From the IMG/VR virus record IMGVR_UViG_3300045988_068817: a DNA stretch of 55,934 bases. One strand, 5' to 3'. Within the stretch, counting starts at the first letter, position 1. Every line of letters begins with the position of its first letter. Origin of the DNA: a virus. This document shows, one piece after another, positions 1-55,934 of the stretch. A program made the position numbers and the translations under genes. The notes below the pieces were generated by a model. It was not told where the DNA came from and ran no database searches. It saw only the letters and a program-made list of their open reading frames with translations.

Positions 1-75
1 CCAAGCTGCGTGAACATCGTCACCTGTTCCATGAACGCCTTGTACTCTTTCGACTGGTGTTTTTCGTCAAGGAAA
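1..75. repeat. Terminal direct repeat copy A, identical to 55860..55934 (circular assembly overlap)
   Basis: All 75 bases match at the two window ends. The terL reading frame runs without interruption through the junction. Confidence 0.95.
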
Positions 76-2570
76 TAAAATCGTTTGATGTCCGGCGCAT
101 ACTGGATGATTCTTGACAGCTTGCTTTGACCACTGGGCGCACGCTGGCTACGGACAGAACAGTGATAGCCTTGCTGCCGGAGCTGGCTGTCCACCACATC
201 ACAGTATTCATCGCCGCCGTTGTTGGCTTCGCCACGCACTACGTTGATTTTATGCTGGATAATTTTGCCCACGACTTCCGGCCTAGTCACGGTCTTATCG
301 CCGTTATTGAACACAAGGTCAGGGATGAACACGGCATCGCCGTACACATAGGCGATAGGACAGGCGGTGAAATCTCCGCCGCCCCATGCAATATCCATGA
401 CCATTAGCTTGCGATCAGGCTCTCCATCAGGAAGAACGCCGTTGAAATACCGCAGTTCATCGGCAGGGAAAAGCAGACCTTCACGCACATAGGGCTTGCC
501 CATGTACTTCGCCCACCATGTTGCATCGTCAATGCTGGCTTTCATGTCGGCATAGTAGGCATCGTCAAAGCCCACGCCGTAGTCATAATTGAAGTTGCTG
601 TGTCCGTTCTCGTCCACCGCAGGGATGACCCGGAACCGATACTTCGGATTATCCGCATACTGGTTCTGGATGCGCCCCAGAGGGTCAAGCACGTTCCAGC
701 GTGTACCGACCATCAGTTCCAATGCGCCCTGCTTTTTACGGTCTTTCAGCTGGTTCAAGTAGGCATCGTACTTGTTGTTCAGGCGCTCAACGTTCAGGCT
801 CTCCTCCAAGTCCTCAATCAAGTCATCGCTGTACAGAACACCGCCCTCTCCAATTTCAACAGCACCAGTCAACGTGCCGCCAATGGAGCGGCAAGTAAGG
901 GTAGGAAAACGCTTTTTACGGTTCAGGTCAACGCTTTCGTCCTTTGCGCTCTTATCCACAAGCTGAACGTCCGGGAAGATTTTCCCCCAGTTATAGGTAA
1001 CGGGGTCAGTGATGATAGACAGCACTTCGCCGTAGAAGCCGTTTGTCAGCTTGTCAGAGTGCCCGCTCATAACTGATGCAACGTCAGGACGGTTGCCCAT
1101 CAGCCATGTGATGAAAAAGATGCACAGAGTACTGTTATGGGTTGGAATCAGCCGCTTCCCAGCGCAGTACACGCCACCCTCAACCTGAATGCAGTTGCCC
1201 TGCTTCGGCTCGATGCGTTCAAACCTGCAAAACGCCACACGGCGAGGTTTGGAGAACTCCTTTAGCTGCTTGCGAGGAACAACGCAGGGAATAGGGCAGG
1301 TAGGATTAAAAGAGATGGAATAGACTGTCAGATTGCCTTTAATGCCACTAGACGATACACGAGGTGGATATTCAACCACACTACATCTCCATCCAAAGGT
1401 AGAAACCAGCGTGACAAAATCATCTCTCATTTTCGGCTCTGTGGTAGAAAAAGCGTACCGATGCTCTTTTACCCGTAACGTACCGTCTGTATCGAGCAGA
1501 CCAGCAAGCAATTCCATACGCTGTGCAATGCTGGCTGTAAAGTATTCTTCTGGGATATGCTTCACGCAGCGGCGGTGACTATGGCACATATCGCCTTTTT
1601 GAAGTGCTTGTCGCAAACCAGAGAATCCGTAGTACTCAACACCGGTGTCCTTGTGAACCGTATGCCAACTAACCGGGTATCCATCGTTAATGACGCGCTC
1701 GACAATCACTCGATCACAAGGAGGTTCACAAATATCCGGGTGCTGATTGCGACCATCGCCAAGCCATGCGCCCAATGTGTACGGCTCAACAGGCAGTTTC
1801 TTATATTCTCCCTCGACAAAATTTTTGAACGGAACCTGATAGCAGAATCTTATACCGTCCTTTGTGTCGGCAACATAATCCTCCATCATCCGCTTAGTTT
1901 CGACAACATCAAATCCGTTCTTATGGCGGTTAAAGACCGGCCACTCGTGGTTTTCGTGGCAGTCAATGTATGTGCCGTCAGAGAAATGGCAACGCACATC
2001 AAGCTGGCACTTAGGCGAAACGGCCAGCACTTTTACAAACTGACCTTTCGGGCTGATAACTTCATCGCCGACCTGCAAATCGCCGTGATTCTTCCAGCCA
2101 CTTCTCGTTAAAATCGGCGTATCATCACTCAAAGCCTTGCCAACGCGAGCAGGTAAACTAACTCCCAAAAAGTCAATCCGCTTATAAAACAAATCCTCTA
2201 GGTCATCCGCCAGCACTTTCAAAACCCTGCGTCTAGGCTGATAGAACTTCTTCTCCGGCGCACGATTCCATTCAAGGTAGATGCAATAGCTGTCGAACAC
2301 ATCTTTTGCTTCAAACAGGTACGTTCGGCTGATAATGTCATAGACCTTCGCTACGTCCTCGCCTGTTTTCATCTTGCCCATCATGGCTGCACAGACAGAG
2401 CGCAGCTCGCCAGAGTATTTGTAGGCATCGAACCGCTTATCTTGCGGCAGGGCATCTCTCAGGTTCACCACCGCCTGAAACCAGTCCTCATAGACCTGTG
2501 CTTCGGTCGGATTCTGCTTCGCATACGCTTTGATGCTGTCAATGATGGCGATACACTGCTTTGGCTGCAT
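1..2570 (-). CDS. terL: Terminase large subunit precursor, first 2570 nt. The ORF exits at base 1 and continues at 55859..55760. Total 889 codons including a 334-codon intein.
   Basis: The minus-strand frame from ATG 2568-2570 has no stop down to base 1. It is missing from the ORF track because it runs off the window. Hand translation shows FYQPRRRV, a Walker A PARVGK/ST split by the intein, Walker B VLYSDDLIED, MVGTRW, and the nuclease half MVMDIAWGGGDF. Confidence 0.9.
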   Translation of the reverse strand, partial: MQPKQCIAIIDSIKAYAKQNPTEAQVYEDWFQAVVNLRDALPQDKRFDAYKYSGELRSVCAAMMGKMKTGEDVAKVYDIISRTYLFEAKDVFDSYCIYLEWNRAPEKKFYQPRRRVLKVLADDLEDLFYKRIDFLGVSLPARVGKALSDDTPILTRSGWKNHGDLQVGDEVISPKGQFVKVLAVSPKCQLDVRCHFSDGTYIDCHENHEWPVFNRHKNGFDVVETKRMMEDYVADTKDGIRFCYQVPFKNFVEGEYKKLPVEPYTLGAWLGDGRNQHPDICEPPCDRVIVERVINDGYPVSWHTVHKDTGVEYYGFSGLRQALQKGDMCHSHRRCVKHIPEEYFTASIAQRMELLAGLLDTDGTLRVKEHRYAFSTTEPKMRDDFVTLVSTFGWRCSVVEYPPRVSSSGIKGNLTVYSISFNPTCPIPCVVPRKQLKEFSKPRRVAFCRFERIEPKQGNCIQVEGGVYCAGKRLIPTHNSTLCIFFITWLMGNRPDVASVMSGHSDKLTNGFYGEVLSIITDPVTYNWGKIFPDVQLVDKSAKDESVDLNRKKRFPTLTCRSIGGTLTGAVEIGEGGVLYSDDLIEDLEESLNVERLNNKYDAYLNQLKDRKKQGALELMVGTRWNVLDPLGRIQNQYADNPKYRFRVIPAVDENGHSNFNYDYGVGFDDAYYADMKASIDDATWWAKYMGKPYVREGLLFPADELRYFNGVLPDGEPDRKLMVMDIAWGGGDFTACPIAYVYGDAVFIPDLVFNNGDKTVTRPEVVGKIIQHKINVVRGEANNGGDEYCDVVDSQLRQQGYHCSVRSQRAPSGQSKLSRIIQYAPDIKRFYFLDEKHQSKEYKAFMEQVTMFTQL
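1134..2135 (-). mobile_element. Intein (334 codons) with a LAGLIDADG homing endonuclease domain, inserted in the TerL P-loop between GK and ST
   Basis: Block A-like ALSDDTPILTRSGW; block B IDCHENHEW; LAGLIDADG motifs PYTLGAWLGDG and MELLAGLLDTDG; block F/G GNCIQVEGGVYCAGKRLIPTHN followed by +1 Ser. Removing it restores PARVGKST. Confidence 0.85.
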
Positions 2571-2702
2571 AAAAAAATAGGCACCCCCTACCTGAAAATG
2601 TAAAGAGTGCCTACAACTGCACAAAAATCAAATATTCGGTTTTATAATGACACTTTAGAAAATTATTTGCTAAAATCCACCTTAATAAATGGGTCGCTCA
2701 GT

Positions 2703-2864
2703 TTATTTGACTTCTTCCGCAAGCTGGTTTAGCCTGCGCTTCAATTCATCTGCGTCATAATACAAGGCGTCTGCGACAGCGTTAAGAATATCAGGCTTGT
2801 CGGTGTAATCGCACAACGTTTCAATGAGCTTCAAGCTCTGATCTGACAATTTTGCGGTTTTCAT
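2703..2864 (-). CDS. Hypothetical protein, 53 aa
   Basis: ATG preceded by AAAGGGGA. Below the ORF-track size cutoff. Translates as MKTAKLSDQSLKLIETLCDY... Confidence 0.5.
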   Translation of the reverse strand: MKTAKLSDQSLKLIETLCDYTDKPDILNAVADALYYDADELKRRLNQLAEEVK

Positions 2865-2911
2865 GCTATTTCCCCTTTCTAATTTGGTTTTATTCTAGGT
2901 TGCGAACAATG

Positions 2912-3259
2912 TCAGCTGAAAACGCCAGCTAGTACAATGCTAATCAGCCCTGCAACAACGCTGGTCAGAACGCCGCAAACAAATCCTATCCCACGTTCTT
3001 TCCACTGTTCAATCTTTTCCAACTTATGAATTTTCTTATAGTTCCTTGCACGTTCCAACAGCCAAAACGCTGTATGCTGCGTTTCGCCCCAGCGTATCAA
3101 TCCATCGTTGGCAAGAGATTCAAGAACGAACTGTGCCGTGAAGTCTAGCTTATCTTGCAGGACTTTTACGGAATAGAATCCATTCGGAAGGTCTGGCTCA
3201 TAGGTGTTCAGCGTGTCAATCAAATGCTTCATGTTATCGCTGAGTATCACAGAACGCAC
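2912..3259 (-). CDS. Hypothetical C-terminally membrane-anchored protein (start uncertain: GTG 3259 or ATG 3229)
   Basis: ORF track entry. Has a C-terminal hydrophobic helix GFVCGVLTSVVAGLISIVLAGVF. Confidence 0.6.
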   Translation of the reverse strand: MRSVILSDNMKHLIDTLNTYEPDLPNGFYSVKVLQDKLDFTAQFVLESLANDGLIRWGETQHTAFWLLERARNYKKIHKLEKIEQWKERGIGFVCGVLTSVVAGLISIVLAGVFS

Positions 3260-3354
3260 CTCGCAACCACAACTACAATGAAGAACCCGGTAAGCAATCC
3301 AACGACTGCCCCCGCAAGCCAGTCATACGAGTTTCTGTTGTTCCACTTATCCAT
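3247..3354 (-). CDS. Small single-pass membrane protein, 35 aa
   Basis: GAAAGGAG lies 9 nt upstream of the ATG. Translates as MDKWNNRNSYDWLAGAVVGLLTGFFIVVVVARCVL. Confidence 0.45.
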   Translation of the reverse strand: MDKWNNRNSYDWLAGAVVGLLTGFFIVVVVARCVL

Positions 3355-3369
3355 AGGCTCTTACTCCTT

Positions 3370-3468
3370 TCACCTGTTCTGTTCAGCAATCCGATACCAT
3401 GTCTGGCGGGTCACGCCAAGCTGCTTGGCAGCGTCATTCTTTATATAATGTCGGCTCACGTTTGCCAT
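3370..3468 (-). CDS. 32-aa stand-alone HTH, or a remnant of a recombinase C-terminal HTH
   Basis: MANVSRHYIKNDAAKQLGVTRQTWYRIAEQNR. It shares the DNA string GCCAAGCTGCTTG with the 3' HTH region of the serine recombinase gene. Confidence 0.3.
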   Translation of the reverse strand: MANVSRHYIKNDAAKQLGVTRQTWYRIAEQNR

Positions 3469-3778
3469 TACAACCAACTTTCATAATGTAATCAAGATAT
3501 TGTTTTACCATCGTGCTATCTTCGCAAATGCTGGCATACATAGCCAACTGGATATTCTGCCCTAAGTTTGATTCAGTTGGTTTAATGGTCAATCCTTCAT
3601 TTTCAAAAATCAGAATGGAATTTGCTAATTTGCATCCTTCAACAAAAGCAAACAATTCTTCGTATTTCACAAAATCAAAAATTGAACGTAGCTTTGTCGT
3701 TCCATCTTGAACAATCAAATTACCGCCATGAATATTTTCTAGTTTTTCAGTTAAATCCATCTTTTGTTTCTTACTCAT
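3434..3778 (-). CDS. Hypothetical protein, 114 aa
   Basis: Internal ATG (MSKKQKMDLTEK...) of track ORF 3434..3940. The upstream part of that ORF overlaps the recombinase gene. Confidence 0.6.
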   Translation of the reverse strand: MSKKQKMDLTEKLENIHGGNLIVQDGTTKLRSIFDFVKYEELFAFVEGCKLANSILIFENEGLTIKPTESNLGQNIQLAMYASICEDSTMVKQYLDYIMKVGCNGKREPTLYKE

Positions 3779-3854
3779 ATTGATGTTCCTCCAAAAGAAT
3801 GGTATACTGTTGTTACACCATTCTTTTTCCTGTTTTGATGAAGTTGGTGTACTC

Positions 3855-4511
3855 TTAGCGGTGGCTTGTGGTTGGGCTACCGCTATTTTTATTTGCGTAT
3901 CTTTCGACACGCTCATACCAAGTGGATTTCCCGATGCCAAGCTGCTTGCAGCACTCTTTTACGGTAATTTTGCCTTTTTGCTGTTGCTCTAATAGGCTTT
4001 CAAATTGCTGCTCGTCAACTTGCTTTTCCTGTCTGCCGAAGCTACGGCCTGTTCTGGCCGACACTCTCTTGCCATCAACAATAGGCATGGCAGCTATGCC
4101 CTCCGCCTGACGTTGCTTGGTTTTCTTGCGTTCCTGTTCAGCTACTGCGCCCAAAACTTCAATAAGGATGTTGTTCACCATTTCCAGCACCCATGTCTGG
4201 TCTTGGAAGTCAATCAGCGTAGTTGGAATGTCAAGGATGCGAACAATCACGCCTTTTTCTTTGAACCACTGAAGTTCTCGCTTCATCTCATCTTTGTCAC
4301 GCCCGAATCGGTCAAATTCCTTAACAATGACCTCATCCCCAGCCTTGACAGTCTCTTTCAATCGTTTATATTGCGGGCGATCAAAGCTGCTGCCTGTCAT
4401 TTTATCACAAAATACATTCTCGTCTGGGATGTCGAACCGGTCTCGTGCGATTTTAAGCTGTCTTGCAAGGCTTTGCTCCTTACTAGACACTCTAGCTAAG
4501 AAGTACTGCAT
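3855..4511 (-). CDS. Small serine recombinase (resolvase/invertase family) with a C-terminal HTH
   Basis: N-terminal YFLARVSSKEQS catalytic-Ser motif, a DRFGRD segment, and the C-terminal HTH ITVKECCKQLGIGKSTWYERV. Confidence 0.85.
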   Translation of the reverse strand: MQYFLARVSSKEQSLARQLKIARDRFDIPDENVFCDKMTGSSFDRPQYKRLKETVKAGDEVIVKEFDRFGRDKDEMKRELQWFKEKGVIVRILDIPTTLIDFQDQTWVLEMVNNILIEVLGAVAEQERKKTKQRQAEGIAAMPIVDGKRVSARTGRSFGRQEKQVDEQQFESLLEQQQKGKITVKECCKQLGIGKSTWYERVERYANKNSGSPTTSHR

Positions 4512-4534
4512 ATCATACCTCCGCCCAATTCGTT

Positions 4535-4756
4535 TTACTCAACATCATATCCGCCATCAACTTTAGTTCCTCTAGGAACCACCATAATTTTATAATCAAG
4601 GATTCTCAGCATTTCGTCTAAAACTTTCACACTCATGTTTTTTTGAACAAGCCGATTGCAAAAAACATTCGATTTGATTTTTAGTTTGTAGCACATATCC
4701 GAAACCTTGACATTTTGAGATTTCATGATTTCAGAAACAATTTCTCCTGCCCTCAT
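4535..4756 (-). CDS. XRE/Cro-like HTH protein, 73 aa
   Basis: ORF track entry with an HTH-like segment (VKVSDMCYKLKIKSNVFCNRLVQKN). Sits directly upstream of the recombinase. Confidence 0.6.
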   Translation of the reverse strand: MRAGEIVSEIMKSQNVKVSDMCYKLKIKSNVFCNRLVQKNMSVKVLDEMLRILDYKIMVVPRGTKVDGGYDVE

Positions 4757-5014
4757 TTTGCATCTTCCTTTCTCTGAATCAATTATAACTCAGATATATG
4801 TGACTGTCAAGAGTAAAAAAATAAATGTTTACTGTCAATAGGGTCACTTTTCCCTCAACACTTTTTTGTGTTAGTTTACAGCTTGTATAATTATCGTATT
4901 ATCAAGTTTTACTATAAATTTCCGTCCCAATTCTAACACATTAAAGTGTCAAAACCGCTATCAAAAATGTACACTAAAACGTGTTTTAACGTACAAATTA
5001 TACAAATTGGGCTG

Positions 5015-5043
5015 TTGACAACTATATACCAAGCGTCTATAAT
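5015..5043 (+). promoter_or_regulatory. Sigma-70-type promoter (TTGACA, 17-nt spacer, TATAAT)
   Basis: Exact consensus hexamers at 5015-5020 and 5038-5043. Confidence 0.7.
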
Positions 5044-5255
5044 CTAAGACAGCAGAACACACGATGAATCAGCCAACAATGGCAGATTTATCCTTTGTGG
5101 CATAAAAAATAGGCCGTCAGCCCCACCGACCAAAGTAGTACTGACGACCTATTCCACCACAAAACAGAAGCTGCGCAACCAAGGGCGCAGTCTCGGTTTC
5201 TGTCAATTATTATAGCAGAAGCAGACCGCTTCTGCAATAGAAAGGAGCAAAAAAC

Positions 5256-5414
5256 ATGAACTTTCCCACGACAACCGAAGAATTTCTGAAAACCATTGCC
5301 CATGGCAAAGAGCCGACCAGCGAGGACAGGGAGTACGCAGAAGCGCTGGGTAAACTGTCCGAACTGAACTACCGGGCAGGGTACGAAGCGGGATCGGCCA
5401 AAAATAAGGGCTAA
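5256..5414 (+). CDS. Hypothetical protein, 52 aa
   Basis: AAAGGAG lies 8 nt upstream of the ATG. Translates as MNFPTTTEEFLKTIAHGKEPTSEDREYAEALGKLSELNYRAGYEAGSAKNKG. Confidence 0.55.
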   Translation: MNFPTTTEEFLKTIAHGKEPTSEDREYAEALGKLSELNYRAGYEAGSAKNKG

Positions 5415-5446
5415 GTTTTGTGCAAATCTACAAACTTTTAGATTTT

Positions 5447-5462
5447 GTACAGATACCAGTAC
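5447..5462. promoter_or_regulatory. Operator-like palindrome GTACAG-ATAC-CAGTAC, one mismatch from the immunity operators
   Basis: Lies 21 bp upstream of the -35 of the promoter at 5483. Confidence 0.5.
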
Positions 5463-5482
5463 TACATTAAGCGTTTGCGTAA

Positions 5483-5511
5483 TTGACAAACCACAACATA
5501 TTGCGTATACT
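5483..5511 (+). promoter_or_regulatory. Sigma-70-type promoter (TTGACA, 17-nt spacer, TATACT) of the antirepressor operon
   Basis: Hexamers at 5483-5488 and 5506-5511. Confidence 0.65.
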
Positions 5512-5541
5512 GGTTGCACCCACATGAAGGGAGGTGAGTTT

Positions 5542-5715
5542 ATGTACAGTCCTTATCTCGAACGCCACAATCACACGTTCACGGTTGCGCTGACCGAACG
5601 GCAGTTCCAGTGGCTGAAAGCCTATTGCACTGAACACAAGGTCGCACAGGCCGCAGCCATCCGTGACACGTTCTTTGAGGTGCATCCTATCCCGGAGACC
5701 GATGAAAAAGAATAA
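5542..5715 (+). CDS. Small ribbon-helix-helix (Arc/CopG-like) regulator, 57 aa
   Basis: GGGAGGTG RBS. The segment FTVALTERQFQWLKAYCTEHKVAQAAAIRDTF fits a beta-alpha-alpha RHH pattern. Confidence 0.55.
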   Translation: MYSPYLERHNHTFTVALTERQFQWLKAYCTEHKVAQAAAIRDTFFEVHPIPETDEKE

Positions 5716-5838
5716 GACGCTCGCTAAAGTTTGGCGACAGCAGCGAACGTCTTATGAAACACTCAGAGAGCATAGGCCCTCTTTGGGTTATTATACCAGA
5801 GATGGCCTACTCTCGCAAGATAGAAAGGCTAAATTTCT

Positions 5839-6564
5839 ATGAATAATAATCTCGAAACCATCCGAATCTTCTCTGAAGATGTTATCCCCGTGTACGACAC
5901 CGACACCGGCGAAAAGGTTGTGCTGGGTCGGGAGCTGCACGAGCGGCTCAAAATCAAGTCTCGTTATAATGACTGGTTTGCAAATATGTCCGCTTATGGG
6001 TTCAAAGAAAACATCGACTATTCATCGTTTACTAAAAATCTAGTAAACGGCGGGCGCTCCATTGAGCACATTCTCAGCCTTGACATGGCAAAGCACATTG
6101 CAATGATTCAGCGGACACCGGAGGGCATGGAGATTCGACAAAAGCTGATCGACCTTGAGAAGAACGTGGCAGTCAACCAGTTTGCAGGGCTTTCCAAGGA
6201 ACTGCAAGCAATCCTCGTGATTGACCAGCGCACCATGAAGCAAGAGCAGCGCATTTCCGCTCTTGAGAACACCATGACCATCGACTACAACCAGCAGCGT
6301 GTGTTGAAGCGTGTTGTGAACACGGTGGTTATCAACGCTCTTGGCGGCATGGATAGCCCGGCTTACAAGAGCCGCAGCGTCTCTCAGAAGCTGTTCATGG
6401 AATGCAACCGGGACATTCAGGACTGGTTTAATGTGAACAGCAGAAACAACGTGCCGAAGAAGCGGTTCGATGAAGCTGTCGAGTACATCAAGAAGTGGAG
6501 ACCGTGCGCAAACTCTGTTATGTTGGTTCAGGTCACGAACGGACAAACCCAGATGCCCATGTGA
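5839..6564 (+). CDS. Phage antirepressor (AntA/ANT-like N-terminus, ORF6C-like C-terminus)
   Basis: VIPVYDTDTGEKVVLGRELHERLKIKSRYNDWFANM and HILSLDMAKHIAMIQRTPEGMEIRQKLIDLE are typical of ANT-family proteins. Confidence 0.7.
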   Translation: MNNNLETIRIFSEDVIPVYDTDTGEKVVLGRELHERLKIKSRYNDWFANMSAYGFKENIDYSSFTKNLVNGGRSIEHILSLDMAKHIAMIQRTPEGMEIRQKLIDLEKNVAVNQFAGLSKELQAILVIDQRTMKQEQRISALENTMTIDYNQQRVLKRVVNTVVINALGGMDSPAYKSRSVSQKLFMECNRDIQDWFNVNSRNNVPKKRFDEAVEYIKKWRPCANSVMLVQVTNGQTQMPM

Positions 6565-6577
6565 AAGGAGAACGGAT

Positions 6578-6853
6578 ATGATTAACGGCGATAAGTACGA
6601 AAACCTTGACGAATACATCAGCGACACTCTGGAAAACATGGAATGGCTTTGGAGAACGCCTGACGTTGGAGAAACCTACAATGGGCGAGTGATCGCTTGC
6701 AACGGCAAAGAGGTCGCGTGCGGCTATCTCGCCTACGAAGCGGACGAATACGGCGATTTGAGACCGTATTTGTGCGACAACGGCAAGATTGTCATGCGTG
6801 ACATTAACGATTGGATGCCGATGCCGAACGTGACCAGCGTGTTAAAGAAGTAA
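6578..6853 (+). CDS. Hypothetical protein, 91 aa
   Basis: AAAGGAG RBS followed by an internal ATG of track ORF 6470..6853. Confidence 0.55.
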   Translation: MINGDKYENLDEYISDTLENMEWLWRTPDVGETYNGRVIACNGKEVACGYLAYEADEYGDLRPYLCDNGKIVMRDINDWMPMPNVTSVLKK

Positions 6854-6865
6854 ACAACCCATAAG

Positions 6866-6906
6866 AAAAGCCAGTGGTTAGAGAGCATCTAGCCGCTGGC
6901 TTTTTG
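6866..6906. terminator. Bidirectional rho-independent terminator between convergent genes
   Basis: AAAAGCCAGTGG, a loop, then CCGCTGGCTTTTT. Confidence 0.7.
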
Positions 6907-6908
6907 CG

Positions 6909-7709
6909 TTATTTAGCAGGAGTTAAGATAACCTGTGAGTACATGGACAATTCAATATGATAGCCACTCTTAACAGTCAGGCTACCTTTCTCGTCAGCGC
7001 TCTTTAATTGAAGCGTTGCGCTTACATCATCGGAGTTAGAATCCGACACAACAAAAATCATAGATTCCTTCGCTTTGTTCTCGACTGTATAGTTTCCAGC
7101 AGGGATGATGTAACGAACATACTCATAGCCGCTTTTTGTGGTTGCTTCTTTTCCGTAATCGCCAAGTTCGCCATCTGTCAGCAGAATAGACCCATCGGGA
7201 ACATCGCCAGCGTCCGGTTTCAGGCTTTCGTTCTTATAGATGTAATTATCCGTCTCGCTGTTCTGAGTGTTCTTGATAGAATAGATTTCATCGCCAATTG
7301 TAGCAATCTGAATGTAATCTTTCATATCGACCTGAGCATTATAACGCTTACCAGCAGCCCAATCAGCCGTCTGTTCAAACCAGTTTATATCATCCAGTGT
7401 ATAGCCAAGACCAGTCGAATCCAGTGCGTCTGCAAGGTTCTTTGCAAAGGTTTCGTTCACTTCTTTATTCCGCTTCAAGAAAGACTTCATTGCTTTGCTT
7501 TCATCGGCTACGGACGAATCAGATACCGTAGCAGAGGACGAAACGGATTCAGAGGTTGCTTTGCTAGACGATGCCGTTGCGTCCTTGTAACCTTCCTCAA
7601 ATCCTTCCTTTACGCTGCTAGAACTACTGGTTGAACTTCCGAGATATGCAAGGAACACGAAGATAACCAGCAGAATGAACCACCAGCGTTTATAAATCGG
7701 CTTTTTCAT
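6909..7709 (-). CDS. Secreted or membrane-anchored protein of unknown function, 266 aa
   Basis: N-terminal hydrophobic helix WWFILLVIFVFLAYLG followed by a Ser-rich linker. Stand-alone gene with its own terminator. Confidence 0.7.
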   Translation of the reverse strand: MKKPIYKRWWFILLVIFVFLAYLGSSTSSSSSVKEGFEEGYKDATASSSKATSESVSSSATVSDSSVADESKAMKSFLKRNKEVNETFAKNLADALDSTGLGYTLDDINWFEQTADWAAGKRYNAQVDMKDYIQIATIGDEIYSIKNTQNSETDNYIYKNESLKPDAGDVPDGSILLTDGELGDYGKEATTKSGYEYVRYIIPAGNYTVENKAKESMIFVVSDSNSDDVSATLQLKSADEKGSLTVKSGYHIELSMYSQVILTPAK

Positions 7710-8146
7710 TTTACAGATTCCTCCCTTTCAAGGCTTGTAAGGCAAGTATAGCACAGAACATAGACCCTTTGTAGAGGTCTTTTTGTTTTTGCGGAAAATT
7801 TTTGAGATTGGCAATGGGGGGTAGGGTGTTTTTTTGAGCCTTTTTTATTTTTTCGGTGGTAAGACGACTGACCGGGCGGGGCTGGGTGGCGGCTGTATAC
7901 CCCGCCGGTGGAGACCCTAGCCCCCAGCGCACCCGGACAGACTGCACAGCACAGGCAGCAGGGCAGGCCGCGCCAGATGCAACGCAGACCGCGCAAGGCA
8001 AGACACACACGCCCGGACGATGGACACGCCGGGACGATCGAGACGGCGGCGGGACGCTGGAGGGTGTGCAGTGTGTCCGGCAAAGTGTACAATTTCGGAC
8101 GCTATATTTGTACTCATTTATATCTGTATTTTTTTGTGCAAAGCCC

Positions 8147-8174
8147 TTGACTACTCACATATAAATGATATAAT
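8147..8174 (+). promoter_or_regulatory. Promoter with an extended -10 (TTGACT, 16-nt spacer, TGATATAAT)
   Basis: Hexamers at 8147-8152 and 8169-8174, with TG at 8166-8167. Confidence 0.65.
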
Positions 8175-8235
8175 ATAGACAAGCTCAGAAATAAATGAGC
8201 ACAACCACACCACCACAAAACAGGAGGACAAAACC

Positions 8236-8661
8236 ATGAAAAAGACCATCGATTATACCGCACTTGCTGATACCATCCGCGCCGAACTCAACGCCCGCCA
8301 CGACCGCAGCGCATGGGACAAGGCCGTCACGCTGTACGCTCTCGACCTGCTGGAGGATGTGCAGAGCCACGCAAACGAGCGCAAGCGGCTTCCCGTTGAC
8401 GGCGCAGAACTAGAATTGTGGACACTCAATGGCGCGGACAACTGGCACCATTACAGCACGGGGGCTTGCTCCCTTGTGTGGTCTGGTGATATCGCCGCGC
8501 GTGTTTGTACTCCATCCATGTACAAACGCAAGCATGAGGGCGCAAGCGAACCGGGAAACGGGCAAACGTGGCTTGACGTACAGGCAGACGCGTTAAAGCA
8601 AGCCTGCTGGCGCATCCGCAAAATTTGCCGGTCAAACGGCCTGTATTATAAAGAGGTCTAA
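8236..8661 (+). CDS. Hypothetical protein, 141 aa
   Basis: AGGAGGA RBS. ORF track entry. Confidence 0.7.
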   Translation: MKKTIDYTALADTIRAELNARHDRSAWDKAVTLYALDLLEDVQSHANERKRLPVDGAELELWTLNGADNWHHYSTGACSLVWSGDIAARVCTPSMYKRKHEGASEPGNGQTWLDVQADALKQACWRIRKICRSNGLYYKEV

Positions 8662-8665
8662 TATT

Positions 8666-8887
8666 ATGAACAAGCTTTTTTTTGAAGTGAACAACGGCAG
8701 AAAATTGGAACTTGTGCAGCGGGAGGACAACGGAACGACCCTTATTTGTTCCCTCGATGCACCGGACAATGAGGCATATATCAGCGCTGGCGACTTTGTG
8801 CAGCTGATTAACCTTTACCGCTACTGTAAGCGGTACGATATTCAAAACGATTGGATTAACCCCAAAGGCAAAAATGCGGAGGTGTAA
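8666..8887 (+). CDS. Hypothetical protein, 73 aa
   Basis: ORF track entry, tightly packed behind the previous gene. Confidence 0.6.
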   Translation: MNKLFFEVNNGRKLELVQREDNGTTLICSLDAPDNEAYISAGDFVQLINLYRYCKRYDIQNDWINPKGKNAEV

Positions 8888-8890
8888 AAA

Positions 8891-8986
8891 ATGATTACTC
8901 TTGACTTTACCCAGTGGGCGGCCCTCTGGTACGTGGGCGGCATGATCTCCGGCGCACTCGTTATGATCGCATTTCTCAACAGCTAA
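8891..8986 (+). CDS. Small membrane peptide, 31 aa
   Basis: MITLDFTQWAALWYVGGMISGALVMIAFLNS. Fills the gap between neighbouring genes. Confidence 0.4.
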   Translation: MITLDFTQWAALWYVGGMISGALVMIAFLNS

Positions 8987-9001
8987 TAAGGAGGGATAAA
9001 A

Positions 9002-9265
9002 ATGACTGCATTTGAAGAAAACGTGAACGCATACCGCGAAAACAAGCGGCTCATGGAAGAACTTGAAGCAATGAACGATGCAATCAAGGCCGATATCATC
9101 AACATGATGCAGGGCGCGCCCGAAATGGTGCAGGGCACCGCAAAGGCCATTTACAAGGACGTTCAGAGTGTCCGGCTTGACAGCAAGCTTTTACAGGCCG
9201 CGCACCCGGATATTTATGCGGAATGCAGCAAAAAGACCGTTTACAAGCGGTTCAGCGTTGTTTGA
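9002..9265 (+). CDS. Hypothetical protein, 87 aa
   Basis: AAGGAGG RBS. ORF track entry. Confidence 0.65.
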   Translation: MTAFEENVNAYRENKRLMEELEAMNDAIKADIINMMQGAPEMVQGTAKAIYKDVQSVRLDSKLLQAAHPDIYAECSKKTVYKRFSVV

Positions 9266-9278
9266 TGGAGGTTTAACG

Positions 9279-9545
9279 ATGATTTACCCTGATAAAGTAT
9301 ATATCCCTGTTGTGCGTGGGCGCAGCGTGTGGAGCGTCTCAGAGATCGACACGGCAAAAGCCAAAAAGACGCCGGATTATATCGTAAACGGCTATATCCA
9401 ATATAACGGCGGTTTATACAGCGCTGGCAACGTCTTTTTATCCGCTGCTGATGCGTGGGACTGGATCCACCTTTTTCGCAGCTATCGCGGCAAGGTGTAC
9501 ACCGCCGCCGAGATTGGTAGCATCCGGGAAGTGAACACAAAATGA
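9279..9545 (+). CDS. Hypothetical protein, 88 aa
   Basis: GGAGG RBS followed by an internal ATG (MIYPDKVY...) of track ORF 9168..9545. Confidence 0.6.
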   Translation: MIYPDKVYIPVVRGRSVWSVSEIDTAKAKKTPDYIVNGYIQYNGGLYSAGNVFLSAADAWDWIHLFRSYRGKVYTAAEIGSIREVNTK

Positions 9546-9615
9546 TATTTTCTTGTATCCTGTTCTTTTTCTGGTTCTTTGCGGCACTGTTCAAAGCGTC
9601 TAAATAAAAAACATT

Positions 9616-9648
9616 TCACCCGGTCAGAAATGGCCGGGTTTTTCTTTT
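9616..9648 (+). terminator. Rho-independent terminator of the 8236-9545 cassette
   Basis: CACCCGGTC, a loop, then GGCCGGGTTTTTCTTTT. Confidence 0.7.
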
Positions 9649-10590
9649 GCCTTGCATCTGCTGATGGTGCAGGGCTTTTATTTTGTCCTACTGCAATACA
9701 GCCACATACAAGTATTTACAGCGCGTTTTGCGCTGTTAATGCAGTTATATTGCACACGCCACAAAACAGCGCACAGAGCTTTGCAGGGGCTTTTCCTGCT
9801 ATTATACCCGCTCAATCACCCGCGATACCAGACCGGCACAAGCGGCTACAATACCACCCGCGCAACGCTGGACAGCATACCAGCGCCCGGACGCGCTCAA
9901 CCGATACCAGATACCAGACGCCACGCCGGACACTGTACAGACCAGCATAACCGCATATTATAATAAGGTATATAAAGGGCAACGATGCGCCCCTGTTATA
10001 GATCCATGCCAGACGGCGCAGCAGATCGCATACCATGCCAGCCCGGCGGGGTCAGCTCCTGCCGTGTATAGATTGCTGGCAAGTGCTGGCACGCCGTCAG
10101 CGGTACAGACCCGGCGCACCTGCTGAGGGGTCAGCGTCTCCACCTGTACAGGGTCAGCCCGGCGGCTTGCGATCTGGCACCCTCTACCCGGCGGGGCAGT
10201 CCAGCGGCAGGGGCGCGGCGGGCGGCGCGGAACCATTGACGGCTACCGCCGCAGCTCTTTTCGGGCTTTCGCCCGATAGCTAATAAGGGCGAGCAATAGT
10301 CGTAGTGTTCCGGCTGGAATAGTCGTAGCAAAATAGTCGTAGTTTCTCCGTTAAAATAGTTGTGAAATAGTCGCAAAGTCGTCAGATGACCAGCTTTTGA
10401 AAGTCCTATATATCGTATAGTAACGAGCAGTCCGCTGATAGTCGTAGAGTAATAGTCGTAGCGTTTTCCAGCGAATCATCGTCAAATAGTCGTGTATTTT
10501 TTGTGTGAAATAGTCGTTTGCCTTTTAGGAAAAGAGAGGTGCGATAGTCGCTAAGTCATCCGACCACCCCAAAAATCACCTTCCACCTCA

Positions 10591-10710
10591 ATTTCGTATA
10601 ATTTATTCCCACGCTAGTTATACCCATTTCGTATAATAACCGTACTTATTATAGTATACAGATATAGTTACTCCCGATAATCACGGATTATTTCGTATAA
10701 TAACTCGTAC
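10591..10710 (+). repeat. Three direct copies of ATTTCGTATAAT (two extended to ATTTCGTATAATAACyCGTAC) in an AT-rich stretch
   Basis: Copies at 10591, 10626 and 10690, embedded between the ATAGTCG iteron clusters. Confidence 0.7.
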
Positions 10711-11045
10711 CATCCGATTCGGTCTATTCCTGCTCGATTTAATTCCCAGTAACGCACTATGGTATTCTAATCAATTAATAGCATTATACTAGGAATAATC
10801 AATGCAACATTTCTACATATTCAACCGACTACAAAATGAAGTGAATTTTCCATGTGAAATAGTCGTAGACCATCCACCAGTCCGAACCTCACGCCAGTTC
10901 TTGCCTACGGTCTGACCTGCTGGCTAACGGTATAGCTTTTGGAGATAGAGGGTTGTAGGGGGAAAGAACCTTTGCAAAACATCCGGTTGTCGTTTCCGGT
11001 TGTCGCGCCATTTTGGCGTGGGGGCCTCAAACAATTTATTTGTTT

Positions 11046-11115
11046 GAGGGGGGAGTTAGGGGGATTATAGGGGGTAATAGGGGTTGTAGGGGAAAGAGGG
11101 GGAAGAAAGGGGGGA
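11046..11115 (+). repeat. Seven G4-G6 runs spaced about 10 bp apart (TAGGGG-type repeats)
   Basis: G-runs start at 11048, 11059, 11070, 11080, 11089, 11098 and 11109. Confidence 0.8.
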
Positions 11116-11362
11116 AGATTGGATGTTTTTGCGCTGCACCACCACATGGCACTGATAGTCGCAACCGTTTCATCTCACTCGCTCTGCTTTCGTCTTAATC
11201 TACCCTGCGATTAGACGATTCTTTCTCAAAATCAAACCTTGCCGTTTTCTCTCGATAAATAACAGAAGAAAAAAGCATGGAATAGTCGCAGAGGGTAGTT
11301 TTACTACCTGACACCATTCCATGCTTTCTGATACGTTTGTTGATTGGAGATTTTAGCGGAGA

Positions 11363-11644
11363 TTAGATTTTACCATCCGCTTGCATCTTGCGCATACGCT
11401 CCGCAGCCGCTTCTTTCTGTTCGTCCGTCATAATTCTTGTGGTTGCAAACCGCACAAGTCGCTTGGGCATCTCATACCACTTGCCGTCCTTGTCCTGTTT
11501 GACCAGCTTGTACGACACAGGCTCCCGCTCGCACAGCTTGTCGAGCTTGCGCATATACACCGGGTCAGCGGTATAAACCGATGCAGTATCTTCCGCTGCA
11601 TTGAAGTTGACGATGGTCTCCTGTTCCAGTCGAGTGATGTTCAT
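11363..11644 (-). CDS. Hypothetical protein, 93 aa
   Basis: ORF track entry. GGAGGAAA RBS. Confidence 0.65.
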   Translation of the reverse strand: MNITRLEQETIVNFNAAEDTASVYTADPVYMRKLDKLCEREPVSYKLVKQDKDGKWYEMPKRLVRFATTRIMTDEQKEAAAERMRKMQADGKI

Positions 11645-11773
11645 AATCGTTTTCCTCCGTTTGTTGATTGACGAAAAATATTTATGGGGTTCAGACGATA
11701 ACTTTATCGCCCTGACCCTGTTATCTGTTTTTCTTGCCTATTCTACTGTGGGGATTGGAGCGCAGAAGCGATG

Positions 11774-12997
11774 TTACATCCACACGCATTCTTTGAACTG
11801 CTGGGTCTCCATCTGGAACGTGATGTCCAGTGACCCCACGTTGCCCTCTTTGTTCTTCTCAAGCGCAAAGTGATAATGCTGCTCTGGTCTCTTTTTCGTA
11901 GTCACGTTCTGCGCCAGAAGAATGATTGCATCTGCGTCCTGCTCAATCTGTCCGCTCTCTCGCAGGTCTGCGGCAGTCGGTGGAATACCTGTTCTTGCTG
12001 TCTCTCGATTGAGCTGTGCAAGTGCTACCACCAGCGTTCCTGTGGACTGTGCGAACTCATGCAGTGCCATGCTGATTTCCGTGACGGCACTGTATCGGTC
12101 TTTCGCTCCGGCTTGATGGATAAGCTGCAAATAGTCGATGAACACCGCTTTTGCCTGCATCCTGATGGACTGTGTTCTAATCCACCCAACGCCCTTACCA
12201 GCGGCAGAGCGCACGAACAGTGGATATTTCTTGGTGGCTGCCAGCCGGTCAAGTTCGTTAATGCTGACGGTCTTGTTTTTGACCGTGTGCAGTGGTACGC
12301 CTAGCTGATTTGCAATAATACGGGCATAGAGCGTATCCGGGTCGGTCTCTAGGCTAAAATATGCTACCTTGCGTCCGTTCTTGGCTATTTCACAGGCAAG
12401 TTGCAGGGACAGGGCAGTTTTACCGGCAGACGGTCTGCCGCCGATCACAACGAAGTTTCCCGGCACAAGATGCAAGTTGTTATCCAGCACTCTAAGCCCT
12501 GTGCTGATATACTCCGGCTTATCATCCAGCTTGCGGATGTAGTTGTCTATGCCATCGCACATTGGGATAAAATCGTTTCTCTCGCTGTGCAGGTTGATAG
12601 CTTCGCCTAGCTGCTCATAGATGCCTGTCAGGTCTGCGTATCTGGTCGAGCCATCAACGATTTTGAACGCAAGCTCTCTGGCTCTGGACAACGCTGCCTG
12701 TTCCTTGATGATTCCAGCCCATCCAAGCATCATGTCATGGGTGACGTTGCGGATGAACTCTGCACCGAAGGCATCCAGACATTCACCCATTGCTTTTTTG
12801 CAGTTATCGTACCGTCCCATGACTTCTACCGGGTTCCACTTGTCATTGTGTTCCCAATATCCGAGAATGGCAGCGAATGTATCATGCAGTTCAGGGCAGA
12901 AATCGTCGATTTTAAGGTCTTGCAGCACATCGGCGTACTCCGAGAACGTGAGGACTGCCCCCAGCAGGATGTATTGGGTCTGATTTTCAATATTCAC
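11774..12997 (-). CDS. dnaB: Replicative DNA helicase, DnaB family
   Basis: Walker A GGRPSAGKTALSLQLA, FSLE, VFIDYLQL, and LAQLNRE arginine-finger region. Confidence 0.9.
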   Translation of the reverse strand: MNIENQTQYILLGAVLTFSEYADVLQDLKIDDFCPELHDTFAAILGYWEHNDKWNPVEVMGRYDNCKKAMGECLDAFGAEFIRNVTHDMMLGWAGIIKEQAALSRARELAFKIVDGSTRYADLTGIYEQLGEAINLHSERNDFIPMCDGIDNYIRKLDDKPEYISTGLRVLDNNLHLVPGNFVVIGGRPSAGKTALSLQLACEIAKNGRKVAYFSLETDPDTLYARIIANQLGVPLHTVKNKTVSINELDRLAATKKYPLFVRSAAGKGVGWIRTQSIRMQAKAVFIDYLQLIHQAGAKDRYSAVTEISMALHEFAQSTGTLVVALAQLNRETARTGIPPTAADLRESGQIEQDADAIILLAQNVTTKKRPEQHYHFALEKNKEGNVGSLDITFQMETQQFKECVWM

Positions 12998-13596
12998 CGC
13001 AGAAAGTCTCCCTCGTCAGGTAATTCAGCCATTGTCTGCTGATAGCCACCGTTCCAGTCCTTCACGTTACGCATCCAGTTTCGTGCAGCAGCTTTCCAAT
13101 CTTTCATAGGCGACTTGCCGACCTTCCAGCCATTTGCCGTGAAGTGGTCAACAAACCGCTCTGCTTCCAGCTCCGTGTAGCCCTTTTCGGAAAAGTAGGC
13201 TTTTGCTTGCTCGATAGTCGGCGCAACGAATCGTTTTACCGGTTCTTTTTCTTTCTCACATTCTTTCTTTAATCCATATTCCTTTTCCTTATCCTTATCC
13301 ATAGGAAGGGAGGCTTTTCGACTGGCTTTTTCATTTTCAGAAAGGGGGCTTTTTGATTTTTGAAAAGGGGGGTTTTTCGGTCTGCCACCATTTTTGCCGT
13401 ATTCATGTAGTTTTCTGCTAGAATCCAGCGTTGGTTTTACCAAAATCCACATCGGTTTCATTGATTTTTTGAGCGGAAGTTCTACGCCATTGATGCCATA
13501 CTGGACGACTGCATAGACAAAATCCTTGCAATCTTTCTCACTTAATTCGCTTGCAGCGTCAAGATATGATGCAAAAAACTTAAAATCTTGTGCCAT
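12994..13596 (-). CDS. Replisome organizer / DnaD-like replication protein (N-terminal organizer-like domain)
   Basis: AAAGAGGA RBS. Starts MAQDFKFFASYLDAASELSEKDCKDFVYAVVQYG. Its stop overlaps the dnaB start by 4 nt. Confidence 0.55.
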   Translation of the reverse strand: MAQDFKFFASYLDAASELSEKDCKDFVYAVVQYGINGVELPLKKSMKPMWILVKPTLDSSRKLHEYGKNGGRPKNPPFQKSKSPLSENEKASRKASLPMDKDKEKEYGLKKECEKEKEPVKRFVAPTIEQAKAYFSEKGYTELEAERFVDHFTANGWKVGKSPMKDWKAAARNWMRNVKDWNGGYQQTMAELPDEGDFLR

Positions 13597-13698
13597 TTTC
13601 AGTCCTCTTTGTAGCGTTTGTTCCATTCTTCGATAGCATTTTTCAGCGAAAACTTGTCTCGCACAGTACTCCATACACACTTGTCCATCTACATCACC

Positions 13699-13932
13699 TC
13701 ATACCATCGGGAACGCCATCCAATGCGTCACCGTCACATCTTTCGGAAGTCTCTCGCCTATCTCATCCCAGAACTGACCGTCTGCATAGCAGCCGAGAAA
13801 GTACGCTGTCGGCGAGATTCCTTGCAACATTTTTCCATCTTTATCACGCCACGTTGTCTTAGTCGCAAGCAACAAAGGCTGCGTTCGCTCTCGTGGCGGT
13901 TCGCTTGCCGGACGCCAAAGTGTGTTACTCAT
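13699..13932 (-). CDS. DUF551-like small protein
   Basis: Contains WRPASEPP and a C-terminal THWMAFP. ATGA start/stop overlap with the upstream gene. Confidence 0.5.
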   Translation of the reverse strand: MSNTLWRPASEPPRERTQPLLLATKTTWRDKDGKMLQGISPTAYFLGCYADGQFWDEIGERLPKDVTVTHWMAFPMV

Positions 13933-14219
13933 AACCTGTTTTCCATCAAAGAACCACAATTCGGGCAGTAGTTGTAGCGGTCTCGGTTGTTTCTCGCATG
14001 GCAATTACTGCACATAAACCTCGTCTTATTTTCGTCTTGTGCAATCCATTCAGCGGTACGCTCTAAGGCTGTCGGGGCATCTTCCACAACTTCAATGGCA
14101 TCGCCAATACCGCAAGCACGGCATCTAACTCCATTGTAGTTCTCGCAGCCATCACAGTAGGCTTTCTGGATTTTTTCAATAAGTGCGCTTCGTTCAAGAT
14201 ATTCTGGATAATTAGCCAT
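13929..14219 (-). CDS. Zinc-ribbon protein, 96 aa
   Basis: Cys pairs CDGC..CRAC and CSNC..CPNC. Confidence 0.6.
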   Translation of the reverse strand: MANYPEYLERSALIEKIQKAYCDGCENYNGVRCRACGIGDAIEVVEDAPTALERTAEWIAQDENKTRFMCSNCHARNNRDRYNYCPNCGSLMENRL

Positions 14220-14367
14220 TGTCTTTTACCTCGATAGTCGGCGCTGTGTCGATGTAATCAAGTACATCGTCTAACGACAAGTTTCCTACCGTTCCATTGG
14301 TATATTCCTGAATCCATATCTCGATGTTCAGACGCAGTGCATTAGCGTCAATCGGTCTGACTTCCAT
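14212..14367 (-). CDS. Hypothetical protein, 51 aa
   Basis: AAAGGAGAG RBS followed by an internal ATG (MEVRPIDANAL...). Confidence 0.5.
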   Translation of the reverse strand: MEVRPIDANALRLNIEIWIQEYTNGTVGNLSLDDVLDYIDTAPTIEVKDNG

Positions 14368-14836
14368 GTTCTCTCCTTTCAATCTCCTTGCAAACCGCCT
14401 TGTAAAACGCATCCCACGTCTCACAATCGCAGGAATCGCCAAAGTCAAATCCTGTCCGCTTGCGCTCTGCAATGTCACGTTCAAAACAATCCAACGTCTT
14501 GTCCGTCAGTTCCGGCAGAAGCGGGATGATGTATCCGCAAATAAGGCTAGGCATATACGACCGTCTGCCTAAGCAATAGCGGACAGCACAGTTGCAGACC
14601 GCTCCGAAGTCGTCATTGGCGGGGTCTACCAAGCCTTTAGGCTTGTCATCTTGCAAATCATATATGGTGCAGTCAAGAACGGTCGCAATTCTAAAAAGCC
14701 ACCTTTCCTTGCATCTGCGTTTTCCGTTCTCAATAGCCGATACAAAAGCGGCTGTCACGCCGATTCTGTTCGCAAGGTCTTTCTGCTTGACGTGCAGTTC
14801 AATCCTGCGCTTCCTGATTTTCTCCCCTGCTGTCAT
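14348..14836 (-). CDS. XRE-family HTH protein with a Cys-rich C-terminal domain, 162 aa
   Basis: HTH signature IRKRRIELHVKQKDLANRIGVTAAFVSAIENGKR. Confidence 0.7.
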   Translation of the reverse strand: MTAGEKIRKRRIELHVKQKDLANRIGVTAAFVSAIENGKRRCKERWLFRIATVLDCTIYDLQDDKPKGLVDPANDDFGAVCNCAVRYCLGRRSYMPSLICGYIIPLLPELTDKTLDCFERDIAERKRTGFDFGDSCDCETWDAFYKAVCKEIERREHGSQTD

Positions 14837-15065
14837 CTTTCTTCTCCCATTCCTTGCATCCACGTTCATCCCACACGAAGTCTGCAACGTGTTCTGACTG
14901 GTCGTTCACGCATACGCCCTCCGGCTCTGCGTGCCATTTGCAAGAGCCACAGGACGGCTTAGATTTGTTCTTACAGGATTCCGCTGCGCATCGGATGGCC
15001 TTGCCAGCGGAGAACTGTTTGATGCCCATGCAAGAGCAATGTTCGGTTGTGCAGTAAACATTCAT
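14799..15065 (-). CDS. Cys-rich hypothetical protein, 88 aa
   Basis: ORF track entry with multiple CxxC-like pairs. Confidence 0.5.
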   Translation of the reverse strand: MNVYCTTEHCSCMGIKQFSAGKAIRCAAESCKNKSKPSCGSCKWHAEPEGVCVNDQSEHVADFVWDERGCKEWEKKDDSRGENQEAQD

Positions 15066-15265
15066 TATCTCTTCCCTCTCTTTCCCTTGTTGAACCGCCC
15101 GATCACTCGCTTATACTCCGCATAGCACTCCGGGCATAGGTCGCCTGTGTCTCTGCGCCACGCCCAGTCCTTGAAGTATTCGTCAGGGTTCATCATCCTG
15201 CCGCCCAGAACCGCTCCGCAGCGGTCACACACTCGCTTGTGGTAGATTCCTCTATCAGTTTGCAT
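15065..15265 (-). CDS. Zinc-ribbon protein, 66 aa
   Basis: Contains CDRCG and CPEC. Confidence 0.55.
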   Translation of the reverse strand: MQTDRGIYHKRVCDRCGAVLGGRMMNPDEYFKDWAWRRDTGDLCPECYAEYKRVIGRFNKGKRGKR

Positions 15266-16047
15266 TAGTTATCCTCCCCAACATCCTTAAACAGAATTTC
15301 TTTGTAGGCTTTCCAGTCTTTGATTTTGCACGGAATGTCCGTGCCGGGAACGGTTTTTTTCAGCCCATCCATCTGCCAGATGTTCCATGAGATGGTATCT
15401 GCGATGCAGTCAAGGAACATAGGCATACAGCCGATTTCCAACCTTTCAGCATCAAACCGATACCTAAAATTTTCGATCAGCGTCAGGAACAGGTTGCACC
15501 TTGCCAGCAAGAGATTGTCTCCCTGCCACTCATATCCGTATGTCGATGCGTAGGCATTGATTGCCCAGCACATCCACATATCATAGTCGTGGAACTGCTC
15601 TGCCAGAACATTCAGCTTTCTATCCAACAGACCGATTCTGTCCGGCACGGCAATCATCTGCCCTGTCGTGGTGTCGTATCGGCTTGTCAGGAACGGCGCT
15701 TCGCCACAGGTGACTTCAAGGCAAGTCTTGTTGATATACTCCTTCCAGTCCTCGCCATTCAGGTCGTTTTCGGCAACGTCTGCCATCTTCTTACAAACCC
15801 AAGTCGGCGTGAACACCTCTGCTTTTTTGCTGGTACGCTTCTTCTGGTCTGCAAGCCGTTTCTGCACACGAGGAACAAGCTGAACTTTATCCAACTGTTC
15901 CAACGTGATTTCATCTGCAAATCCCACACCCAGTTCAGGCGGCGGGTCTGTCGCCCAGATGATGTTCTTGCCTGTCGTGTGGTCTTGCAAGAGGACAGGC
16001 AGGAATGTGCGTAGGCATGGGTCGGAGAAGTCAATCAAAGTTCCCAT
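15265..16047 (-). CDS. N6-adenine-MTase-like protein with no recognisable catalytic NPPY/DPPY motif
   Basis: AEVFTPTWVCKKM is motif X-like and LEVTCGEAPFL is a degenerate motif I. No (N/D)PP(Y/F/W) was found by eye. Confidence 0.45.
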   Translation of the reverse strand: MGTLIDFSDPCLRTFLPVLLQDHTTGKNIIWATDPPPELGVGFADEITLEQLDKVQLVPRVQKRLADQKKRTSKKAEVFTPTWVCKKMADVAENDLNGEDWKEYINKTCLEVTCGEAPFLTSRYDTTTGQMIAVPDRIGLLDRKLNVLAEQFHDYDMWMCWAINAYASTYGYEWQGDNLLLARCNLFLTLIENFRYRFDAERLEIGCMPMFLDCIADTISWNIWQMDGLKKTVPGTDIPCKIKDWKAYKEILFKDVGEDN

Positions 16048-16229
16048 TGGTCAGCCCTCACCATGATTTTGTTTTTCTCTTTCAGCCAGTCCTTGACGCA
16101 ATGAAAGCAATGCTCACGGTTCTGGCAACGCTCCGGGTCACGATGTTTGATAAGCTCGCAGATGCCCCGCGTAAAGTTTTCTGTAATATCTTCGTCCGTC
16201 ATGGAGCGGATAAAATCACCGTTAGTCAT
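16035..16229 (-). CDS. Hypothetical protein, 64 aa
   Basis: ORF track entry, overlapping its neighbours by a few nt. Confidence 0.5.
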   Translation of the reverse strand: MTNGDFIRSMTDEDITENFTRGICELIKHRDPERCQNREHCFHCVKDWLKEKNKIMVRADQWEL

Positions 16230-16977
16230 CCTCGACCACCTCTCTGTACTCTACGTCAATCCCTTTCGGCAAAGCCGTCTGGTACTTCTGAGCCAACTGC
16301 TCTGCGCTCTGGGCATCGCCCAACGGCTGTTCAGGCGGCGCAACGGTGACTTCCACGTTGTCACGCATACCAAAGTAGTTCTTGGCTCGGAAAATCCACT
16401 CTGCCGGGTTCTCCTGACCGTACATCCCGTTGTACGCCCACATAGACTGCATTTGCAGAATCAGCTTGAGGATGTATTTCTGCTGCAAGCTATCATCACG
16501 ACGTTTGCCCGCCATAATCTGCTTCAGACTCACCCATTCGATGCCCAGCACCAGTGCAATCCATTCCACCACAGGGGAGATTCTGGCTTCGATGCAAGCG
16601 TCAAAGAAAAAGTCAAGACGTTGCTGCACTTCAATCGGGTTGTTCATGTCCACGCTCGGAAGGTCGCCAAAATACTTGGCTGCAATCATGCCGATAACCT
16701 TTTTGTCCTCTTCATCACCGATTCTTGACTGCAAATCACCAGTGTTCATCATCTTAGATCTCGTGATTGCTAACTCCTGCTGTTCTTTCACCTTTTTATT
16801 TACCTGTGAGCGGATAGATTTCCGCTTATTAAGCATCTGTTGTTTCTTCTTTTCACGCTCTTTCTCGCGCTTCGCAGCGGCTTCTTCTTTCGCCTTTTGC
16901 GCCCGCTTCTCACGCTTTTTCTTTTCAGCTTCGGTCAGCGGCGGTCTGCCACGACCACGCTTCGGGGGTGTTGCCAA
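16222..16977 (-). CDS. Terminase small subunit-like protein with a basic, coiled N-terminal extension
   Basis: ISPVVEWIALVLGIEWVSLKQIMAGKR ... NPAEWIFRAKNYFGMRD resembles the HTH and IF-LKN-FGW-D signature of Terminase_2-type TerS. Confidence 0.5.
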   Translation of the reverse strand: MATPPKRGRGRPPLTEAEKKKREKRAQKAKEEAAAKREKEREKKKQQMLNKRKSIRSQVNKKVKEQQELAITRSKMMNTGDLQSRIGDEEDKKVIGMIAAKYFGDLPSVDMNNPIEVQQRLDFFFDACIEARISPVVEWIALVLGIEWVSLKQIMAGKRRDDSLQQKYILKLILQMQSMWAYNGMYGQENPAEWIFRAKNYFGMRDNVEVTVAPPEQPLGDAQSAEQLAQKYQTALPKGIDVEYREVVEDD

Positions 16978-16983
16978 GAGTTA

Positions 16984-17151
16984 TCACCTCTTCATCTTAT
17001 TTTCGATGCTGTCTAGCTTCCGTGCAATCCACCAAACGGAACAGCAGTTGTTCAACTGCCGCCACCAAGCGCACTTTTCTTTCTCGCATACGCACCGACC
17101 AAGCGGATTGCTGGTCATCTTCATCGGGCAATAAAGTTCGTTGTCCATCAT
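16984..17151 (-). CDS. Cys-rich small protein, 55 aa
   Basis: GGGGTGGA RBS followed by ATGATG (MMDNELYCPMK...). Confidence 0.45.
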   Translation of the reverse strand: MMDNELYCPMKMTSNPLGRCVCEKEKCAWWRQLNNCCSVWWIARKLDSIENKMKR

Positions 17152-17332
17152 TTCCACCCCATAACAACAGCCGTACAAACGACCAGACACACGTTGACGA
17201 ACAGCCAGACAAGCATTGTCTGACGTTCTTAAAACAGGTTTTCCGCTGCGTTTTTGATTGTCCGTTCGGACTGAATCACCAACGCCAGCATGGCTAGGCA
17301 GACCAGCCAACAAGTTGCAAATTCAAACATTG

Positions 17333-17656
17333 TTAGCTCCACCTTTCTCTTAGCTCTTTTTCAACCTGTTCTGACTTTGCTGTGATGTAATCCGCAAACT
17401 CGTCAGGCGTCATGTCCTCTTCTTTGAACTTGCCGACCATCTCCCAATACCTGTCGCCGATACGGATGATTTTCTGTACCTGTTCATCGGTCAGGTCTGC
17501 ATCGCACCGAAGGTTCTGAATCAGTGCGCCCCATGTGGCAGCGATGCCATCCAGAGCCATGCGGAATCCGTACAACTGGTTCTGCCGTGCGATTTTGCGG
17601 AGGTTGGTCGGCTTGACCTGTTTTCCGCACAGGGGGCAATTTCCGAATTTATTCAT
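17333..17656 (-). CDS. Hypothetical protein, 107 aa (N-terminal CPLCG)
   Basis: Internal ATG of the track ORF. Confidence 0.55.
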   Translation of the reverse strand: MNKFGNCPLCGKQVKPTNLRKIARQNQLYGFRMALDGIAATWGALIQNLRCDADLTDEQVQKIIRIGDRYWEMVGKFKEEDMTPDEFADYITAKSEQVEKELRERWS

Positions 17657-17912
17657 CTGACTGCTCCTCGTCCGTGGAAAGCTCAAACGTAATTTTCAAC
17701 TTTTTGCCGCCACGAACCCCCCATAATTTTTGAATTTTGTTCTTATCGTCACGTTCCATTTCAATAATGAAATGCCCCATGACTGCTTCGATAGCTTCGC
17801 TTGTCACATCTGACTTGTTACGCCATACCCGCAATCCATCTTTGCGGGGTGGGGCATAAGTCCCAGCGTAGACATTTCCAAACATCCCGCATCCAACATG
17901 ATATTCAGCCAT
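17649..17912 (-). CDS. Hypothetical protein, 87 aa
   Basis: AAGGAGAA RBS. Starts MAEYHVGCGMFGNVYAG... Confidence 0.55.
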   Translation of the reverse strand: MAEYHVGCGMFGNVYAGTYAPPRKDGLRVWRNKSDVTSEAIEAVMGHFIIEMERDDKNKIQKLWGVRGGKKLKITFELSTDEEQSDE

Positions 17913-18234
17913 TTTTATTCTCCTTTGCTTCAAGGCGAGAGAGCCAACGGGCTTCTTTTTCATCTTCGATTTTGATAACCTTTTCCATGTACCTGTTATA
18001 AATCAAGATTCCGTCTCTTTCAGCGGACTTGCCAAACATGGTTAGGCAGACAAAAACATCCGCCATTTCTTCTTGCATATTTTCTAAACATTCTTCAACA
18101 CTCTTCGGTGTCGGGTTCGTTCCGTCAAGCGCCCGGCGCAGCTTCAACGCAGCCTGTGCCAACTCGGACGCTTCTTCTGCCAACTGTGCCAAGATTTCCG
18201 TCTTGGGCAGAATGTCTGAAACTTTCTTACTCAC
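17905..18234 (-). CDS. MazG-like nucleotide pyrophosphohydrolase, 109 aa (GTG start)
   Basis: AAAGGAGAA RBS. LAEEASELAQAALKLRR ... EEMADVFVCL matches the EExxE...D pattern of MazG-type proteins. Confidence 0.6.
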   Translation of the reverse strand: MSKKVSDILPKTEILAQLAEEASELAQAALKLRRALDGTNPTPKSVEECLENMQEEMADVFVCLTMFGKSAERDGILIYNRYMEKVIKIEDEKEARWLSRLEAKENKNG

Positions 18235-18440
18235 TTTTGTTCTCCTTTCAGCCAGTCGTTCAGCTTTGCCATGCAAGAGGGGCAAAGAAAAAACGGGTCA
18301 TCTGAATAGATAAAAATTTTCCTATTTTTCTTTGTAATGCATCTGCAAATAGAATTGTTTTCTACTCTTTGTGTCCTCTCACTTATGGAGAACTCTGGAT
18401 ATTCAAATGTTTCACCGCATCTATCGCATACCATTATCAT
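18231..18440 (-). CDS. Zinc-ribbon protein, 69 aa
   Basis: Contains CDRCG and CPSC. Confidence 0.55.
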   Translation of the reverse strand: MIMVCDRCGETFEYPEFSISERTQRVENNSICRCITKKNRKIFIYSDDPFFLCPSCMAKLNDWLKGEQK

Positions 18441-18957
18441 TCTCTTTCTCCAATCTCTTTAACAGTCCATCCACGTCATACCGCCAATGGACACGTAGCC
18501 TTTTTGCTTTGACCTCTATCCCCTCTTGCTCTGCCCACTGCCAAGGGATGCTCTTGCGGCTCTCGTTGTAACGGAACGCCAGAACCTTGCTGGCAGGAAT
18601 CGCAAAGGTTCGGTTGACCGCCCTGTAATTGACTATCACATGGGCGGTCTGACCGCTGTACCCCATTGCTTCCACCATATCAGTGATGTGCTTTTCCTTG
18701 CGGTATTTGCACTTTGCCTTATCGTACTTGCCGAACACCTTTTCCAGAGGGATAGAGGGCGTTTCGATGGTTTTCAGTTCAAACAAGTGGTTCATCGGGT
18801 ATCGGTACACAAGGAAGTCACAGATGTTGTCGATGGAAAAGGACAGGTTCTCGTTGCCGCCGTAGTAGGTGGCAGCACTGTCTTTCAGGCGGTAGCACCA
18901 CGCATCGGATGGGATGGATGCTTTGAAGTCTGCTTCAAACTGCTTGCCGGTGTTCAT
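18421..18957 (-). CDS. RecU-like Holliday junction resolvase (PD-(D/E)xK nuclease)
   Basis: GKQFEADFKASI ... ICDFLVY ... LFELKTIE matches the D...E-x-K layout. Confidence 0.6.
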   Translation of the reverse strand: MNTGKQFEADFKASIPSDAWCYRLKDSAATYYGGNENLSFSIDNICDFLVYRYPMNHLFELKTIETPSIPLEKVFGKYDKAKCKYRKEKHITDMVEAMGYSGQTAHVIVNYRAVNRTFAIPASKVLAFRYNESRKSIPWQWAEQEGIEVKAKRLRVHWRYDVDGLLKRLEKENDNGMR

Positions 18958-19316
18958 GCGCCATACTCCGCATCGTATTCAGCTTGCAGTTTGGCAAGTT
19001 TTTCTTTGAGTTCAGGGATGATTCTTTCATATCGCTGAATCGCCAAATGGTATTCATAGCTTTTGCGAATAGTTAAATGGGTTTTGGCGTCATCAGAGTA
19101 AATGTTGGCTTCAGGAAGCGATGCCTGCTCTTTTTTCAGCCATTCCAAATGGCACTTATCTTCATTGAGTGTTCTTTCCGTTCTGTTGATGGCATCTTTT
19201 TTATCGGCTTGTTCAAAAATGGGAATAAGGTAGTCATGCACAGCTTGCGCTTGCTTATCGCCCTTTTCAGCTTTTTCTGAAAGCAAATTAAGAATCCGTT
19301 TATCCCTTGCTTGCAT
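18954..19316 (-). CDS. Coiled-coil hypothetical protein, 120 aa
   Basis: ORF track entry. Confidence 0.6.
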   Translation of the reverse strand: MQARDKRILNLLSEKAEKGDKQAQAVHDYLIPIFEQADKKDAINRTERTLNEDKCHLEWLKKEQASLPEANIYSDDAKTHLTIRKSYEYHLAIQRYERIIPELKEKLAKLQAEYDAEYGA

Positions 19317-19531
19317 TATCGTTCACCTCTAAATTCACTTCCGAGAAACCGCTTCTTGCCACGTTCCCGGTGTTTGTCCTCGTAGTCACGGTGGTACACG
19401 CTCTGGCTGTGGTTCGGTTCATACACAAATGCCTTGCGCTCCTCGAAGTCTTTCTTCTCTGCCTTGTACTTCTCGCAGGTGTCGTGACAAGCTGTGTGGC
19501 GTGATGTGCAGTTGAGACAACAGGTAATCAT
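19316..19531 (-). CDS. Cys/His-rich small protein, 71 aa
   Basis: Starts MITCCLNCTSRHTACHDTCEKY. Start and stop overlap the neighbouring genes. Confidence 0.55.
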   Translation of the reverse strand: MITCCLNCTSRHTACHDTCEKYKAEKKDFEERKAFVYEPNHSQSVYHRDYEDKHRERGKKRFLGSEFRGER

Positions 19532-20514
19532 TCTTCGCCAAATCTCCTTTTTGTTACAGCCATCGGGAACTCTTCAATTTCACTTGCCCACCGTGCGGTT
19601 CCCTCACCGTATGCTCTTTGCCAGACCAGAGGAAAACCGCCCAGACCATCGAACAGACTGCCCAGCGTAGGCTTTTCTTTCAGGTAAGGACGCATCCTCT
19701 GCACCAACCAGAACCACTGCGGCAAGGCTATAGAGTTGCCTAGAGCCTTGTACCGTGGGCTGTCAGCGTATTTGTGCTTCTTTCCTTTGCTATCCGTCCA
19801 GTCACCAATGTTGGTGTAATTGTCAGGAAATCCTTGTAACCGTTCGCATTCAACAGGGGTCAAGCGGCGGACAATCCAACGGATGGCTTTCTCTGCGATC
19901 AGACACTCGCTGCCATTGCCGATGTTCCCGGATTTCGCTCTCAGAGTTGAGCATTTGTCGCTTTCTTTGTAGCCACTGAACGACTGTTCGTTGAAGGTCT
20001 TACGTTCGATAGCGATAGCCGTGTAGTCCGTGATGCGGTTTTCGTGGTCGCCTGTTACGGTTGGCGCGATTTTGCTATCGCCGTTTCCCCTTGCATTCAT
20101 AGATGACTTTTTCGCTTGTTCGATCACATCCAGAAGGGCTTGCCTGAGAATTTCCGGGAGTGACTTCCCACGCCTTGATGCTTTCGTCAGGATTCCCTGA
20201 CAGGCTCGTGCGCTCAAATAGTATTTCTGCGGCACGTTGTCCTCCAAAATCCACGACAAGAGCGATTCTCTTTCGGCGTTGGGGGACTCCCCAGTGTTGA
20301 GCATCGAGCTGTCTCCATGCCAAAGACCATCCGTCTCCGGCGATTGCTCCGGCTTTGCTCCATCTGCCCCCCCTACCCGAAGGTCGAGGAATTGAAACGT
20401 CTGGTTGTGCGATTCGGGCAAGTTCTTCCAGCACGGTTCTGAAATCTTCGCCGCCGTTGGAACTGAATGCTCCGGGTACGTTTTCCCAAACAGCGAAAGT
20501 TGGATACATTCCAT
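19528..20514 (-). CDS. C5 cytosine methyltransferase part B: N-terminal region, target-recognition region, motifs IX and X, then motif I/II at the C-terminus
   Basis: RRLTPVECERLQGFPDNYT (IX), RYKALGNSIALP (X), TLGSLFDGLGGF (I), WASEIEEF (II-like). The first 146 codons overlap part A in another frame. Confidence 0.6.
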   Translation of the reverse strand: MECIQLSLFGKTYPEHSVPTAAKISEPCWKNLPESHNQTFQFLDLRVGGADGAKPEQSPETDGLWHGDSSMLNTGESPNAERESLLSWILEDNVPQKYYLSARACQGILTKASRRGKSLPEILRQALLDVIEQAKKSSMNARGNGDSKIAPTVTGDHENRITDYTAIAIERKTFNEQSFSGYKESDKCSTLRAKSGNIGNGSECLIAEKAIRWIVRRLTPVECERLQGFPDNYTNIGDWTDSKGKKHKYADSPRYKALGNSIALPQWFWLVQRMRPYLKEKPTLGSLFDGLGGFPLVWQRAYGEGTARWASEIEEFPMAVTKRRFGEE

Positions 20515-20698
20515 TGGTTGCTATCCTCATTTCCTTAATGATTCTTGCGGCATCCAAAAACAGCACGGAACGGTTGCCGTCAAATCCAAGCCTTTTTCCT
20601 GCCATAGACAAATCCTGACACGGGCTGCCGAATGTGATGCAGTCCACAGGCTCTATCTTGTCGCCGTGAATCTTTGTGATGTCGCCCAAGTGTTTCAT
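20075..20698 (-). CDS. C5 cytosine methyltransferase part A: motifs III-like, IV, VI, VIII only
   Basis: HLGDITKI, FGSPCQDLS (catalytic Cys), ENVPGAF, LDAQHWGVPQRRKR. Confidence 0.65.
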   Translation of the reverse strand: MKHLGDITKIHGDKIEPVDCITFGSPCQDLSMAGKRLGFDGNRSVLFLDAARIIKEMRIATNGMYPTFAVWENVPGAFSSNGGEDFRTVLEELARIAQPDVSIPRPSGRGGRWSKAGAIAGDGWSLAWRQLDAQHWGVPQRRKRIALVVDFGGQRAAEILFERTSLSGNPDESIKAWEVTPGNSQASPSGCDRTSEKVIYECKGKRR

Positions 20699-20734
20699 CT
20701 TTCCAAACGCCCGTCCAGCCAGATAGCGTAGCTC

Positions 20735-20962
20735 TTATATTTTGTGTGTCCCATTTTTCCAAAGTTCAACTCGTTCATCCATTTTGCCTTTTGAATTTCG
20801 GCATCTTCTTTCTGTCTTTGCCTTAATAATTCTTACTTTCCAAACTCTAACTTTATACCTTGCAGAAGACGTTGTTTTACCCGGCGCACTTCTGATTCTT
20901 CCGAGATTTGATGCTTGATAAAGCCCTTCATATCCCGGAATGTCTTTCCAAAGTTCTTCCAT
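20735..20962 (-). pseudogene. Truncated NUMOD4/HNH-type homing endonuclease remnant
   Basis: WKDIPGYEGLYQASNLGRIRS is a NUMOD4 signature. The ORF stops after 75 codons. It is in the same frame as MTase part A, separated by a single TAA, and the text past the stop (ELRYLAGRAF) resembles the HNH family segment VHRLVAxAF. Confidence 0.55.
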
Positions 20963-21000
20963 CAGTTCCTTTCTCGCCTTTTGTCCCGGTAGCGTAACCG

Positions 21001-21573
21001 TTAATCAAAAGGGAGCGAACCGTCCTCTTCAATCACAGAAAAGTCATCGTTCCCACCTTGCGAGTATCCAGAACCAGACCAGACAGCCAGCGTTTTCTTC
21101 GGTCTGACCTCATAGTCACCGGAACGAATCTTGTCTACGCTAGTGAATCGGTCAACGACGAGCTTCGTCTTGATATTTCCATCGTTGCCCATGTACTCTT
21201 CCTCACGGAGAACCACACCGACCAGCTTTCCGCGCAGGGTCTTTTCATCGTTATTGAACTTGTAGCCGGGATTTGACTGCTCCACAGCGGTGATAAAGCC
21301 CTTGAAGAAGGGCAGCGCCTTCTCTTTGTAGCTCTTGATTGTCTTGCCGCCCCATGCCCATTCGCCCGGATTCAGCTTGCCACGTTCGATAAGGGAAGCG
21401 GTCTGCTCACGCCAGTAGCCCTTAAACTCGCCCTCTGCTACTTCCCACTCGATGTTCAGGCGCTCCTTTGCGGGTTCGTCCGTTGCCTTGCAGATACCGG
21501 CAACATAGCCGCCAACAGGCAGGTCACGGCGCTCGGTGGCTTCCTGCACGTCATTCCAGTTGATGTTCTTCAT
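21001..21573 (-). CDS. DUF669-like putative ssDNA-binding protein (partner of Sak4)
   Basis: Position directly downstream of the Sak4-like ATPase, and an acidic C-terminal tail DDFSVIEEDGSLPFD. Confidence 0.5.
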   Translation of the reverse strand: MKNINWNDVQEATERRDLPVGGYVAGICKATDEPAKERLNIEWEVAEGEFKGYWREQTASLIERGKLNPGEWAWGGKTIKSYKEKALPFFKGFITAVEQSNPGYKFNNDEKTLRGKLVGVVLREEEYMGNDGNIKTKLVVDRFTSVDKIRSGDYEVRPKKTLAVWSGSGYSQGGNDDFSVIEEDGSLPFD

Positions 21574-21576
21574 CTG

Positions 21577-22209
21577 TTACTCTCCTTTGTTATCCGGCTG
21601 AACCGGGATGTTGTAATACTCACGGATGGTCTTGTCTACGGCGGCGAGGTCGTTTTCGATCAGCGCATCGTTGAACATCCCAAGCGGGGTTTTCACGGTG
21701 TCCATGCCATCGTTGCGAGTGCTGAACAGGTATCGCCCATCCTGCACAACGGTTTTCAGAACGATGGTGAAGTACCCTTCCACGCAAACCTTCTCGTCCA
21801 GCAGCTTGCCGATGGTCTTGAACTTCTCGCCACCGTCTCCGTCACGCTCGCTGTGACCGAAAAAGTAGACCACAACATCGTCCGGCAGTTCCTTCGCCCG
21901 CATCAGCAGAGCGTTGAAGTTAGCTGCCATGTCGGTAAACTTCTGGTATCCAGCGACCTTTGCGTTCCGCATGAACTCGCCTGTCATAAGGTATGTGGCA
22001 TCGTCAATGACGATGGACTTACGCTTGGTGCTGTGGATTGCGGCATCAATCTTGCCGTAGTCGTTTGTGATATAGGTTTTCATGTTTCTACGGAACGGCA
22101 GCGGCTTGCCAAGCACGTTGATAACCGCAACCTGTTCCGGGTCAAAGTTCCGAAGCGAAGCGGACTTGCCGCTGCCGGAGTGACCGTAGACCATCACTAA
22201 TACTGCCAT
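21577..22209 (-). CDS. Sak4-like RecA-core ATPase (AAA_24-type recombination protein)
   Basis: Walker A YGHSGSGKS and Walker B SIVIDD. Confidence 0.65.
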   Translation of the reverse strand: MAVLVMVYGHSGSGKSASLRNFDPEQVAVINVLGKPLPFRRNMKTYITNDYGKIDAAIHSTKRKSIVIDDATYLMTGEFMRNAKVAGYQKFTDMAANFNALLMRAKELPDDVVVYFFGHSERDGDGGEKFKTIGKLLDEKVCVEGYFTIVLKTVVQDGRYLFSTRNDGMDTVKTPLGMFNDALIENDLAAVDKTIREYYNIPVQPDNKGE

Positions 22210-22279
22210 TTTTTCTTTCCTTTCTCGGCTTCATTAGGCTTCATTGTTCTTACTTTGGCTTAACTTGGTTGTACAAAAA

Positions 22280-22474
22280 TCAGCCAGCCAGCAGTTCTTC
22301 CAGCCGTGCGTGCATTTCTTTCAACTCCGCTTCCCTGTCCTCGATTTCAGACTGCAAGTCCTCAATCTCAGCCAGACGGTCGGCTTCTTTGGCTTCCGCT
22401 TCCTGCTCACGGGTTAGGAAATACACGCCGTCCTCCGGTTCGGTCACGCCACCAAATCTGTCAAGGTTAATCAT
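22280..22474 (-). CDS. Acidic coiled-coil protein, 64 aa
   Basis: GAGGGAG RBS followed by an internal ATG (MINLDRFGG...). Confidence 0.5.
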   Translation of the reverse strand: MINLDRFGGVTEPEDGVYFLTREQEAEAKEADRLAEIEDLQSEIEDREAELKEMHARLEELLAG

Positions 22475-22661
22475 CTTTTGGTCTCCCTCTCTTACGTTCC
22501 TCTTTGATTTGCAACGCACTGTACCACTGGTCTTTGTCGATTTCGATGGTCGACCAGCGGTGGTTACAGGCAAGGCATTTCTTCCGGCGAACAATGCTGT
22601 CATGGTCAGACCGGCTGTCCACCGTTGTAGTGTTGTCACTACCGCACATCGGGCATTTCAC
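22467..22661 (-). CDS. NrdR-like zinc-ribbon protein, 64 aa (GTG start, or ATG at 22649)
   Basis: VKCPMCGSDNTTTVDSRSDHDSIVRRKKCLACNHRWSTIE matches the NrdR N-terminal zinc-ribbon pattern. There is no ATP-cone. Confidence 0.55.
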   Translation of the reverse strand: MKCPMCGSDNTTTVDSRSDHDSIVRRKKCLACNHRWSTIEIDKDQWYSALQIKEERKRGRPKDD

Positions 22662-22921
22662 TGGGCATCCCTCCACTCGTTTGTGTGGTGGGCTACACGC
22701 TTGATTTTGTGGCATTCCCGCTCGCTGCGTTCGTCCTCTTCTGCACTGACAGACAGCGCACACAAGACAATAGCTGTTGTGAGAAGCCCACAGGATACGA
22801 ACACCCAGCCAAGCATCTGCGCTGTGGTATGGCATCCTTGAATCGCATCGCCGCACCCGACTGCCGCGATTGCCGCGACCAGACCAAGCATGGACAGCGC
22901 CATTCCTTTCAAAGTTTTCAT
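22658..22921 (-). CDS. Putative lipoprotein or membrane protein, 87 aa
   Basis: Signal-like LVAAIAAVGC lipobox followed by a second hydrophobic helix. Confidence 0.55.
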   Translation of the reverse strand: MKTLKGMALSMLGLVAAIAAVGCGDAIQGCHTTAQMLGWVFVSCGLLTTAIVLCALSVSAEEDERSERECHKIKRVAHHTNEWRDAQ

Positions 22922-22925
22922 TTCT

Positions 22926-23153
22926 TCATCCCCTTAATGTAAGTTCAAAGTAATATGGTTTCGTTCCATCAATGGCTATGTCAGCGTCTAGCACTTTTGC
23001 GAGCCTTAAAAGTGTTTCCGTTCGCACTCCGGTCTTGCTAAATACTTTCTTTTTACCAAGAATGCCATCCAATGTAGGTCTTGAAACGCCGCTTTGTCTG
23101 CTTAGATCGCACAGCCGGATGTTTCTCGCTTGCATTGCTTCTGCCAGTGTCAT
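22926..23153 (-). CDS. HTH DNA-binding protein, 75 aa
   Basis: HTH-like segment NIRLCDLSRQSGVSRPTLDGIL. Confidence 0.6.
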   Translation of the reverse strand: MTLAEAMQARNIRLCDLSRQSGVSRPTLDGILGKKKVFSKTGVRTETLLRLAKVLDADIAIDGTKPYYFELTLRG

Positions 23154-23344
23154 GATTTTGTGACATTATGCCCGAAAATCCAGATGGTTGCCATCAGAGC
23201 GCCAACCGCGATGATTGCCCGCGTTGCATCTACGCCAACCAGAAGGTCAATTCGGCGAATCAGCCAAAAGTTCAGCAGGAACGCTGCGAGAACCATTGCT
23301 AAGACAACGCCCCAGATCAGGACGATTTCTACCAGTGCTTTCAT
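23150..23344 (-). CDS. Two-helix membrane protein, 64 aa
   Basis: Hydrophobic segments in the ORF track translation. Confidence 0.5.
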   Translation of the reverse strand: MKALVEIVLIWGVVLAMVLAAFLLNFWLIRRIDLLVGVDATRAIIAVGALMATIWIFGHNVTKS

Positions 23345-23424
23345 CTTTGTCCTTTCTATTGTGTATGTGTTCCAACCGGTCTTTCTCCCGGCTGTGCCAG
23401 CGTATTTCCAGCTTGCCGTAATAT

Positions 23425-23850
23425 TTACCGTTCATCGGGAGGGTCTACCTTTCCTTGTGCAAGCAAGTCGCTGTAATGCCCATAACTCATTCCAAGTTCT
23501 TTTGCCTTGTCGTTTACCTGTTTAAGGCTGTACTTCGGCTTTTCTTTCGTTGCATTTCCTTGCCGTCTAAATTCATCGGAAGAAATTCTGATGTAGTCCG
23601 GGTGTTCCTTCCACCAGTTTGCGGTCTTTTTTCGCTTTACGGTGTTTGCGCATCTCTTATGGTATTTTTGATTCTTATATAATTTGCGCATCGGTCTTTT
23701 GCACCATTCACATGGAACAACGCCATACGGAGCACGGCGTTCGGTCTGGTTTTCTTTTTGAACCAATATTGCACATTCTTTGCAATACCGTCTTGTAGGT
23801 CTTACAACGCCAAGATACAGCCCGCAGCGCTCACAATACTTTTCTTCCAC
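23425..23850 (-). CDS. Zinc-finger protein with a C-terminal HTH-like region, 141 aa
   Basis: Cys pairs CERCG..CKEC and CEWC..HKRC. Confidence 0.6.
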   Translation of the reverse strand: MEEKYCERCGLYLGVVRPTRRYCKECAILVQKENQTERRAPYGVVPCEWCKRPMRKLYKNQKYHKRCANTVKRKKTANWWKEHPDYIRISSDEFRRQGNATKEKPKYSLKQVNDKAKELGMSYGHYSDLLAQGKVDPPDER

Positions 23851-24022
23851 GCTGCATCTCCTCTTTCAGCCTTGCTTCTCTGTTGTGCCGTTCAAAGCAC
23901 TGGTTCAGCATTTTCTCCATCCACAGCACATTGTTGGCATCGTTTCTGGATACGCCAGCAGCCATTGCCAGTTTCAGCCGCCGCTTTCGGCTTGGCGCTT
24001 TGTAAAAGCACGTCACCAGCAT
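23831..24022 (-). CDS. Small HTH-like protein, 63 aa
   Basis: ORF track entry that overlaps both neighbours. Contains MAAGVSRNDANNVLW. Confidence 0.4.
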   Translation of the reverse strand: MLVTCFYKAPSRKRRLKLAMAAGVSRNDANNVLWMEKMLNQCFERHNREARLKEEMQRGRKVL

Positions 24023-24396
24023 TCACCAGCCTTTTTGACTATGAAATCGGGCACGTCCATGCCGGTAGCCCGGCACAGGCAGACGCACTTGGCAATCCAC
24101 AGGTTCCACTTGGATGTGCTGATAGAGCAAGTGCAATTCGTCTTTTTGCCCTTTACCAATTCAATGAACACGCCAATCGAATGAATCCCATAGCTTTCAA
24201 TCTCGTGCCAGCTGATGCTGTATCCGTCCAAGCACAGTCGGCTCATAATGCGCATTGCTGAGTTCTGCGCTTCCAAGACTTCCGCTTCCGCCCACTTTAG
24301 CTTATCCTCTTCGTAGGATTTGACTGCCTCGTCAATGGCGTGGTGCGCTTCTTCCGGGTATTCAAGGTCTACCTTTAAGGTGATGATTTGTTCCAT
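24013..24396 (-). CDS. Hypothetical protein, 127 aa
   Basis: ORF track entry. Confidence 0.6.
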   Translation of the reverse strand: MEQIITLKVDLEYPEEAHHAIDEAVKSYEEDKLKWAEAEVLEAQNSAMRIMSRLCLDGYSISWHEIESYGIHSIGVFIELVKGKKTNCTCSISTSKWNLWIAKCVCLCRATGMDVPDFIVKKAGECW

Positions 24397-24398
24397 GT

Positions 24399-25145
24399 TC
24401 AGTCCTCCACTTTCTGGTTCTTCTTTGCTTTCAAGAAGAGATTTACAAAGTAGACTTGGCCGCGACCGGAAATCTTAGGAGTGCGGTTAATGGAAATGTG
24501 ATCACTGTGTTGAATCGTGGTCTCTTTGATTTCAAACAGCCCCATTTCCATACTCCGCTGCGTAGGCAAGTTGTAGTCGCTTCGTTTCGGGTCTTTAATG
24601 AGATAGCCGTTCCGGCGCAGCCAGTCGAACAAACGGTTCTGACCGATGTCAATGCCGTTCTGAGACAGCAGCTTCGCCATTTCGCCAACCAAAATGCTCT
24701 TTTTGCTTGCGCTCACCGCGTCAGCAAAAACGCCCTTCGGCGTAAGCTCTGCAATCTGCTTGTCCTTCTCTTCCAGCTCCTCATGCGCTGCGATCAGTGC
24801 GGTTGCGAGAAGCTGCGAGCGGGTGAGCTGCGGCGGCTGTTCGGTCAGTTTTTTCTCCATTTCGTTGAACGCCGCAATGTACTTGAGCTTCCACTCAAGA
24901 GCAGCCTTGCCTGTAAAGCCCATAGCCAGCAGAGAAAAGCCGTCTCGGTTCATAAGATACATGGGGTACTGTTTACCACGATTTTCAAATGTGGTTCCGT
25001 GGAACATGGATTTCGCAGCCGAATTTTCGGCTACGAGATTTTTTACGGCATCCAGAACGTGCTTGTGTTCCTTACCGAAACTTTCTGCAATCTGGCGGCT
25101 GGACACTACCGGCTCACCGTTCTGGGTAGATAAGATTATGTCGTT
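24399..25145 (-). CDS. Rha-family regulatory protein fused to a KilAC/ANT antirepressor domain
   Basis: GAAAGGAGAA RBS. VVSSRQIAESFGKEHKHVLDAV ... YLMNRDGFSLLAMGFTG is pRha-like. The C-terminal ILVGEMAKLL..NRLFDWLR is KilAC-like. Confidence 0.75.
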   Translation of the reverse strand, partial: NDIILSTQNGEPVVSSRQIAESFGKEHKHVLDAVKNLVAENSAAKSMFHGTTFENRGKQYPMYLMNRDGFSLLAMGFTGKAALEWKLKYIAAFNEMEKKLTEQPPQLTRSQLLATALIAAHEELEEKDKQIAELTPKGVFADAVSASKKSILVGEMAKLLSQNGIDIGQNRLFDWLRRNGYLIKDPKRSDYNLPTQRSMEMGLFEIKETTIQHSDHISINRTPKISGRGQVYFVNLFLKAKKNQKVED

Positions 25146-25484
25146 CATTTTTTCTCCTTTCACGATTCTGACTACCTGACACGAGAGTAATTCGGGTCAG
25201 CTCATCTGGATCAAGTCTTTCCGCTGAATACCGCCAAGGGTGTCAGTTTGACCGACCCCCTTTTCATCCTCATCAAGACTGGCATAAACATCAGCGGCAT
25301 TGCTGATGGGTCGGTGAGGGGTGTCTGACACACCTCATCTTCATCTTTCAATCACTTCTTGTGATTTGCTGGCCTATCTGCGCAATTTTGCGCACATCCC
25401 CTTTGAGGTTGTCCACCGCTCTTAGAACGTCACAGTGGTTTCAAAGAACATCTCCCCAAAATTGGGCGCATCTTTTCTCCTTTC

Positions 25485-25703
25485 TTACTCACTCGAATCC
25501 TGAATCTCCAAAATCTTGCAAATACTCTGGATAATCTTCTCTGGCTTTCGTTCACCACGAAGAATCTTGTAGAGGTACGAATCATCAAGGAACAATCCAG
25601 TATCGCTTTGAACCGCCTGAATCAGCTCCGTTTGCTTCATACCTCGCTGCAACAGCTTCATCTTCACTTCCAGCTCAAAGCCAGAACGGAAGTTTTCTTT
25701 CAA
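25485..25703 (-). CDS. Cro-like HTH regulator (TTG start)
   Basis: GGAGGTGG RBS. First gene of the rightward-type operon, divergent from the cI-like gene. Confidence 0.65.
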   Translation of the reverse strand: MKENFRSGFELEVKMKLLQRGMKQTELIQAVQSDTGLFLDDSYLYKILRGERKPEKIIQSICKILEIQDSSE

Positions 25704-25730
25704 AATTCCACCTCCATTTGCTAAAATCTA

Positions 25731-25873
25731 TTGACAAGTACGGAAAACTGTACTAATATAAGGGTGTAGAGAGTTTATATTGTACAGTGTTCTGTACTGC
25801 CCATGTCTGTATTATAGTACAGGCTTCTGTACAAGTCAACTCTTTTGTACAAAATTCTGTGCATTTGTATACT
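25731..25873. promoter_or_regulatory. Immunity switch: four 16-bp operators GTACAG-N4-CTGTAC interleaved with divergent promoters
   Basis: Operators at 25738-25753 (GTACGGAAAACTGTAC), 25782-25797 and 25817-25832 (both perfect palindromes), and 25847-25862 (GTACAAAATTCTGTGC). Minus-strand promoter TTGACT (25834-25839), 17-nt spacer, TATAAT (25811-25816), with the spacer equal to operator 3. Plus-strand promoters TTGACA 25731 / TAATAT 25754 and TTGTAC 25845 / TATACT 25868. Confidence 0.8.
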
Positions 25874-25896
25874 TGCACAAATATGGGAGCATTCTT

Positions 25897-26226
25897 ATGT
25901 CGGACTTGTACAGCAACATCCATTCACTCTGCGAAAAAGAGGGCATTAAAGATGGAACCCTTTGCAGTAACATTGGGATTCGCCGCAGTTTTCTTTCCGA
26001 ATTGAAAGCCGGAAGAACCAAAAGCCTGTCCACAGAGGTTCTTTCTAAGATTGCAGCTTATTTCAACGTGTCGGTTGACTACCTTCTTACTGGCAACCAA
26101 AAAGAAAGCCCGCCCCAGCAGCCGCAAAGCGAAGTTGACGCGGATATCAAATGGATTGAGCAGAAGCTAGTAGAGATGCCGAAAGAAAAGCGTGAAGCTT
26201 TGATGAAGCTTATCAGAACTATGTGA
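25897..26226 (+). CDS. cI-like XRE-family repressor, 109 aa
   Basis: HTH signature TLCSNIGIRRSFLSELKAGRTKSLSTEVLSKIAAYFNVSVDYLL. Divergent from the cro-like gene. Confidence 0.75.
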   Translation: MSDLYSNIHSLCEKEGIKDGTLCSNIGIRRSFLSELKAGRTKSLSTEVLSKIAAYFNVSVDYLLTGNQKESPPQQPQSEVDADIKWIEQKLVEMPKEKREALMKLIRTM

Positions 26227-26235
26227 GGTGACGGC

Positions 26236-26715
26236 ATGAGCAAAAAGAAATTTAGCAAAGAAGAACTGCTGAACGACAAAAGCTCTCACATGGGTGATAG
26301 GTTTTCATTTGCCTTCGGTGCGCTTTTCTTGGTTGCTTCATTTATTTTCCTTATGTATTCTTCAACCGCCTTTTTAATCGTTGCAGCCATTGGGGCTATG
26401 ATGTTGATAAAAGGTAAACGCGGATACGATATGTTTCTTGAAAGAGAAAAGCTCAAAACAAAAATGTACGAAACACCTGTGTCCGCAAAGATTGTAGGCT
26501 CTGGTGAAAGCAAGAAGGCCGGAAGCGCCGCACTCCGTTCCGCTGTTGGCGGTTCAATTGCCGGTTTGCCCGGTGCTGTTTACGGTGCAGCATCCGCAAA
26601 ATCTAAAACCAGCGTCACGTTTTATGTGACGTATGAAGATGGGCATCACGGAAGCGAAACTGTAAATTCCGATTCTAGCCGGTTCTTAAAACTGATGAAA
26701 GTCTGTAAGGATTGA
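26236..26715 (+). CDS. Membrane protein co-transcribed with the repressor (two TM helices plus a soluble C-terminal domain)
   Basis: Hydrophobic segments FAFGALFLVASFIFLMY and AFLIVAAIGAMMLI. Starts 10 nt after the repressor stop. Confidence 0.7.
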   Translation: MSKKKFSKEELLNDKSSHMGDRFSFAFGALFLVASFIFLMYSSTAFLIVAAIGAMMLIKGKRGYDMFLEREKLKTKMYETPVSAKIVGSGESKKAGSAALRSAVGGSIAGLPGAVYGAASAKSKTSVTFYVTYEDGHHGSETVNSDSSRFLKLMKVCKD

Positions 26716-26727
26716 CCCGGTACAAAT

Positions 26728-26775
26728 AAAACCCCTTGCGCCGGGCTTTCGGTAGCCTTATGCGCAAGGGGTTTT
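26728..26775. terminator. Strong bidirectional terminator
   Basis: AAAACCCCTTGCGC, a loop, then GCGCAAGGGGTTTT. Confidence 0.8.
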
Positions 26776-26776
26776 G

Positions 26777-26878
26777 TCATGAGTTGGTTATTACTTCTTT
26801 TGCAGCCGGAATCTTTTCCGGGTGTTCCAGCAGCCATGCAATAAATCGGTCAATCTTGGCTCTTTCCTGTTCACTCAT
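26777..26878 (-). CDS. Possible 33-aa protein
   Basis: GGGAGGA lies 9 nt upstream of the ATG. Translates as MSEQERAKIDRFIAWLLEHPEKIPAAKEVITNS. Confidence 0.3.
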   Translation of the reverse strand: MSEQERAKIDRFIAWLLEHPEKIPAAKEVITNS

Positions 26879-27064
26879 TGTGGCATATCCTCCCGATCGG
26901 TAAGTGCAGATGTTCATTTGATACGATTATACATCTTCTAGTTGTCAAGTCAATGTCTTTTGAACAACTTTGTAAAAATCGAATGTTTTCTTCACATCCA
27001 TTACTTCACATCAGGGAAGCCGAAAATTGCGATGACAATGATTAAGAGCCACATCAAGTTCAAG

Positions 27065-27310
27065 TTACCCTTTGCTTTGTAACATTCCGTTGAGTATGGA
27101 ACGAAAAGGGTTATCCGGTAAATCGTCCAGCACATCTGCTTTGACGAGAGCGTTTGTGCTGATGCTATGCGAAACATTGTTTAGTTGCACAATGGCATCG
27201 TCCAAGTCTTTTACGGTTGCTCCACGCCGTTCCATTGACTGGAGGAAAGTTTTCACTTCTTCAAGAACGACAGGGTTCTCGGCTTTATAGAATCCATTCG
27301 TAAAGTCCAT
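27065..27310 (-). CDS. Small acidic protein, 81 aa
   Basis: ORF track entry. AAGGAGAAG RBS. Confidence 0.6.
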   Translation of the reverse strand: MDFTNGFYKAENPVVLEEVKTFLQSMERRGATVKDLDDAIVQLNNVSHSISTNALVKADVLDDLPDNPFRSILNGMLQSKG

Positions 27311-27322
27311 TTTCTTCTCCTT

Positions 27323-27526
27323 TCACAGCTCTACGAGCTGTCCGTCAATGCGTTCGATGTTGTCTGCCGGGTCTCGCCCATCGTCTAAGGCGGCTATGGC
27401 GCGTTCCAGAACGCCTTTGGCTTCTTCGTAAGCAAACTTATCAACATCGTTGTTTGCGAGGTTGTAGACCAGCTTTAAAGCGGTCTGACGGGCATAGGGA
27501 ATGAGCATGGTGTCAATTTGGTTCAT
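27323..27526 (-). CDS. Small acidic protein, 67 aa
   Basis: ORF track entry. Confidence 0.6.
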   Translation of the reverse strand: MNQIDTMLIPYARQTALKLVYNLANNDVDKFAYEEAKGVLERAIAALDDGRDPADNIERIDGQLVEL

Positions 27527-27529
27527 ACA

Positions 27530-27601
27530 CTAACCCTCCCACGGTTTCGGCGTTTTGTTTTCGTTCGGTTCAGATGCGGGCATTCCGTCAATGATAATCA
27601 T
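27530..27601 (-). CDS. Possible 23-aa peptide
   Basis: CAGGAGG RBS. Translates as MIIIDGMPASEPNENKTPKPWEG. Confidence 0.35.
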   Translation of the reverse strand: MIIIDGMPASEPNENKTPKPWEG

Positions 27602-27743
27602 GTTGTTACCTCCTGTTTTGATTGTTTTTTCGATGGTACAGTTATAACACAGGCTGCTGTTGGTTCTCCATAGCAGCTTTTTCCATTTTTTGGCTTGTCG
27701 AATCCAGCAGTTTTGCCAGATTTTGTTGAAGGAGTGAGAATTT

Positions 27744-28337
27744 ATGGATGAATATTTAGTAAGAACAGCCAAAGCATTAGAGATAGCTCGAATGCGTTCC
27801 GGCTTGAGCCAGCAGAAGTTAGCGGCAAAAATGGGCGTGAATCGTGGCACGATAGCAAATTGGGAGCAAGGTCTGGCAGCCATTTCCCTGCCAATGGCTA
27901 TGCGCTGGTTTACCTGCTGCGGTGTGTCGGCTGATCGATACATGGACGCTTGTATTCATCCGGGACTACTTGAGCACCTTGAGGATGACCTTTCCGATTT
28001 GGAGAAACGGCAGATTCTCATAGATGCTATGATGGAGTGTTCGTCTTACGAGATAGATGCCCTGTTGTACATCCGGTACGGAGATCACGGCTCAGACCAC
28101 ATCGGTGTGCTGACGGAGATTCTGGCAAACCTCCACACGCCGTTAAAGGACAGGGTCGCTGTCTGCCGGATGGTGTCTGGTAGCTATGAGATGGCACAGG
28201 CTACCGGAACAGACCCAGACCCGAACGGAACCGCCCCAAAGATGGAAATTCTCTATCAGGCGCAGGATGCTGGAACGGAAGCAGCCATGAAGTCCAACGA
28301 TTCCTATACCGTGAATCCCAATAATATAAGTGGCTGA
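27744..28337 (+). CDS. XRE-family HTH regulator with a 130-aa C-terminal domain
   Basis: HTH signature ARMRSGLSQQKLAAKMGVNRGTIANWEQG. Divergent from the small acidic genes. Confidence 0.7.
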   Translation: MDEYLVRTAKALEIARMRSGLSQQKLAAKMGVNRGTIANWEQGLAAISLPMAMRWFTCCGVSADRYMDACIHPGLLEHLEDDLSDLEKRQILIDAMMECSSYEIDALLYIRYGDHGSDHIGVLTEILANLHTPLKDRVAVCRMVSGSYEMAQATGTDPDPNGTAPKMEILYQAQDAGTEAAMKSNDSYTVNPNNISG

Positions 28338-28371
28338 TTGTCGAATTATCGCAGTTTTTGAAGAATATTTT

Positions 28372-28601
28372 GTCCACGTTCATCCACTTTTTGTACACTT
28401 ATCGGGCAAATTTACCTTGTCATTCCGTCCCCCATAGTCTGTAAATCGACAGAATTCACGCGGAATAAATAACGAGTTATCGTTAATCTGCTGCTTGTGC
28501 TTGAATAGTTTGTCAATCTGTCCCCCATCGTGCAGATTAGGTATACCTTTCCATTCACTTTTTGTACACCTATCCACAATCCGTCCACGTTTGGTATACC
28601 T
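28372..28601. repeat. Four short sequence blocks, each present twice 90-210 bp apart, upstream of the rep iterons
   Basis: CACTTTTTGTACAC (28385, 28556), GTCCACGTT (28372, 28583), GTCCCCCAT (28427, 28520), GGTATACCT (28540, 28593). Confidence 0.7.
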
Positions 28602-28802
28602 AACGCAAAGCTATGTTTACCGTTGAATTTTATCGTGCTTGTCTTATCCAGCAAGGAATTTGATGCCGTTTTCCACAAAGAAAGAGAGGAAAGAAAAGTT
28701 TTTGTGGAAAATTCTACTACTTGCTATTAGTAGAAGATATTTTAATATCTTGTTTTAACTCTTGTTTTATATATAGTAAGAACGTGGACAAAAAATGGAC
28801 GA

Positions 28803-28940
28803 ACGAGGACGGAATGTGGACGAACGAGGACAAAATATTCCGCAAACGAGGACGGATTGTGGATGAACGAGGACAAAATATTCCGCAAACGAGGACGGAT
28901 TGTGGATGAACGAGGACGGAACGTGTTGACTTGTCCTCGT
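28803..28940 (+). repeat. Rep iterons: six direct ACGAGGAC-core repeats at 21-22 bp spacing plus one inverted copy in the rep promoter
   Basis: Cores at 28803, 28824, 28846, 28867, 28889 and 28910, with inverted GTCCTCGT at 28933-28940. A 43-45 bp unit is tandemly duplicated. Confidence 0.85.
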
Positions 28941-28954
28941 TACAGTGGTATAAT
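28926..28954 (+). promoter_or_regulatory. rep promoter (TTGACT, 17-nt spacer, TATAAT) with the inverted iteron in the spacer
   Basis: Hexamers at 28926-28931 and 28949-28954. Confidence 0.75.
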
Positions 28955-28989
28955 GGCTGTAGAGATAAAAACGGAAAGGAAGTGGTGAA

Positions 28990-30081
28990 GTGTCAGACAT
29001 CAAAGGTGGTAATTTGATTGAGAAGAGCCGACCTCTTGTGTGGGCAAAGTTTAGAGACTACACGGCTGGCGAACTTCGTCTGTTGGAAGTATACCTATCA
29101 AGAATCAATCCTCGTGACCCTGAAACGTCAGCGGTCAGGTTCACGCTGAAAGAATACTGCGACTTCTTGGACATCAAAATCAACTCAAGGAATTTGAAAG
29201 CGCAGGTCAAACACTTTGTCAGCAACTCTGTGGAAGTTCCTAGAGGTGATAAAGCTGGTTCTTATGATATCTATCCCCTGTTTGACCAAGCATCTGTCGA
29301 GTTCGATTACAAGCTGGCGAATTTTTTTATCACGCTTAGCTGCAATCCGAAACTGCGTCCCGTTTTCTTTGACATCGCAGAAAAAGGATATGTTAGATAT
29401 CGTCTGCGGTACACGGCAAGTATGAAATCACAGTACAGCATCCTTTTATACTCAATCTTGCGTGACATGATAGGTCGAGGAATAAAAACGCCTGAAATCA
29501 CAGTTGAGAAGCTGAGAGAGCAGCTAGGGGCGAATGAACCAAGCTACAACGAATATCGGTATTTACGAAAGCGTGTGCTTGACGTAGCCGTAAAGGAAAT
29601 CAACGAACTGTCTGACTTGCAGGTCGATTATGAACGTGTCATTATTGGGCATAAGGTTGTGTCAGTGAAGTTTAACGTGCATCAGCATACGGAGCCGGTC
29701 ATAGACGCTGAATCGAGCGAGGTTAGTGGTTCGTCTTTAAAAGATGTTCCAGAAAGCCAAAGGCCTGTTAAAAAGGCTCGCAGGGGCGCATATGAGGATG
29801 TGGATTGGGCATCTATCGCACCAACGCTTACGGATAAGCAGTGCATCGAGATTGCAAAGTCTGTTGCGAAGCGTATCAAGGACAAATACCCCAATATAAA
29901 ACAGAACAAAAAGAAAGACGCTGTTGCGAACATTGTTGAGAATGCTTACAGAATAATTATTGTCGATGGCGAAGCAGAGAGAAAAGAGCCGTTAACGAAT
30001 CCGGGCGGCTACTTGTTTAAGACGATTGAAAAGACAGACCTTGATGATTATGCTACGTTTGACGATAGCTTCTTGAAGTAG
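28990..30081 (+). CDS. repB: RepB/Rep_3-family plasmid replication initiator (GTG start)
   Basis: NLIEKSRPLVWAKFRDYTAGELRLLEVYLSRINPRD is typical of Rep_3 N-termini. Iterons lie immediately upstream. Confidence 0.75.
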   Translation: MSDIKGGNLIEKSRPLVWAKFRDYTAGELRLLEVYLSRINPRDPETSAVRFTLKEYCDFLDIKINSRNLKAQVKHFVSNSVEVPRGDKAGSYDIYPLFDQASVEFDYKLANFFITLSCNPKLRPVFFDIAEKGYVRYRLRYTASMKSQYSILLYSILRDMIGRGIKTPEITVEKLREQLGANEPSYNEYRYLRKRVLDVAVKEINELSDLQVDYERVIIGHKVVSVKFNVHQHTEPVIDAESSEVSGSSLKDVPESQRPVKKARRGAYEDVDWASIAPTLTDKQCIEIAKSVAKRIKDKYPNIKQNKKKDAVANIVENAYRIIIVDGEAERKEPLTNPGGYLFKTIEKTDLDDYATFDDSFLK

Positions 30082-30114
30082 TCAGACATAGCGAATAAAA
30101 GAAAGAGTGATAAA

Positions 30115-30354
30115 ATGGCAAAAGTTCACTACTCCGTTCTGAATAAAGCGGAACTTGACCTTGAAAAGAAGTTCGATTATCAGTTTCGGTTCAATCATCA
30201 TGGAAATCAGGCTTCTGTAAGAGTTTTACCGCAAAGAAGTTACAGCGAACTAACGCCTGACGAAGCGATTGAAGCCGGAAAGCTTTTAATTGAAGCTGGT
30301 AAAGCGGCGAAAGAGTTCATTTATAACGGTTATTTTGTAGATTTTGGAGGATAA
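30115..30354 (+). CDS. Hypothetical protein, 79 aa
   Basis: ORF track entry. AAGAGTGA RBS region. Confidence 0.55.
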   Translation: MAKVHYSVLNKAELDLEKKFDYQFRFNHHGNQASVRVLPQRSYSELTPDEAIEAGKLLIEAGKAAKEFIYNGYFVDFGG

Positions 30355-30355
30355 A

Positions 30356-31126
30356 ATGGCAAAAATCATAGCTATCGCCAACCAGAAGGGTGGCACAGGC
30401 AAGACTACCACAAGCACTTGTCTGGCTGGTGCATTGCAGCTGCTTGGAAAGAAGGTCTTGTTGGTAGACTGCGATGCCCAGTGCAACGCAACGGACACCT
30501 ACGGCGCACAGACGGAGGATGTATGCACTCTGTTCGATGTGATGACCAAGCAAGGAACGGTCGAGGAAGGAATCCAGCACTGTGAAGCTGGTGACATTCT
30601 TCCGTCTGATAGCGCATTGAAGGACATCGATGAACAGATGGTTCGGGACATTGGCAAGAACTTCCGGCTACGAGAAGCCCTTGAAAGCGTGTCCTGGCAG
30701 TACGATTATATTGTGCTGGACACTCCCCCGCAGCTTGGCCTTGCGCTTGTGAACGCGCTGATCGCTGCCAACAGCATCATCGTTCCCATCACAGCAGACC
30801 GATACGCACTGGCTGGTTTGAGCCAGCTTTCGCAGACCATTGGCGATGTTCGCAGATACTTCAATCCGAAATTGAAGATTGAAGGTCTGCTTCTGAACCA
30901 GTACAAGAGCCGTGAGAATCTATCCAAAGAGGTCGTAGAGCAGCTCCCTGTAATTGCACAAAGCATGGGGACAACCCTGTTGAACGTGAAGATTAGACCG
31001 TCTATGGGCGTTCGTAAGGCTCAGGCAGAGCGGCACAGCCTGTTTAGCGGTGACACGGCAAAAAGTACCAGTGCAGAGGACTTCAAGGCATTAGCGCAGA
31101 AAATTGTAGAGGGGGATACAAAATGA
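30356..31126 (+). CDS. parA: ParA partition ATPase (small type Ib, no N-terminal HTH)
   Basis: GGAGGA RBS. Deviant Walker A KGGTGKTT. Also contains LLVDCDAQ and IVLDTPP. Confidence 0.9.
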   Translation: MAKIIAIANQKGGTGKTTTSTCLAGALQLLGKKVLLVDCDAQCNATDTYGAQTEDVCTLFDVMTKQGTVEEGIQHCEAGDILPSDSALKDIDEQMVRDIGKNFRLREALESVSWQYDYIVLDTPPQLGLALVNALIAANSIIVPITADRYALAGLSQLSQTIGDVRRYFNPKLKIEGLLLNQYKSRENLSKEVVEQLPVIAQSMGTTLLNVKIRPSMGVRKAQAERHSLFSGDTAKSTSAEDFKALAQKIVEGDTK

Positions 31127-31407
31127 GCAAGAAGATTGTAGATGTTGCTCCCTTGATGGAATATTATCGAAACAGGCTTCTTGAAGAAGGCGATAATCCT
31201 GCTTTAGAGGATGCGCTTAAAAGATTAAGAGAATTGAAAGACGATACAGATTCTTTGCGACCTGTCGGCCATTGGATAGAAAGTATTTGCTTAGACGATG
31301 CTTTTTGGGTATGTTCTAACTGTAAGTTCCCTAGTCAAGCATCTGCTGCACCGGAACTTTACCACTACTGTCCAAATTGCGGCGCACGGATGGAGGAAAC
31401 AGAATGA
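31123..31407 (+). CDS. Zinc-ribbon protein in the par operon, 94 aa
   Basis: C-terminal WVCSNC...YHYCPNCGARME, paralogous to the C-terminus of the 13929..14219 product. Confidence 0.6.
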   Translation: MSKKIVDVAPLMEYYRNRLLEEGDNPALEDALKRLRELKDDTDSLRPVGHWIESICLDDAFWVCSNCKFPSQASAAPELYHYCPNCGARMEETE

Positions 31408-31976
31408 AATCAACCAGCAAAAAATCCTCAGGTTTGCTTGGCGGATTTGATTTCCAGCCTATTTTTTCGGAACAGGTATTAAGCCGAAGTGAGCCAAAGG
31501 AAGAAGAAGTAAGCCAAGCAAAGCCGAGTAATGCCGAACGAGAGTTAATTAAGCCTAGTGAAGCCACAGACAGCCATGTACAGCCTAATGAAGCGCAGTT
31601 AAGCAGTATTAAGCCGAAGCAAGCTAAAGACAGCAAAACACAGCCGAGCAAAGCCATAGTAAGCGAAAGTAAGCCAAAGAAACTGAAACAGGCGAAAGAA
31701 GTTCAACGTCTTATCGAACAGGGCGATGTTCCCGGCGCACTATCCGAAGCTGGTCTGACAAAGAAAAAAATCCCGATGCCGGAATCGCATCAAGGCGTTG
31801 CAAGTGGCGATGGCAAGCGTTCAAAGCGCATTACCATCCTTATGAGCGAGGAAGAGCGCAAGTACATCAACCGTGAAGCCAGACGGCACGGAATGACGAT
31901 TGGACAGTTCGTTTACGCCCTAGCCGTTGCAGCGGCAGACGGGAAGATTGAGTTGGAGGATTTCTTGGAGGATTGA
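31404..31976 (+). CDS. RHH centromere-binding-like protein (ParG/ParR/omega analogue): repetitive N-terminal half and C-terminal ribbon-helix-helix
   Basis: GGAGGAA RBS. The C-terminal KRITILMSEEERKYINREARRHGMTIGQFVYALAV fits an RHH. Last gene of the parA operon. Confidence 0.6.
   Translation: MKSTSKKSSGLLGGFDFQPIFSEQVLSRSEPKEEEVSQAKPSNAERELIKPSEATDSHVQPNEAQLSSIKPKQAKDSKTQPSKAIVSESKPKKLKQAKEVQRLIEQGDVPGALSEAGLTKKKIPMPESHQGVASGDGKRSKRITILMSEEERKYINREARRHGMTIGQFVYALAVAAADGKIELEDFLED
31481..31680 (+). repeat. Twenty consecutive 10-bp units with consensus (A/C)AGCCnArnn, candidate centromere (parS-like) array inside the CDS
   Basis: Decamers at 31481, 31491, 31511, 31521, 31531, 31551 ... 31671 begin aagcc, gagcc, cagcc, atgcc or aagc. 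Only the units at 31501 and 31541 are degenerate. Confidence 0.8.
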
Positions 31977-32029
31977 GGTAGGTCGTGAAACACGATATAC
32001 CTGCAAACTGCATCTTCCGGCATTAGGTA

Positions 32030-32071
32030 TTGACTTTTGTACGGACATATAGTACAATGTTTGTACGGACA
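32030..32071 (+). promoter_or_regulatory. Promoter (TTGACT, 17-nt spacer, TACAAT) bracketed by two direct 12-bp repeats TTTGTACGGACA
   Basis: -35 at 32030-32035 and -10 at 32053-32058. Repeats at 32036-32047 and 32060-32071. Confidence 0.7.
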
Positions 32072-32088
32072 AAAAGTGAGGTGTTGGT

Positions 32089-32265
32089 ATGTGTCCGCGT
32101 TTGGGTCGCCCTACTGATAGCAAAAAGACTGAACGGTTTGAAGTTCGATTGACCCCAGAGGAAATGAAAGAAGTGCAGGAATGCGCTGAAAAAATGGGGA
32201 TAACGAAAACGGAAGTTGTTAAACGTGGGATTCAGCTTGTTGCTGAAAAGGCGAGTGAAGAATAA
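32089..32265 (+). CDS. Small RHH (CopG-like) protein, 58 aa
   Basis: ERFEVRLTPEEMKEVQECAEKMGITKTEVVKRGI matches a beta-alpha-alpha RHH pattern. Below the ORF-track cutoff. Confidence 0.55.
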   Translation: MCPRLGRPTDSKKTERFEVRLTPEEMKEVQECAEKMGITKTEVVKRGIQLVAEKASEE

Positions 32266-32393
32266 AAAAATAAGGCATTGACCGCTCCCTGCAAAAGAAT
32301 AGTCAACGCCTTATTCAACACCAGAGATTGCTCTCGGATAAATCCATTATATCATCCGAAGCGACCTCTTACAAGCCGTTTTCGGGTAAAACC

Positions 32394-33308
32394 ATGAACA
32401 TTCCAGCAACGAAAGAAGAAATTCTTGAAAACTTCAAGAAAAACAGCAATGGCCGTCCGCTCAATAAGGATGATTACGAGATTGCGGAAGCGTTATCTCG
32501 AATCACTTACAAGGCGTATGAAGCCGGAATGAAAGATGCTAAACAGTTGAATATGGAGGATATGATGGATAACAGAAACGCGCTTCAAATCTTTAAGAAC
32601 GAAGAGTTTGGCTCAATCAGAACGTTTGTGAAAAACGGAGAGTACTGGTTTGTCGGCAGGGATGTATGTAATGCGTTTCAGGACAAGAACCACAATAGAA
32701 GCATTGGACGGATTGATGATTGTGATAAGCGTTCCTTGAAAATAAAAGATTCTCTTGGACGTGAGCAAACTGTAACCGTTATAAACGAATCCGGGCTATA
32801 CGCTCTTCTCTTTGCAATGCAACCGCAACGAGCAAACAAAGATGGGGTGTCAAATGCGTACCCCATCGAGGTTCAAGAAAGAATTGAGAAGCTTCGCCGT
32901 TTTAAGAGATGGGTAACGCACGATGTTCTTCCTACGCTTCGCAAGACTGGTTCTTACAGTATGAACCCGCAGGAGAACAAGCCCGACACGCAGGACGATG
33001 CAATCTTGCAAGTGCTGATGAAGAACACGGAAGTCCTGCAAGCCATCGTTCAGCAGAACCAGCAGATTATGATTGCACTTACCAACCTGTCCGTCAACGA
33101 TGCAAAGCGCACGATGGAGATTCAGCCTTACACTTCCCATCAGGGGCAGAAGGGTGACGGAAAACGCAGCAAGCGAATCACAATCCTTATGAGCGACAGC
33201 GAGCGGACGTTTGTTACGAGAGAAGCCCGCAAGCACGGATTTACGGCAGGGGAGTACATCTATAACCTGTCCGTTGCAGCATCGAAAGACCAGATTGACT
33301 TAGGATGA
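32394..33308 (+). CDS. Bro-N domain protein fused to a C-terminal RHH module (start uncertain, 32328-32394)
   Basis: LQIFKNEEFGSIRTFVKNGEYWFVGRDVCNAF ... INESGLYALLF ... FKRWVTHDVLPTLRKTGSY is Bro-N-like. The C-terminal GDGKRSKRITILMSDSERTFVTREARKHGFTAGEYIY is paralogous to the C-terminus of 31404..31976. Confidence 0.7.
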   Translation: MNIPATKEEILENFKKNSNGRPLNKDDYEIAEALSRITYKAYEAGMKDAKQLNMEDMMDNRNALQIFKNEEFGSIRTFVKNGEYWFVGRDVCNAFQDKNHNRSIGRIDDCDKRSLKIKDSLGREQTVTVINESGLYALLFAMQPQRANKDGVSNAYPIEVQERIEKLRRFKRWVTHDVLPTLRKTGSYSMNPQENKPDTQDDAILQVLMKNTEVLQAIVQQNQQIMIALTNLSVNDAKRTMEIQPYTSHQGQKGDGKRSKRITILMSDSERTFVTREARKHGFTAGEYIYNLSVAASKDQIDLG

Positions 33309-33343
33309 ATTGGCGGCTGAATTTTCAGCGTTGATAGTAAATA

Positions 33344-33381
33344 AAGAGGGGGTCTGTCCAATTTTGGACAAATCCCCTCTT
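33344..33381. terminator. Bidirectional terminator between convergent genes
   Basis: AGAGGGGGTCTGTCCA, attt, then TGGACAAATCCCCTCT. Confidence 0.75.
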
Positions 33382-33386
33382 CTGTT

Positions 33387-34025
33387 TTACTTATCAGCAA
33401 TGCAATCCCAGTAGAGATATGCCTTGCCATCTGCGGCATCTGCGTCCTCAAGGAACGCCTTTGCCATGTCAGCGTAGAAGCCCGGAGTGTCAACGGACTG
33501 ACGCTTTGCAACCTGACAATAATCCGAGTACATCATGTTCATAACAGCCCAGAAATCGTTCGGGTCACAGGTGATATTACGCTGTTTCGCAACGTCCTGT
33601 GTCTGTTCCAGCGTCCAGTGACAGCCCTTTGTGCCGTCAGCGTTCACCATGCTGTCACACCATTCCTCCGCTTCATCGTGGGTAATGTGCTGGCGCGGCA
33701 TCTTGATGGAGCGGCTGTCTGCGCCGCCACGTTCATACTGACTAGACCGCTTGTCCCAGTCTCCGTTCTGCGAGAAGCCGATTTGCGGCATTCTGCGCCC
33801 ATTCTCTACGTTAGGGTAGCGGGGGATAGGGTAGGGGTCGATGTAGCGGTTCTCCTCCTGCGGATAGTATGGATGGCGGTCGTTGCCGCCCTCCAGCTTA
33901 CGCAGACGGCGTTCCATCTCGCGTTCTCTGCGGTCACGCTCTTCCTCAAGGCGGTCACGCTCCGGCTCACGGTCTTTGTCGTGGTCACGGAGCATCATCA
34001 TGCGGCGAAAATTGTTCTTGCCCAT
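33387..34025 (-). CDS. Hypothetical protein, 212 aa: highly charged R/E/D N-terminus, Pro/Tyr-rich linker, conserved-looking C-terminal domain
   Basis: ORF track entry. Contains RDHDKDREPERDRLEEERDRREREMERR, HPYYPQEENRYIDPYPIPRYP and WAVMNMMYSDYCQVAK. Confidence 0.7.
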   Translation of the reverse strand: MGKNNFRRMMMLRDHDKDREPERDRLEEERDRREREMERRLRKLEGGNDRHPYYPQEENRYIDPYPIPRYPNVENGRRMPQIGFSQNGDWDKRSSQYERGGADSRSIKMPRQHITHDEAEEWCDSMVNADGTKGCHWTLEQTQDVAKQRNITCDPNDFWAVMNMMYSDYCQVAKRQSVDTPGFYADMAKAFLEDADAADGKAYLYWDCIADK

Positions 34026-34038
34026 AATCTACACCTCC

Positions 34039-34410
34039 TCAAGAAATAGACGCGGGCGCGCCAGCGTGGGAACGGCAAAAGCAGCCAAGATACTTGAACG
34101 TGCCGGTGCCGGTTGCAGACGTTGCCACACGGGTAGCGTAGCGGGTGCGGGTGTGGATGCTCTCGGCGGTCGCCTGAGCGCAGTTGCAGTCGGTCAGAGG
34201 GTATGTGGTCGTGCCTGCGCCAATGGTAATAACCACAGGGGCATTGATGGTGGTCGTGTCCGGCAAGCTCTGAGCAACCACGATACAATACTTCTCTCCG
34301 TTCTGGTATGCGCCAGCAGGGATGTTGATGGTCAGAGTATCGTCGGCAAACGTGACCGCCTGACTGATGACCAAGTGCGGGCAGAGTTTGCAGCTTGTTT
34401 TGCAAGCCAT
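34039..34410 (-). CDS. Cys-rich small protein, 123 aa
   Basis: Contains MACKTSCKLCPH, TDCNC and LGCFC. AGGAGGAAAC RBS. Confidence 0.7.
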   Translation of the reverse strand: MACKTSCKLCPHLVISQAVTFADDTLTINIPAGAYQNGEKYCIVVAQSLPDTTTINAPVVITIGAGTTTYPLTDCNCAQATAESIHTRTRYATRVATSATGTGTFKYLGCFCRSHAGAPASIS

Positions 34411-34495
34411 AGTAGTTTCCTCCTAAAAAATCAGGGGCAGAGGTGTATTACCCCTGCCCCGATGGTTCACCCGGTGTTATCGGGGAGTGTGTTGG

Positions 34496-35365
34496 TTAGC
34501 AGCCGCAGCAGTTCACGCCCACGTTGGGGTTTGCCACCTGATAAGCGGGAATCGGACGAGGATTGACCCGGTTCAGGATGGTATCGGTCTGCTGAGACAT
34601 CACAGTGGTCAGAAGCGCATTCTGACGATCCTGAGAAGCGGCGAACTTGAGGCTCTGGTTCTCGGCGGTCAGAGTGGCAATCTTATCCTGCGTGAAGTAG
34701 TCCATCATGCTGCGGAAGTTGGCGTTGCAGTTGTCCACGATGGCGCGAGCGTTGTCTGCGATGGCCTGACGGGTAGCGCAATCCTCCGTTGCGATGGTGT
34801 ACTTCAGGTCGCCGATCAGCTGCTTGTTTTCGCAGCAGCAAGATGCCAGCTGCGTGGCAAGTGCGGTCTGGCCAGCCTGCCGTGCGTTGCCCTCCTGCAT
34901 GATGGCAAGGCTGATAGCGTTGTCGCCGTTGGACACGCTGCGTTCCAGACCGTTCACCAGCTGCGCGTTCTGATAGCCAAGCTGACAGATGGCGCTGTTC
35001 ACGCCTGCAAAGCCGTTTGCGATGTTGGCGTTGATACCGTTGATCTGCGCCAGCTGGTCATAGCCCAGAGAGCAGATACCGCTCTGGATGCCCGCCAGAG
35101 AGCGGGAGGTATCCTGCTGGTAGAAGCCCTCAGACAGAGCCGCACGAGTGTCTGCGCCGCCCTGACCGGTTGCACCGGTGCCTACAAGATACGGGATGTA
35201 GTTCGCCATACCGTTGTCGCTGCCGTTGCGCCCGTTGCCGTAGTTGCCCCAGCCGAAGATGATGGCGAGGATAATAACCGCCCACAGACCTTCGTTGCCG
35301 AAGAATCCGCCGTTGTTATTGCCGCCGTCCTGCCCAGCCAGATAACCAGTTGCAAAATCGTCCAT
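34496..35365 (-). CDS. Gly/Asn-rich N-terminal TM protein with a Q/N-rich helical repeat region and a C-terminal CCGC, 289 aa
   Basis: GAAAGGAG RBS. Contains GGNNNGGFFGNEGLWAVIILAIIFGWGNYGNG, SCCCENK and VNCCGC. Confidence 0.7.
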   Translation of the reverse strand: MDDFATGYLAGQDGGNNNGGFFGNEGLWAVIILAIIFGWGNYGNGRNGSDNGMANYIPYLVGTGATGQGGADTRAALSEGFYQQDTSRSLAGIQSGICSLGYDQLAQINGINANIANGFAGVNSAICQLGYQNAQLVNGLERSVSNGDNAISLAIMQEGNARQAGQTALATQLASCCCENKQLIGDLKYTIATEDCATRQAIADNARAIVDNCNANFRSMMDYFTQDKIATLTAENQSLKFAASQDRQNALLTTVMSQQTDTILNRVNPRPIPAYQVANPNVGVNCCGC

Positions 35366-35486
35366 AACAAAACTCCTTTCAGTTTTGCGTATGCTATCCC
35401 ACCGCCGTATGCGATGGGCGAAGCCAAACAAAAGCGGTTTTTGTCAAGTCCGCAAAACTGAGAAGCGTTTCGCTTAGAGGGATGCG

Positions 35487-35738
35487 TTATTGGGGCAGCG
35501 TCAGGTTCAAAGAACCCGCCAATTGGTTAAGGTCGATGTGATATTCTTTTGAAAGGTTTTCCGCTATTGTGCGAAGCTGCTTTTCATTTTTCCCTTGTAT
35601 TAGGGTTAGACCGCGCATAAATGGTGCGCTCTGCCCACCCAGCTGCTGGATAAGCCCCATCGGGTTTTGCCCGGCACGAGCCAGATTTGCAAGCTGCATG
35701 ATAGGGCTGTGAGTAATCATGTCAAATGGAGAGGGCAT
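35487..35738 (-). CDS. Hypothetical protein, 83 aa
   Basis: ORF track entry. Starts 4 nt after the upstream stop. Confidence 0.6.
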   Translation of the reverse strand: MPSPFDMITHSPIMQLANLARAGQNPMGLIQQLGGQSAPFMRGLTLIQGKNEKQLRTIAENLSKEYHIDLNQLAGSLNLTLPQ

Positions 35739-35741
35739 CGC

Positions 35742-36260
35742 TTATTCTCCTTTCTTTGCGGTGGCAGCGGGCTTAGAGAAGCTCTTCTGCCACTTTTCCA
35801 GTTCATCCAGCCGATGCACGAGGACATTGTACTGTTCAATAGGCACATATTGCTGTGTCGGTGCAGCGGTCTGCTGTACCTGTTGTGCTTGCATCTGCCG
35901 CCATGCTTCCGGGCAGTAAAACTCTAACACGTCAGATTCACAAGTGTTTGGATTCAGACGTTTGCAGTAGATGACCCCACTACGCAAATCCGGGCAATAC
36001 GTCCATCTTCCGTACATATCAGATGGAATTGCCAAAAATTCTTCCCTGCTGGAAACAGGTCTGCCAAGCAGCCAACCGCCGTCCTGTGCCGACTGATGAA
36101 CAGGCTGCTGCCCATTCATCGGCTGCGGAAGCTGCGGCTGTCCCTGCTGCATCTGCGTGTTTGGCAGGGAAGTGGTAAGGCCAACCGTGCCCATGCCACC
36201 GTAAGGATTGACAGGCTGCTGCGAAACGCATGGCGCTCCGGGTGTCTGGTAATAACTCAT
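35742..36260 (-). CDS. Q/P/G-rich low-complexity protein with a Cys-containing C-terminal domain, 172 aa
   Basis: AGGAGGGA RBS. Contains QQPVNPYGGMG, QMQQGQPQLPQPMNGQQP and YCPDLRSGVIYCKRLNPNTCESDVLEFYCPE. Confidence 0.65.
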   Translation of the reverse strand: MSYYQTPGAPCVSQQPVNPYGGMGTVGLTTSLPNTQMQQGQPQLPQPMNGQQPVHQSAQDGGWLLGRPVSSREEFLAIPSDMYGRWTYCPDLRSGVIYCKRLNPNTCESDVLEFYCPEAWRQMQAQQVQQTAAPTQQYVPIEQYNVLVHRLDELEKWQKSFSKPAATAKKGE

Positions 36261-36469
36261 AAAACATCCCTCCTATTGCATCCAGTGTACCGCATCAGCA
36301 AAAAGCGAAGGACAACGAAGATACAACGAAGGATAAAAAAAGAAAAGCGCCCACACGGAAAAATCCGCATGAGCGCTTAACTGTTAAGGGCTTCACATTG
36401 GAAGCAAAAATAAAATATCACGTTTTGACTTGCAAGACAAGAGTTTCGACAAAACTAGTGCGAATAAGA

Positions 36470-36666
36470 CAAAAAATCAAGAGCGGAACTGCCCACAGGC
36501 AATGCCGCTCTCTACAAAGGCTACAGCCTTTCAAATCTAAAGACGGCTCCCGCATGGTACGCACTGTGAGTAGGCGGGCGGGAGACTGGACAGCTGAGCC
36601 AAAACACGATGGCTGATATACAGCAACCGAATACAGCGAAGTGACCGATAAACGGCAACCTCCTGC
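36470..36666 (-). ncRNA. Candidate ~200-nt small RNA or attenuating leader (promoter to intrinsic terminator, no RBS-preceded ORF)
   Basis: Extended -10 TGGTATAAT (-10 at 36673-36678). Internal hairpins CTCCCGC/GCGGGAG and AAAGGCT/AGCCTTT. Terminator AGAGCGG...CCGCTCT followed by TGATTTTTT at 36470-36512. Confidence 0.4.
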
Positions 36667-36691
36667 ATGATTATTATACCACAAATCGTGC

Positions 36692-36728
36692 AAAAAGAAA
36701 AGCGGCAGACCCGAAAGCCTGCCGCTTC
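36692..36728 (-). terminator. Rho-independent terminator after the sigma-like gene
   Basis: AAGCGGCAG, gctttcgggt, CTGCCGCTT, then TTCTTTTT (read on the minus strand). Confidence 0.8.
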
Positions 36729-36770
36729 AATGCGTTTCGTAAGAAATCGCACCCAATTAAGATTATGTTA

Positions 36771-37130
36771 TCACACATCCAGCATTTTTTCAATGCCTTT
36801 CAGCCGGTAGCCTACCGCCGTCCGGCTATAATGTGTCTGCGCTGCAATGTCCGGCAGCGGGAGCCGCTCAACGTACCGCAAAAGAGCTATCTTTCGGTCT
36901 ACCCTCCCAAGCGGTGCGCTTTTGATGGCGGCGATCATCCTCTGTCGGTCAAGCCCTTGCAGCGCAGCGGGCAGCACTACACGAGCCGCCGCCACAGGCA
37001 GCACCGAGCCAGAAAGGCTGCGGTAGCTGTCCGGCGTTGCGCACCATTACGGGGACGTTACCGAGATGGTCTATTTTGCCACATCTCTTGATTTCGCAAA
37101 ATCGTTTCTGGTCGTATGTAGTGCTTGCCA
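36771..37130 (-). pseudogene. Sigma-70 region-4 / ArpU-like transcription regulator split over two frames
   Basis: Frame A (ATG 37130) stops at 36949. Frame B (36771..37055) carries LLRYVERLPLPDIAAQTHYSRTAVGYRLKGIEKML. The two frames overlap and would need a 1-nt shift to join. Confidence 0.45.
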
Positions 37131-37141
37131 TGATATACTCC

Positions 37142-37483
37142 TTACTGCTTTTGCAGGGCTGCTCTTGCGCGGTCAAAGAAAAACTGAACGGCCTTGCTCA
37201 TGGTCTCTTCGGTGATAGCCCACGAGACCAGCTTGCCCCACCGGCTGTTGTCCAGATAGTGGCGCAGCATCTTGACGCACCACGCCTTGCGCTCTGCGCC
37301 GCGCTTGGTGCCCTGAATCTCTTTTTCAGCCTGATCGATCAGGTTGAGCACCAGCGTCTTGACCGCTGCGCCGTAGCCCAGACGGATAAGCCCCAGCACA
37401 AGCGAAACAGCGCCCACAACGATGAGCACCAGCGCCAGCCACGCGGGCAGGGGGGTGAGAATGGTATTAAGGATTGCTTCCAT
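37142..37483 (-). CDS. Holin-like membrane protein (LL-H-type layout), 113 aa
   Basis: N-terminal TM PLPAWLALVLIVVGAVSLVLGLI. Adjacent to the endolysin. Confidence 0.55.
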   Translation of the reverse strand: MEAILNTILTPLPAWLALVLIVVGAVSLVLGLIRLGYGAAVKTLVLNLIDQAEKEIQGTKRGAERKAWCVKMLRHYLDNSRWGKLVSWAITEETMSKAVQFFFDRARAALQKQ

Positions 37484-37856
37484 GATTGGTTACTCCTTTC
37501 AGCAGGTAATTGTTAATGTCGGTCTTGCTTTTTTGCATACCTTCCCGGTTGTTGCCGGATAGTTGCGCATCCAAAAGGTTCTGCACGCCAACGAGGACAA
37601 GGCGCATTTCTTCGTCAATGCCGTCAAATCGCCGGAGGTCTCTTGCAAGGGCCTGCGCGTGTTGGAGCTGGCCCTGTTCCAAGGTGCCGACGCGCTTGTC
37701 CAGCTCATCCAGCCGCTTGTTCTGCGCGTTGTCCGGCTCCTGTGCCTTCTTGATGTACTTATGGATGATTTCCAGCACCTTGTCGATCGTGATTGCAGCG
37801 GCGCACAGGCTGCCAAGGATGCCCAGCACCCACAGCAAAGCTTCTTTTTCGGTCAT
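37467..37856 (-). CDS. Holin-like or lysis-associated membrane protein with a coiled coil, 129 aa
   Basis: N-terminal TM LLWVLGILGSLCAAAITI. Immediately downstream of the endolysin. Confidence 0.5.
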   Translation of the reverse strand: MTEKEALLWVLGILGSLCAAAITIDKVLEIIHKYIKKAQEPDNAQNKRLDELDKRVGTLEQGQLQHAQALARDLRRFDGIDEEMRLVLVGVQNLLDAQLSGNNREGMQKSKTDINNYLLKGVTNHGSNP

Positions 37857-38530
37857 TTGCCCTCCCGAAGACGGGTCAGACCCTTCTTTGCGATGATTTT
37901 AGTGTAGTCCTTGTAGGGCACAGACAAGTCCACGCCGGAAATCTTGCCCGGTATCGCGTCCACAACACCGGGAATCTTGCCCTTGCTGGTGTACTGCCAC
38001 AAGCCAAACTGCCAGCCCGGTTCAGGCTTCTTGCTGCGGTAGGCGGCAAGCCAAACGTCGTAAGGCTTGAGTGCCGCCCCGCCCATGTACAGGTTATCAC
38101 GACCAAAGTAAAGCCCGGTGTATAACATGACGTAAAAGCCCCAGCGCTCCACCGTGCCCAGCGCGTGGGCTGCAATGTCGGTCAGGGTCTGCTTGTCGAG
38201 CGGTGCTTGCACATAGCTGTCCTCAATGTCCACCGCCACCGGCAACTGCACCGTCTTGCCGGTCAGCACCTTGTGCAGCAGGGCAAGCTCTGCGTCAGCT
38301 TCCGCTGTGTTGACCGCCTTGCAGTAGTAGTACACGCCGCAGGGGATGCCCAGCCGCTTGCACTCGCGGTAGTTGCGCTCAAAGGTGGGGTCGATGTACG
38401 GCTTGCTGGGCTTGTCTTTCGCGCTGTTGCCCAGCGCCCGCAGCATCACACCGGAGATAAGGCCGCTTGCCTTGACCTTGTCCCAGTCGATGTTCCCCCG
38501 CCAGCGGGAAACGTCCATGATAGGTCTCAT
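37853..38530 (-). CDS. Endolysin, glycoside hydrolase family 25 muramidase
   Basis: MDVSRWRGNIDWDKVKASGLISGVMLRA ... GVYYY ... LWQYTSKGKIPGV is a GH25 signature. Confidence 0.85.
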   Translation of the reverse strand: MRPIMDVSRWRGNIDWDKVKASGLISGVMLRALGNSAKDKPSKPYIDPTFERNYRECKRLGIPCGVYYYCKAVNTAEADAELALLHKVLTGKTVQLPVAVDIEDSYVQAPLDKQTLTDIAAHALGTVERWGFYVMLYTGLYFGRDNLYMGGAALKPYDVWLAAYRSKKPEPGWQFGLWQYTSKGKIPGVVDAIPGKISGVDLSVPYKDYTKIIAKKGLTRLREGK

Positions 38531-38540
38531 GCTCTGCTCC

Positions 38541-38684
38541 TTAATACTTTTCGCCGGTGATTTCTTCGTACTCCGCTACGGTCAGTCGGTCGCGGGATAC
38601 CAGCATTTGCAGCATGGCTTTGCTCCACATTCCGTTGTCGTAGTTTTTCTTTGCTAAAAAATAGCCGTTGCTGTGCTCAGTCAT
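38541..38684 (-). CDS. XkdX-family small protein, 47 aa
   Basis: MWSKAMLQMLVSRDRLTVAEYEEITGEKY matches the XkdX C-terminal ITxxEYxxITGE pattern. Confidence 0.6.
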   Translation of the reverse strand: MTEHSNGYFLAKKNYDNGMWSKAMLQMLVSRDRLTVAEYEEITGEKY

Positions 38685-38838
38685 GGTATGCGCCCTCCTG
38701 TTCTACGGTATCCTCTACCGGAACGCCCTCCAAAAGGCAAAGGAATTCTACCTTTGCAACGGCGTTGGCAAGGTCTGCCGCGCGGTTTTCTTCTTCCTGC
38801 CGGGTCTTGATGCTTCCGGTGTTGTGAATAATCTCCAT
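38677..38838 (-). CDS. Hypothetical protein, 53 aa
   Basis: AAGGAGGA RBS. ATGACTGA overlap with the XkdX-like gene. Confidence 0.5.
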   Translation of the reverse strand: MEIIHNTGSIKTRQEEENRAADLANAVAKVEFLCLLEGVPVEDTVEQEGAYHD

Positions 38839-38848
38839 TGTATCCTCC

Positions 38849-40102
38849 TTAGCCTAAAGCAGTCATCTTGCAAGCCGGGGCGCAGCGATACGCGCCGATC
38901 GCGCCCCAGTTGGTGACGCTGCCGCTGGAGTACACGCCGAAGGTATCGTAGCCGTTGCCACGATACGCAGAGCGCAGCCGCACATCGCGGCCCACAGTGC
39001 GCTGTGCCAGATCGCGGGTGATGCGCAGCGGATAGGTCTTCCACAGAGCCTGCGGGGTCTTTGCGCCGGTGCGCTCCTTCCAATACGGCCAGTAGGTGCC
39101 CTCACCGGACACCTGCGGCGAGCAGTAGATCTCCTGCAGGGAGGGCAGGAAAATCTTGTCATAGGTCACCACAGCGCTGCCGTCATCGGTGACGGTGTTG
39201 CTGTAGGTCACGACCTTCACGCGGGTCAGGGCAGCCTTGAAGTCATCGGAGAAGCCCGCAAGGAAGCCGGGCACGGTGTCTGCCTGATCGGGCTTCATAT
39301 CCCATTCATCCTGCGGAGTCCACCACCCACCGGCAGCTGCATCGCTGTTGAGGTACTGGCGGTATGCAGACTTATGCCACCGGTTGTCACCGTAGCCAAC
39401 GGGATGCAAGCCATTCAGGTTGCCGTTGGGCTTTGCCAAAAATGTGCCAAGATTCGTGCCAGCGCTGCCAGCAGAGACGTTGCAGGTCTCCAGCAGCTCA
39501 GACTTCTGCTGATCCTTGTAGACGTACACCTTCCAGTTGGCGGGTGCAACGTCCGGTGCATTATAGAAGCCGGTCAGGCGTGCGCCTGCGGGTGCGTTCT
39601 TGGTCAGGGTAAACTGGTAGCTTGTGCCGGTCTTGACGTTGGTGCCCCAGTCAAGACCCATCTTGACGTTGTAAGTACCAGCCACCAGACCGGCCTCGGG
39701 CACAACGAAAAACGCCTGATACGCGGAAAACCGGATATCTTCCAGAGATGTGTAGTGCATCTGCAGCACCATTGCGGGTGCGGTGGTGCCGGTCTCACCC
39801 TCGGCGATATCGTCCGTCTTTACCACGTCCCACGGGCAGTCGTAGGCTTTGCCGTCCTTTGCGGTGTAGGTGTTCACCAGCTGGGTGCCGACCGGAAAAA
39901 CCGCCGGTGCGTTACCGGCAGCCACCACGGCCTTGATGCCGTTATAGTCCATCTCCTCCACCACGCCGGTCTGTGCCCGCGCGATCACGCCCAGCGAGCT
40001 GGACATACCCAGCAGGGCGGCGGTCATCTGGTCAAGCTTTCTGCCGTTGTCTTTTGCGGTCTGATCCAGATAGACCGGATCAGTTACCATAGTTTCAGCC
40101 AT
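38849..40102 (-). CDS. Putative receptor-binding / tail fibre-tip protein, 417 aa
   Basis: Located after the tail fibre genes. The C-terminal VRLRSAY..GVYSSGSV..GAYRCAPAC resembles DUF6273-type tails. Confidence 0.5.
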   Translation of the reverse strand: MAETMVTDPVYLDQTAKDNGRKLDQMTAALLGMSSSLGVIARAQTGVVEEMDYNGIKAVVAAGNAPAVFPVGTQLVNTYTAKDGKAYDCPWDVVKTDDIAEGETGTTAPAMVLQMHYTSLEDIRFSAYQAFFVVPEAGLVAGTYNVKMGLDWGTNVKTGTSYQFTLTKNAPAGARLTGFYNAPDVAPANWKVYVYKDQQKSELLETCNVSAGSAGTNLGTFLAKPNGNLNGLHPVGYGDNRWHKSAYRQYLNSDAAAGGWWTPQDEWDMKPDQADTVPGFLAGFSDDFKAALTRVKVVTYSNTVTDDGSAVVTYDKIFLPSLQEIYCSPQVSGEGTYWPYWKERTGAKTPQALWKTYPLRITRDLAQRTVGRDVRLRSAYRGNGYDTFGVYSSGSVTNWGAIGAYRCAPACKMTALG

Positions 40103-40116
40103 GTGTTTTGCTCCTT

Positions 40117-40668
40117 TCAGGATTTAACATATTTCATGCAGACTTTGCCGTTTACTACAACAAAGCCGCAGGATTCGAGGGCTGCGGTGCGCGTATCCAG
40201 CGCCTGCTCTGCCTGTTCCGCGCGGGTTGTTTCAGCAGTGATAGCAGCATCTAAGCGCTGTTCCTCGCCCTTGGCTCGGGATGCTTCAGCGGCAATTCCG
40301 TCCGTGTTCGCCTGTTCTGCCGCCTTTGCCCGCTCCGTTTCCTCCGTGATTTTTGTGGATAAGGCGCTTTCGGCGGCTTGTGCGCGCTCGACCTCAGCCG
40401 CGATGTTGTCAGCGTTGGCTTTTTCCGCTACTTCTGCTCGGGAAATCTCCGATGCAAGGTCATCCCTTACGCCCTGAATCGCGTCACCGGCAGCCTTTGC
40501 ATCCGCAGCCTTGCCGGAGAGGGAGAGGGTAGGGTCGATGATTTTATCGACAACACCTTTGTTTTCATTGACAGCAGATTCAAGGTCAACAATGCCGTCC
40601 TCGATATGGTTCAGCTGCTGGGCGCCGAGCACTTCACCGTTTGCAAAGTTCTGCTTTTGATAGCTCAT
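40117..40668 (-). CDS. Tail fibre-like coiled-coil protein, 183 aa
   Basis: Repeated RA(E/K)xAExA heptad-like units. Confidence 0.55.
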   Translation of the reverse strand: MSYQKQNFANGEVLGAQQLNHIEDGIVDLESAVNENKGVVDKIIDPTLSLSGKAADAKAAGDAIQGVRDDLASEISRAEVAEKANADNIAAEVERAQAAESALSTKITEETERAKAAEQANTDGIAAEASRAKGEEQRLDAAITAETTRAEQAEQALDTRTAALESCGFVVVNGKVCMKYVKS

Positions 40669-40943
40669 TGATAAGTTACCTCCTCTTCATTTTCGTTGGT
40701 TTGTGTAAAAGCCGTTTCTGTTTTGGTATCAGCAGGCTTATCGGCTGTTGGTACGGGGCTGTATATCAAATTGATTCCATCCCACAAATAATCTGTATAA
40801 AACCCTTCTGTCATTCCTGAAAGGTCATCAAACAGAATTTCATCAGGCGGCAGCGGGTTTGGAATAACACTTTCATGACACCACCCGCCGCCATACAATC
40901 GACCATCCAATCCGACTTTGCACTTGAACTTGAAATGTTCCAT
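40665..40943 (-). CDS. Hypothetical tail-module protein, 92 aa
   Basis: Internal ATG (MEHFKFKCKV...). Confidence 0.5.
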   Translation of the reverse strand: MEHFKFKCKVGLDGRLYGGGWCHESVIPNPLPPDEILFDDLSGMTEGFYTDYLWDGINLIYSPVPTADKPADTKTETAFTQTNENEEEVTYQ

Positions 40944-40953
40944 GATAGTTACC

Positions 40954-43014
40954 TCATATAAAACCATATAGTTCCAACGGGCGGCAAACCTCATCGTTTT
41001 TGTCTACGCCATCTCCGCCCGGATTTTGCAAATTAAACGACCATACTCCGACAATGGTTGTACCAGAGTATGACGATGTTCTTTCGTTTCCGCTGCCAAA
41101 CGTTATTCCCGTGTCGCTCACTTTGACGGTTCTCCAATGAATTGTATTCCACGGATAAGCATAAGAGTACGTTTGCCCATTAACAGGAAGAACGACCGTA
41201 AGTCTACCAGCACCGCCGCCACTGGCAAGCCATGTTCCTTTTTTATGCGTGTCATAGACCAGCATTACAGACGAGTAGGACGAAAGATCGATTTTTGTTG
41301 TTTGTGCAGTAAATTTTCCTGTTGGGTTGCCATAAGAATCCTTTTGATAAGGCCATTCAAAAATCTTACTGTTGCGAATGCCGTGAAAAGATATGCCATC
41401 ACTGTATATAGAAACACTTCCATAGGCATTCGTTATGTCTATGCCATTGTCGTTTATAACAACTTTATTGTTTCCGCGAATGACTTGTACGTTTTGACCA
41501 GTGATTTGAACTTTGCCTTCCCAGTCGCTACGAGTGACGACCAACCCATTTTCAGGAGTAAACGTTATCATGCTATAAAGCTCTTCTTTTGTTGCACGAA
41601 GAGTAATAGCATCAGCGTTCTGAGAAATCTTTGTTTCCGCTGCACCGATGCGCGTAGAAACGCCATCCATGTCAGTTTGGTATGTTTCCTTCGTGACACG
41701 GGATTCAATGGCGGTATTTGTCTTTTCAAGGTCGGAAGAATACTCTGTCCTGAACTGCGTCAGGTCGTTCTTGGTCTGGTTCGTCTGCGTAGCGGCCTGG
41801 TTTATCTTCTCAAGGTTCGCCCTGTCCGTTGCCGCCTGTTGGCTTGTAACGCCGCTTGTAGACTGCGTGTAGGAAGAACTCGTGACCGTTTCGCCAGCGC
41901 CGGAAATCGCTGTGTTGCAATTCAAAGCAAGCGTAACGTTGGTAACAATGGTATCATGTACAACGCCGTCTTTGTCCTTGTAGCGTATCATGTCCAGCGG
42001 GAACAAATACGGTGCAGACTTGATAGTGGCGCTATATGGACGATAGGCAAACCCGCCGCGTGCAGCTTGCAGTTCCTTCAAAACGCCCTCGTAGGCGTTG
42101 GTCAGGAACCCGCAGTCACTCAAATCAAGCGCGTACTCGTTCGTTCCAGCAAGATAAGCGGCTTCTTCACTCACGTCACAGGTAAAGCCGGTGATTGTAA
42201 TGTCATTCTCCAACAAATCACTGGTGTACCGTTCGTTCATCGTGACGGTGACGGCTGTTTGTTCGTACCATTTAAGAACAAGCTGACCGTCCTCGTTCAT
42301 GAAAGCACAAGTGCCTGTCAACTGCGCACACCATTGTAAGCATTGGCGATAAGTCAACTGTTGTGAGGAAGATGGAAACCCGCCAATACTATACTGATGG
42401 TTCGGAAGAGCTGTCACATCGGTCAAAAGAGACACGCTGCACAACTCACAGATTTTTTGAATTAACGCATCGACATGAATTGGAAACGAAATTTTTGAAA
42501 CATCAACGGCCTTGTCGAACTTGACCATATAATCAAGGGCAGAAACCGTAATGATTTGCAGCTTTCGAGGAGACGTGTCGATAATGAATCGACCGCATGG
42601 AATCCAAACGACCTGTGCTTTTGTTCCTGCATCACCAATCAAATTCTTTCCAAGAATGAAATTGCCAATGCCATTGAGAGCGCCAAGAACGGACTGCCCA
42701 AGAACAAAATGGCCAAGTGTTGTCGGGTCATCGCTCCAAACGCCGACCTTTACATAGAGCACGGCCCCTTCAAACAAAACGTTGTCGAACTTGCCATCGT
42801 AGTTCCTCAGCTTCAAGGACAGCTCGGATGCTACCGCAGAGCCGACCTCAATTTTGCTGTTGGTCACGCTGCATCGGTCAATCTTTAATCCGCCCTGGAC
42901 AATGTCCGCTTCGGTGATGGTAAAAGATTCCTTCCCATTGGAAAATTCGATGGCTGCGGTCTGAAGGTTTCCCTCGTTAAAGTAATTTATAACGTCTTGC
43001 GATACGTTTACCAT
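40954..43014 (-). CDS. Tail tip / tail-associated protein (Tal-like, prophage-tail family), 686 aa
   Basis: Its size and its position directly after the Dit-like gene and the tape measure. Confidence 0.65.
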   Translation of the reverse strand: MVNVSQDVINYFNEGNLQTAAIEFSNGKESFTITEADIVQGGLKIDRCSVTNSKIEVGSAVASELSLKLRNYDGKFDNVLFEGAVLYVKVGVWSDDPTTLGHFVLGQSVLGALNGIGNFILGKNLIGDAGTKAQVVWIPCGRFIIDTSPRKLQIITVSALDYMVKFDKAVDVSKISFPIHVDALIQKICELCSVSLLTDVTALPNHQYSIGGFPSSSQQLTYRQCLQWCAQLTGTCAFMNEDGQLVLKWYEQTAVTVTMNERYTSDLLENDITITGFTCDVSEEAAYLAGTNEYALDLSDCGFLTNAYEGVLKELQAARGGFAYRPYSATIKSAPYLFPLDMIRYKDKDGVVHDTIVTNVTLALNCNTAISGAGETVTSSSYTQSTSGVTSQQAATDRANLEKINQAATQTNQTKNDLTQFRTEYSSDLEKTNTAIESRVTKETYQTDMDGVSTRIGAAETKISQNADAITLRATKEELYSMITFTPENGLVVTRSDWEGKVQITGQNVQVIRGNNKVVINDNGIDITNAYGSVSIYSDGISFHGIRNSKIFEWPYQKDSYGNPTGKFTAQTTKIDLSSYSSVMLVYDTHKKGTWLASGGGAGRLTVVLPVNGQTYSYAYPWNTIHWRTVKVSDTGITFGSGNERTSSYSGTTIVGVWSFNLQNPGGDGVDKNDEVCRPLELYGFI

Positions 43015-43391
43015 CAGTGTGCAGCCCTTTCGATGATATTAAAGGATATCCCTTCCCAACGGCGCATTCGCGAATTGTACATCGGCACGGAGCGGTCGCC
43101 AACGTAAAACTCGCTGGTTTTCCACTCGCCAGCCATTGCGTCAAGGTAGGTAACATTGATATACTCCGGATTAAACGCTTTCAGGATAACAGAAGCTTCT
43201 TTAATGGTGGTGTACTTCCATTCAAGTTCAAGCTTGACACACTGGCCAAGCCGTTTCTTATCCATGATGTTTGCTTCCGTTCGGCCAGCATCAGATGCGG
43301 AAATATCCTGCAACTTCCACTGATAAGAAGAGGGGCATTTAAGATACTGCCCATCCACGCTCCGAATCGGATTGTACTGGTCGTAATCCAT
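43014..43391 (-). CDS. Distal tail protein-like, 125 aa
   Basis: AAAGGAGGGG RBS. Position between the tape measure and the Tal-like gene. Confidence 0.5.
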   Translation of the reverse strand: MDYDQYNPIRSVDGQYLKCPSSYQWKLQDISASDAGRTEANIMDKKRLGQCVKLELEWKYTTIKEASVILKAFNPEYINVTYLDAMAGEWKTSEFYVGDRSVPMYNSRMRRWEGISFNIIERAAH

Positions 43392-43404
43392 AAATGCCCC
43401 TCCT

Positions 43405-46400
43405 TTAAGTGCCAATGGGAATGATAGTTTTGCCGTTTCTCTGGTTTACCCGGCTGATTGCCTGAGATATGCTGGAAACGGAAATTTCGGAAGTAGATTC
43501 CTTTTCAAGCAAAGCCTTTAACAGCTCGTTCTGCTGACGAAGAAGCTCATTCTGTTTGGCCATAGCCGACTCAACACCTTCGCGGATGCCCTCAACGATT
43601 TGGTCATTGTTAGCAACTGCCGTGTGACCGCCCAGCGAACCGACCATCTCAGCACCGGCTTCGCGGGCAATGAACAGCTGCCCAGCATCCGGGAAACCAC
43701 CGCTTGCGAAACCAAAAATCTTTTTGCCAAGATTCACGAGTGCACCAATAGGAGACAAATCCCATAGCGTATGTTTAGCGGTTTCTAAAAGCTTCGTGCT
43801 TAAGCCTTTGTCCGAGTTCCCCCAAGTGGTTATCATGTCTTTCCACCATTGAGCACCGCCAGCAAGACCAAGCCCGGCACCAGCGCCAATACCGAGAGCG
43901 CCAGTTCCGGCAGGGAGCTTAATAGCTCCAAGTGCACCAACGCCCGGCAAAGAGTTCGCCTTATTCCCAGAAGAACCAGAACCGGAAAACTTGTTTTTTA
44001 GCCAAGAGATGGCATCACTTGCCTGCGTTTTGATAAAATCAAACCCGTCAGAAACGATTTTGCCAATGCCGCTGTCTTTGCTGAACAGCGTGGAGAAGAA
44101 GGACTTCAGGCTTCCGTATGCTTCTTTCAGCCCCGGAACTTGGTCGATGACCTCACCGACTTTGGTTTTCAGGTTGTTAAAGGTGGTGATAACGTTTTTC
44201 ACGCTGTCAATGGTGTCAGATATGTTCTTGACAGCAGTGGAAACCTTGTTAAAAACAAGGTAAACGCCCTCAAACGCCTTTTGAATGGCAAGACCAGCAG
44301 CACCGAAGAATCCGTTGTACTGGTACTCGTTTTCAATCTCTGCAACGCTCTTTTTCACAAAAGACCGGATATCAGAGACTGCGCTCACAAAACCATCGTG
44401 CGTGTTCAGGATGGACTTCGATGCAGCGGTAAGCGCGTCAATGGAAGATTTGAAGCCGTTGGAGATATCCTTGCCCGCCTTAGTAACCGCGTTGATGCCC
44501 TCTGTGAAGTCGCTCAAGTCGGTTTTCATCTTCTTGAACCAACCACCAAAGCTATCATTGGTGGTGCGCATCGTGCGTTTCAGCGCGTTTGCGGTTTCCA
44601 TCATGGACTTGCCGCTTGCGTCAACGGAAAGGCTGATAGAGCTATCGCGCAAACCGTAGTTGTCGTTTGCCAGCTGAGAACCAATGGTCTTTACCGCGTC
44701 AGACACGGACTGGATAGCTTTCACTGCAAGGTCTTTGGCAGCGGAGATACCGTTCACAAGACCTTCTATGAGGTAGACACCATAGCCTTTAAAGACTTTG
44801 GAAGGGGAGTGGATGCCGGTGTCTGTTGTGAACTTGTCGAGAATGGCTTTCGCAAGACCGCCGACAGCGTTTCTAGCTGTTTCAATGCCTTTATTGATAC
44901 CATCAACTAAACCTTGAACGAGGTTTTTGCCATGCTCAATAAATTTCTTACGAAGTTCTTTTAAAGTGTCGACAAGACTGTTCCACGCTTTGTCCCAGTT
45001 TGTCTTAAAGCCTTGCCATTTTTTATCCCACCAGACACCTACTCCAACAAACCATTGCTTCAAGTCGGCGCTTGCTTTATCAAGAGCGGCTGTGATTTTA
45101 TCCCAGTTCTGGTAAATGGCGATTCCGGCATCGGTTAAACCGCCAACGATCAAACCGATAATTGCACCAATTCCAGCGGTAATCGGGCCGCCAAGAGAGC
45201 CTATAATTGCGCCAACGGCAGCACCAGCCATTGTAGAGCCAGCGGGAATCAGCAAGCCGTTCAGAATGTTTAAGCCGTTTGTCAAAGCGTCATAAACGCC
45301 GGTCACAAACATTGCAACACCAGCTATTACGCCAGCGACAACCGCGCCAACTAATGCGCCACCCATTTTGCCGCCTGCGGATGTAATGGCTTTTGCAACG
45401 GCGCTATCCGCAAAGGAAGTCGTGATAAACTCTGCGATTTTTGAGCCAAGCAACGCCGCGCCGCCAACAAACGTAATAGCGCCTACAAGAATTTCCGTAA
45501 AATTGATAGCGTTAAGCTTGTCCTGAATGGCTTTCTTGATACCATCGAACATCAGGAAAAATCCAATGCCTATCAGAATGCCACCGGCAACCATGCCTTT
45601 CAGAATGCCAATTTTCTTGATTGCATCAGCAAGGTCTATAATAAAGGTAGTCAGTTTCCACAAAGCAAGCGCCGCGGTAACAGCTCCAATAATCGGAAGC
45701 ATCCCTCTGATTTTTTCCTTGATGCTGTCAATCTGATTTGCAAACCCTTCATTGTATTTTGAGAACATATCATAGGCAGATAGGTCTACATCACCCAAGA
45801 GGTTGCCAGCAGCGCCAGCACCGGAGCCAGAGCCACCGGAAGAACCATTGTCCTTCTGGATGACGTTCAGTTCATCAAAGCCCATGATGTAGTTCTTGAA
45901 CGCCTTTGCAGCTTTGCCGGTCGCTTTGGTGGTGTTGTCCATCGCATCCGTGACGCCACCGACAGCATCGCTTGCGCTGCTAAAATCCGGGAACTCTACC
46001 TTCACGCCCATCATGGATGCAATGCCAGCGACTAGTTCTTTGACCAGCTCAACAGCCGCGATCAGCGGCGGGAGAATGGATTTTAAAGCAGGGTAGAGCA
46101 GAGAACCAACAGCGCGAGCCAGACTGTTCAGCTGTGCCTGCAAGATACGAATCATGTTTGCAGGGCTGGACAGAGTGCGGGCGAAGTCTCCCTGTGCATC
46201 GGTGGTCTGCTTCATGATGGCAATGTACCGCAGAACCGCCTTGTCAGCCTGAGACAGGGTAGAAACGCTCTGCGAATAGCCAAGATTAAGCAGTTCCTGC
46301 TGCAACCGTGCGTTAGAAATATCGACACCCAGACGGCGAATCGGTTCAAGTTCGCCGGATATAGCTGCCTGAATCTTCGTAAAGGATTCCGCAACAGGGA

Positions 46401-47391
46401 TGTTCTTTAAGGAAGCAAGGTCATAACCAAGCTGCGTCAGGTTCTTTGAAAGCACATACGCCTTATCGCTCGCCATGCCAAACGAGGTGGTAAGACCTTG
46501 AATCGTTGCCATGTTGTTCATGGCTTCGGTGGGGTCAATGCCAAGCAGGGTTTCCATCTTGTCGATGAACGTGCTTGCTTCTCCGGTCAGCCCCTTCATG
46601 GACACGCCGAACAGGTTTGCGGCTTCGTAATAGCTATTGAACTTCTCCGCTGCGTTGCCAAGATAGGTTGCAATGGCTTTCAGCGAGACCAGCTTTGCCA
46701 TGTTTCGCATGAAGCTGTTCATCTGACTGGAAAGGCTCATGTAGCTTTTCTTCTGCCGTTCGTTGGCAGCGGTCACGCGGTTTGCCTGTGTAACCACCTT
46801 GCTTAACTGCGGAGGTAGCTTTGCAAAAGCGTTGCCCACCTTGTCAAGCTGAGATGCAAGGGGAGCGAGAGCGGTGGATATCTTCCGGCAAGAATCCGCG
46901 AAAGAATCAAGGTCTGCCGCTTTTAGCTTGTCGGTCAGGTCGGGCACAGTGCCAATCGCCTTGAACGCGCTGCCAAGCGATTTCAAGCCGGAAATGTCTA
47001 AAATGGACAGGGGCGCAAGAGCATTCGTCAACTGCGTGATGCTACCGGACATGGAGTAGAAGTCTACGCCGTTCAGAGCAGATACCGCATTTGGAATCTT
47101 CTTGATGGCATTTACAACAGAGTTAACGCCTTTCACGCCAGCGGTTGTGTTGACAGAAGAGATACCATTCAGGAAGTTTGTGACCTTATCTAGACCGGAA
47201 ATGCCGGAAGACGATTGCTTCAGCGCGGAAATGGAACTAGACAACTTATCAAGGCTTGTACAGACCTTGCCAACACTGCCCTTTGTCCGCAAATTAGAAA
47301 TGGCGGTAGCAAGCTTGTCAATGTTAAGCTCTGCACCCTGCGATTCCGCAGAGATTTCTACGGATAAGCTTGTAATATCAACATCAGCCAT
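43405..47391 (-). CDS. Tape measure protein, 1328 aa
   Basis: Size, a central Gly/Ala-rich hydrophobic block, and position after the G/T chaperones. Confidence 0.85.
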   Translation of the reverse strand: MADVDITSLSVEISAESQGAELNIDKLATAISNLRTKGSVGKVCTSLDKLSSSISALKQSSSGISGLDKVTNFLNGISSVNTTAGVKGVNSVVNAIKKIPNAVSALNGVDFYSMSGSITQLTNALAPLSILDISGLKSLGSAFKAIGTVPDLTDKLKAADLDSFADSCRKISTALAPLASQLDKVGNAFAKLPPQLSKVVTQANRVTAANERQKKSYMSLSSQMNSFMRNMAKLVSLKAIATYLGNAAEKFNSYYEAANLFGVSMKGLTGEASTFIDKMETLLGIDPTEAMNNMATIQGLTTSFGMASDKAYVLSKNLTQLGYDLASLKNIPVAESFTKIQAAISGELEPIRRLGVDISNARLQQELLNLGYSQSVSTLSQADKAVLRYIAIMKQTTDAQGDFARTLSSPANMIRILQAQLNSLARAVGSLLYPALKSILPPLIAAVELVKELVAGIASMMGVKVEFPDFSSASDAVGGVTDAMDNTTKATGKAAKAFKNYIMGFDELNVIQKDNGSSGGSGSGAGAAGNLLGDVDLSAYDMFSKYNEGFANQIDSIKEKIRGMLPIIGAVTAALALWKLTTFIIDLADAIKKIGILKGMVAGGILIGIGFFLMFDGIKKAIQDKLNAINFTEILVGAITFVGGAALLGSKIAEFITTSFADSAVAKAITSAGGKMGGALVGAVVAGVIAGVAMFVTGVYDALTNGLNILNGLLIPAGSTMAGAAVGAIIGSLGGPITAGIGAIIGLIVGGLTDAGIAIYQNWDKITAALDKASADLKQWFVGVGVWWDKKWQGFKTNWDKAWNSLVDTLKELRKKFIEHGKNLVQGLVDGINKGIETARNAVGGLAKAILDKFTTDTGIHSPSKVFKGYGVYLIEGLVNGISAAKDLAVKAIQSVSDAVKTIGSQLANDNYGLRDSSISLSVDASGKSMMETANALKRTMRTTNDSFGGWFKKMKTDLSDFTEGINAVTKAGKDISNGFKSSIDALTAASKSILNTHDGFVSAVSDIRSFVKKSVAEIENEYQYNGFFGAAGLAIQKAFEGVYLVFNKVSTAVKNISDTIDSVKNVITTFNNLKTKVGEVIDQVPGLKEAYGSLKSFFSTLFSKDSGIGKIVSDGFDFIKTQASDAISWLKNKFSGSGSSGNKANSLPGVGALGAIKLPAGTGALGIGAGAGLGLAGGAQWWKDMITTWGNSDKGLSTKLLETAKHTLWDLSPIGALVNLGKKIFGFASGGFPDAGQLFIAREAGAEMVGSLGGHTAVANNDQIVEGIREGVESAMAKQNELLRQQNELLKALLEKESTSEISVSSISQAISRVNQRNGKTIIPIGT

Positions 47392-47821
47392 TGCTACCAC
47401 CGTCCTTCTGATTCATCATAGAGAACATCGCCCTCTTGATGCGTTCTTGCGCTTCCAATGCGCGTTGGTATTCGTACTCGTCCTGCTCTTTCTGGGTGAG
47501 AGGAATCGGTCTATCCATGTATTTGATTGGGCTAGACCCTTTCTTGCGGAACATATTGCCAACCGTAGAGGAAAGCGCAGATGCTGTGTAGAAGCCGTTT
47601 CTCCACGCTTCAACGTTGGCTCTGCGGGCGCGTAATTCTTCCGCGTCCCGGTAGACCTTTGCCAGCCAGACGTCATCGCGCCAGAACTGGTCATAGGTCA
47701 TGCCAATGGAGATGTAATAGGCTTCTACATCGTGGAACAGCTTAGACACAGAGAATGGCTCTGTGTGGCTGTCCGATTCCTGAGACTGTGAGGTTACACA
47801 ATCTCCCACGTTGCGTTTTTT
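47384..47821 (-). CDS. Tail assembly chaperone T-extension, reached by a -1 frameshift from the G ORF
   Basis: The frame opens at the slippery site. It reads KKRNVGDCVTSQSQ... and is continuous with track ORF 47384..47809. Confidence 0.65.
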   Translation of the reverse strand, partial: KKRNVGDCVTSQSQESDSHTEPFSVSKLFHDVEAYYISIGMTYDQFWRDDVWLAKVYRDAEELRARRANVEAWRNGFYTASALSSTVGNMFRKKGSSPIKYMDRPIPLTQKEQDEYEYQRALEAQERIKRAMFSMMNQKDGGSNG

Positions 47822-48141
47822 GCGGTCTTGTCCTCTTCATCAGTGGCAACCAGAGCCTTGATGGAATCTGCGTACATCTCCATCAGAGCAGCCATCAGAC
47901 CTTCCTTGTTTTCGATGTGCGCAAGCATATCATCGACCAGCTTGCGCTTGATGCCCTTGTTACGGGCGATGAACGCGCCGTAGAACAGAGCAGAGGTGTT
48001 CTTGATGGGGTTGATGCCGTTGGAAAACTCGTAAATCTGGAAGCCGTTGCGCTCAGTGGCTTCGGCGCTCTCGCGGGTGAAAGTCAGCTCATAAATGTTC
48101 TTACCATCGGGGGAATGAAAGTTGATAACCTTAGCAGCCAT
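47794..48141 (-). CDS. Tail assembly chaperone (gpG-like), 115 aa
   Basis: Position between the major tail protein and the tape measure. Slippery heptamer near its 3' end. Confidence 0.7.
   Translation of the reverse strand: MAAKVINFHSPDGKNIYELTFTRESAEATERNGFQIYEFSNGINPIKNTSALFYGAFIARNKGIKRKLVDDMLAHIENKEGLMAALMEMYADSIKALVATDEEDKTAKNATWEIV
47815..47821 (-). promoter_or_regulatory. -1 programmed frameshift slippery heptamer A_AAA_AAC
   Basis: GCA AAA AAC in the G frame, 7 codons before the G stop. Confidence 0.7.
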
Positions 48142-48228
48142 AATAAATGCTCTCCTTTATAAATAGGGGCAGAACTAAATCCGTTGTTCAGTTCTGCCCG
48201 GTTTGATTGATTGATTCGCTTTTTCGGT

Positions 48229-48666
48229 TTAGCCGCCAGTGATAGTCAGAGTTTCGCTGAACTCAGGCTTCTTGGTAAAGATACAGTTGATGGTCATTTC
48301 CACGACCTCGTCAACGCCAAAGCCAGACAAGCCGACCTGGTGCATACCCTGCCAAGAAAAGCCGGAGCCGTCCTGCATTTTCAGTGCGTAGTACTTCACG
48401 GCATTGTTTTCGGAAGTCTCGTCATAGCCAGCTTCCTTGACTTTCTTATAGTCATCCTTGTTGTAGTTTGCGGTGAAGGACTTGGTGTCACTCTGGATGA
48501 TGCCGAAGATGTTGACCCGCATAGGGTCAGACAGAGTGGTTGCATCCAGAAGGTTGGGCTCGGAGATCAGGTCGGGAACGTCCTTGATGTCGCACAGCTT
48601 CGTCAAAGTGGTTGCGCTGTTGCCACAATACAGGGTAGTATTCAGACCGGAGATAGCAGTACTCAT
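48229..48666 (-). CDS. Major tail protein, 145 aa
   Basis: Position and AGGAGG RBS. Followed by a hairpin (GGGGCAGAACT...AGTTCTGCCC at 48165-48200). Confidence 0.65.
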   Translation of the reverse strand: MSTAISGLNTTLYCGNSATTLTKLCDIKDVPDLISEPNLLDATTLSDPMRVNIFGIIQSDTKSFTANYNKDDYKKVKEAGYDETSENNAVKYYALKMQDGSGFSWQGMHQVGLSGFGVDEVVEMTINCIFTKKPEFSETLTITGG

Positions 48667-48681
48667 AGAATGTTTACCTCC

Positions 48682-49083
48682 TTAATTTCGGTAAATCATT
48701 CCGTCCTCCCCGATTGTTGCCCCGTAGCTGCACTCAATCCGGTAGACGGAATTGTTATACAGCCCATTCAATGGGGCAAACGACTTGCGATGAAAGTTAA
48801 GTGATTCAAGAACAGAATCCACGATTCCTGTGATGGAACGTGCTTCTGCAATGCGTCCGGTTTCCTTGTTGGAGTAGACACGGACACGAAGGGATACGGC
48901 AGCGTACTTGCTGTGCCGGGCAGAATCAATGTGCACAGGAAGATTGCTGTTTTCCTCTATCTGCACGCATGGAAACTTTTTGACGTTGCTGTCGTTGATT
49001 TCACCAGTGACGAAAATGCCGGGAACTTGCTTCCGCAGTTCCTTGGCGATAACCGTAAAGATGGGATTGAAATAATCAATCAA
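48682..49083 (-). CDS. Tail terminator / tail completion-like protein, 133 aa
   Basis: Gene order only. Confidence 0.45.
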   Translation of the reverse strand: MIDYFNPIFTVIAKELRKQVPGIFVTGEINDSNVKKFPCVQIEENSNLPVHIDSARHSKYAAVSLRVRVYSNKETGRIAEARSITGIVDSVLESLNFHRKSFAPLNGLYNNSVYRIECSYGATIGEDGMIYRN

Positions 49084-49622
49084 CTACTCCAAACCTCCCT
49101 CCACGTTGCTTCGACCTGAGAAGCCATTTCCTCAACAGCTCCCCACATAGCCATAGCTGCATCATTACCACTGGTGTAGTTCAGCTGACCCTTGCCGTCT
49201 ACTTCCTTGACAGGCGTACCGGCATTGCCAGATTTACCGTAGTAGTACCAGCGCTTGTGCTTGCCGTTTTCTTTGCCGTATGTGCCATGTTCGCCAATGT
49301 TATCAGGCAAAGGGAGCGGGCCGACCGTTCCGGCAGCGCCCCATCCTTGATGCGTAACGCCAGTACCAAACTCGATAAAGGCAACCGCTTTGCCCTCTGC
49401 AACGATGGTACAAGTCTTGTCTTTCTGGTTGATATGACACTTCACATCATTAGAACCAGCGTATTGCGCGTTAGCAAAGCGTATCTTTGCGACTTCAAGG
49501 CCTAGCCAAGAAAGACGAAAGGCAAGCGCTCTAGCTTTTCGGTTCAGGGTGGCCTTGTATTTGAGAATATCTTTCTCAGCCTGTTTAAGCCCTGCATCGC
49601 TCAACCTCACTTTAATTTTCAC
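49080..49622 (-). CDS. HK97 gp10-like head-tail joining protein, 180 aa
   Basis: Gene order and the N-terminal MKIKVRLSDAGLKQAEKDILKY pattern. Confidence 0.5.
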   Translation of the reverse strand: MKIKVRLSDAGLKQAEKDILKYKATLNRKARALAFRLSWLGLEVAKIRFANAQYAGSNDVKCHINQKDKTCTIVAEGKAVAFIEFGTGVTHQGWGAAGTVGPLPLPDNIGEHGTYGKENGKHKRWYYYGKSGNAGTPVKEVDGKGQLNYTSGNDAAMAMWGAVEEMASQVEATWREVWSS

Positions 49623-50058
49623 TTGTAGCCACCTCTTTCAGCGCATACAGCGTATCTGTGATATGCTCTGCGACCTTGACCACAATGTAGTTGTAAGGCA
49701 TATCCGGTTTTATTCCGAACCAGACGTGGCTTCCCTCACAAAGCGAGTTGTTGTTGCTTTTGCTGGAAGAGCCCAAGATGTCCCTTGATGCCAGCTTTGA
49801 ATACCCGACAAGAAACCAATTTCTCCGTTTCTTTCTTGGCGTGCTGACGATGTAGCTGTAATCCGTGAACGCACCGAAAGGGCTTGCTTCCGCAGAACCA
49901 GTAGGCGGGCTGACGTTCAGCATCAGCTTTGCAGGGTCACTCCACGTCTGCGATGTCTCGCCTGTTTCGTTACCCCATTCGTCCACAACAGGTGCTTTCT
50001 CGCCAACCGGGTTTGAATACCACAGCGGGCGTTTATCCAGTGGGCTACCATTGAACAT
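49612..50058 (-). CDS. Head closure / head-tail adaptor-like protein, 148 aa
   Basis: TGATG stop/start overlap with the upstream gene. Confidence 0.45.
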   Translation of the reverse strand: MFNGSPLDKRPLWYSNPVGEKAPVVDEWGNETGETSQTWSDPAKLMLNVSPPTGSAEASPFGAFTDYSYIVSTPRKKRRNWFLVGYSKLASRDILGSSSKSNNNSLCEGSHVWFGIKPDMPYNYIVVKVAEHITDTLYALKEVATSEN

Positions 50059-50402
50059 CAGCCGATAACACCTACTCTCGGAACCACTTCGTTTAGCAGG
50101 GACTGCGCCACATCGGAGCTTTCCCACACACGAGTAATACCGTTGTTGGTATAACTCGTCTGTCCGTTTGCGCCGATGTGGTTATACAGTTCCGCTGCAA
50201 TGCGTATCTGCAACGACTGATACTGCGATGGCAGCTCGTCCGGTCTGCTGCCGAAGGGGTATCCCTGTGCAAATATCTTGTCTTTGGCGAAATCAAGCAG
50301 CAGGTCGAAGAGTGGGTAGTCCTCGTCCGTGATTTCACGGTCAAGTGCAGGGGCGATGTACTGCCCCAGCTTGACTGCCGCTTCGGAATACTGGTCTCCC
50401 AT
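50058..50402 (-). CDS. Head-tail connector (gp6-like), 114 aa
   Basis: Directly downstream of the capsid gene. Confidence 0.5.
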   Translation of the reverse strand: MGDQYSEAAVKLGQYIAPALDREITDEDYPLFDLLLDFAKDKIFAQGYPFGSRPDELPSQYQSLQIRIAAELYNHIGANGQTSYTNNGITRVWESSDVAQSLLNEVVPRVGVIG

Positions 50403-50422
50403 GCTACTTTCCTCCTTTCGCC

Positions 50423-51499
50423 TTAGTAAGCCTTGATGCAGTACACAGCGTCCATGCGCTCAAAGGACGGCAGGACGATTTCGGAGACGTAGATGTTGGT
50501 GTTGACAGGATGCACGGTCTGCTCGGTGGTAACAGCAACGCCAGTGTTCACAACGGAAACCTGTGCGTTGGAGATGCCAGCCATCAGGTCGGCTTCCTCA
50601 GGGGTGGCAACATAGTACATATTGCCAAGAGAGCCAGAAGGAGCCAGCACGACATAGCCATCAGGAAGATACTTTTCGGCAGCAGCGGTCTCCTCCGGCT
50701 TGTACATCTTGTCGTACAGATGGATACGAATACCGGATGCGGCTTCGACAACGGAACGTGCTTCGGAATCAACCAGCACAGCAGTGGTGGTCTTCATAAC
50801 CGTCAGGAACCGGTTCTTGATTTCATCCGCAGCAATCATCTTGTGGAAAGTGCTGGTGTTCATGTAGGCATCGGTGATAATCTCACCAGTGTTTGCCAGC
50901 ACGGTGTTTGCGGCAGTGGTCATCGTGGCGATGGGGGTTGCAGTAGTAGGAGCATCCCACTTCTCCTTGGTAGCCAGAGCCTTGTAATTGGACTGCTGCC
51001 AAGTGCCGTCAGGGTCGTAATCGTAGACGTAACTCACGCCATTGGATTCGATGGAGATGCCGGGCTTACCAGTCTTGGGAGCCAGAAGCTGCCACACCAT
51101 ACGCTCAGGAACGATGCGTGCGCCAGTGATAAGCTGTGCGGTATCATCGTAGACACGATTGATAACATCTGCCGCAAACTCCTGATTGGTAGCCAGAACA
51201 GAGATAATCTTGCGGCGGTCTTCCTCGTCAATGTGAGTGCCCTCGCGGAAGAACGGCATACTGGTCTCGGTCATTTTGATGCCCTGACGAGTACGGAACG
51301 TAGCCTTAGTGTCAAACACGCTAGGCTTCAGCGAAACGCCAACGCCCTTGTGACCACGCAGCCACTTCAGTTCCATGCTGACTTTCTTACGGGCAGGGAA
51401 CAGAGCATCAGAAGCATAGGGCTGCGCATTGGTCGGGTCATTCGTCCAGTAGGCGGCAATCGCAGCAGGGGAGAAGATTTCATTCAGATTCAGTGCCAT
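50423..51499 (-). CDS. Major capsid protein (lambda gpE-like family), 358 aa
   Basis: Starts MALNLNEIFSPAAIAAYW ... DALFPARKKVSMELKWLRG. Its size and the adjacent decoration-like gene also fit. Confidence 0.8.
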   Translation of the reverse strand: MALNLNEIFSPAAIAAYWTNDPTNAQPYASDALFPARKKVSMELKWLRGHKGVGVSLKPSVFDTKATFRTRQGIKMTETSMPFFREGTHIDEEDRRKIISVLATNQEFAADVINRVYDDTAQLITGARIVPERMVWQLLAPKTGKPGISIESNGVSYVYDYDPDGTWQQSNYKALATKEKWDAPTTATPIATMTTAANTVLANTGEIITDAYMNTSTFHKMIAADEIKNRFLTVMKTTTAVLVDSEARSVVEAASGIRIHLYDKMYKPEETAAAEKYLPDGYVVLAPSGSLGNMYYVATPEEADLMAGISNAQVSVVNTGVAVTTEQTVHPVNTNIYVSEIVLPSFERMDAVYCIKAY

Positions 51500-51512
51500 A
51501 ATTTAGTCCTCC

Positions 51513-51887
51513 TTACTCGCTCTTTGCGCCAACATCGGTACGGCAGAAAACGGCAGGAACAGCCTTTTTCAGAGCGGCAATATCGTTTGCAGAATAGGTA
51601 AAGCCGGACAGCTTTGCCTTGTCCACATCAATAACGCCCTGAATCAGCAATGCGCCATTGGGGTTGACGGCAGGATCAACAGTGTGCAGCAGAATGCCAA
51701 TGGCATCGGTAGCTGCATCAGCAGCACTGGTGCCAGTAGTGGCAGCAGCTTTCAGGCCAGTCTTTGCCATAGGATAACCAGCCGGAACAGCATTGGTCTC
51801 CTTGACGGTAAAGGGAATGGCAACGTAGGTATCAGCAGCCAGAATAGTGCTTTCAAGAGCCGATACCGGAGTATTGGTGTACTTCAT
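51513..51887 (-). CDS. Head decoration protein (gpD-like), 124 aa
   Basis: AIGILLHTVD ... ALLIQGVID pattern. Position between scaffold and capsid. Confidence 0.5.
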   Translation of the reverse strand: MKYTNTPVSALESTILAADTYVAIPFTVKETNAVPAGYPMAKTGLKAAATTGTSAADAATDAIGILLHTVDPAVNPNGALLIQGVIDVDKAKLSGFTYSANDIAALKKAVPAVFCRTDVGAKSE

Positions 51888-51897
51888 GTTTTCCTCC

Positions 51898-52482
51898 TTA
51901 ATGGAAAGCAGTCATTGCGTCACTCGATGCCTTGTTTGCGTCTGCGCGCTCTTTTGCAAAGCGTTTAGCAAAGGAAACACCTGCGCTATCTGCGCCGTCA
52001 CCATTGCCATCCGCACCAGGAGGCGTGGGCATATCCTTCAGCAGAGAAGCCTTGTATGCGGTGTCGTGGGCGGTCATAAACTCCGACTGGAACTTAAATA
52101 CCTTGTCCATGTCACCGTCAGCTAGTGCAGATGCAGCCTTGTTGGCGAGTTCAGCGTCATAACCCTGTGCAACGAACTTCTCACGGTAAGATGCAAGGGT
52201 CTTTTCCTTGACGAGATTCTCTTTGTCGGCAGTCAGGGCTTCAATCTGCTTCTGCATCTCTGCCAGCTTGTCAGCCTGTTCCTGTGCAGCATTCTCGTCA
52301 TCGGTGCGCTTTGCCTTGAGCTGCTTCTTGTACTCGGCAGCTTCGCCGTTGGCTTTCGTCACGGCGTTGCGCAGCTTCTCAACCTCTGCGTTAGGGTCTG
52401 CAACCTTTTCAAGCGCAGAGATGATTTCGTCGGCGGTCATGCCCTCTTTGTAGGCATCACCAAGCAACACATTGAGTTTCAT
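51898..52482 (-). CDS. Scaffolding protein (GP20-like coiled coil), 194 aa
   Basis: AGGAGGAA RBS. Charged coiled coil. Position. Confidence 0.65.
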   Translation of the reverse strand: MKLNVLLGDAYKEGMTADEIISALEKVADPNAEVEKLRNAVTKANGEAAEYKKQLKAKRTDDENAAQEQADKLAEMQKQIEALTADKENLVKEKTLASYREKFVAQGYDAELANKAASALADGDMDKVFKFQSEFMTAHDTAYKASLLKDMPTPPGADGNGDGADSAGVSFAKRFAKERADANKASSDAMTAFH

Positions 52483-52596
52483 ATCGTTAATTTCCTCCTG
52501 CGTTTTTTTACCGTTGCTTCCCTGCAACGCTGCGAAATTTGTATCCCGGCTTCCCTGTCGGAATATATCAGCCCGCTAATGCGGATTGATTCTGAA

Positions 52597-53247
52597 TTAT
52601 GCGCACAACAGATTGTGTGCGTTCGTCTTGGTAATGAAGTCTTTAACTGCGGTATATTCCCATCCGCAATCCACAAGGCCGCTTACCAAACATTCCATAG
52701 ACTGAATAGCCCGAAGCTCCTCTTGCGTAAAGCAATCGCGTAAATTATCAGATGCTTTGATTTGATATTTTTCACGAAGCTGTGCGGCATTCATTCCAAA
52801 CAAAACTTTATAAATGACATTGGTATATGTGGAATATGCGTGACCGTGCATCCGCTCATTTTCGGTGGACTGTTGCAAAGCCTTTGTAAGAGCTTGCCGA
52901 ACAGCAATGCCTTTTTCGCGTTCAATCAGCTTTCCGCGCAATGCGCTTTCCATTGCGTTAAACTGTTTGATGTACGCTTCCTTAAATCGCATTGCCAATT
53001 CGCCAGTGTATCCCATGACAAGAAGAGTGAATCCGTCACGAGTCATAACATACATATCTCGTTTCTTGCCCTGCGAATCATCATAAGAGGTCAATCCAAA
53101 ATTGGATTGACGAAACTCTTCACTGCATCCAAGTTCTCGAATATCGCGAAGAACATGAAAATGCTCTTTACTAAACGTCTCAGCGATATCTAAGCTGGAA
53201 ACAACGGTACGTTCTTCATGGTTGATTTTTGCGATTTCGACTAACAT
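52597..53247 (-). CDS. Rha-family regulatory protein inserted in the head module, 216 aa
   Basis: RTVVSSLDIAETFSKEHFHVLRDIREL ... YVMTRDGFTLLVMGYTG is pRha-like. Confidence 0.7.
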   Translation of the reverse strand: MLVEIAKINHEERTVVSSLDIAETFSKEHFHVLRDIRELGCSEEFRQSNFGLTSYDDSQGKKRDMYVMTRDGFTLLVMGYTGELAMRFKEAYIKQFNAMESALRGKLIEREKGIAVRQALTKALQQSTENERMHGHAYSTYTNVIYKVLFGMNAAQLREKYQIKASDNLRDCFTQEELRAIQSMECLVSGLVDCGWEYTAVKDFITKTNAHNLLCA

Positions 53248-53301
53248 TTCTATCCATCCTTCCTATTTGTGGATTTTGAATGTTCGGATATGTGCAAAGG
53301 G

Positions 53302-54816
53302 CTATTCGCCCTCTGTTTCTTTATTGGTATCGGCAGACTGTTTGTTTGCCATGTTCCCGGCATTTGTGTCGGCAGCGTCCTGTTTAGGCTGTTCCTGCGG
53401 CTTCGGTGCTTTCCCATCCTCTCCCAGCTTGCCAGCGGAAATCAGAAACGGCTTGCTCATTTCATAAGCAGCCTGCGGGTCAGGGAACAGGCCGGGCGTA
53501 GTGAACGCCAACTGCGGGTCAATGGTCTGCTGCAACATCTGTGCAAAAATCTGAACCTTGCTCTGCTGGTTGTCGTACTGGCGGCGGGGCAGTTTGATGT
53601 TGATGTCACTTGCCATCAGCTTAGAACCAGCCGTATCACGCAGGATTTTCAGCATTACAGACAGGCTTTGGCGTTCCGAGAACTTGAACATATTCTCGTA
53701 CTGCTGCGCCCTTGCTTCGGTATGGTTCCAGCCATTGCGAACGATGACTGCGCCCACGTTGTCGGACGTTGCGTTCTCGCTACCAGTGGCACTAGGCATA
53801 GCGGTCAGACTGCGATACACGTTCAACATGGAATCAAGCAAGGTCTGGCTCTGCTGCTGGTCAAGCTCGTTTGCAATCTGCGAAACAGACGCAGGCAGAC
53901 TAGAAGTGGATTTCAGGCACATTGCGCCAAGTTCTTTTACTTGATCGAGAGCATCCTTGTCCACAAGGCAGTTGGTAAACACCATGATGGACTGAATGAA
54001 CTGCGCCACACCGTCCAGACGGTTGCTTTCAAGGTCGTTGATGGCATCCAGAACAGGGATAGCCGGTTCAAACAAGCCCATGCGCTCCGGGTTGAGCTTG
54101 TATTCGACCATCGGCAGCATTCCAAGAGAATGGCTTTCCGACTTCGTAACCTTGCCGTTGTCGATTTCAAAGTACTGGTTCGGCGTGTACACGCAAATCA
54201 GGTCGTTCAGGTCGTTCTGATAATTGCGAGGAATGTGCAGCACGTTGGCGATGGGCTTATGCCCGATGCCGGAGTTGTAAATCACATACGCCATATCCGG
54301 GTCTGGAACATCTATCAGCAGGGGCGTTTCGTCCGGGTAGTTGCCGTTGTATCCCTTGTCAGGAAGAACAATGCGGTATCCCTGTCCGCACTCCAACATC
54401 CACTGCCAGAGCCGCCGATCAAGAGCATCCTTGCCCTCATACTGCAAAGCATTGGACAGGCGGGCGATTTCCTCACCGTCACCAGTTGCCGTTTCAGACC
54501 GCACATAAGAGCAGGGAGTGCCGCTCATATAGCCTGTGTAGAAGCCCACGCACTCGTTGGCATGGTTCTCTACAATGCGGTTGGTGATTTCAGCGTGGTA
54601 CTCCTTTGTGCGGTGGAGGACAGGCTGACTACCCAAGTAGTAGTTGTGCAGAAAACGAATCTCGTTCTTATTCAGCAGATGAATAGGCTCTGCCTTGCCC
54701 ATGACCACTTTCAGCACGTTCGTCTGATTGATCTCCGTCTCCGGCGTTTCAATCGGTCTACGTCCGGTCAGCGGGTCATTCAAGAAGCCGTTAATAACCA
54801 TCTGATACTCAGCCAT
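53302..54816 (-). CDS. Portal protein (SPP1 gp6-like), 504 aa
   Basis: GGAAAGGAGGAA RBS. Also supported by size, position and an acidic C-terminus. Confidence 0.85.
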   Translation of the reverse strand: MAEYQMVINGFLNDPLTGRRPIETPETEINQTNVLKVVMGKAEPIHLLNKNEIRFLHNYYLGSQPVLHRTKEYHAEITNRIVENHANECVGFYTGYMSGTPCSYVRSETATGDGEEIARLSNALQYEGKDALDRRLWQWMLECGQGYRIVLPDKGYNGNYPDETPLLIDVPDPDMAYVIYNSGIGHKPIANVLHIPRNYQNDLNDLICVYTPNQYFEIDNGKVTKSESHSLGMLPMVEYKLNPERMGLFEPAIPVLDAINDLESNRLDGVAQFIQSIMVFTNCLVDKDALDQVKELGAMCLKSTSSLPASVSQIANELDQQQSQTLLDSMLNVYRSLTAMPSATGSENATSDNVGAVIVRNGWNHTEARAQQYENMFKFSERQSLSVMLKILRDTAGSKLMASDINIKLPRRQYDNQQSKVQIFAQMLQQTIDPQLAFTTPGLFPDPQAAYEMSKPFLISAGKLGEDGKAPKPQEQPKQDAADTNAGNMANKQSADTNKETEGE

Positions 54817-54907
54817 GTGTTCCTCCTTTCCGGCAAAATAAAAAGCGCAGCAAGACAAACCTGTTAAGGTCTATCTCACTGCGCCAAAACTGCGCTTCAA
54901 AAGCTAT

Positions 54908-55090
54908 TTACTTTTCCGGTGGATGGATGATTTTCACCCATCCTTCCCTTGTGTCTCCTTCGATAACGCCCTTGCATCTGTCGCACTTGAAATGGTATCG
55001 TCCGTCTACTTCGCCAAGATAGCGGTTGCAGCGGACGTTTTTATAGATAGGGTTCTGCCTGATACAAGGGCAACAGATTCTAACTAGCAT
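54908..55090 (-). CDS. Cys-rich zinc-binding small protein, 60 aa
   Basis: AAAGGAG RBS. Contains CCPC and CDRC. Confidence 0.55.
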   Translation of the reverse strand: MLVRICCPCIRQNPIYKNVRCNRYLGEVDGRYHFKCDRCKGVIEGDTREGWVKIIHPPEK

Positions 55091-55259
55091 GAGCGCTCCT
55101 TTCGTTGGATTTCTGGAAACAGGCTGTTGAGCACAGACCTGTCAGAAGCTACTGGGAAACTGTTCGCACTTCCAGCCGTGCTATTCTTCGCCCGAAGAAA
55201 ACCATTGCAGCCTTTACATTCAGTTGTCGGACAGACGTAAAACGGGTAAGCTGCAATTT

Positions 55260-55337
55260 TGGTGCTGCATAATGGATTTGAACCAATGTATGTCCGGTTA
55301 TGAGCCGGATGCTCTAGCCTAACTGAGCTAATGCAAC
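55260..55337 (-). tRNA. tRNA-Met (anticodon CAT, CCA encoded). An elongator type, or possibly a lysidine-modified tRNA-Ile2.
   Basis: Cloverleaf folded by hand: acceptor GTTGCAT/ATGCAGC, D arm GCTC-AGTTAGGCTA-GAGC, anticodon arm TCCGG-CTCATAA-CCGGA, T arm ATTGG-TTCAAAT-CCATT. Confidence 0.85.
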
Positions 55338-55464
55338 ATAGAAACCCGGCTTGATTGGTTAACCGCTGCTCTTTGCAATGTCATGCCTAAACATTACATT
55401 GAGAGCCGGGAATAGCGGTGGAGGTTTTGGAGAATAAAGCCATGCAAAGCTAGGTAGTTGGTTG

Positions 55465-55545
55465 TGCTGCGTAACGGAATCGAACCGTTGCTTGCCAGCC
55501 GTGGGGGAGACAGGCTGGCATTCCCCTAACAATTGGAAACGCAAC
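55465..55545 (-). ncRNA. tRNA-like element with an expanded anticodon arm (81 nt, no encoded CCA)
   Basis: Acceptor GTTGCGT/ACGCAGC and T arm AACGG-TTCGATT-CCGTT are canonical. The anticodon arm is a 7-bp stem GCCAGCC/GGCTGGC with the 12-nt loop TGTCTCCCCCAC. The D arm is irregular. Confidence 0.55.
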
Positions 55546-55759
55546 ATATAAAGTCCGGTGAAGGTGAAAGAGTGAGAAAACCTCCACCGGTGAAAGGAGG
55601 AATATGCTTGTTGACACGCACGCGAGTAAAATGACAAAACCCCGCGTGCAAGCTATTCCTTTAAGGGAAGCTGCAAAACTTCCTGCGTACATTATAAGCC
55701 TTGTCAAGTGGTGAAATCAAATAAATAGACCCAGCGAACACAATATATTGTGTTTTTAA

Positions 55760-55934
55760 TCAAAATGGCCTCTTGACAGGCTCAATTTTACTGATTCCGT
55801 TGTACAGTTCATCGGCAAGCTGTGCCAGACTGTCCGGTGCATCATCGTGCGGAACTTTTCCAAGCTGCGTGAACATCGTCACCTGTTCCATGAACGCCTT
55901 GTACTCTTTCGACTGGTGTTTTTCGTCAAGGAAA
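55760..55934 (-). CDS. terL: Terminase large subunit, C-terminal end (75 nt redundant with 1..75 plus 100 unique nt, stop TGA at 55760-55762)
   Basis: The frame continues from base 1 across the junction: ...TQLGKVPHDDAPDSLAQLADELYNGISKIEPVKRPF*. Confidence 0.88.
   Translation of the reverse strand, partial: FLDEKHQSKEYKAFMEQVTMFTQLGKVPHDDAPDSLAQLADELYNGISKIEPVKRPF
55860..55934. repeat. Terminal direct repeat copy B, identical to 1..75
   Basis: Same 75-nt string as the window start. Confidence 0.95.

Follow-up and report, generated by a model that had tools for sequence, protein, structure and literature searches.

A predicted class 3 intein with a nested LAGLIDADG endonuclease interrupts the Walker A motif of a human-gut phage large terminase

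Class 3 inteins, a rarer intein type, have been associated with phage large terminases (TerL) from the outset: the work that defined the class and gave its mechanism (PMC2807308; mechanism also in PMC5222942) described members in phage TerL proteins, mostly at the ATPase P-loop, and later surveys have covered class 3 TerL inteins again (PMC5050341; bioRxiv 10.1101/2025.01.02.630785). The class is marked by a position 1 other than Cys, Ser or Thr and by a Trp-Cys-Thr (WCT) triplet at B:12, F:4 and G:5. The residue that follows a class 3 intein (+1) is Ser or Thr and rarely Cys, while the known class 2 inteins lack the WCT triplet (PMC2807308). A thiol-labile branched intermediate on block F is a further mark of class 3 (PMC2807308, PMC5222942). 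The WCT residues have been assigned in the structure of the Mycobacterium smegmatis (Msm) DnaB intein (6BS8), where C118 is catalytic (PMC6195587), and the Cys at position F:4 has been required in every WCT intein tested to date (PMC2807308, PMC6195587, PMC5222942). Splicing of the M. smegmatis DnaB intein is reversibly inhibited by oxidants and by zinc. For the intein of mycobacteriophage Bethlehem gp10 (site TerL1-c), both splicing and cutting of the intein-free partner allele have been shown. Descriptions of such inteins in the P-loop of phage TerL go back to 2010, so the intein presented here is a further member of an already known kind. It leaves knowledge of intein mechanisms unchanged. 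Most work on class 3 has dealt with Actinobacteria and their phages, and the present case extends the class, with good support, to phages that live on human-gut anaerobes.

The window analyzed here is the whole of IMG/VR record IMGVR_UViG_3300045988_068817 (55,934 nt). It is a circular contig, as indicated by a 75-nt terminal direct repeat in which positions 55860..55934 copy positions 1..75 as assembly overlap, and it represents a complete genome of 55.9 kb in which portal, capsid and tail genes are present as well. The phage derives from the human gut and probably infects Clostridia; a host search in GTDB genomes returned one Lachnospiraceae MAG contig only. The preliminary description of this DNA translated the minus strand from an ATG at 2570 and identified the product as TerL. 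Its strings were reproduced exactly by our translation of 2570..3 (minus strand), and the identity is borne out by a match to PHROG 38 (terminase large subunit, E 1e-46) and by the Pfam T7-type terminase nuclease domain (Terminase-T7_RNaseH-like), which scores 27.0 bits on the spliced sequence, a value at the cut-off. The precursor is 889 aa long and the mature TerL would be 555 aa. Its first 856 codons occupy 1..2570 (minus strand) and run over the contig junction to a 3′ end at 55760..55934 (minus strand), where the last 33 codons lie at 55763..55859 and the stop codon at 55760..55762. The earlier statement that the ORF leaves the window is true, with the amendment that the window is circular and the TerL C-terminus is found at 55859..55760; the in-frame continuation over the junction, ...FTQLGKVPHDDAPDSLAQLADELYNGISKIEPVKRPF followed by the stop, agrees with homologue C-termini. 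As expected of a terminase, the protein has an N-terminal P-loop ATPase and a C-terminal RNase H-like nuclease, and the portal gene (53302..54858) adjoins it downstream over the junction. Antisense ORFs within the gene (1557..2111 and 600..1076, plus strand) were dismissed for want of any family match.

An in-frame insert of 334 codons separates Lys145 of the P-loop from the Ser that should follow it. The N-extein (residues 1-145; 2136..2570, minus strand), delimited by translation and homologue alignment, ends in the Walker A segment LPARVGK. The intein (precursor residues 146-479; 1134..2135, minus strand) consists of a Hint splicing domain, predicted to be of class 3, and a LAGLIDADG endonuclease nested within it, and the C-extein, of which the first 377 of 410 codons lie at 3..1133 (minus strand), starts STLCIFF and holds the remainder of the ATPase together with the nuclease domain. 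Read in order, the insert and its downstream junction contain ALSDDTPILTRSGW, IDCHENHEWPVF, PYTLGAWLGDG, MELLAGLLDTDG, GNCIQVEGGVYCAGKRLIPTHN and then STLCIFF. Removal of the 334 codons yields ...GVSLPARVGKSTLCIFF..., the sequence encoded by intein-free relatives. Moreover, the exact 334-aa gap at GK/ST appears against four intein-free GenBank homologues (99%, 90%, 51% and 50% identity), and the same clean gap is present in 67 of the best 80 of 580 IMG/VR relatives, phage genomes whose C-extein protein is identical to this one. Across this best 80 of 580, the N-extein ends in GK in every genome and is 145 aa long in 78. The limits proposed in the preliminary description (1134-2135) are correct to the base, and the gap it anticipated at GK/ST is the one seen in the 4 GenBank and 67 IMG/VR genomes. 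Its claim that excision restores a canonical Walker A is not strictly correct; the restored motif is the deviant terminase form L-P-A-R-V-G-K-S, without Gly/Ala at the first position. Deletions in the N-extein of MT839459 and MT839348 were set aside as probable assembly artefacts because none of the 80 IMG/VR loci has them and the two records are scaffolds flagged 'UNVERIFIED'. A family HMM search of the window found this intein and no other.

The catalytic signature is that of class 3. Block A (ALSDDTPILTRSG; 2097..2135, minus strand), which aligns to ALALDTPLPTPSG of 6BS8, begins with Ala (GCT) at residue 1, and therefore the intein has no N-terminal nucleophile; across 111 homologues this position is A81/L20/Q6/E2/K1/N1, with C, S or T in none. 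Block B (1935..1976, minus strand) supplies His60 (B:7), His63 (B:10) and Trp65 (B:12), its HEW aligning with H65-Q-W67 of 6BS8, and its His and Trp are invariant in 114 of 114 homologues. Position B:7 is His here, as opposed to Asp in 6BS8 and Thr in class 1. In block F (1155..1202, minus strand), NCIQVE aligns with RC118VEVD of 6BS8 and places Cys315 (F:4; TGC at 1191..1193) as the predicted initiating nucleophile; this Cys is invariant (86/86 homologues). Block G (1131..1154, minus strand) contains Thr332 (G:5), His333 (G:6) and Asn334 (G:7), its PTHN aligning with PT137-H-N139 of 6BS8, and is followed by Ser+1, which is precursor Ser480 with codon AGT at 1131..1133. Thr, His and Asn are likewise invariant (86/86), and at +1 these homologues have Ser in 84 cases and Thr in two. 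The WCT triplet is thus complete, with Trp65/Cys315/Thr332 aligning residue by residue with W67/C118/T137 of 6BS8, and it is accompanied by a residue 1 other than C, S or T and by a Ser at +1, as in class 3; the C-terminal His333-Asn334 followed by a Ser nucleophile is the ending of an intein. The signature proposed in the preliminary description (Ala1 with Trp in block B, Cys in block F and Thr in block G) thus aligns to 6BS8, and its catalytic residues are invariant in about 120 homologues. The intein contains 14 cysteines, among which Cys59 (B:6) is kept in the gut-phage clade.

Sequence and fold comparisons converge on the same assignment. In a phmmer search against the PDB, no solved structure matched the sequence better than the class 3 Msm DnaB intein 6BS8 (E 9e-10), followed by the class 3 Mycobacterium chimaera (Mch) DnaB-1 intein 6RIX (E 1.5e-8) and the PI-SceI endonuclease domain (E 2e-6); three DnaB inteins matched at both intein termini. 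Such matches are far above chance level, and 184 database proteins match at E<=1e-5. The profile searches by which the preliminary description proposed to check for Hint and LAGLIDADG domains gave a mixed outcome, in that Pfam and NCBIfam scans yielded no significant Hint/intein match and Pfam LAGLIDADG_3 scored 21.8 bits against a cut-off of 22.5, whereas the PDB sequence and fold matches were positive. The Hint assignment consequently rests on the latter. A missing Hint-domain hit had been named beforehand as counting against an intein; this is formally the situation in Pfam, and it is outweighed by the PDB sequence and structure matches. An AF2 model built from an 80-sequence alignment reached pLDDT 93.4 and pTM 0.91 (a single-sequence AlphaFold model only pLDDT 34), and Foldseek placed PI-SceI at the top (E 8e-17, TM 0.70), so that the proposed Hint plus LAGLIDADG architecture is reproduced as a PI-SceI-like fold. 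The model also matches the folds of TliVMA, 6BS8, Prp8 and Hedgehog Hint domains, and its endonuclease portion those of PI-SceI, I-DmoI and I-Tsp061I.

The LAGLIDADG endonuclease core (residues 124-260; 1356..1766, minus strand) is defined by the PI-SceI endonuclease sequence and fold match. By translation and family alignment, motif 1 (LGAWLGD127G; 1752..1784, minus strand) ends in Asp127 and motif 2 (LAGLLDTD217G; 1482..1517, minus strand) in Asp217, and these metal-binding acidic residues are conserved in 111 of 112 and 107 of 107 homologues, respectively. The core is consequently of the two-motif type, each motif ending in a conserved acidic residue; both motifs had been pointed out in the preliminary description, and the PI-SceI match (E 2e-6) supports them. 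Between them lies the block D Lys192, conserved at >=90% in the 80-sequence alignment. Precisely the segment of residues 124-260 is deleted in a natural derivative.

Does the insert still splice, and has it moved? Compared with an intein-free allele, the C-extein has a dN/dS of 0.007 at dS 0.46, and the splicing domain has a dN/dS of 0.025 compared with a second intein allele. Purifying selection on the exteins and on the splicing domain argues that the intein splices. The endonuclease domain, with dN 0.24 and saturated synonymous sites, is also under purifying selection. GC3 is 0.51 in the intein versus 0.62-0.64 in the exteins. Among the best 80 of 580 IMG/VR relatives, all with identical C-extein protein, the intein is present in 13 genomes and at least four intein alleles occur. 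A further trace of mobility is a gene-conversion (homing) tract at 1090..2168 (minus strand), made up of the intein with 33 nt of the N-extein on one side and 44 nt of the C-extein on the other, that has 1 mismatch in 1,079 nt compared with IMGVR_UViG_3300045988_060235, while the remaining TerL of that genome differs by 6.9% (binomial P for the tract 4e-32). This tract points to recent recombination and reads as the homing footprint of a recently mobile element, in which the initiating break may have been made by the intein's own endonuclease. Two further readings were rejected. The Ser+1 codon appeared to be a perfect marker (AGY with the intein, 6/6; TCN without, 4/4), but AGT is also found in 41 of 67 intein-free IMG/VR alleles, leaving a weaker association (Fisher 0.007, with relatedness uncorrected, in the best 80 of 580). 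Likewise, the hyper-divergent segment 111-145 of allele L008 was considered as co-conversion; the same dimorphism occurs in intein-free genomes, for which reason the divergence is not intein-specific. Two forms of the TerL N-extein thus coexist in the population sampled by the best 80 of 580 IMG/VR relatives.

Our explanation, which we consider very probable, is that a 334-aa bifunctional class 3 intein lies between Lys145 and the Ser of the TerL Walker A motif and would act in both splicing and homing. The splicing chemistry described here is predicted from sequence. Proper ATP binding by the 889-aa precursor would be impossible until the intein is excised. Cys315, positioned by block B His63 and Trp65 and by block G Thr332, would attack the Lys145-Ala146 peptide bond to form a thioester-branched intermediate, and the N-extein would then be transferred to the hydroxyl of Ser+1. 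Cyclization of Asn334, aided by His333, would free the intein, and an O-to-N shift would generate the native Lys-Ser bond, so that the P-loop of the 555-aa TerL is whole again. The freed intein includes a two-motif LAGLIDADG endonuclease with Asp127, Asp217 and Lys192. Its present-day activity and target are likewise predictions: during co-infection it would cut intein-free TerL alleles at the GK/ST coding site, and repair of the break would leave that allele with a copy of the intein and of some tens of bases on either side.

How firmly does the evidence favor this explanation over others? The insert could be an intein that splices by the class 2 route, where the Lys145-Ala146 amide is the direct target of Ser+1 and Cys315 has a supporting role only. 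Tori and Perler noted that signature-bearing inteins could use this route and that mutation of Cys F:4 decides the matter (PMC5222942), and Ala1 is indeed shared with the class 2 KlbA inteins. However, the WCT triplet, absent from known class 2 inteins, is complete and invariant here, the +1 residue is Ser, and the dependence on Cys F:4 of every WCT intein tested to date speaks for class 3. In WCT and in Ser+1 this intein departs from the KlbA type, defined by Ala1, no WCT triplet and a Cys+1 that makes the attack itself. Class 2 inteins have Cys at +1 and Asp at F:4. We regard the class 2 route as very unlikely.

Still less credible, and in our judgment extremely improbable, is that the insert is a decayed, non-splicing remnant in a TerL pseudogene of a defective phage. 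Such decay would fit the truncated or rearranged intein-bearing TerL copies in other assemblies (P0001/L008, and P0005/L005-7, which has lost the endonuclease). Nevertheless, the 889-codon frame here is open in a complete circular genome with portal, capsid and tail genes, the catalytic residues are all intact, intein-bearing genomes recur in IMG/VR, and the C-extein differs from intein-free alleles at 1 of 410 residues despite the dS of 0.46. A narrower objection is that the intein splices while its endonuclease is inactive, persisting by vertical descent and ordinary phage recombination without homing. Endonuclease-free derivatives do exist, phage genomes recombine freely and the N-extein is dimorphic, but purifying selection acts on the endonuclease domain, conservation extends to both motif Asp residues and to the Lys of block D, and the tract of identity is centered on the intein with flanks of just 33 and 44 nt, as break repair predicts. 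We therefore consider an inactive endonuclease unlikely, and a splicing, homing class 3 intein remains the preferred explanation.

TerL in this phage group is easily mis-sized or mis-annotated because the intein escapes both gene callers and Pfam, and because the contig end splits the gene. The population also offers a natural system for intein homing and decay, where near-identical TerL proteins occur without the intein, with several of its alleles and with an endonuclease-deleted derivative, and where a conversion tract is sharply bounded. As speculation, which we think quite improbable, the role of the intein may go beyond parasitism, combining redox- or metal-gated TerL maturation with an arms race over the endonuclease target. 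Gating of TerL maturation, and hence of packaging, is conceivable because the predicted initiating nucleophile is an internal Cys, as in the oxidant- and zinc-blocked Msm DnaB intein. If so, packaging in a phage of strictly anaerobic gut bacteria would follow redox conditions or metal levels in the host cell, and the arms race, as an ongoing one, would account for the TCN codons at Ser+1 and for the dimorphism of the extein segment near the P-loop.

TerL of Bacteroides phage B124-14 and Porphyromonas phage 005b carries inteins at the same GK/S site, 37-41% identical to this one, that share the CH-x-x-HEW, GNCIQVEGG and PTHN/S motifs and have Glu or Gln at residue 1, in exteins that belong to other TerL lineages with about 30-34% identity to the present TerL. 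Both records are annotated 'terminase large subunit' only, and a literature search returned no mention of an intein in B124-14. Gordonia phage APunk gp2, a TerL with an intein assigned to class 3 in the literature, is interrupted at the same point, between the P-loop Lys and the Ser-Thr that follow it, and its intein likewise combines a non-nucleophilic residue 1, H-x-W / C / T-H-N and a nested LAGLIDADG endonuclease, at only 38% identity. The actinobacteriophage class 3 inteins occupy the same host protein, in its ATPase domain, but a different TerL family, and the present phage differs further in its human-gut origin, its probable Clostridia host and its block B:7 His. PI-SceI, the yeast VMA1 intein, has the same Hint plus double-motif LAGLIDADG architecture and is the best fold match at 13-16% sequence identity; it is a class 1 intein with Cys1, ~120 aa larger and with an extra DNA-recognition region. 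Msm DnaB intein 1 (6BS8) likewise has Ala1 and a P-loop site, and its W67/C118/T137/H138/N139 align to W65/C315/T332/H333/N334; it is a mini-intein of 139 aa that has lost its endonuclease, as opposed to 334 aa here, resides in a bacterial helicase and has DxxH in block B where the gut-phage intein has HxxH.

The minus-strand reading frame that opens at ATG 2570 runs for 856 codons without interruption and leaves the window at its left end. Within it lies an insert of exactly 334 codons (window 2135..1134, precursor residues 146-479), and taking this out joins the exteins as GVSLPARVGK followed by STLCIFFITWLMG. Every string quoted in the preliminary description, which had proposed a class 3 intein with a LAGLIDADG endonuclease in the P-loop of the terminase large subunit (TerL), is present in this translation, and the gene is indeed missing from the ORF track for the reason suggested there, since the ORF listing omits ORFs touching the sequence ends. 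An exact 75-nt terminal direct repeat (1..75 = 55860..55934) indicates a circular contig with an assembly overlap and a unique length of 55,859, such that genes cut by the window ends, TerL included, resume at the opposite end. The TerL frame continues there for 33 further codons to a stop at 55760..55762, and this C-terminal sequence agrees with the C-termini of homologues. The precursor therefore has 889 aa, of which splicing would leave 555 aa. The precursor matches PHROG 38 (terminase large subunit, E 1e-46) and, in both Pfam and NCBIfam, the RNase H-like nuclease domain of T7-type terminases. Two long antisense ORFs within the gene, 1557..2111 (+) of 184 aa and 600..1076 (+) of 158 aa, match no family significantly, and both are probably spurious.

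Past the contig junction, TerL is followed on its own strand by genes for the portal (53302..54858), the major head protein (50423..51499) and the tail, and the window is a complete human-gut phage genome of ~55.9 kb. The database sequences nearest to it are faecal virome scaffolds that carry no annotation; the closest cultured relative by TerL is Clostridium phage Maintenon (~51%), the endolysin region has 78% DNA identity to Faecalibacterium phage FP_Lugh, and the sole high-identity match among GTDB genomes is one Lachnospiraceae MAG contig. Two genes upstream of TerL lies a small serine recombinase/DNA invertase (3855..4511 (-), PHROG 125, E 8e-40), and relatives carry a 191-aa resolvase gene in the matching region. 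The 407-aa DnaB-like helicase at 11774..12997 (-) is free of an intein, though related inteins target helicase P-loops.

What identifies the insert as an intein? No Hint domain was matched in Pfam or NCBIfam, a result that the preliminary description had named as counting against its reading, and LAGLIDADG_3, at 21.8 bits, falls short of its 22.5 cut-off. This profile result is overridden by sequence matches to solved structures, by residue alignment and by fold. The best sequence match among solved structures is M. smegmatis DnaB intein 1 (6BS8, E 9e-10), with the M. chimaera DnaB-1 intein (6RIX/6RIY) second and the PI-SceI endonuclease domain (E 2e-6) after it. In the alignment to 6BS8, ALSDDTPILTRSGW pairs with ALALDTPLPTPSGW, HEW with H65-Q-W67, NCIQVE with RC118VEVD and PTHN with PT137-H138-N139; W67, C118 and T137 are the Trp-Cys-Thr (WCT) triplet of class 3, and C118A abolishes splicing of that intein (PMC6195587). 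The corresponding signature of the insert comprises Ala1, His63 (B:10), Trp65 (B:12), Cys315 (F:4), Thr332 (G:5), His333, Asn334 and Ser+1.

A search of a 5.8-billion-protein collection with the insert returned 184 proteins at E<=1e-5, and 120 of the 184 were retrieved for residue counts. Among these homologues the B:10 His and B:12 Trp are invariant (114/114), as are F:4 Cys, G:5 Thr, G:6 His and G:7 Asn (86/86); the +1 residue is Ser in 84 and Thr in 2, and position 1 is Ala in 81, Leu in 20, Gln in 6, Glu in 2, Lys in 1 and Asn in 1, never Cys, Ser or Thr. The LAGLIDADG Asp residues are conserved in 111/112 and 107/107. At B:7 (His60, window 1956..1958) the insert's clade reads HxxH (46/114 homologues), as compared with DxxH in mycobacterial class 3 inteins (64/114) and TxxH in class 1 inteins, and Cys59 (B:6) is kept in the gut-phage clade.

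AlphaFold modeling of the intein gave a pLDDT of 34 without an alignment and of 93.4 (pTM 0.91) with an 80-sequence alignment. The best solved-structure matches of the model are PI-SceI (E 8e-17, TM 0.70) and the other endonuclease-bearing inteins TliVMA, PhoVMA and PI-PfuI, with further matches to the class 3 inteins 6BS8 and 6RIX and to free-standing LAGLIDADG enzymes such as I-DmoI. Together, the sequence and fold matches indicate a Hint domain for splicing in which a double-motif LAGLIDADG endonuclease is nested, the architecture originally proposed. The insert shows every sequence and fold feature by which inteins, their class 3 and LAGLIDADG enzymes are recognised.

The signature residues suggest splicing by the class 3 scheme (PMC2807308, PMC5222942), in which Cys315 would attack the Lys145-Ala146 bond, the N-extein would be transferred to Ser+1, Asn334 would cyclise, and an acyl shift would restore the peptide bond and rebuild the P-loop. 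A class 2-like route, in which Ser+1 attacks directly, appears very improbable beside this class 3 scheme. Evidence that the intein functions comes from selection on its host gene and on the intein itself. Between the window and the intein-free scaffold MT839459, the C-extein (410 codons) differs at a single residue despite a dS of 0.46 (dN/dS 0.007). Scanning IMG/VR gave 580 relatives, and in the best 80, which were retrieved, the C-extein protein is identical to that of the window over all 410 residues at a median DNA difference of 7.6%. A TerL unable to shed the insert would not be so constrained. Within the intein, the splicing domain has a dN/dS of 0.025 against a second allele, and the endonuclease domain has a dN of 0.24 against a third, with synonymous sites saturated.

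Relatives also define the insertion site. The clean 334-aa gap anticipated in alignments to intein-free homologues is seen in 4/4 GenBank relatives (two faecal scaffolds with TerL identities of 99% and 90%, a third with 50%, and phage Maintenon with 51%), which lack exactly those residues and read GK/ST (slash, insertion point) straight across. Among the best 80 of the 580 IMG/VR relatives, 67 have no insert and 13 carry one at the identical point; 4 of these inserts are 334 aa long and 9 are 336 aa. The Ser+1 codon (window 1131..1133) is AGY in the window and in all 13 intein-bearing alleles, and AGT (41) or TCN (26) in the intein-free ones (Fisher P 0.007, uncorrected for relatedness of the genomes); no single synonymous step connects AGY and TCN, and the TCN alleles may represent a lineage that the intein never entered, or one that resists the endonuclease. 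In the same 80 loci, N-extein residues 114-145 (window 2136..2231), the 32 preceding the insertion site, are dimorphic, KVLADDLEDLFYKRIDFLGVSLPARVGK versus LTLVRDLEDLFFHRVEFLGVSQPPRTGK. Each form is found in intein-bearing and in intein-free genomes, and at the protein level the remaining N-extein and entire C-extein hardly vary. Two faecal scaffolds marked 'UNVERIFIED' in GenBank (MT839459.1, MT839348.1) have differing N-extein deletions shortly before the P-loop codons, the first type out of frame and the other 44 codons long, with a common 3' edge; these were found in 0/80 IMG/VR relatives and are probably assembly artefacts.

Intein-bearing genomes are interspersed among intein-free ones in the 80, and the one site is occupied by at least 4 intein alleles whose DNA diverges by up to 29%. 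Compared with IMGVR_UViG_3300045988_060235, the window has 1 mismatch in 1,079 bases over 1090..2168 (binomial P 4e-32), a tract comprising the intein with 33 nt of upstream and 44 nt of downstream flank, and a 6.9% difference in TerL outside it. Double-strand-break repair at a homing site would leave just such a short stretch of identity around the insertion point, and at the population level these sequences carry a clear footprint of recent homing among human-gut phages. The third-position G+C of the intein, 0.51 as against 0.62 and 0.64 in the exteins, is consistent with foreign origin. A 98%-identical copy has lost 137 aa in frame (W124..V260), with 2-nt microhomology at the junction; both LAGLIDADG motifs are gone and a 197-aa mini-intein is left. 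It occurs in three independent Logan samples (SRR27390212, ERR6406270 and SRR35114395; loci L005 3001-4641, L006 and L007), in a TerL truncated after ...NFNYDY and beside unrelated genes, and looks like the decay phase of a homing cycle. Another Logan TerL copy (ERR11456926, locus L008, 2501-4081), with a 336-aa allele, ends 21 residues past the intein, is fused to unrelated sequence and has an RtcB ligase gene directly upstream; this copy may belong to an element that is defective or has been rearranged.

Both the observation and the interpretation in the preliminary description were right. New in the present analysis are the rest of the gene beyond the contig junction, the structural evidence for Hint and LAGLIDADG domains, the signs of selection that argue for splicing, and the homing footprint. 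Inteins of this family with the full WCT signature (30-48% identity; retrieved proteins P0013, P0016, P0055-P0120, P0108) also follow Gly-Lys in proteins other than TerL, namely phage DnaB-like/AAA_25 helicases, actinobacterial DnaB and many bacterial dCTP deaminases (LEGK/ALALDTP...THN/SSLG), which suggests repeated switching between hosts with a common GK/S coding site. Phage terminase large subunits were already among the hosts in the paper that defined class 3, where most such inteins lie in an ATPase P-loop (PMC2807308). The GK/T position is a classic insertion site, class 3 TerL inteins occur in mycobacteriophages, and one with a LAGLIDADG domain was shown to splice and to cut its intein-free partner (Kelley et al. 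2016, PMC5050341). A 2025 survey counted 287 class 3 inteins in actinobacteriophages, chiefly in TerL and Cas4 (bioRxiv 10.1101/2025.01.02.630785), and its representative, from Gordonia phage APunk, sits at the same GK/ST point with 38% identity to the intein of the window. Closer relatives (37-41%) occupy this site, unannotated, in Bacteroides phage B124-14, whose intein a literature search found mentioned in no paper, and in a Porphyromonas phage. The element involves no new mechanism and adds to the class 3 TerL inteins already described.

Follow-up and report, generated by a model that had tools for sequence, protein, structure and literature searches.

Why should a gene for a predicted DNA-binding protein contain, within its reading frame, a repeat whose units fall in each of the three codon phases? 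The question arises in the window (the whole 55,934-nt stretch of DNA analysed here), part of a tailed phage-plasmid from the gut whose rep-parA operon ends with a gene for a ribbon-helix-helix (RHH) protein. Within this gene, 20 contiguous 10-bp units with the consensus AAGCC-R-AAGT lie head-to-tail at 31481..31680 (+ strand). These decamers read exactly as they had been listed in a sequence-only reading of the same DNA. Over the 20 units, AGC is found in register in 17, [ACG]AGCC in 12 and exact AAGCC in 8; hence, the phased decamers are real, but the AAGCC motif announced in that reading's title was an overstatement. The column profile gives A15, C4 and G1 at unit position 1, followed by A18, G19, C18 and C13 at positions 2 to 5, A16 at position 7, and A14 and G6 at position 8. 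Three units are degenerate (31501 AAGAAGAAGT, 31531 ATGCCGAACG and 31541 AGAGTTAATT), not two as first counted.

Autocorrelation and Fourier analysis, which had been suggested as checks, make the 10-bp period clear. The autocorrelation at lags 10 to 60 is 0.59, 0.52, 0.53, 0.55, 0.59 and 0.58, the remaining lags giving 0.11-0.38, and Fourier power at period 3 is just 0.7. Lag 30 does not stand out from lags 10 and 20, and sharing a codon phase makes two units no more alike (5.68/10 identities, as compared to 5.67/10 for units in different phases). The array is the strongest period-10 signal of the window and contains 13 consecutive phased [ACG]AGC units, with runs of at least three expected 0.34 times per simulated window. 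As background for the periodicity score, the genome loci of ParA relatives gave a 99.9th percentile of 0.438, exceeded by few segments, namely an N-run, an intergenic repeat of 7 bp and a stretch rich in A. Since 200 bp at 10.0 bp per unit correspond to 19 turns of 10.5-bp B-DNA, the position of the sites on the helix shifts by about one full turn from one end of the array to the other. The arrangement on one DNA face proposed earlier is thus approximate and not a strict phasing.

Judged from recoding and from comparison with relatives, the periodicity is a property of the DNA, conserved as a nucleotide signal and not as a protein repeat. None of 20000 synonymous recodings attained the periodicity at lags 10, 20, 40 and 50 (z 7.5), and neither did recodings that follow the codon usage of the gene (z 6.1) or that shuffle codons between positions encoding the same residue (z 4.3). 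A peptide-driven repeat is rejected by the synonymous recodings and because similarity does not rise at lag 30. Codon choice within the gene shows the same: serine is encoded by AGC in 6/6 core positions and by AGT in 5/6 of the remaining array positions, and mostly by TCN outside the array. Among 75 distinct relatives, which are closely related (86-94% identity) and were compared by statistics that ignore the tree, diversity inside the array depends on unit position (eta2 0.238) rather than on codon position (0.028), whereas outside the array the values are 0.015 and 0.303, respectively. At third codon positions of these relatives, pi is 0.060 in the core as compared to 0.187 outside the array (p 1.6e-5), and 0.143 in the array spacers, which is not significant. 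In addition, first and second positions are 2.5 times more diverse in the array than in the rest of the gene. The earlier suggestion that selection acts on the DNA and not on the peptide is backed by these analyses, and by the clade comparisons described below.

On the sequence, the RHH gene is nonetheless translated through the array, its frame being stop-free there in 75/75 relatives. A T is found at unit position 10 in 7/13 units in phases 1 and 2, and in 0/7 units in phase 0, where T followed by AA would give an in-frame TAA; both constraints are thereby visible together. An antisense ORF, 31331..31657(-), also overlaps the array, and one antisense frame is stop-free there in 74/75 relatives. 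It was rejected as a gene since a protein constraint cannot yield a 10-bp periodic conservation; it has no Pfam match, and the sense strand is purine-rich.

The gene itself (31404..31976, + strand) has a GGAGG Shine-Dalgarno sequence and an ATG that overlaps the upstream stop codon (ATGA). It encodes a putative centromere-binding protein of 190 aa, with 819 homologues, nearly all of 190 aa. The N-terminal peptide, MKSTSKKSSGLLGGFDFQPIF (31404..31466, +), is conserved across all clades in the alignments, with the pattern MKxTSKKxSGLLGG and invariant residues M1, K2, S5, G10 and L11. By analogy with the N-terminal peptides of ParB and ParZ, as presented in passages of PMC9712426, we infer that it may contact ParA and stimulate its ATPase. 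The array encodes residues 27-92, a disordered linker (residues 20-88 have pLDDT <50 in the AF2 monomer model). The RHH DNA-binding domain is predicted at residues ~138-180 (31815..31943, +), where a β-strand, KRITILM, precedes two helices. AF2 places helices 149-162 and 166-178 (pLDDT 81-92) after the extended KRITILM segment, and a Pfam NikA-like RHH match covers residues 138-174 (E=1.7e-5; 25.3 bits, under the 27-bit cutoff), the other Pfam matches at E<=0.1 being just TacA1 and DUF6290. The best Foldseek PDB matches are nearly all RHH proteins (CopG, KacA, TacA, CdbA, Arc, NikA and AmrZ), with TM up to 0.78 but E>0.5. The RHH-like C-terminus assigned by the sequence-only reading is consistent with all three. 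A PDB sequence-profile search returned no RHH partition protein, its single match being a capsid protein (E 3.9), and Pfam and PDB profiles gave no sequence membership in the ParG (TP228) or omega (pSM19035) families. The resemblance to ParG and omega is limited to the predicted fold and architecture.

Upstream of rep, a consensus scan identified a promoter-like site, TTGACT-17-TATAAT with TG (28926..28954, +). With no other strong promoter match ahead of the RHH gene, rep-orf-parA-orf-RHH probably forms a single operon; gene order and promoter scan therefore bear out the location of the array in its last gene. The operon begins with a Rep3-family initiator gene (rep; 28990-30081, +), 5' of which are 21/43-bp iterons (28780-28920, +). 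These were considered as a source of the array and discarded, their sequence being unrelated to the AAGCC unit. ParA (256 aa; 30356..31126, +) matches Pfam AAA_31 (6e-54), CbiA, ParA and MipZ as well as PHROG 164 (ParA-like). It is a small deviant Walker ATPase with a KGGTGKT motif and without an N-terminal HTH match, that is, type Ib-like; a genome scan with ParA recovered just generic relatives at ~40% identity. The NTPase adjacent to the RHH gene is thus a Walker ParA and not an actin-like ParM, which sets the locus apart from type II ParMRC systems. The sole separator of parA and the RHH gene is a 94-aa zinc-ribbon ORF (31123..31407, +), whose stop and start codons overlap those of its neighbours. 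This ORF is a variable insert, different or absent in loci L081, L082, L171, L173, L174 and L255, and the RHH gene is directly 3' of parA in L171, L172, L173, L174 and L255. No array was found upstream of parA in the window or its clade, which counts against the reading that we prefer below, and no further repeat array fit to be a centromere was found near the window par genes. Searches gave no match in a plasmid collection by DNA or by protein, in isolate and MAG genomes with the RHH protein, or in viral contigs for P0132, P0136 and P0135. The sole Rfam match in the window is a tRNA, with none at the array.

A second, non-coding array of the AAGCC-type unit is located at 22222..22271 (- strand; CAACCAAGTT AAGCCAAAGT AAGAACAATG AAGCCTAATG AAGCCGAGAA), between the stop codon of a 119-aa ORF (22280) and the ATG of a Sak4-like ATPase gene (22209). 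It is the top phased PWM match outside the main array (28.4, versus 13.3 for the next) and is present in 61/79 relatives scored; the 18/79 relatives without it at this place include 2/10 matched to window-type RHH contigs. This mini-array precedes a Sak4-like recombination gene and not the par genes, an observation that counts against the preferred reading.

The RHH protein also varies in nature, with lengths of 190, 180, 170, 160 and 150 aa. The deletions occur at different places, and the differences are almost only 10-aa steps, corresponding to three units (30 bp); a variant with 8 units was verified on DNA. Among distant clades the linker peptides are unrelated, and at least four other clades (L168, L163, L171 and L174) have a distinct array of 9- or 10-bp units in the corresponding linker. 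The outcome that was to tell against a DNA signal, a peptide kept while the DNA phase is lost, is therefore reversed: the peptide is lost and a short-period DNA array is kept. L168 has ~13 10-bp GGTAGTCAGA/GATACCAGTG units in the linker and a second site of 6-7 units between the rep stop codon and the parA ATG, with a shared 12-mer, TGATACCAGTGG. L163 has ~18 9-bp GCAGAAT-type units, plus four units after rep. In L171 and L174 the linker holds 10-bp ACAGCG units, and 5-6 more are found in a different gene, whose window homologue (35745..36266(-)) shows no AAGCC array. In L173, five dispersed copies of the motif are roughly helically spaced and three contiguous units are found upstream of parA. 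No array was seen in the RHH gene of L172, which counts against the preferred reading. Overall, the array-bearing clades have a second site, a mini-array of their own unit outside the RHH gene and in most cases immediately 5' of the par genes, and a PWM made from each main array ranks the second site of its own clade best outside the array (5/5 clades tested). Finally, β-strand and core appear to pair as RITI(L/I)M with AGCC/AGCG, RVSV with GCAGAAT and RMAIAM with GTCAG/CCAG, a loose co-variation judged by eye over five clades.

To our knowledge, the arrays of known type Ib RHH systems are intergenic and usually upstream of parA. In pCXC100, in TP228 (ParF/ParG/parH) and in pSM19035 (delta/omega/parS), as in the window, a small Walker ParA is followed by a small partner protein, and these partners share with the 190-aa protein, where it is predicted, a flexible N-terminal part and a C-terminal RHH. 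Type Ib centromere-binding proteins (ParG, omega) are also repressors, and these systems use one kind of site for operator and centromere arrays alike. Their centromeres are short-repeat arrays bound by one RHH dimer per repeat, and by analogy the window array may be of like kind. pCXC100 has nine uninterrupted 9-nt repeats, bound cooperatively by its RHH protein (PMC3074162), and L163 has the same period; pSM19035 requires at least four contiguous heptads (PMC9499535), and TP228 parH is made of tetramer boxes with spacers (PMC3130281). Unlike these, the window array codes for the linker of its own putative binding protein in three codon phases and is longer, with 20 units at a 10-bp period. 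In the ParR-parC systems of pSK41 and R1, the RHH protein likewise binds tandem repeats about one helical turn apart. However, their motor is an actin-like ParM and not ParA, and parC lies in non-coding DNA upstream of parM. ParR forms a superhelical partition complex, as cited in PMC3074162.

That no described par system has such a layout, as the sequence-only reading had it, does not stand, because intragenic centromeres are already known. The parS site is a 16-bp palindrome, and the DNA-binding fold of ParB is an HTH. A parS site within parB is also known for chromosomal ParB/Spo0J. Streptomyces SCP2 ParT has its centromere site, a single 18-bp inverted repeat that can be mutated synonymously, within its own gene, and this ParB-like protein accumulates on DNA (PMC12260392). 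In passages of PMC9712426, ParZ of Borrelia burgdorferi is a chromosomal, non-ParB centromere-binding protein, possibly phage-derived, whose binding site lies in its own gene and which regulates ParA through a conserved N-terminal peptide; compared by description alone, these passages define no binding motif or repeat and make no mention of an RHH. The window protein is, on the other hand, carried by a phage-plasmid. As described, none of ParZ, ParT and Spo0J is a tandem RHH array, and they are without multi-frame dual coding.

From these data, we consider it probable that the 190-aa protein is the centromere-binding partner of ParA and that its linker DNA contains 20 of its own binding sites, serving as centromere and/or operator. 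The array is a putative RHH target because the known RHH centromere-binding proteins of pCXC100, pSM19035 and parH bind such arrays, and binding by its own RHH protein is suggested by the same-unit mini-arrays at operator-like positions and by the loose β-strand co-variation. The locus would then be the type Ib-like partition system of a tailed phage-plasmid, with a protein composed of a ParA-contacting N-terminal peptide, a disordered linker, a short helical hairpin and the C-terminal RHH. One RHH dimer would bind cooperatively to each 10-bp unit, and the ~200 bp would be coated as a shallow superhelical filament, the partition complex, displaying many N-terminal tails to nucleoid-bound ParA. 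The array being inside the operon and upstream of the RHH-coding part, its occupation could also throttle transcription of its own gene in a feedback. As for the mini-array at 22271..22222, it would act as an additional operator or partition site. It is also possible, although we lean slightly against it, that the locus is a self-contained ~570-bp specificity cassette, combining the RHH protein, a centromere of 8-20 sites in three frames, an autoregulatory roadblock and incompatibility types co-diversified among clades.

The best-surviving alternative, which we nevertheless find unlikely, is that the RHH-bound array is purely regulatory (an autoregulatory operator or roadblock, with control of the Sak4 operon), the true centromere being elsewhere. 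The mini-arrays immediately before start codons or ribosome-binding sites, the place of the main array within the operon and the repressor activity generally known for ParG and omega would all fit. However, no alternative centromere-like array lies near the window par genes, known type Ib systems use the same kind of site for both functions, and 20 contiguous units, of which natural variants retain at least 8, are far beyond the needs of an operator.

It is less likely still that a different protein binds the array: a BRO-N/Ant-like protein (32328-33308), a 58-aa RHH protein (32089-32265) or a host factor. In every clade the array accompanies the par RHH gene, and the L171, L173 and L174 loci are without BRO-N among their called genes. 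The C-terminal RHH of the window BRO-N (GDGKRSKRITILMS...) does have a β-strand identical to that of the par RHH, and the L168 BRO-N also has an RHH tail, related to the L168 par RHH, but with the strand TRISIPM in the tail as compared to TRMAIAM in the par protein.

A role of the repeat in mRNA, as a phased single-stranded motif for an RNA-binding factor or a translation effect, has to be weighed because the second-site motif is on the sense strand of the local transcription unit in 5/5 clades, as it is in all main arrays. In addition, mini-arrays abut ribosome-binding sites, and the array RNA is less structured than its shuffles (z +2.23; 200/200 shuffles fold at least as well), which would make it accessible. 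However, the same orientation in five clades has a chance of ~1 in 32 and could also come from direct-orientation duplication or a purine-rich coding bias. There is no Rfam family match and no conserved structure, periods of 9-10 nt are those of the DNA helical repeat and of known RHH centromeres, and the same gene encodes a predicted DNA-binding RHH. We regard this role as improbable, slightly more so than binding by another protein.

Lastly, an array without site function, born by slippage in a low-complexity linker with the 10-bp sub-period as relic of a 30-bp repeat, would suit the disordered and change-tolerant segment and the 30-bp steps in copy number, but is already disfavoured and very improbable, since lag 30 and same-phase units show no excess similarity, conservation at synonymous positions is three times higher in the core than elsewhere, the AAGCC-type unit recurs as a phased array in non-coding DNA, and the four other array-bearing clades repeat their own unit at a second site.

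If the preferred reading, a centromere in the gene of its own binding protein, is true, the locus would clearly exemplify dense dual coding in nature, in which a binding array and an ORF share 200 bp in all three phases and a disordered linker absorbs the DNA-level constraint. The clades would supply a series of proteins with their matching sites, comprising at least 4-5 specificities and 9- and 10-bp periods, suited to the study of how RHH proteins read tandem repeats and of how array length (8-20 units) relates to ParA activation. For annotators, centromeres of uncultured plasmids and phage-plasmids may hide in genes as low-complexity coding regions. We also propose that, with specificity and target within ~300 bp, both move together when par modules are exchanged. 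This would give a simple reason why a centromere-binding protein and its centromere stay linked amid the frequent module exchange of phage-plasmids, and it extends to the diversification of incompatibility types. In L163, one type has apparently replaced another and left a truncated remnant, which would exemplify such a module exchange.

Twenty decamers follow one another head-to-tail at 31481-31680, inside the ribbon-helix-helix (RHH) gene (31404..31976, + strand), and on re-reading they are identical to the units listed in the sequence-only reading. Column counts over the 20 units are A15/A18/G19/C18/C13 at unit positions 1-5, with A16 at position 7 and A14 at position 8, and the unit consensus is AAGCC-R-AAGT. 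Eight units read exactly AAGCC, 12 fit [ACG]AGCC and 17 have AGC in register; three, rather than the two first counted, are degenerate. The 10-bp period is confirmed by autocorrelation (0.52-0.59 at each multiple of 10 up to 60, 0.11-0.38 at other lags, nothing extra at lag 30); at period 3, Fourier power amounts to no more than 0.7. Units in the same codon phase share 5.68/10 identities, versus 5.67/10 for units in different phases. This array is the strongest period-10 stretch of the window and includes 13 phased [ACG]AGC units in one run; 0.34 runs of at least three such units are expected per simulated window. Tandem Repeats Finder (TRF) sees only two short pieces of it, since half the bases of a unit can vary freely.

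The encoded peptide, LSRSEPKEEEVSQAKPSNAERELIKPSEATDSHVQPNEAQLSSIKPKQAKDSKTQPSKAIVSESKPKK, has K/Q-P every ten residues, loosely. It was recoded synonymously 20000 times and scored by mean autocorrelation over lags not divisible by 3. The observed score of 0.56 was reached by none of the 20000 recodings; recoding with window codon usage gave a mean of 0.337 (z 7.5), z was 6.1 with the codon usage of the RHH gene itself, and 4.3 when the actual codons were shuffled within each amino acid. Serine is encoded by AGC in 6/6 cases in the motif core, by AGT in 5/6 cases elsewhere in the array, and mostly by TCN outside it. On sequence grounds, the repeat is a property of the DNA and not of the peptide, in line with the selection on DNA proposed earlier. 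Coding also shapes the units, over and above the DNA constraint: T is the tenth base in 7/13 units of codon phase 1 or 2 and in 0/7 of phase 0, where a following AA would complete an in-frame stop.

Judging from its sequence, the RHH gene is real and translated through the array; its start codon (ATG, 31404) comes after a GGAGG Shine-Dalgarno sequence and shares an ATGA with the upstream stop, and the frame across the array is open in 75/75 relatives. AlphaFold2 predicts disorder for residues 20-88, the array-encoded part, then a helical hairpin (residues 90-115) and, after a KRITILM segment, confident helices at 149-162 and 166-178. The C-terminal domain, read as RHH from the start, is a likely RHH: Foldseek's top-ranking PDB structures nearly all belong to RHH proteins (CopG, KacA, TacA, CdbA, Arc, NikA, AmrZ), though with weak E-values, and a NikA-like RHH match in Pfam lies slightly below threshold. 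An antisense ORF of 108 aa (31331-31657, - strand), without a match in a Pfam search, crosses the array, and its frame is stop-free there in 74/75 relatives; the purine richness of the sense strand probably accounts for it.

The 190-aa protein has more than 800 metagenome homologues (819), of 190 aa in nearly all among the matches listed. Natural variants of 190, 180, 170, 160 and 150 aa, with deletions at differing places, change in steps of three units because the reading frame must be preserved; one exception has 173 aa, and a 150-aa variant checked on DNA keeps 8 units. From 80 IMG/VR loci, 75 distinct gene sequences were compared without gaps. Unit position explains more of the diversity inside the array than outside (eta2 0.238 versus 0.015), and codon position less (0.028 versus 0.303), in tests that are not tree-aware and on close sequences (86-94% identity). 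Third-position diversity is 0.060 in the array core against 0.187 for all third positions outside (p 1.6e-5); the spacer value, 0.143, does not differ significantly from the latter. First and second positions vary more inside the array (0.055) than outside (0.022). These values give strong support, not proof, to a weakly constrained array peptide and a strongly constrained DNA core.

The unit also recurs away from the gene. Five phased units, CAACCAAGTT AAGCCAAAGT AAGAACAATG AAGCCTAATG AAGCCGAGAA, lie at 22271..22222 (- strand) in non-coding DNA flanked by the stop codon of a 119-aa ORF and the start codon of a Sak4-like ATPase gene. Scored with a PWM built on the main array, they surpass by far every other phased match outside that array in the window (28.4, next best 13.3). 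Of 79 relatives scored, 61 have such a mini-array, and it is missing where the upstream gene is a different one.

An exhaustive profile search showed that the RHH gene family is small (30 clusters at 50% identity). The N-terminal peptide and C-terminal RHH domain are common to all clades, and the linkers of distant members are unrelated. These distant clades are the decisive comparison: at least four carry their own 9- or 10-bp array on unrelated linker peptides, as a DNA rather than a peptide repeat would have it. The L168 linker has about 13 10-bp units (GGTAGTCAGA/GATACCAGTG), and 6-7 units fill the rep-parA intergenic region; the 12-mer TGATACCAGTGG is common to both. At L163, about 18 9-bp GCAGAAT-type units are accompanied by a second site of 4 units just after rep. 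L171 and L174 have 14-20 10-bp ACAGCG units in the linker and a second array of 5-6 phased units, in several codon phases, in the 5' coding part of another gene, which lies on the minus strand (171/174 aa; L171 5320-5380, L174 5596-5650); no AAGCC array was seen in the window homologue of that gene (35745..36266, - strand). L173 shows five roughly helically spaced CACTTYR..GCAGAAT copies in the linker and three contiguous 10-bp units upstream of parA. At L172, neither an array in the RHH gene linker nor a second site was seen. In 5/5 cases tested (window, L168, L163, L171, L174), the clade's own PWM ranked the second site as top match outside the main array. There is a loose correspondence between RHH beta-strand and unit core: RITI(L/I)M occurs with AGCC/AGCG, RVSV with GCAGAAT and RMAIAM with GTCAG/CCAG.

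Beside its 9-bp-type RHH gene, the L163 phage also has a truncated window-type RHH gene (4830-5218, 106 aa) without the N-terminal peptide, preceded by 4-5 leftover AAGCC-type units. This remnant is a trace of one par module having replaced another, the breakpoint lying in the array or close to it.

Most simply read, the arrays are candidate sites to which the RHH protein of the same gene would bind, one dimer per unit. Known RHH centromere-binding proteins work in this manner. The pCXC100 ParB binds cooperatively to nine uninterrupted 9-nt repeats (PMC3074162), pSM19035 omega requires at least 4 contiguous heptads for ParA activation (PMC9499535), and ParG binds a tetramer-box array (PMC3130281). 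By Pfam and PDB profile search, the window protein falls outside the ParG and omega sequence families. Sites on one DNA face, as first suggested, hold only approximately: at a period of 10.0 bp, a drift of about one helical turn over 200 bp would make the complex a shallow superhelix; the pSK41 ParR complex is superhelical, as cited in PMC3074162. The N-terminal tails of bound proteins would engage ParA, and the putative system would work like a type Ib partition module. An occupied array may also exert feedback as a transcriptional roadblock, and gene and array could form a linked specificity cassette.

Centromeres inside the gene of their own binding protein are already known, for Borrelia ParZ (PMC9712426) and SCP2 ParT (PMC12260392); for parS inside parB, the indication comes from paper titles and term counts only. 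Sites there are single palindromes or undefined, whereas the window has a tandem array. Full-text literature searches, with incomplete coverage, turned up no tandem RHH-type array inside its binding protein's coding sequence. The layout was thus not as unprecedented as first claimed, and only the tandem variant, putative as a centromere, is rated new.

The arrays could possibly be purely regulatory instead. They could also be bound by another RHH protein: a BRO-N/Ant-like protein (32328-33308, + strand; PHROG anti-repressor Ant, 1.7e-42) has a C-terminal RHH tail with exactly the beta-strand segment of the partition protein, GDGKRSKRITILMS, and might compete for the same AAGCC arrays. The L168 counterpart has an RHH tail too, related to the L168 par RHH. 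Since every array lies on the sense strand of its own transcription unit and array RNA is unusually unstructured, action at the RNA level may also be considered; periods of 9-10 nt and an RHH partner nevertheless speak for DNA. Neutral slippage is disfavoured by the absence of extra signal at lag 30 and of greater likeness among same-phase units, by the phased non-coding mini-array and the PWM ranking of second sites in five clades, and by diversity that follows unit position with conserved core third positions.

The element is a tailed phage (tape measure protein, major head protein, portal) and carries a plasmid module ordered as iterons, Rep3 initiator, small ORF, ParA, 94-aa zinc-ribbon ORF and RHH gene; in several relatives the RHH gene directly follows parA. 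Rep3-type iterons (28780-28920; 21-22-bp units that form 2.7 copies of a 43-bp repeat with 97% matches) lie immediately upstream of the one strong promoter-like site, which precedes rep; no other strong one was seen from rep to the RHH gene. No cultured relative or host was found in a plasmid collection (DNA and protein) or in isolate and MAG genomes. At 32030-32088 (+ strand), two direct copies of TTTGTACGGACA overlap a promoter-like TTGACT-17-TACAAT that precedes the gene of a 58-aa RHH repressor (32089-32265, PHROG 876); this looks like a separate operator/repressor pair. The L172 element, which carries an integrase, has a 15-bp unit, GGAAGCGGAAAACCG, repeated in tandem about nine times (2500-2640, central copies identical) inside a 452-aa HTH_36 protein gene upstream of parA; the copies may be iterons within the gene or else a repeat of the peptide. 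TRF further reports G-rich 10-12-bp tandem units at 11049-11118 and a 23-bp unit (2.4 copies) at 13324-13378 of the window, which also has a phage-borne tRNA-Met (CAT) gene at 55260-55337 (- strand).
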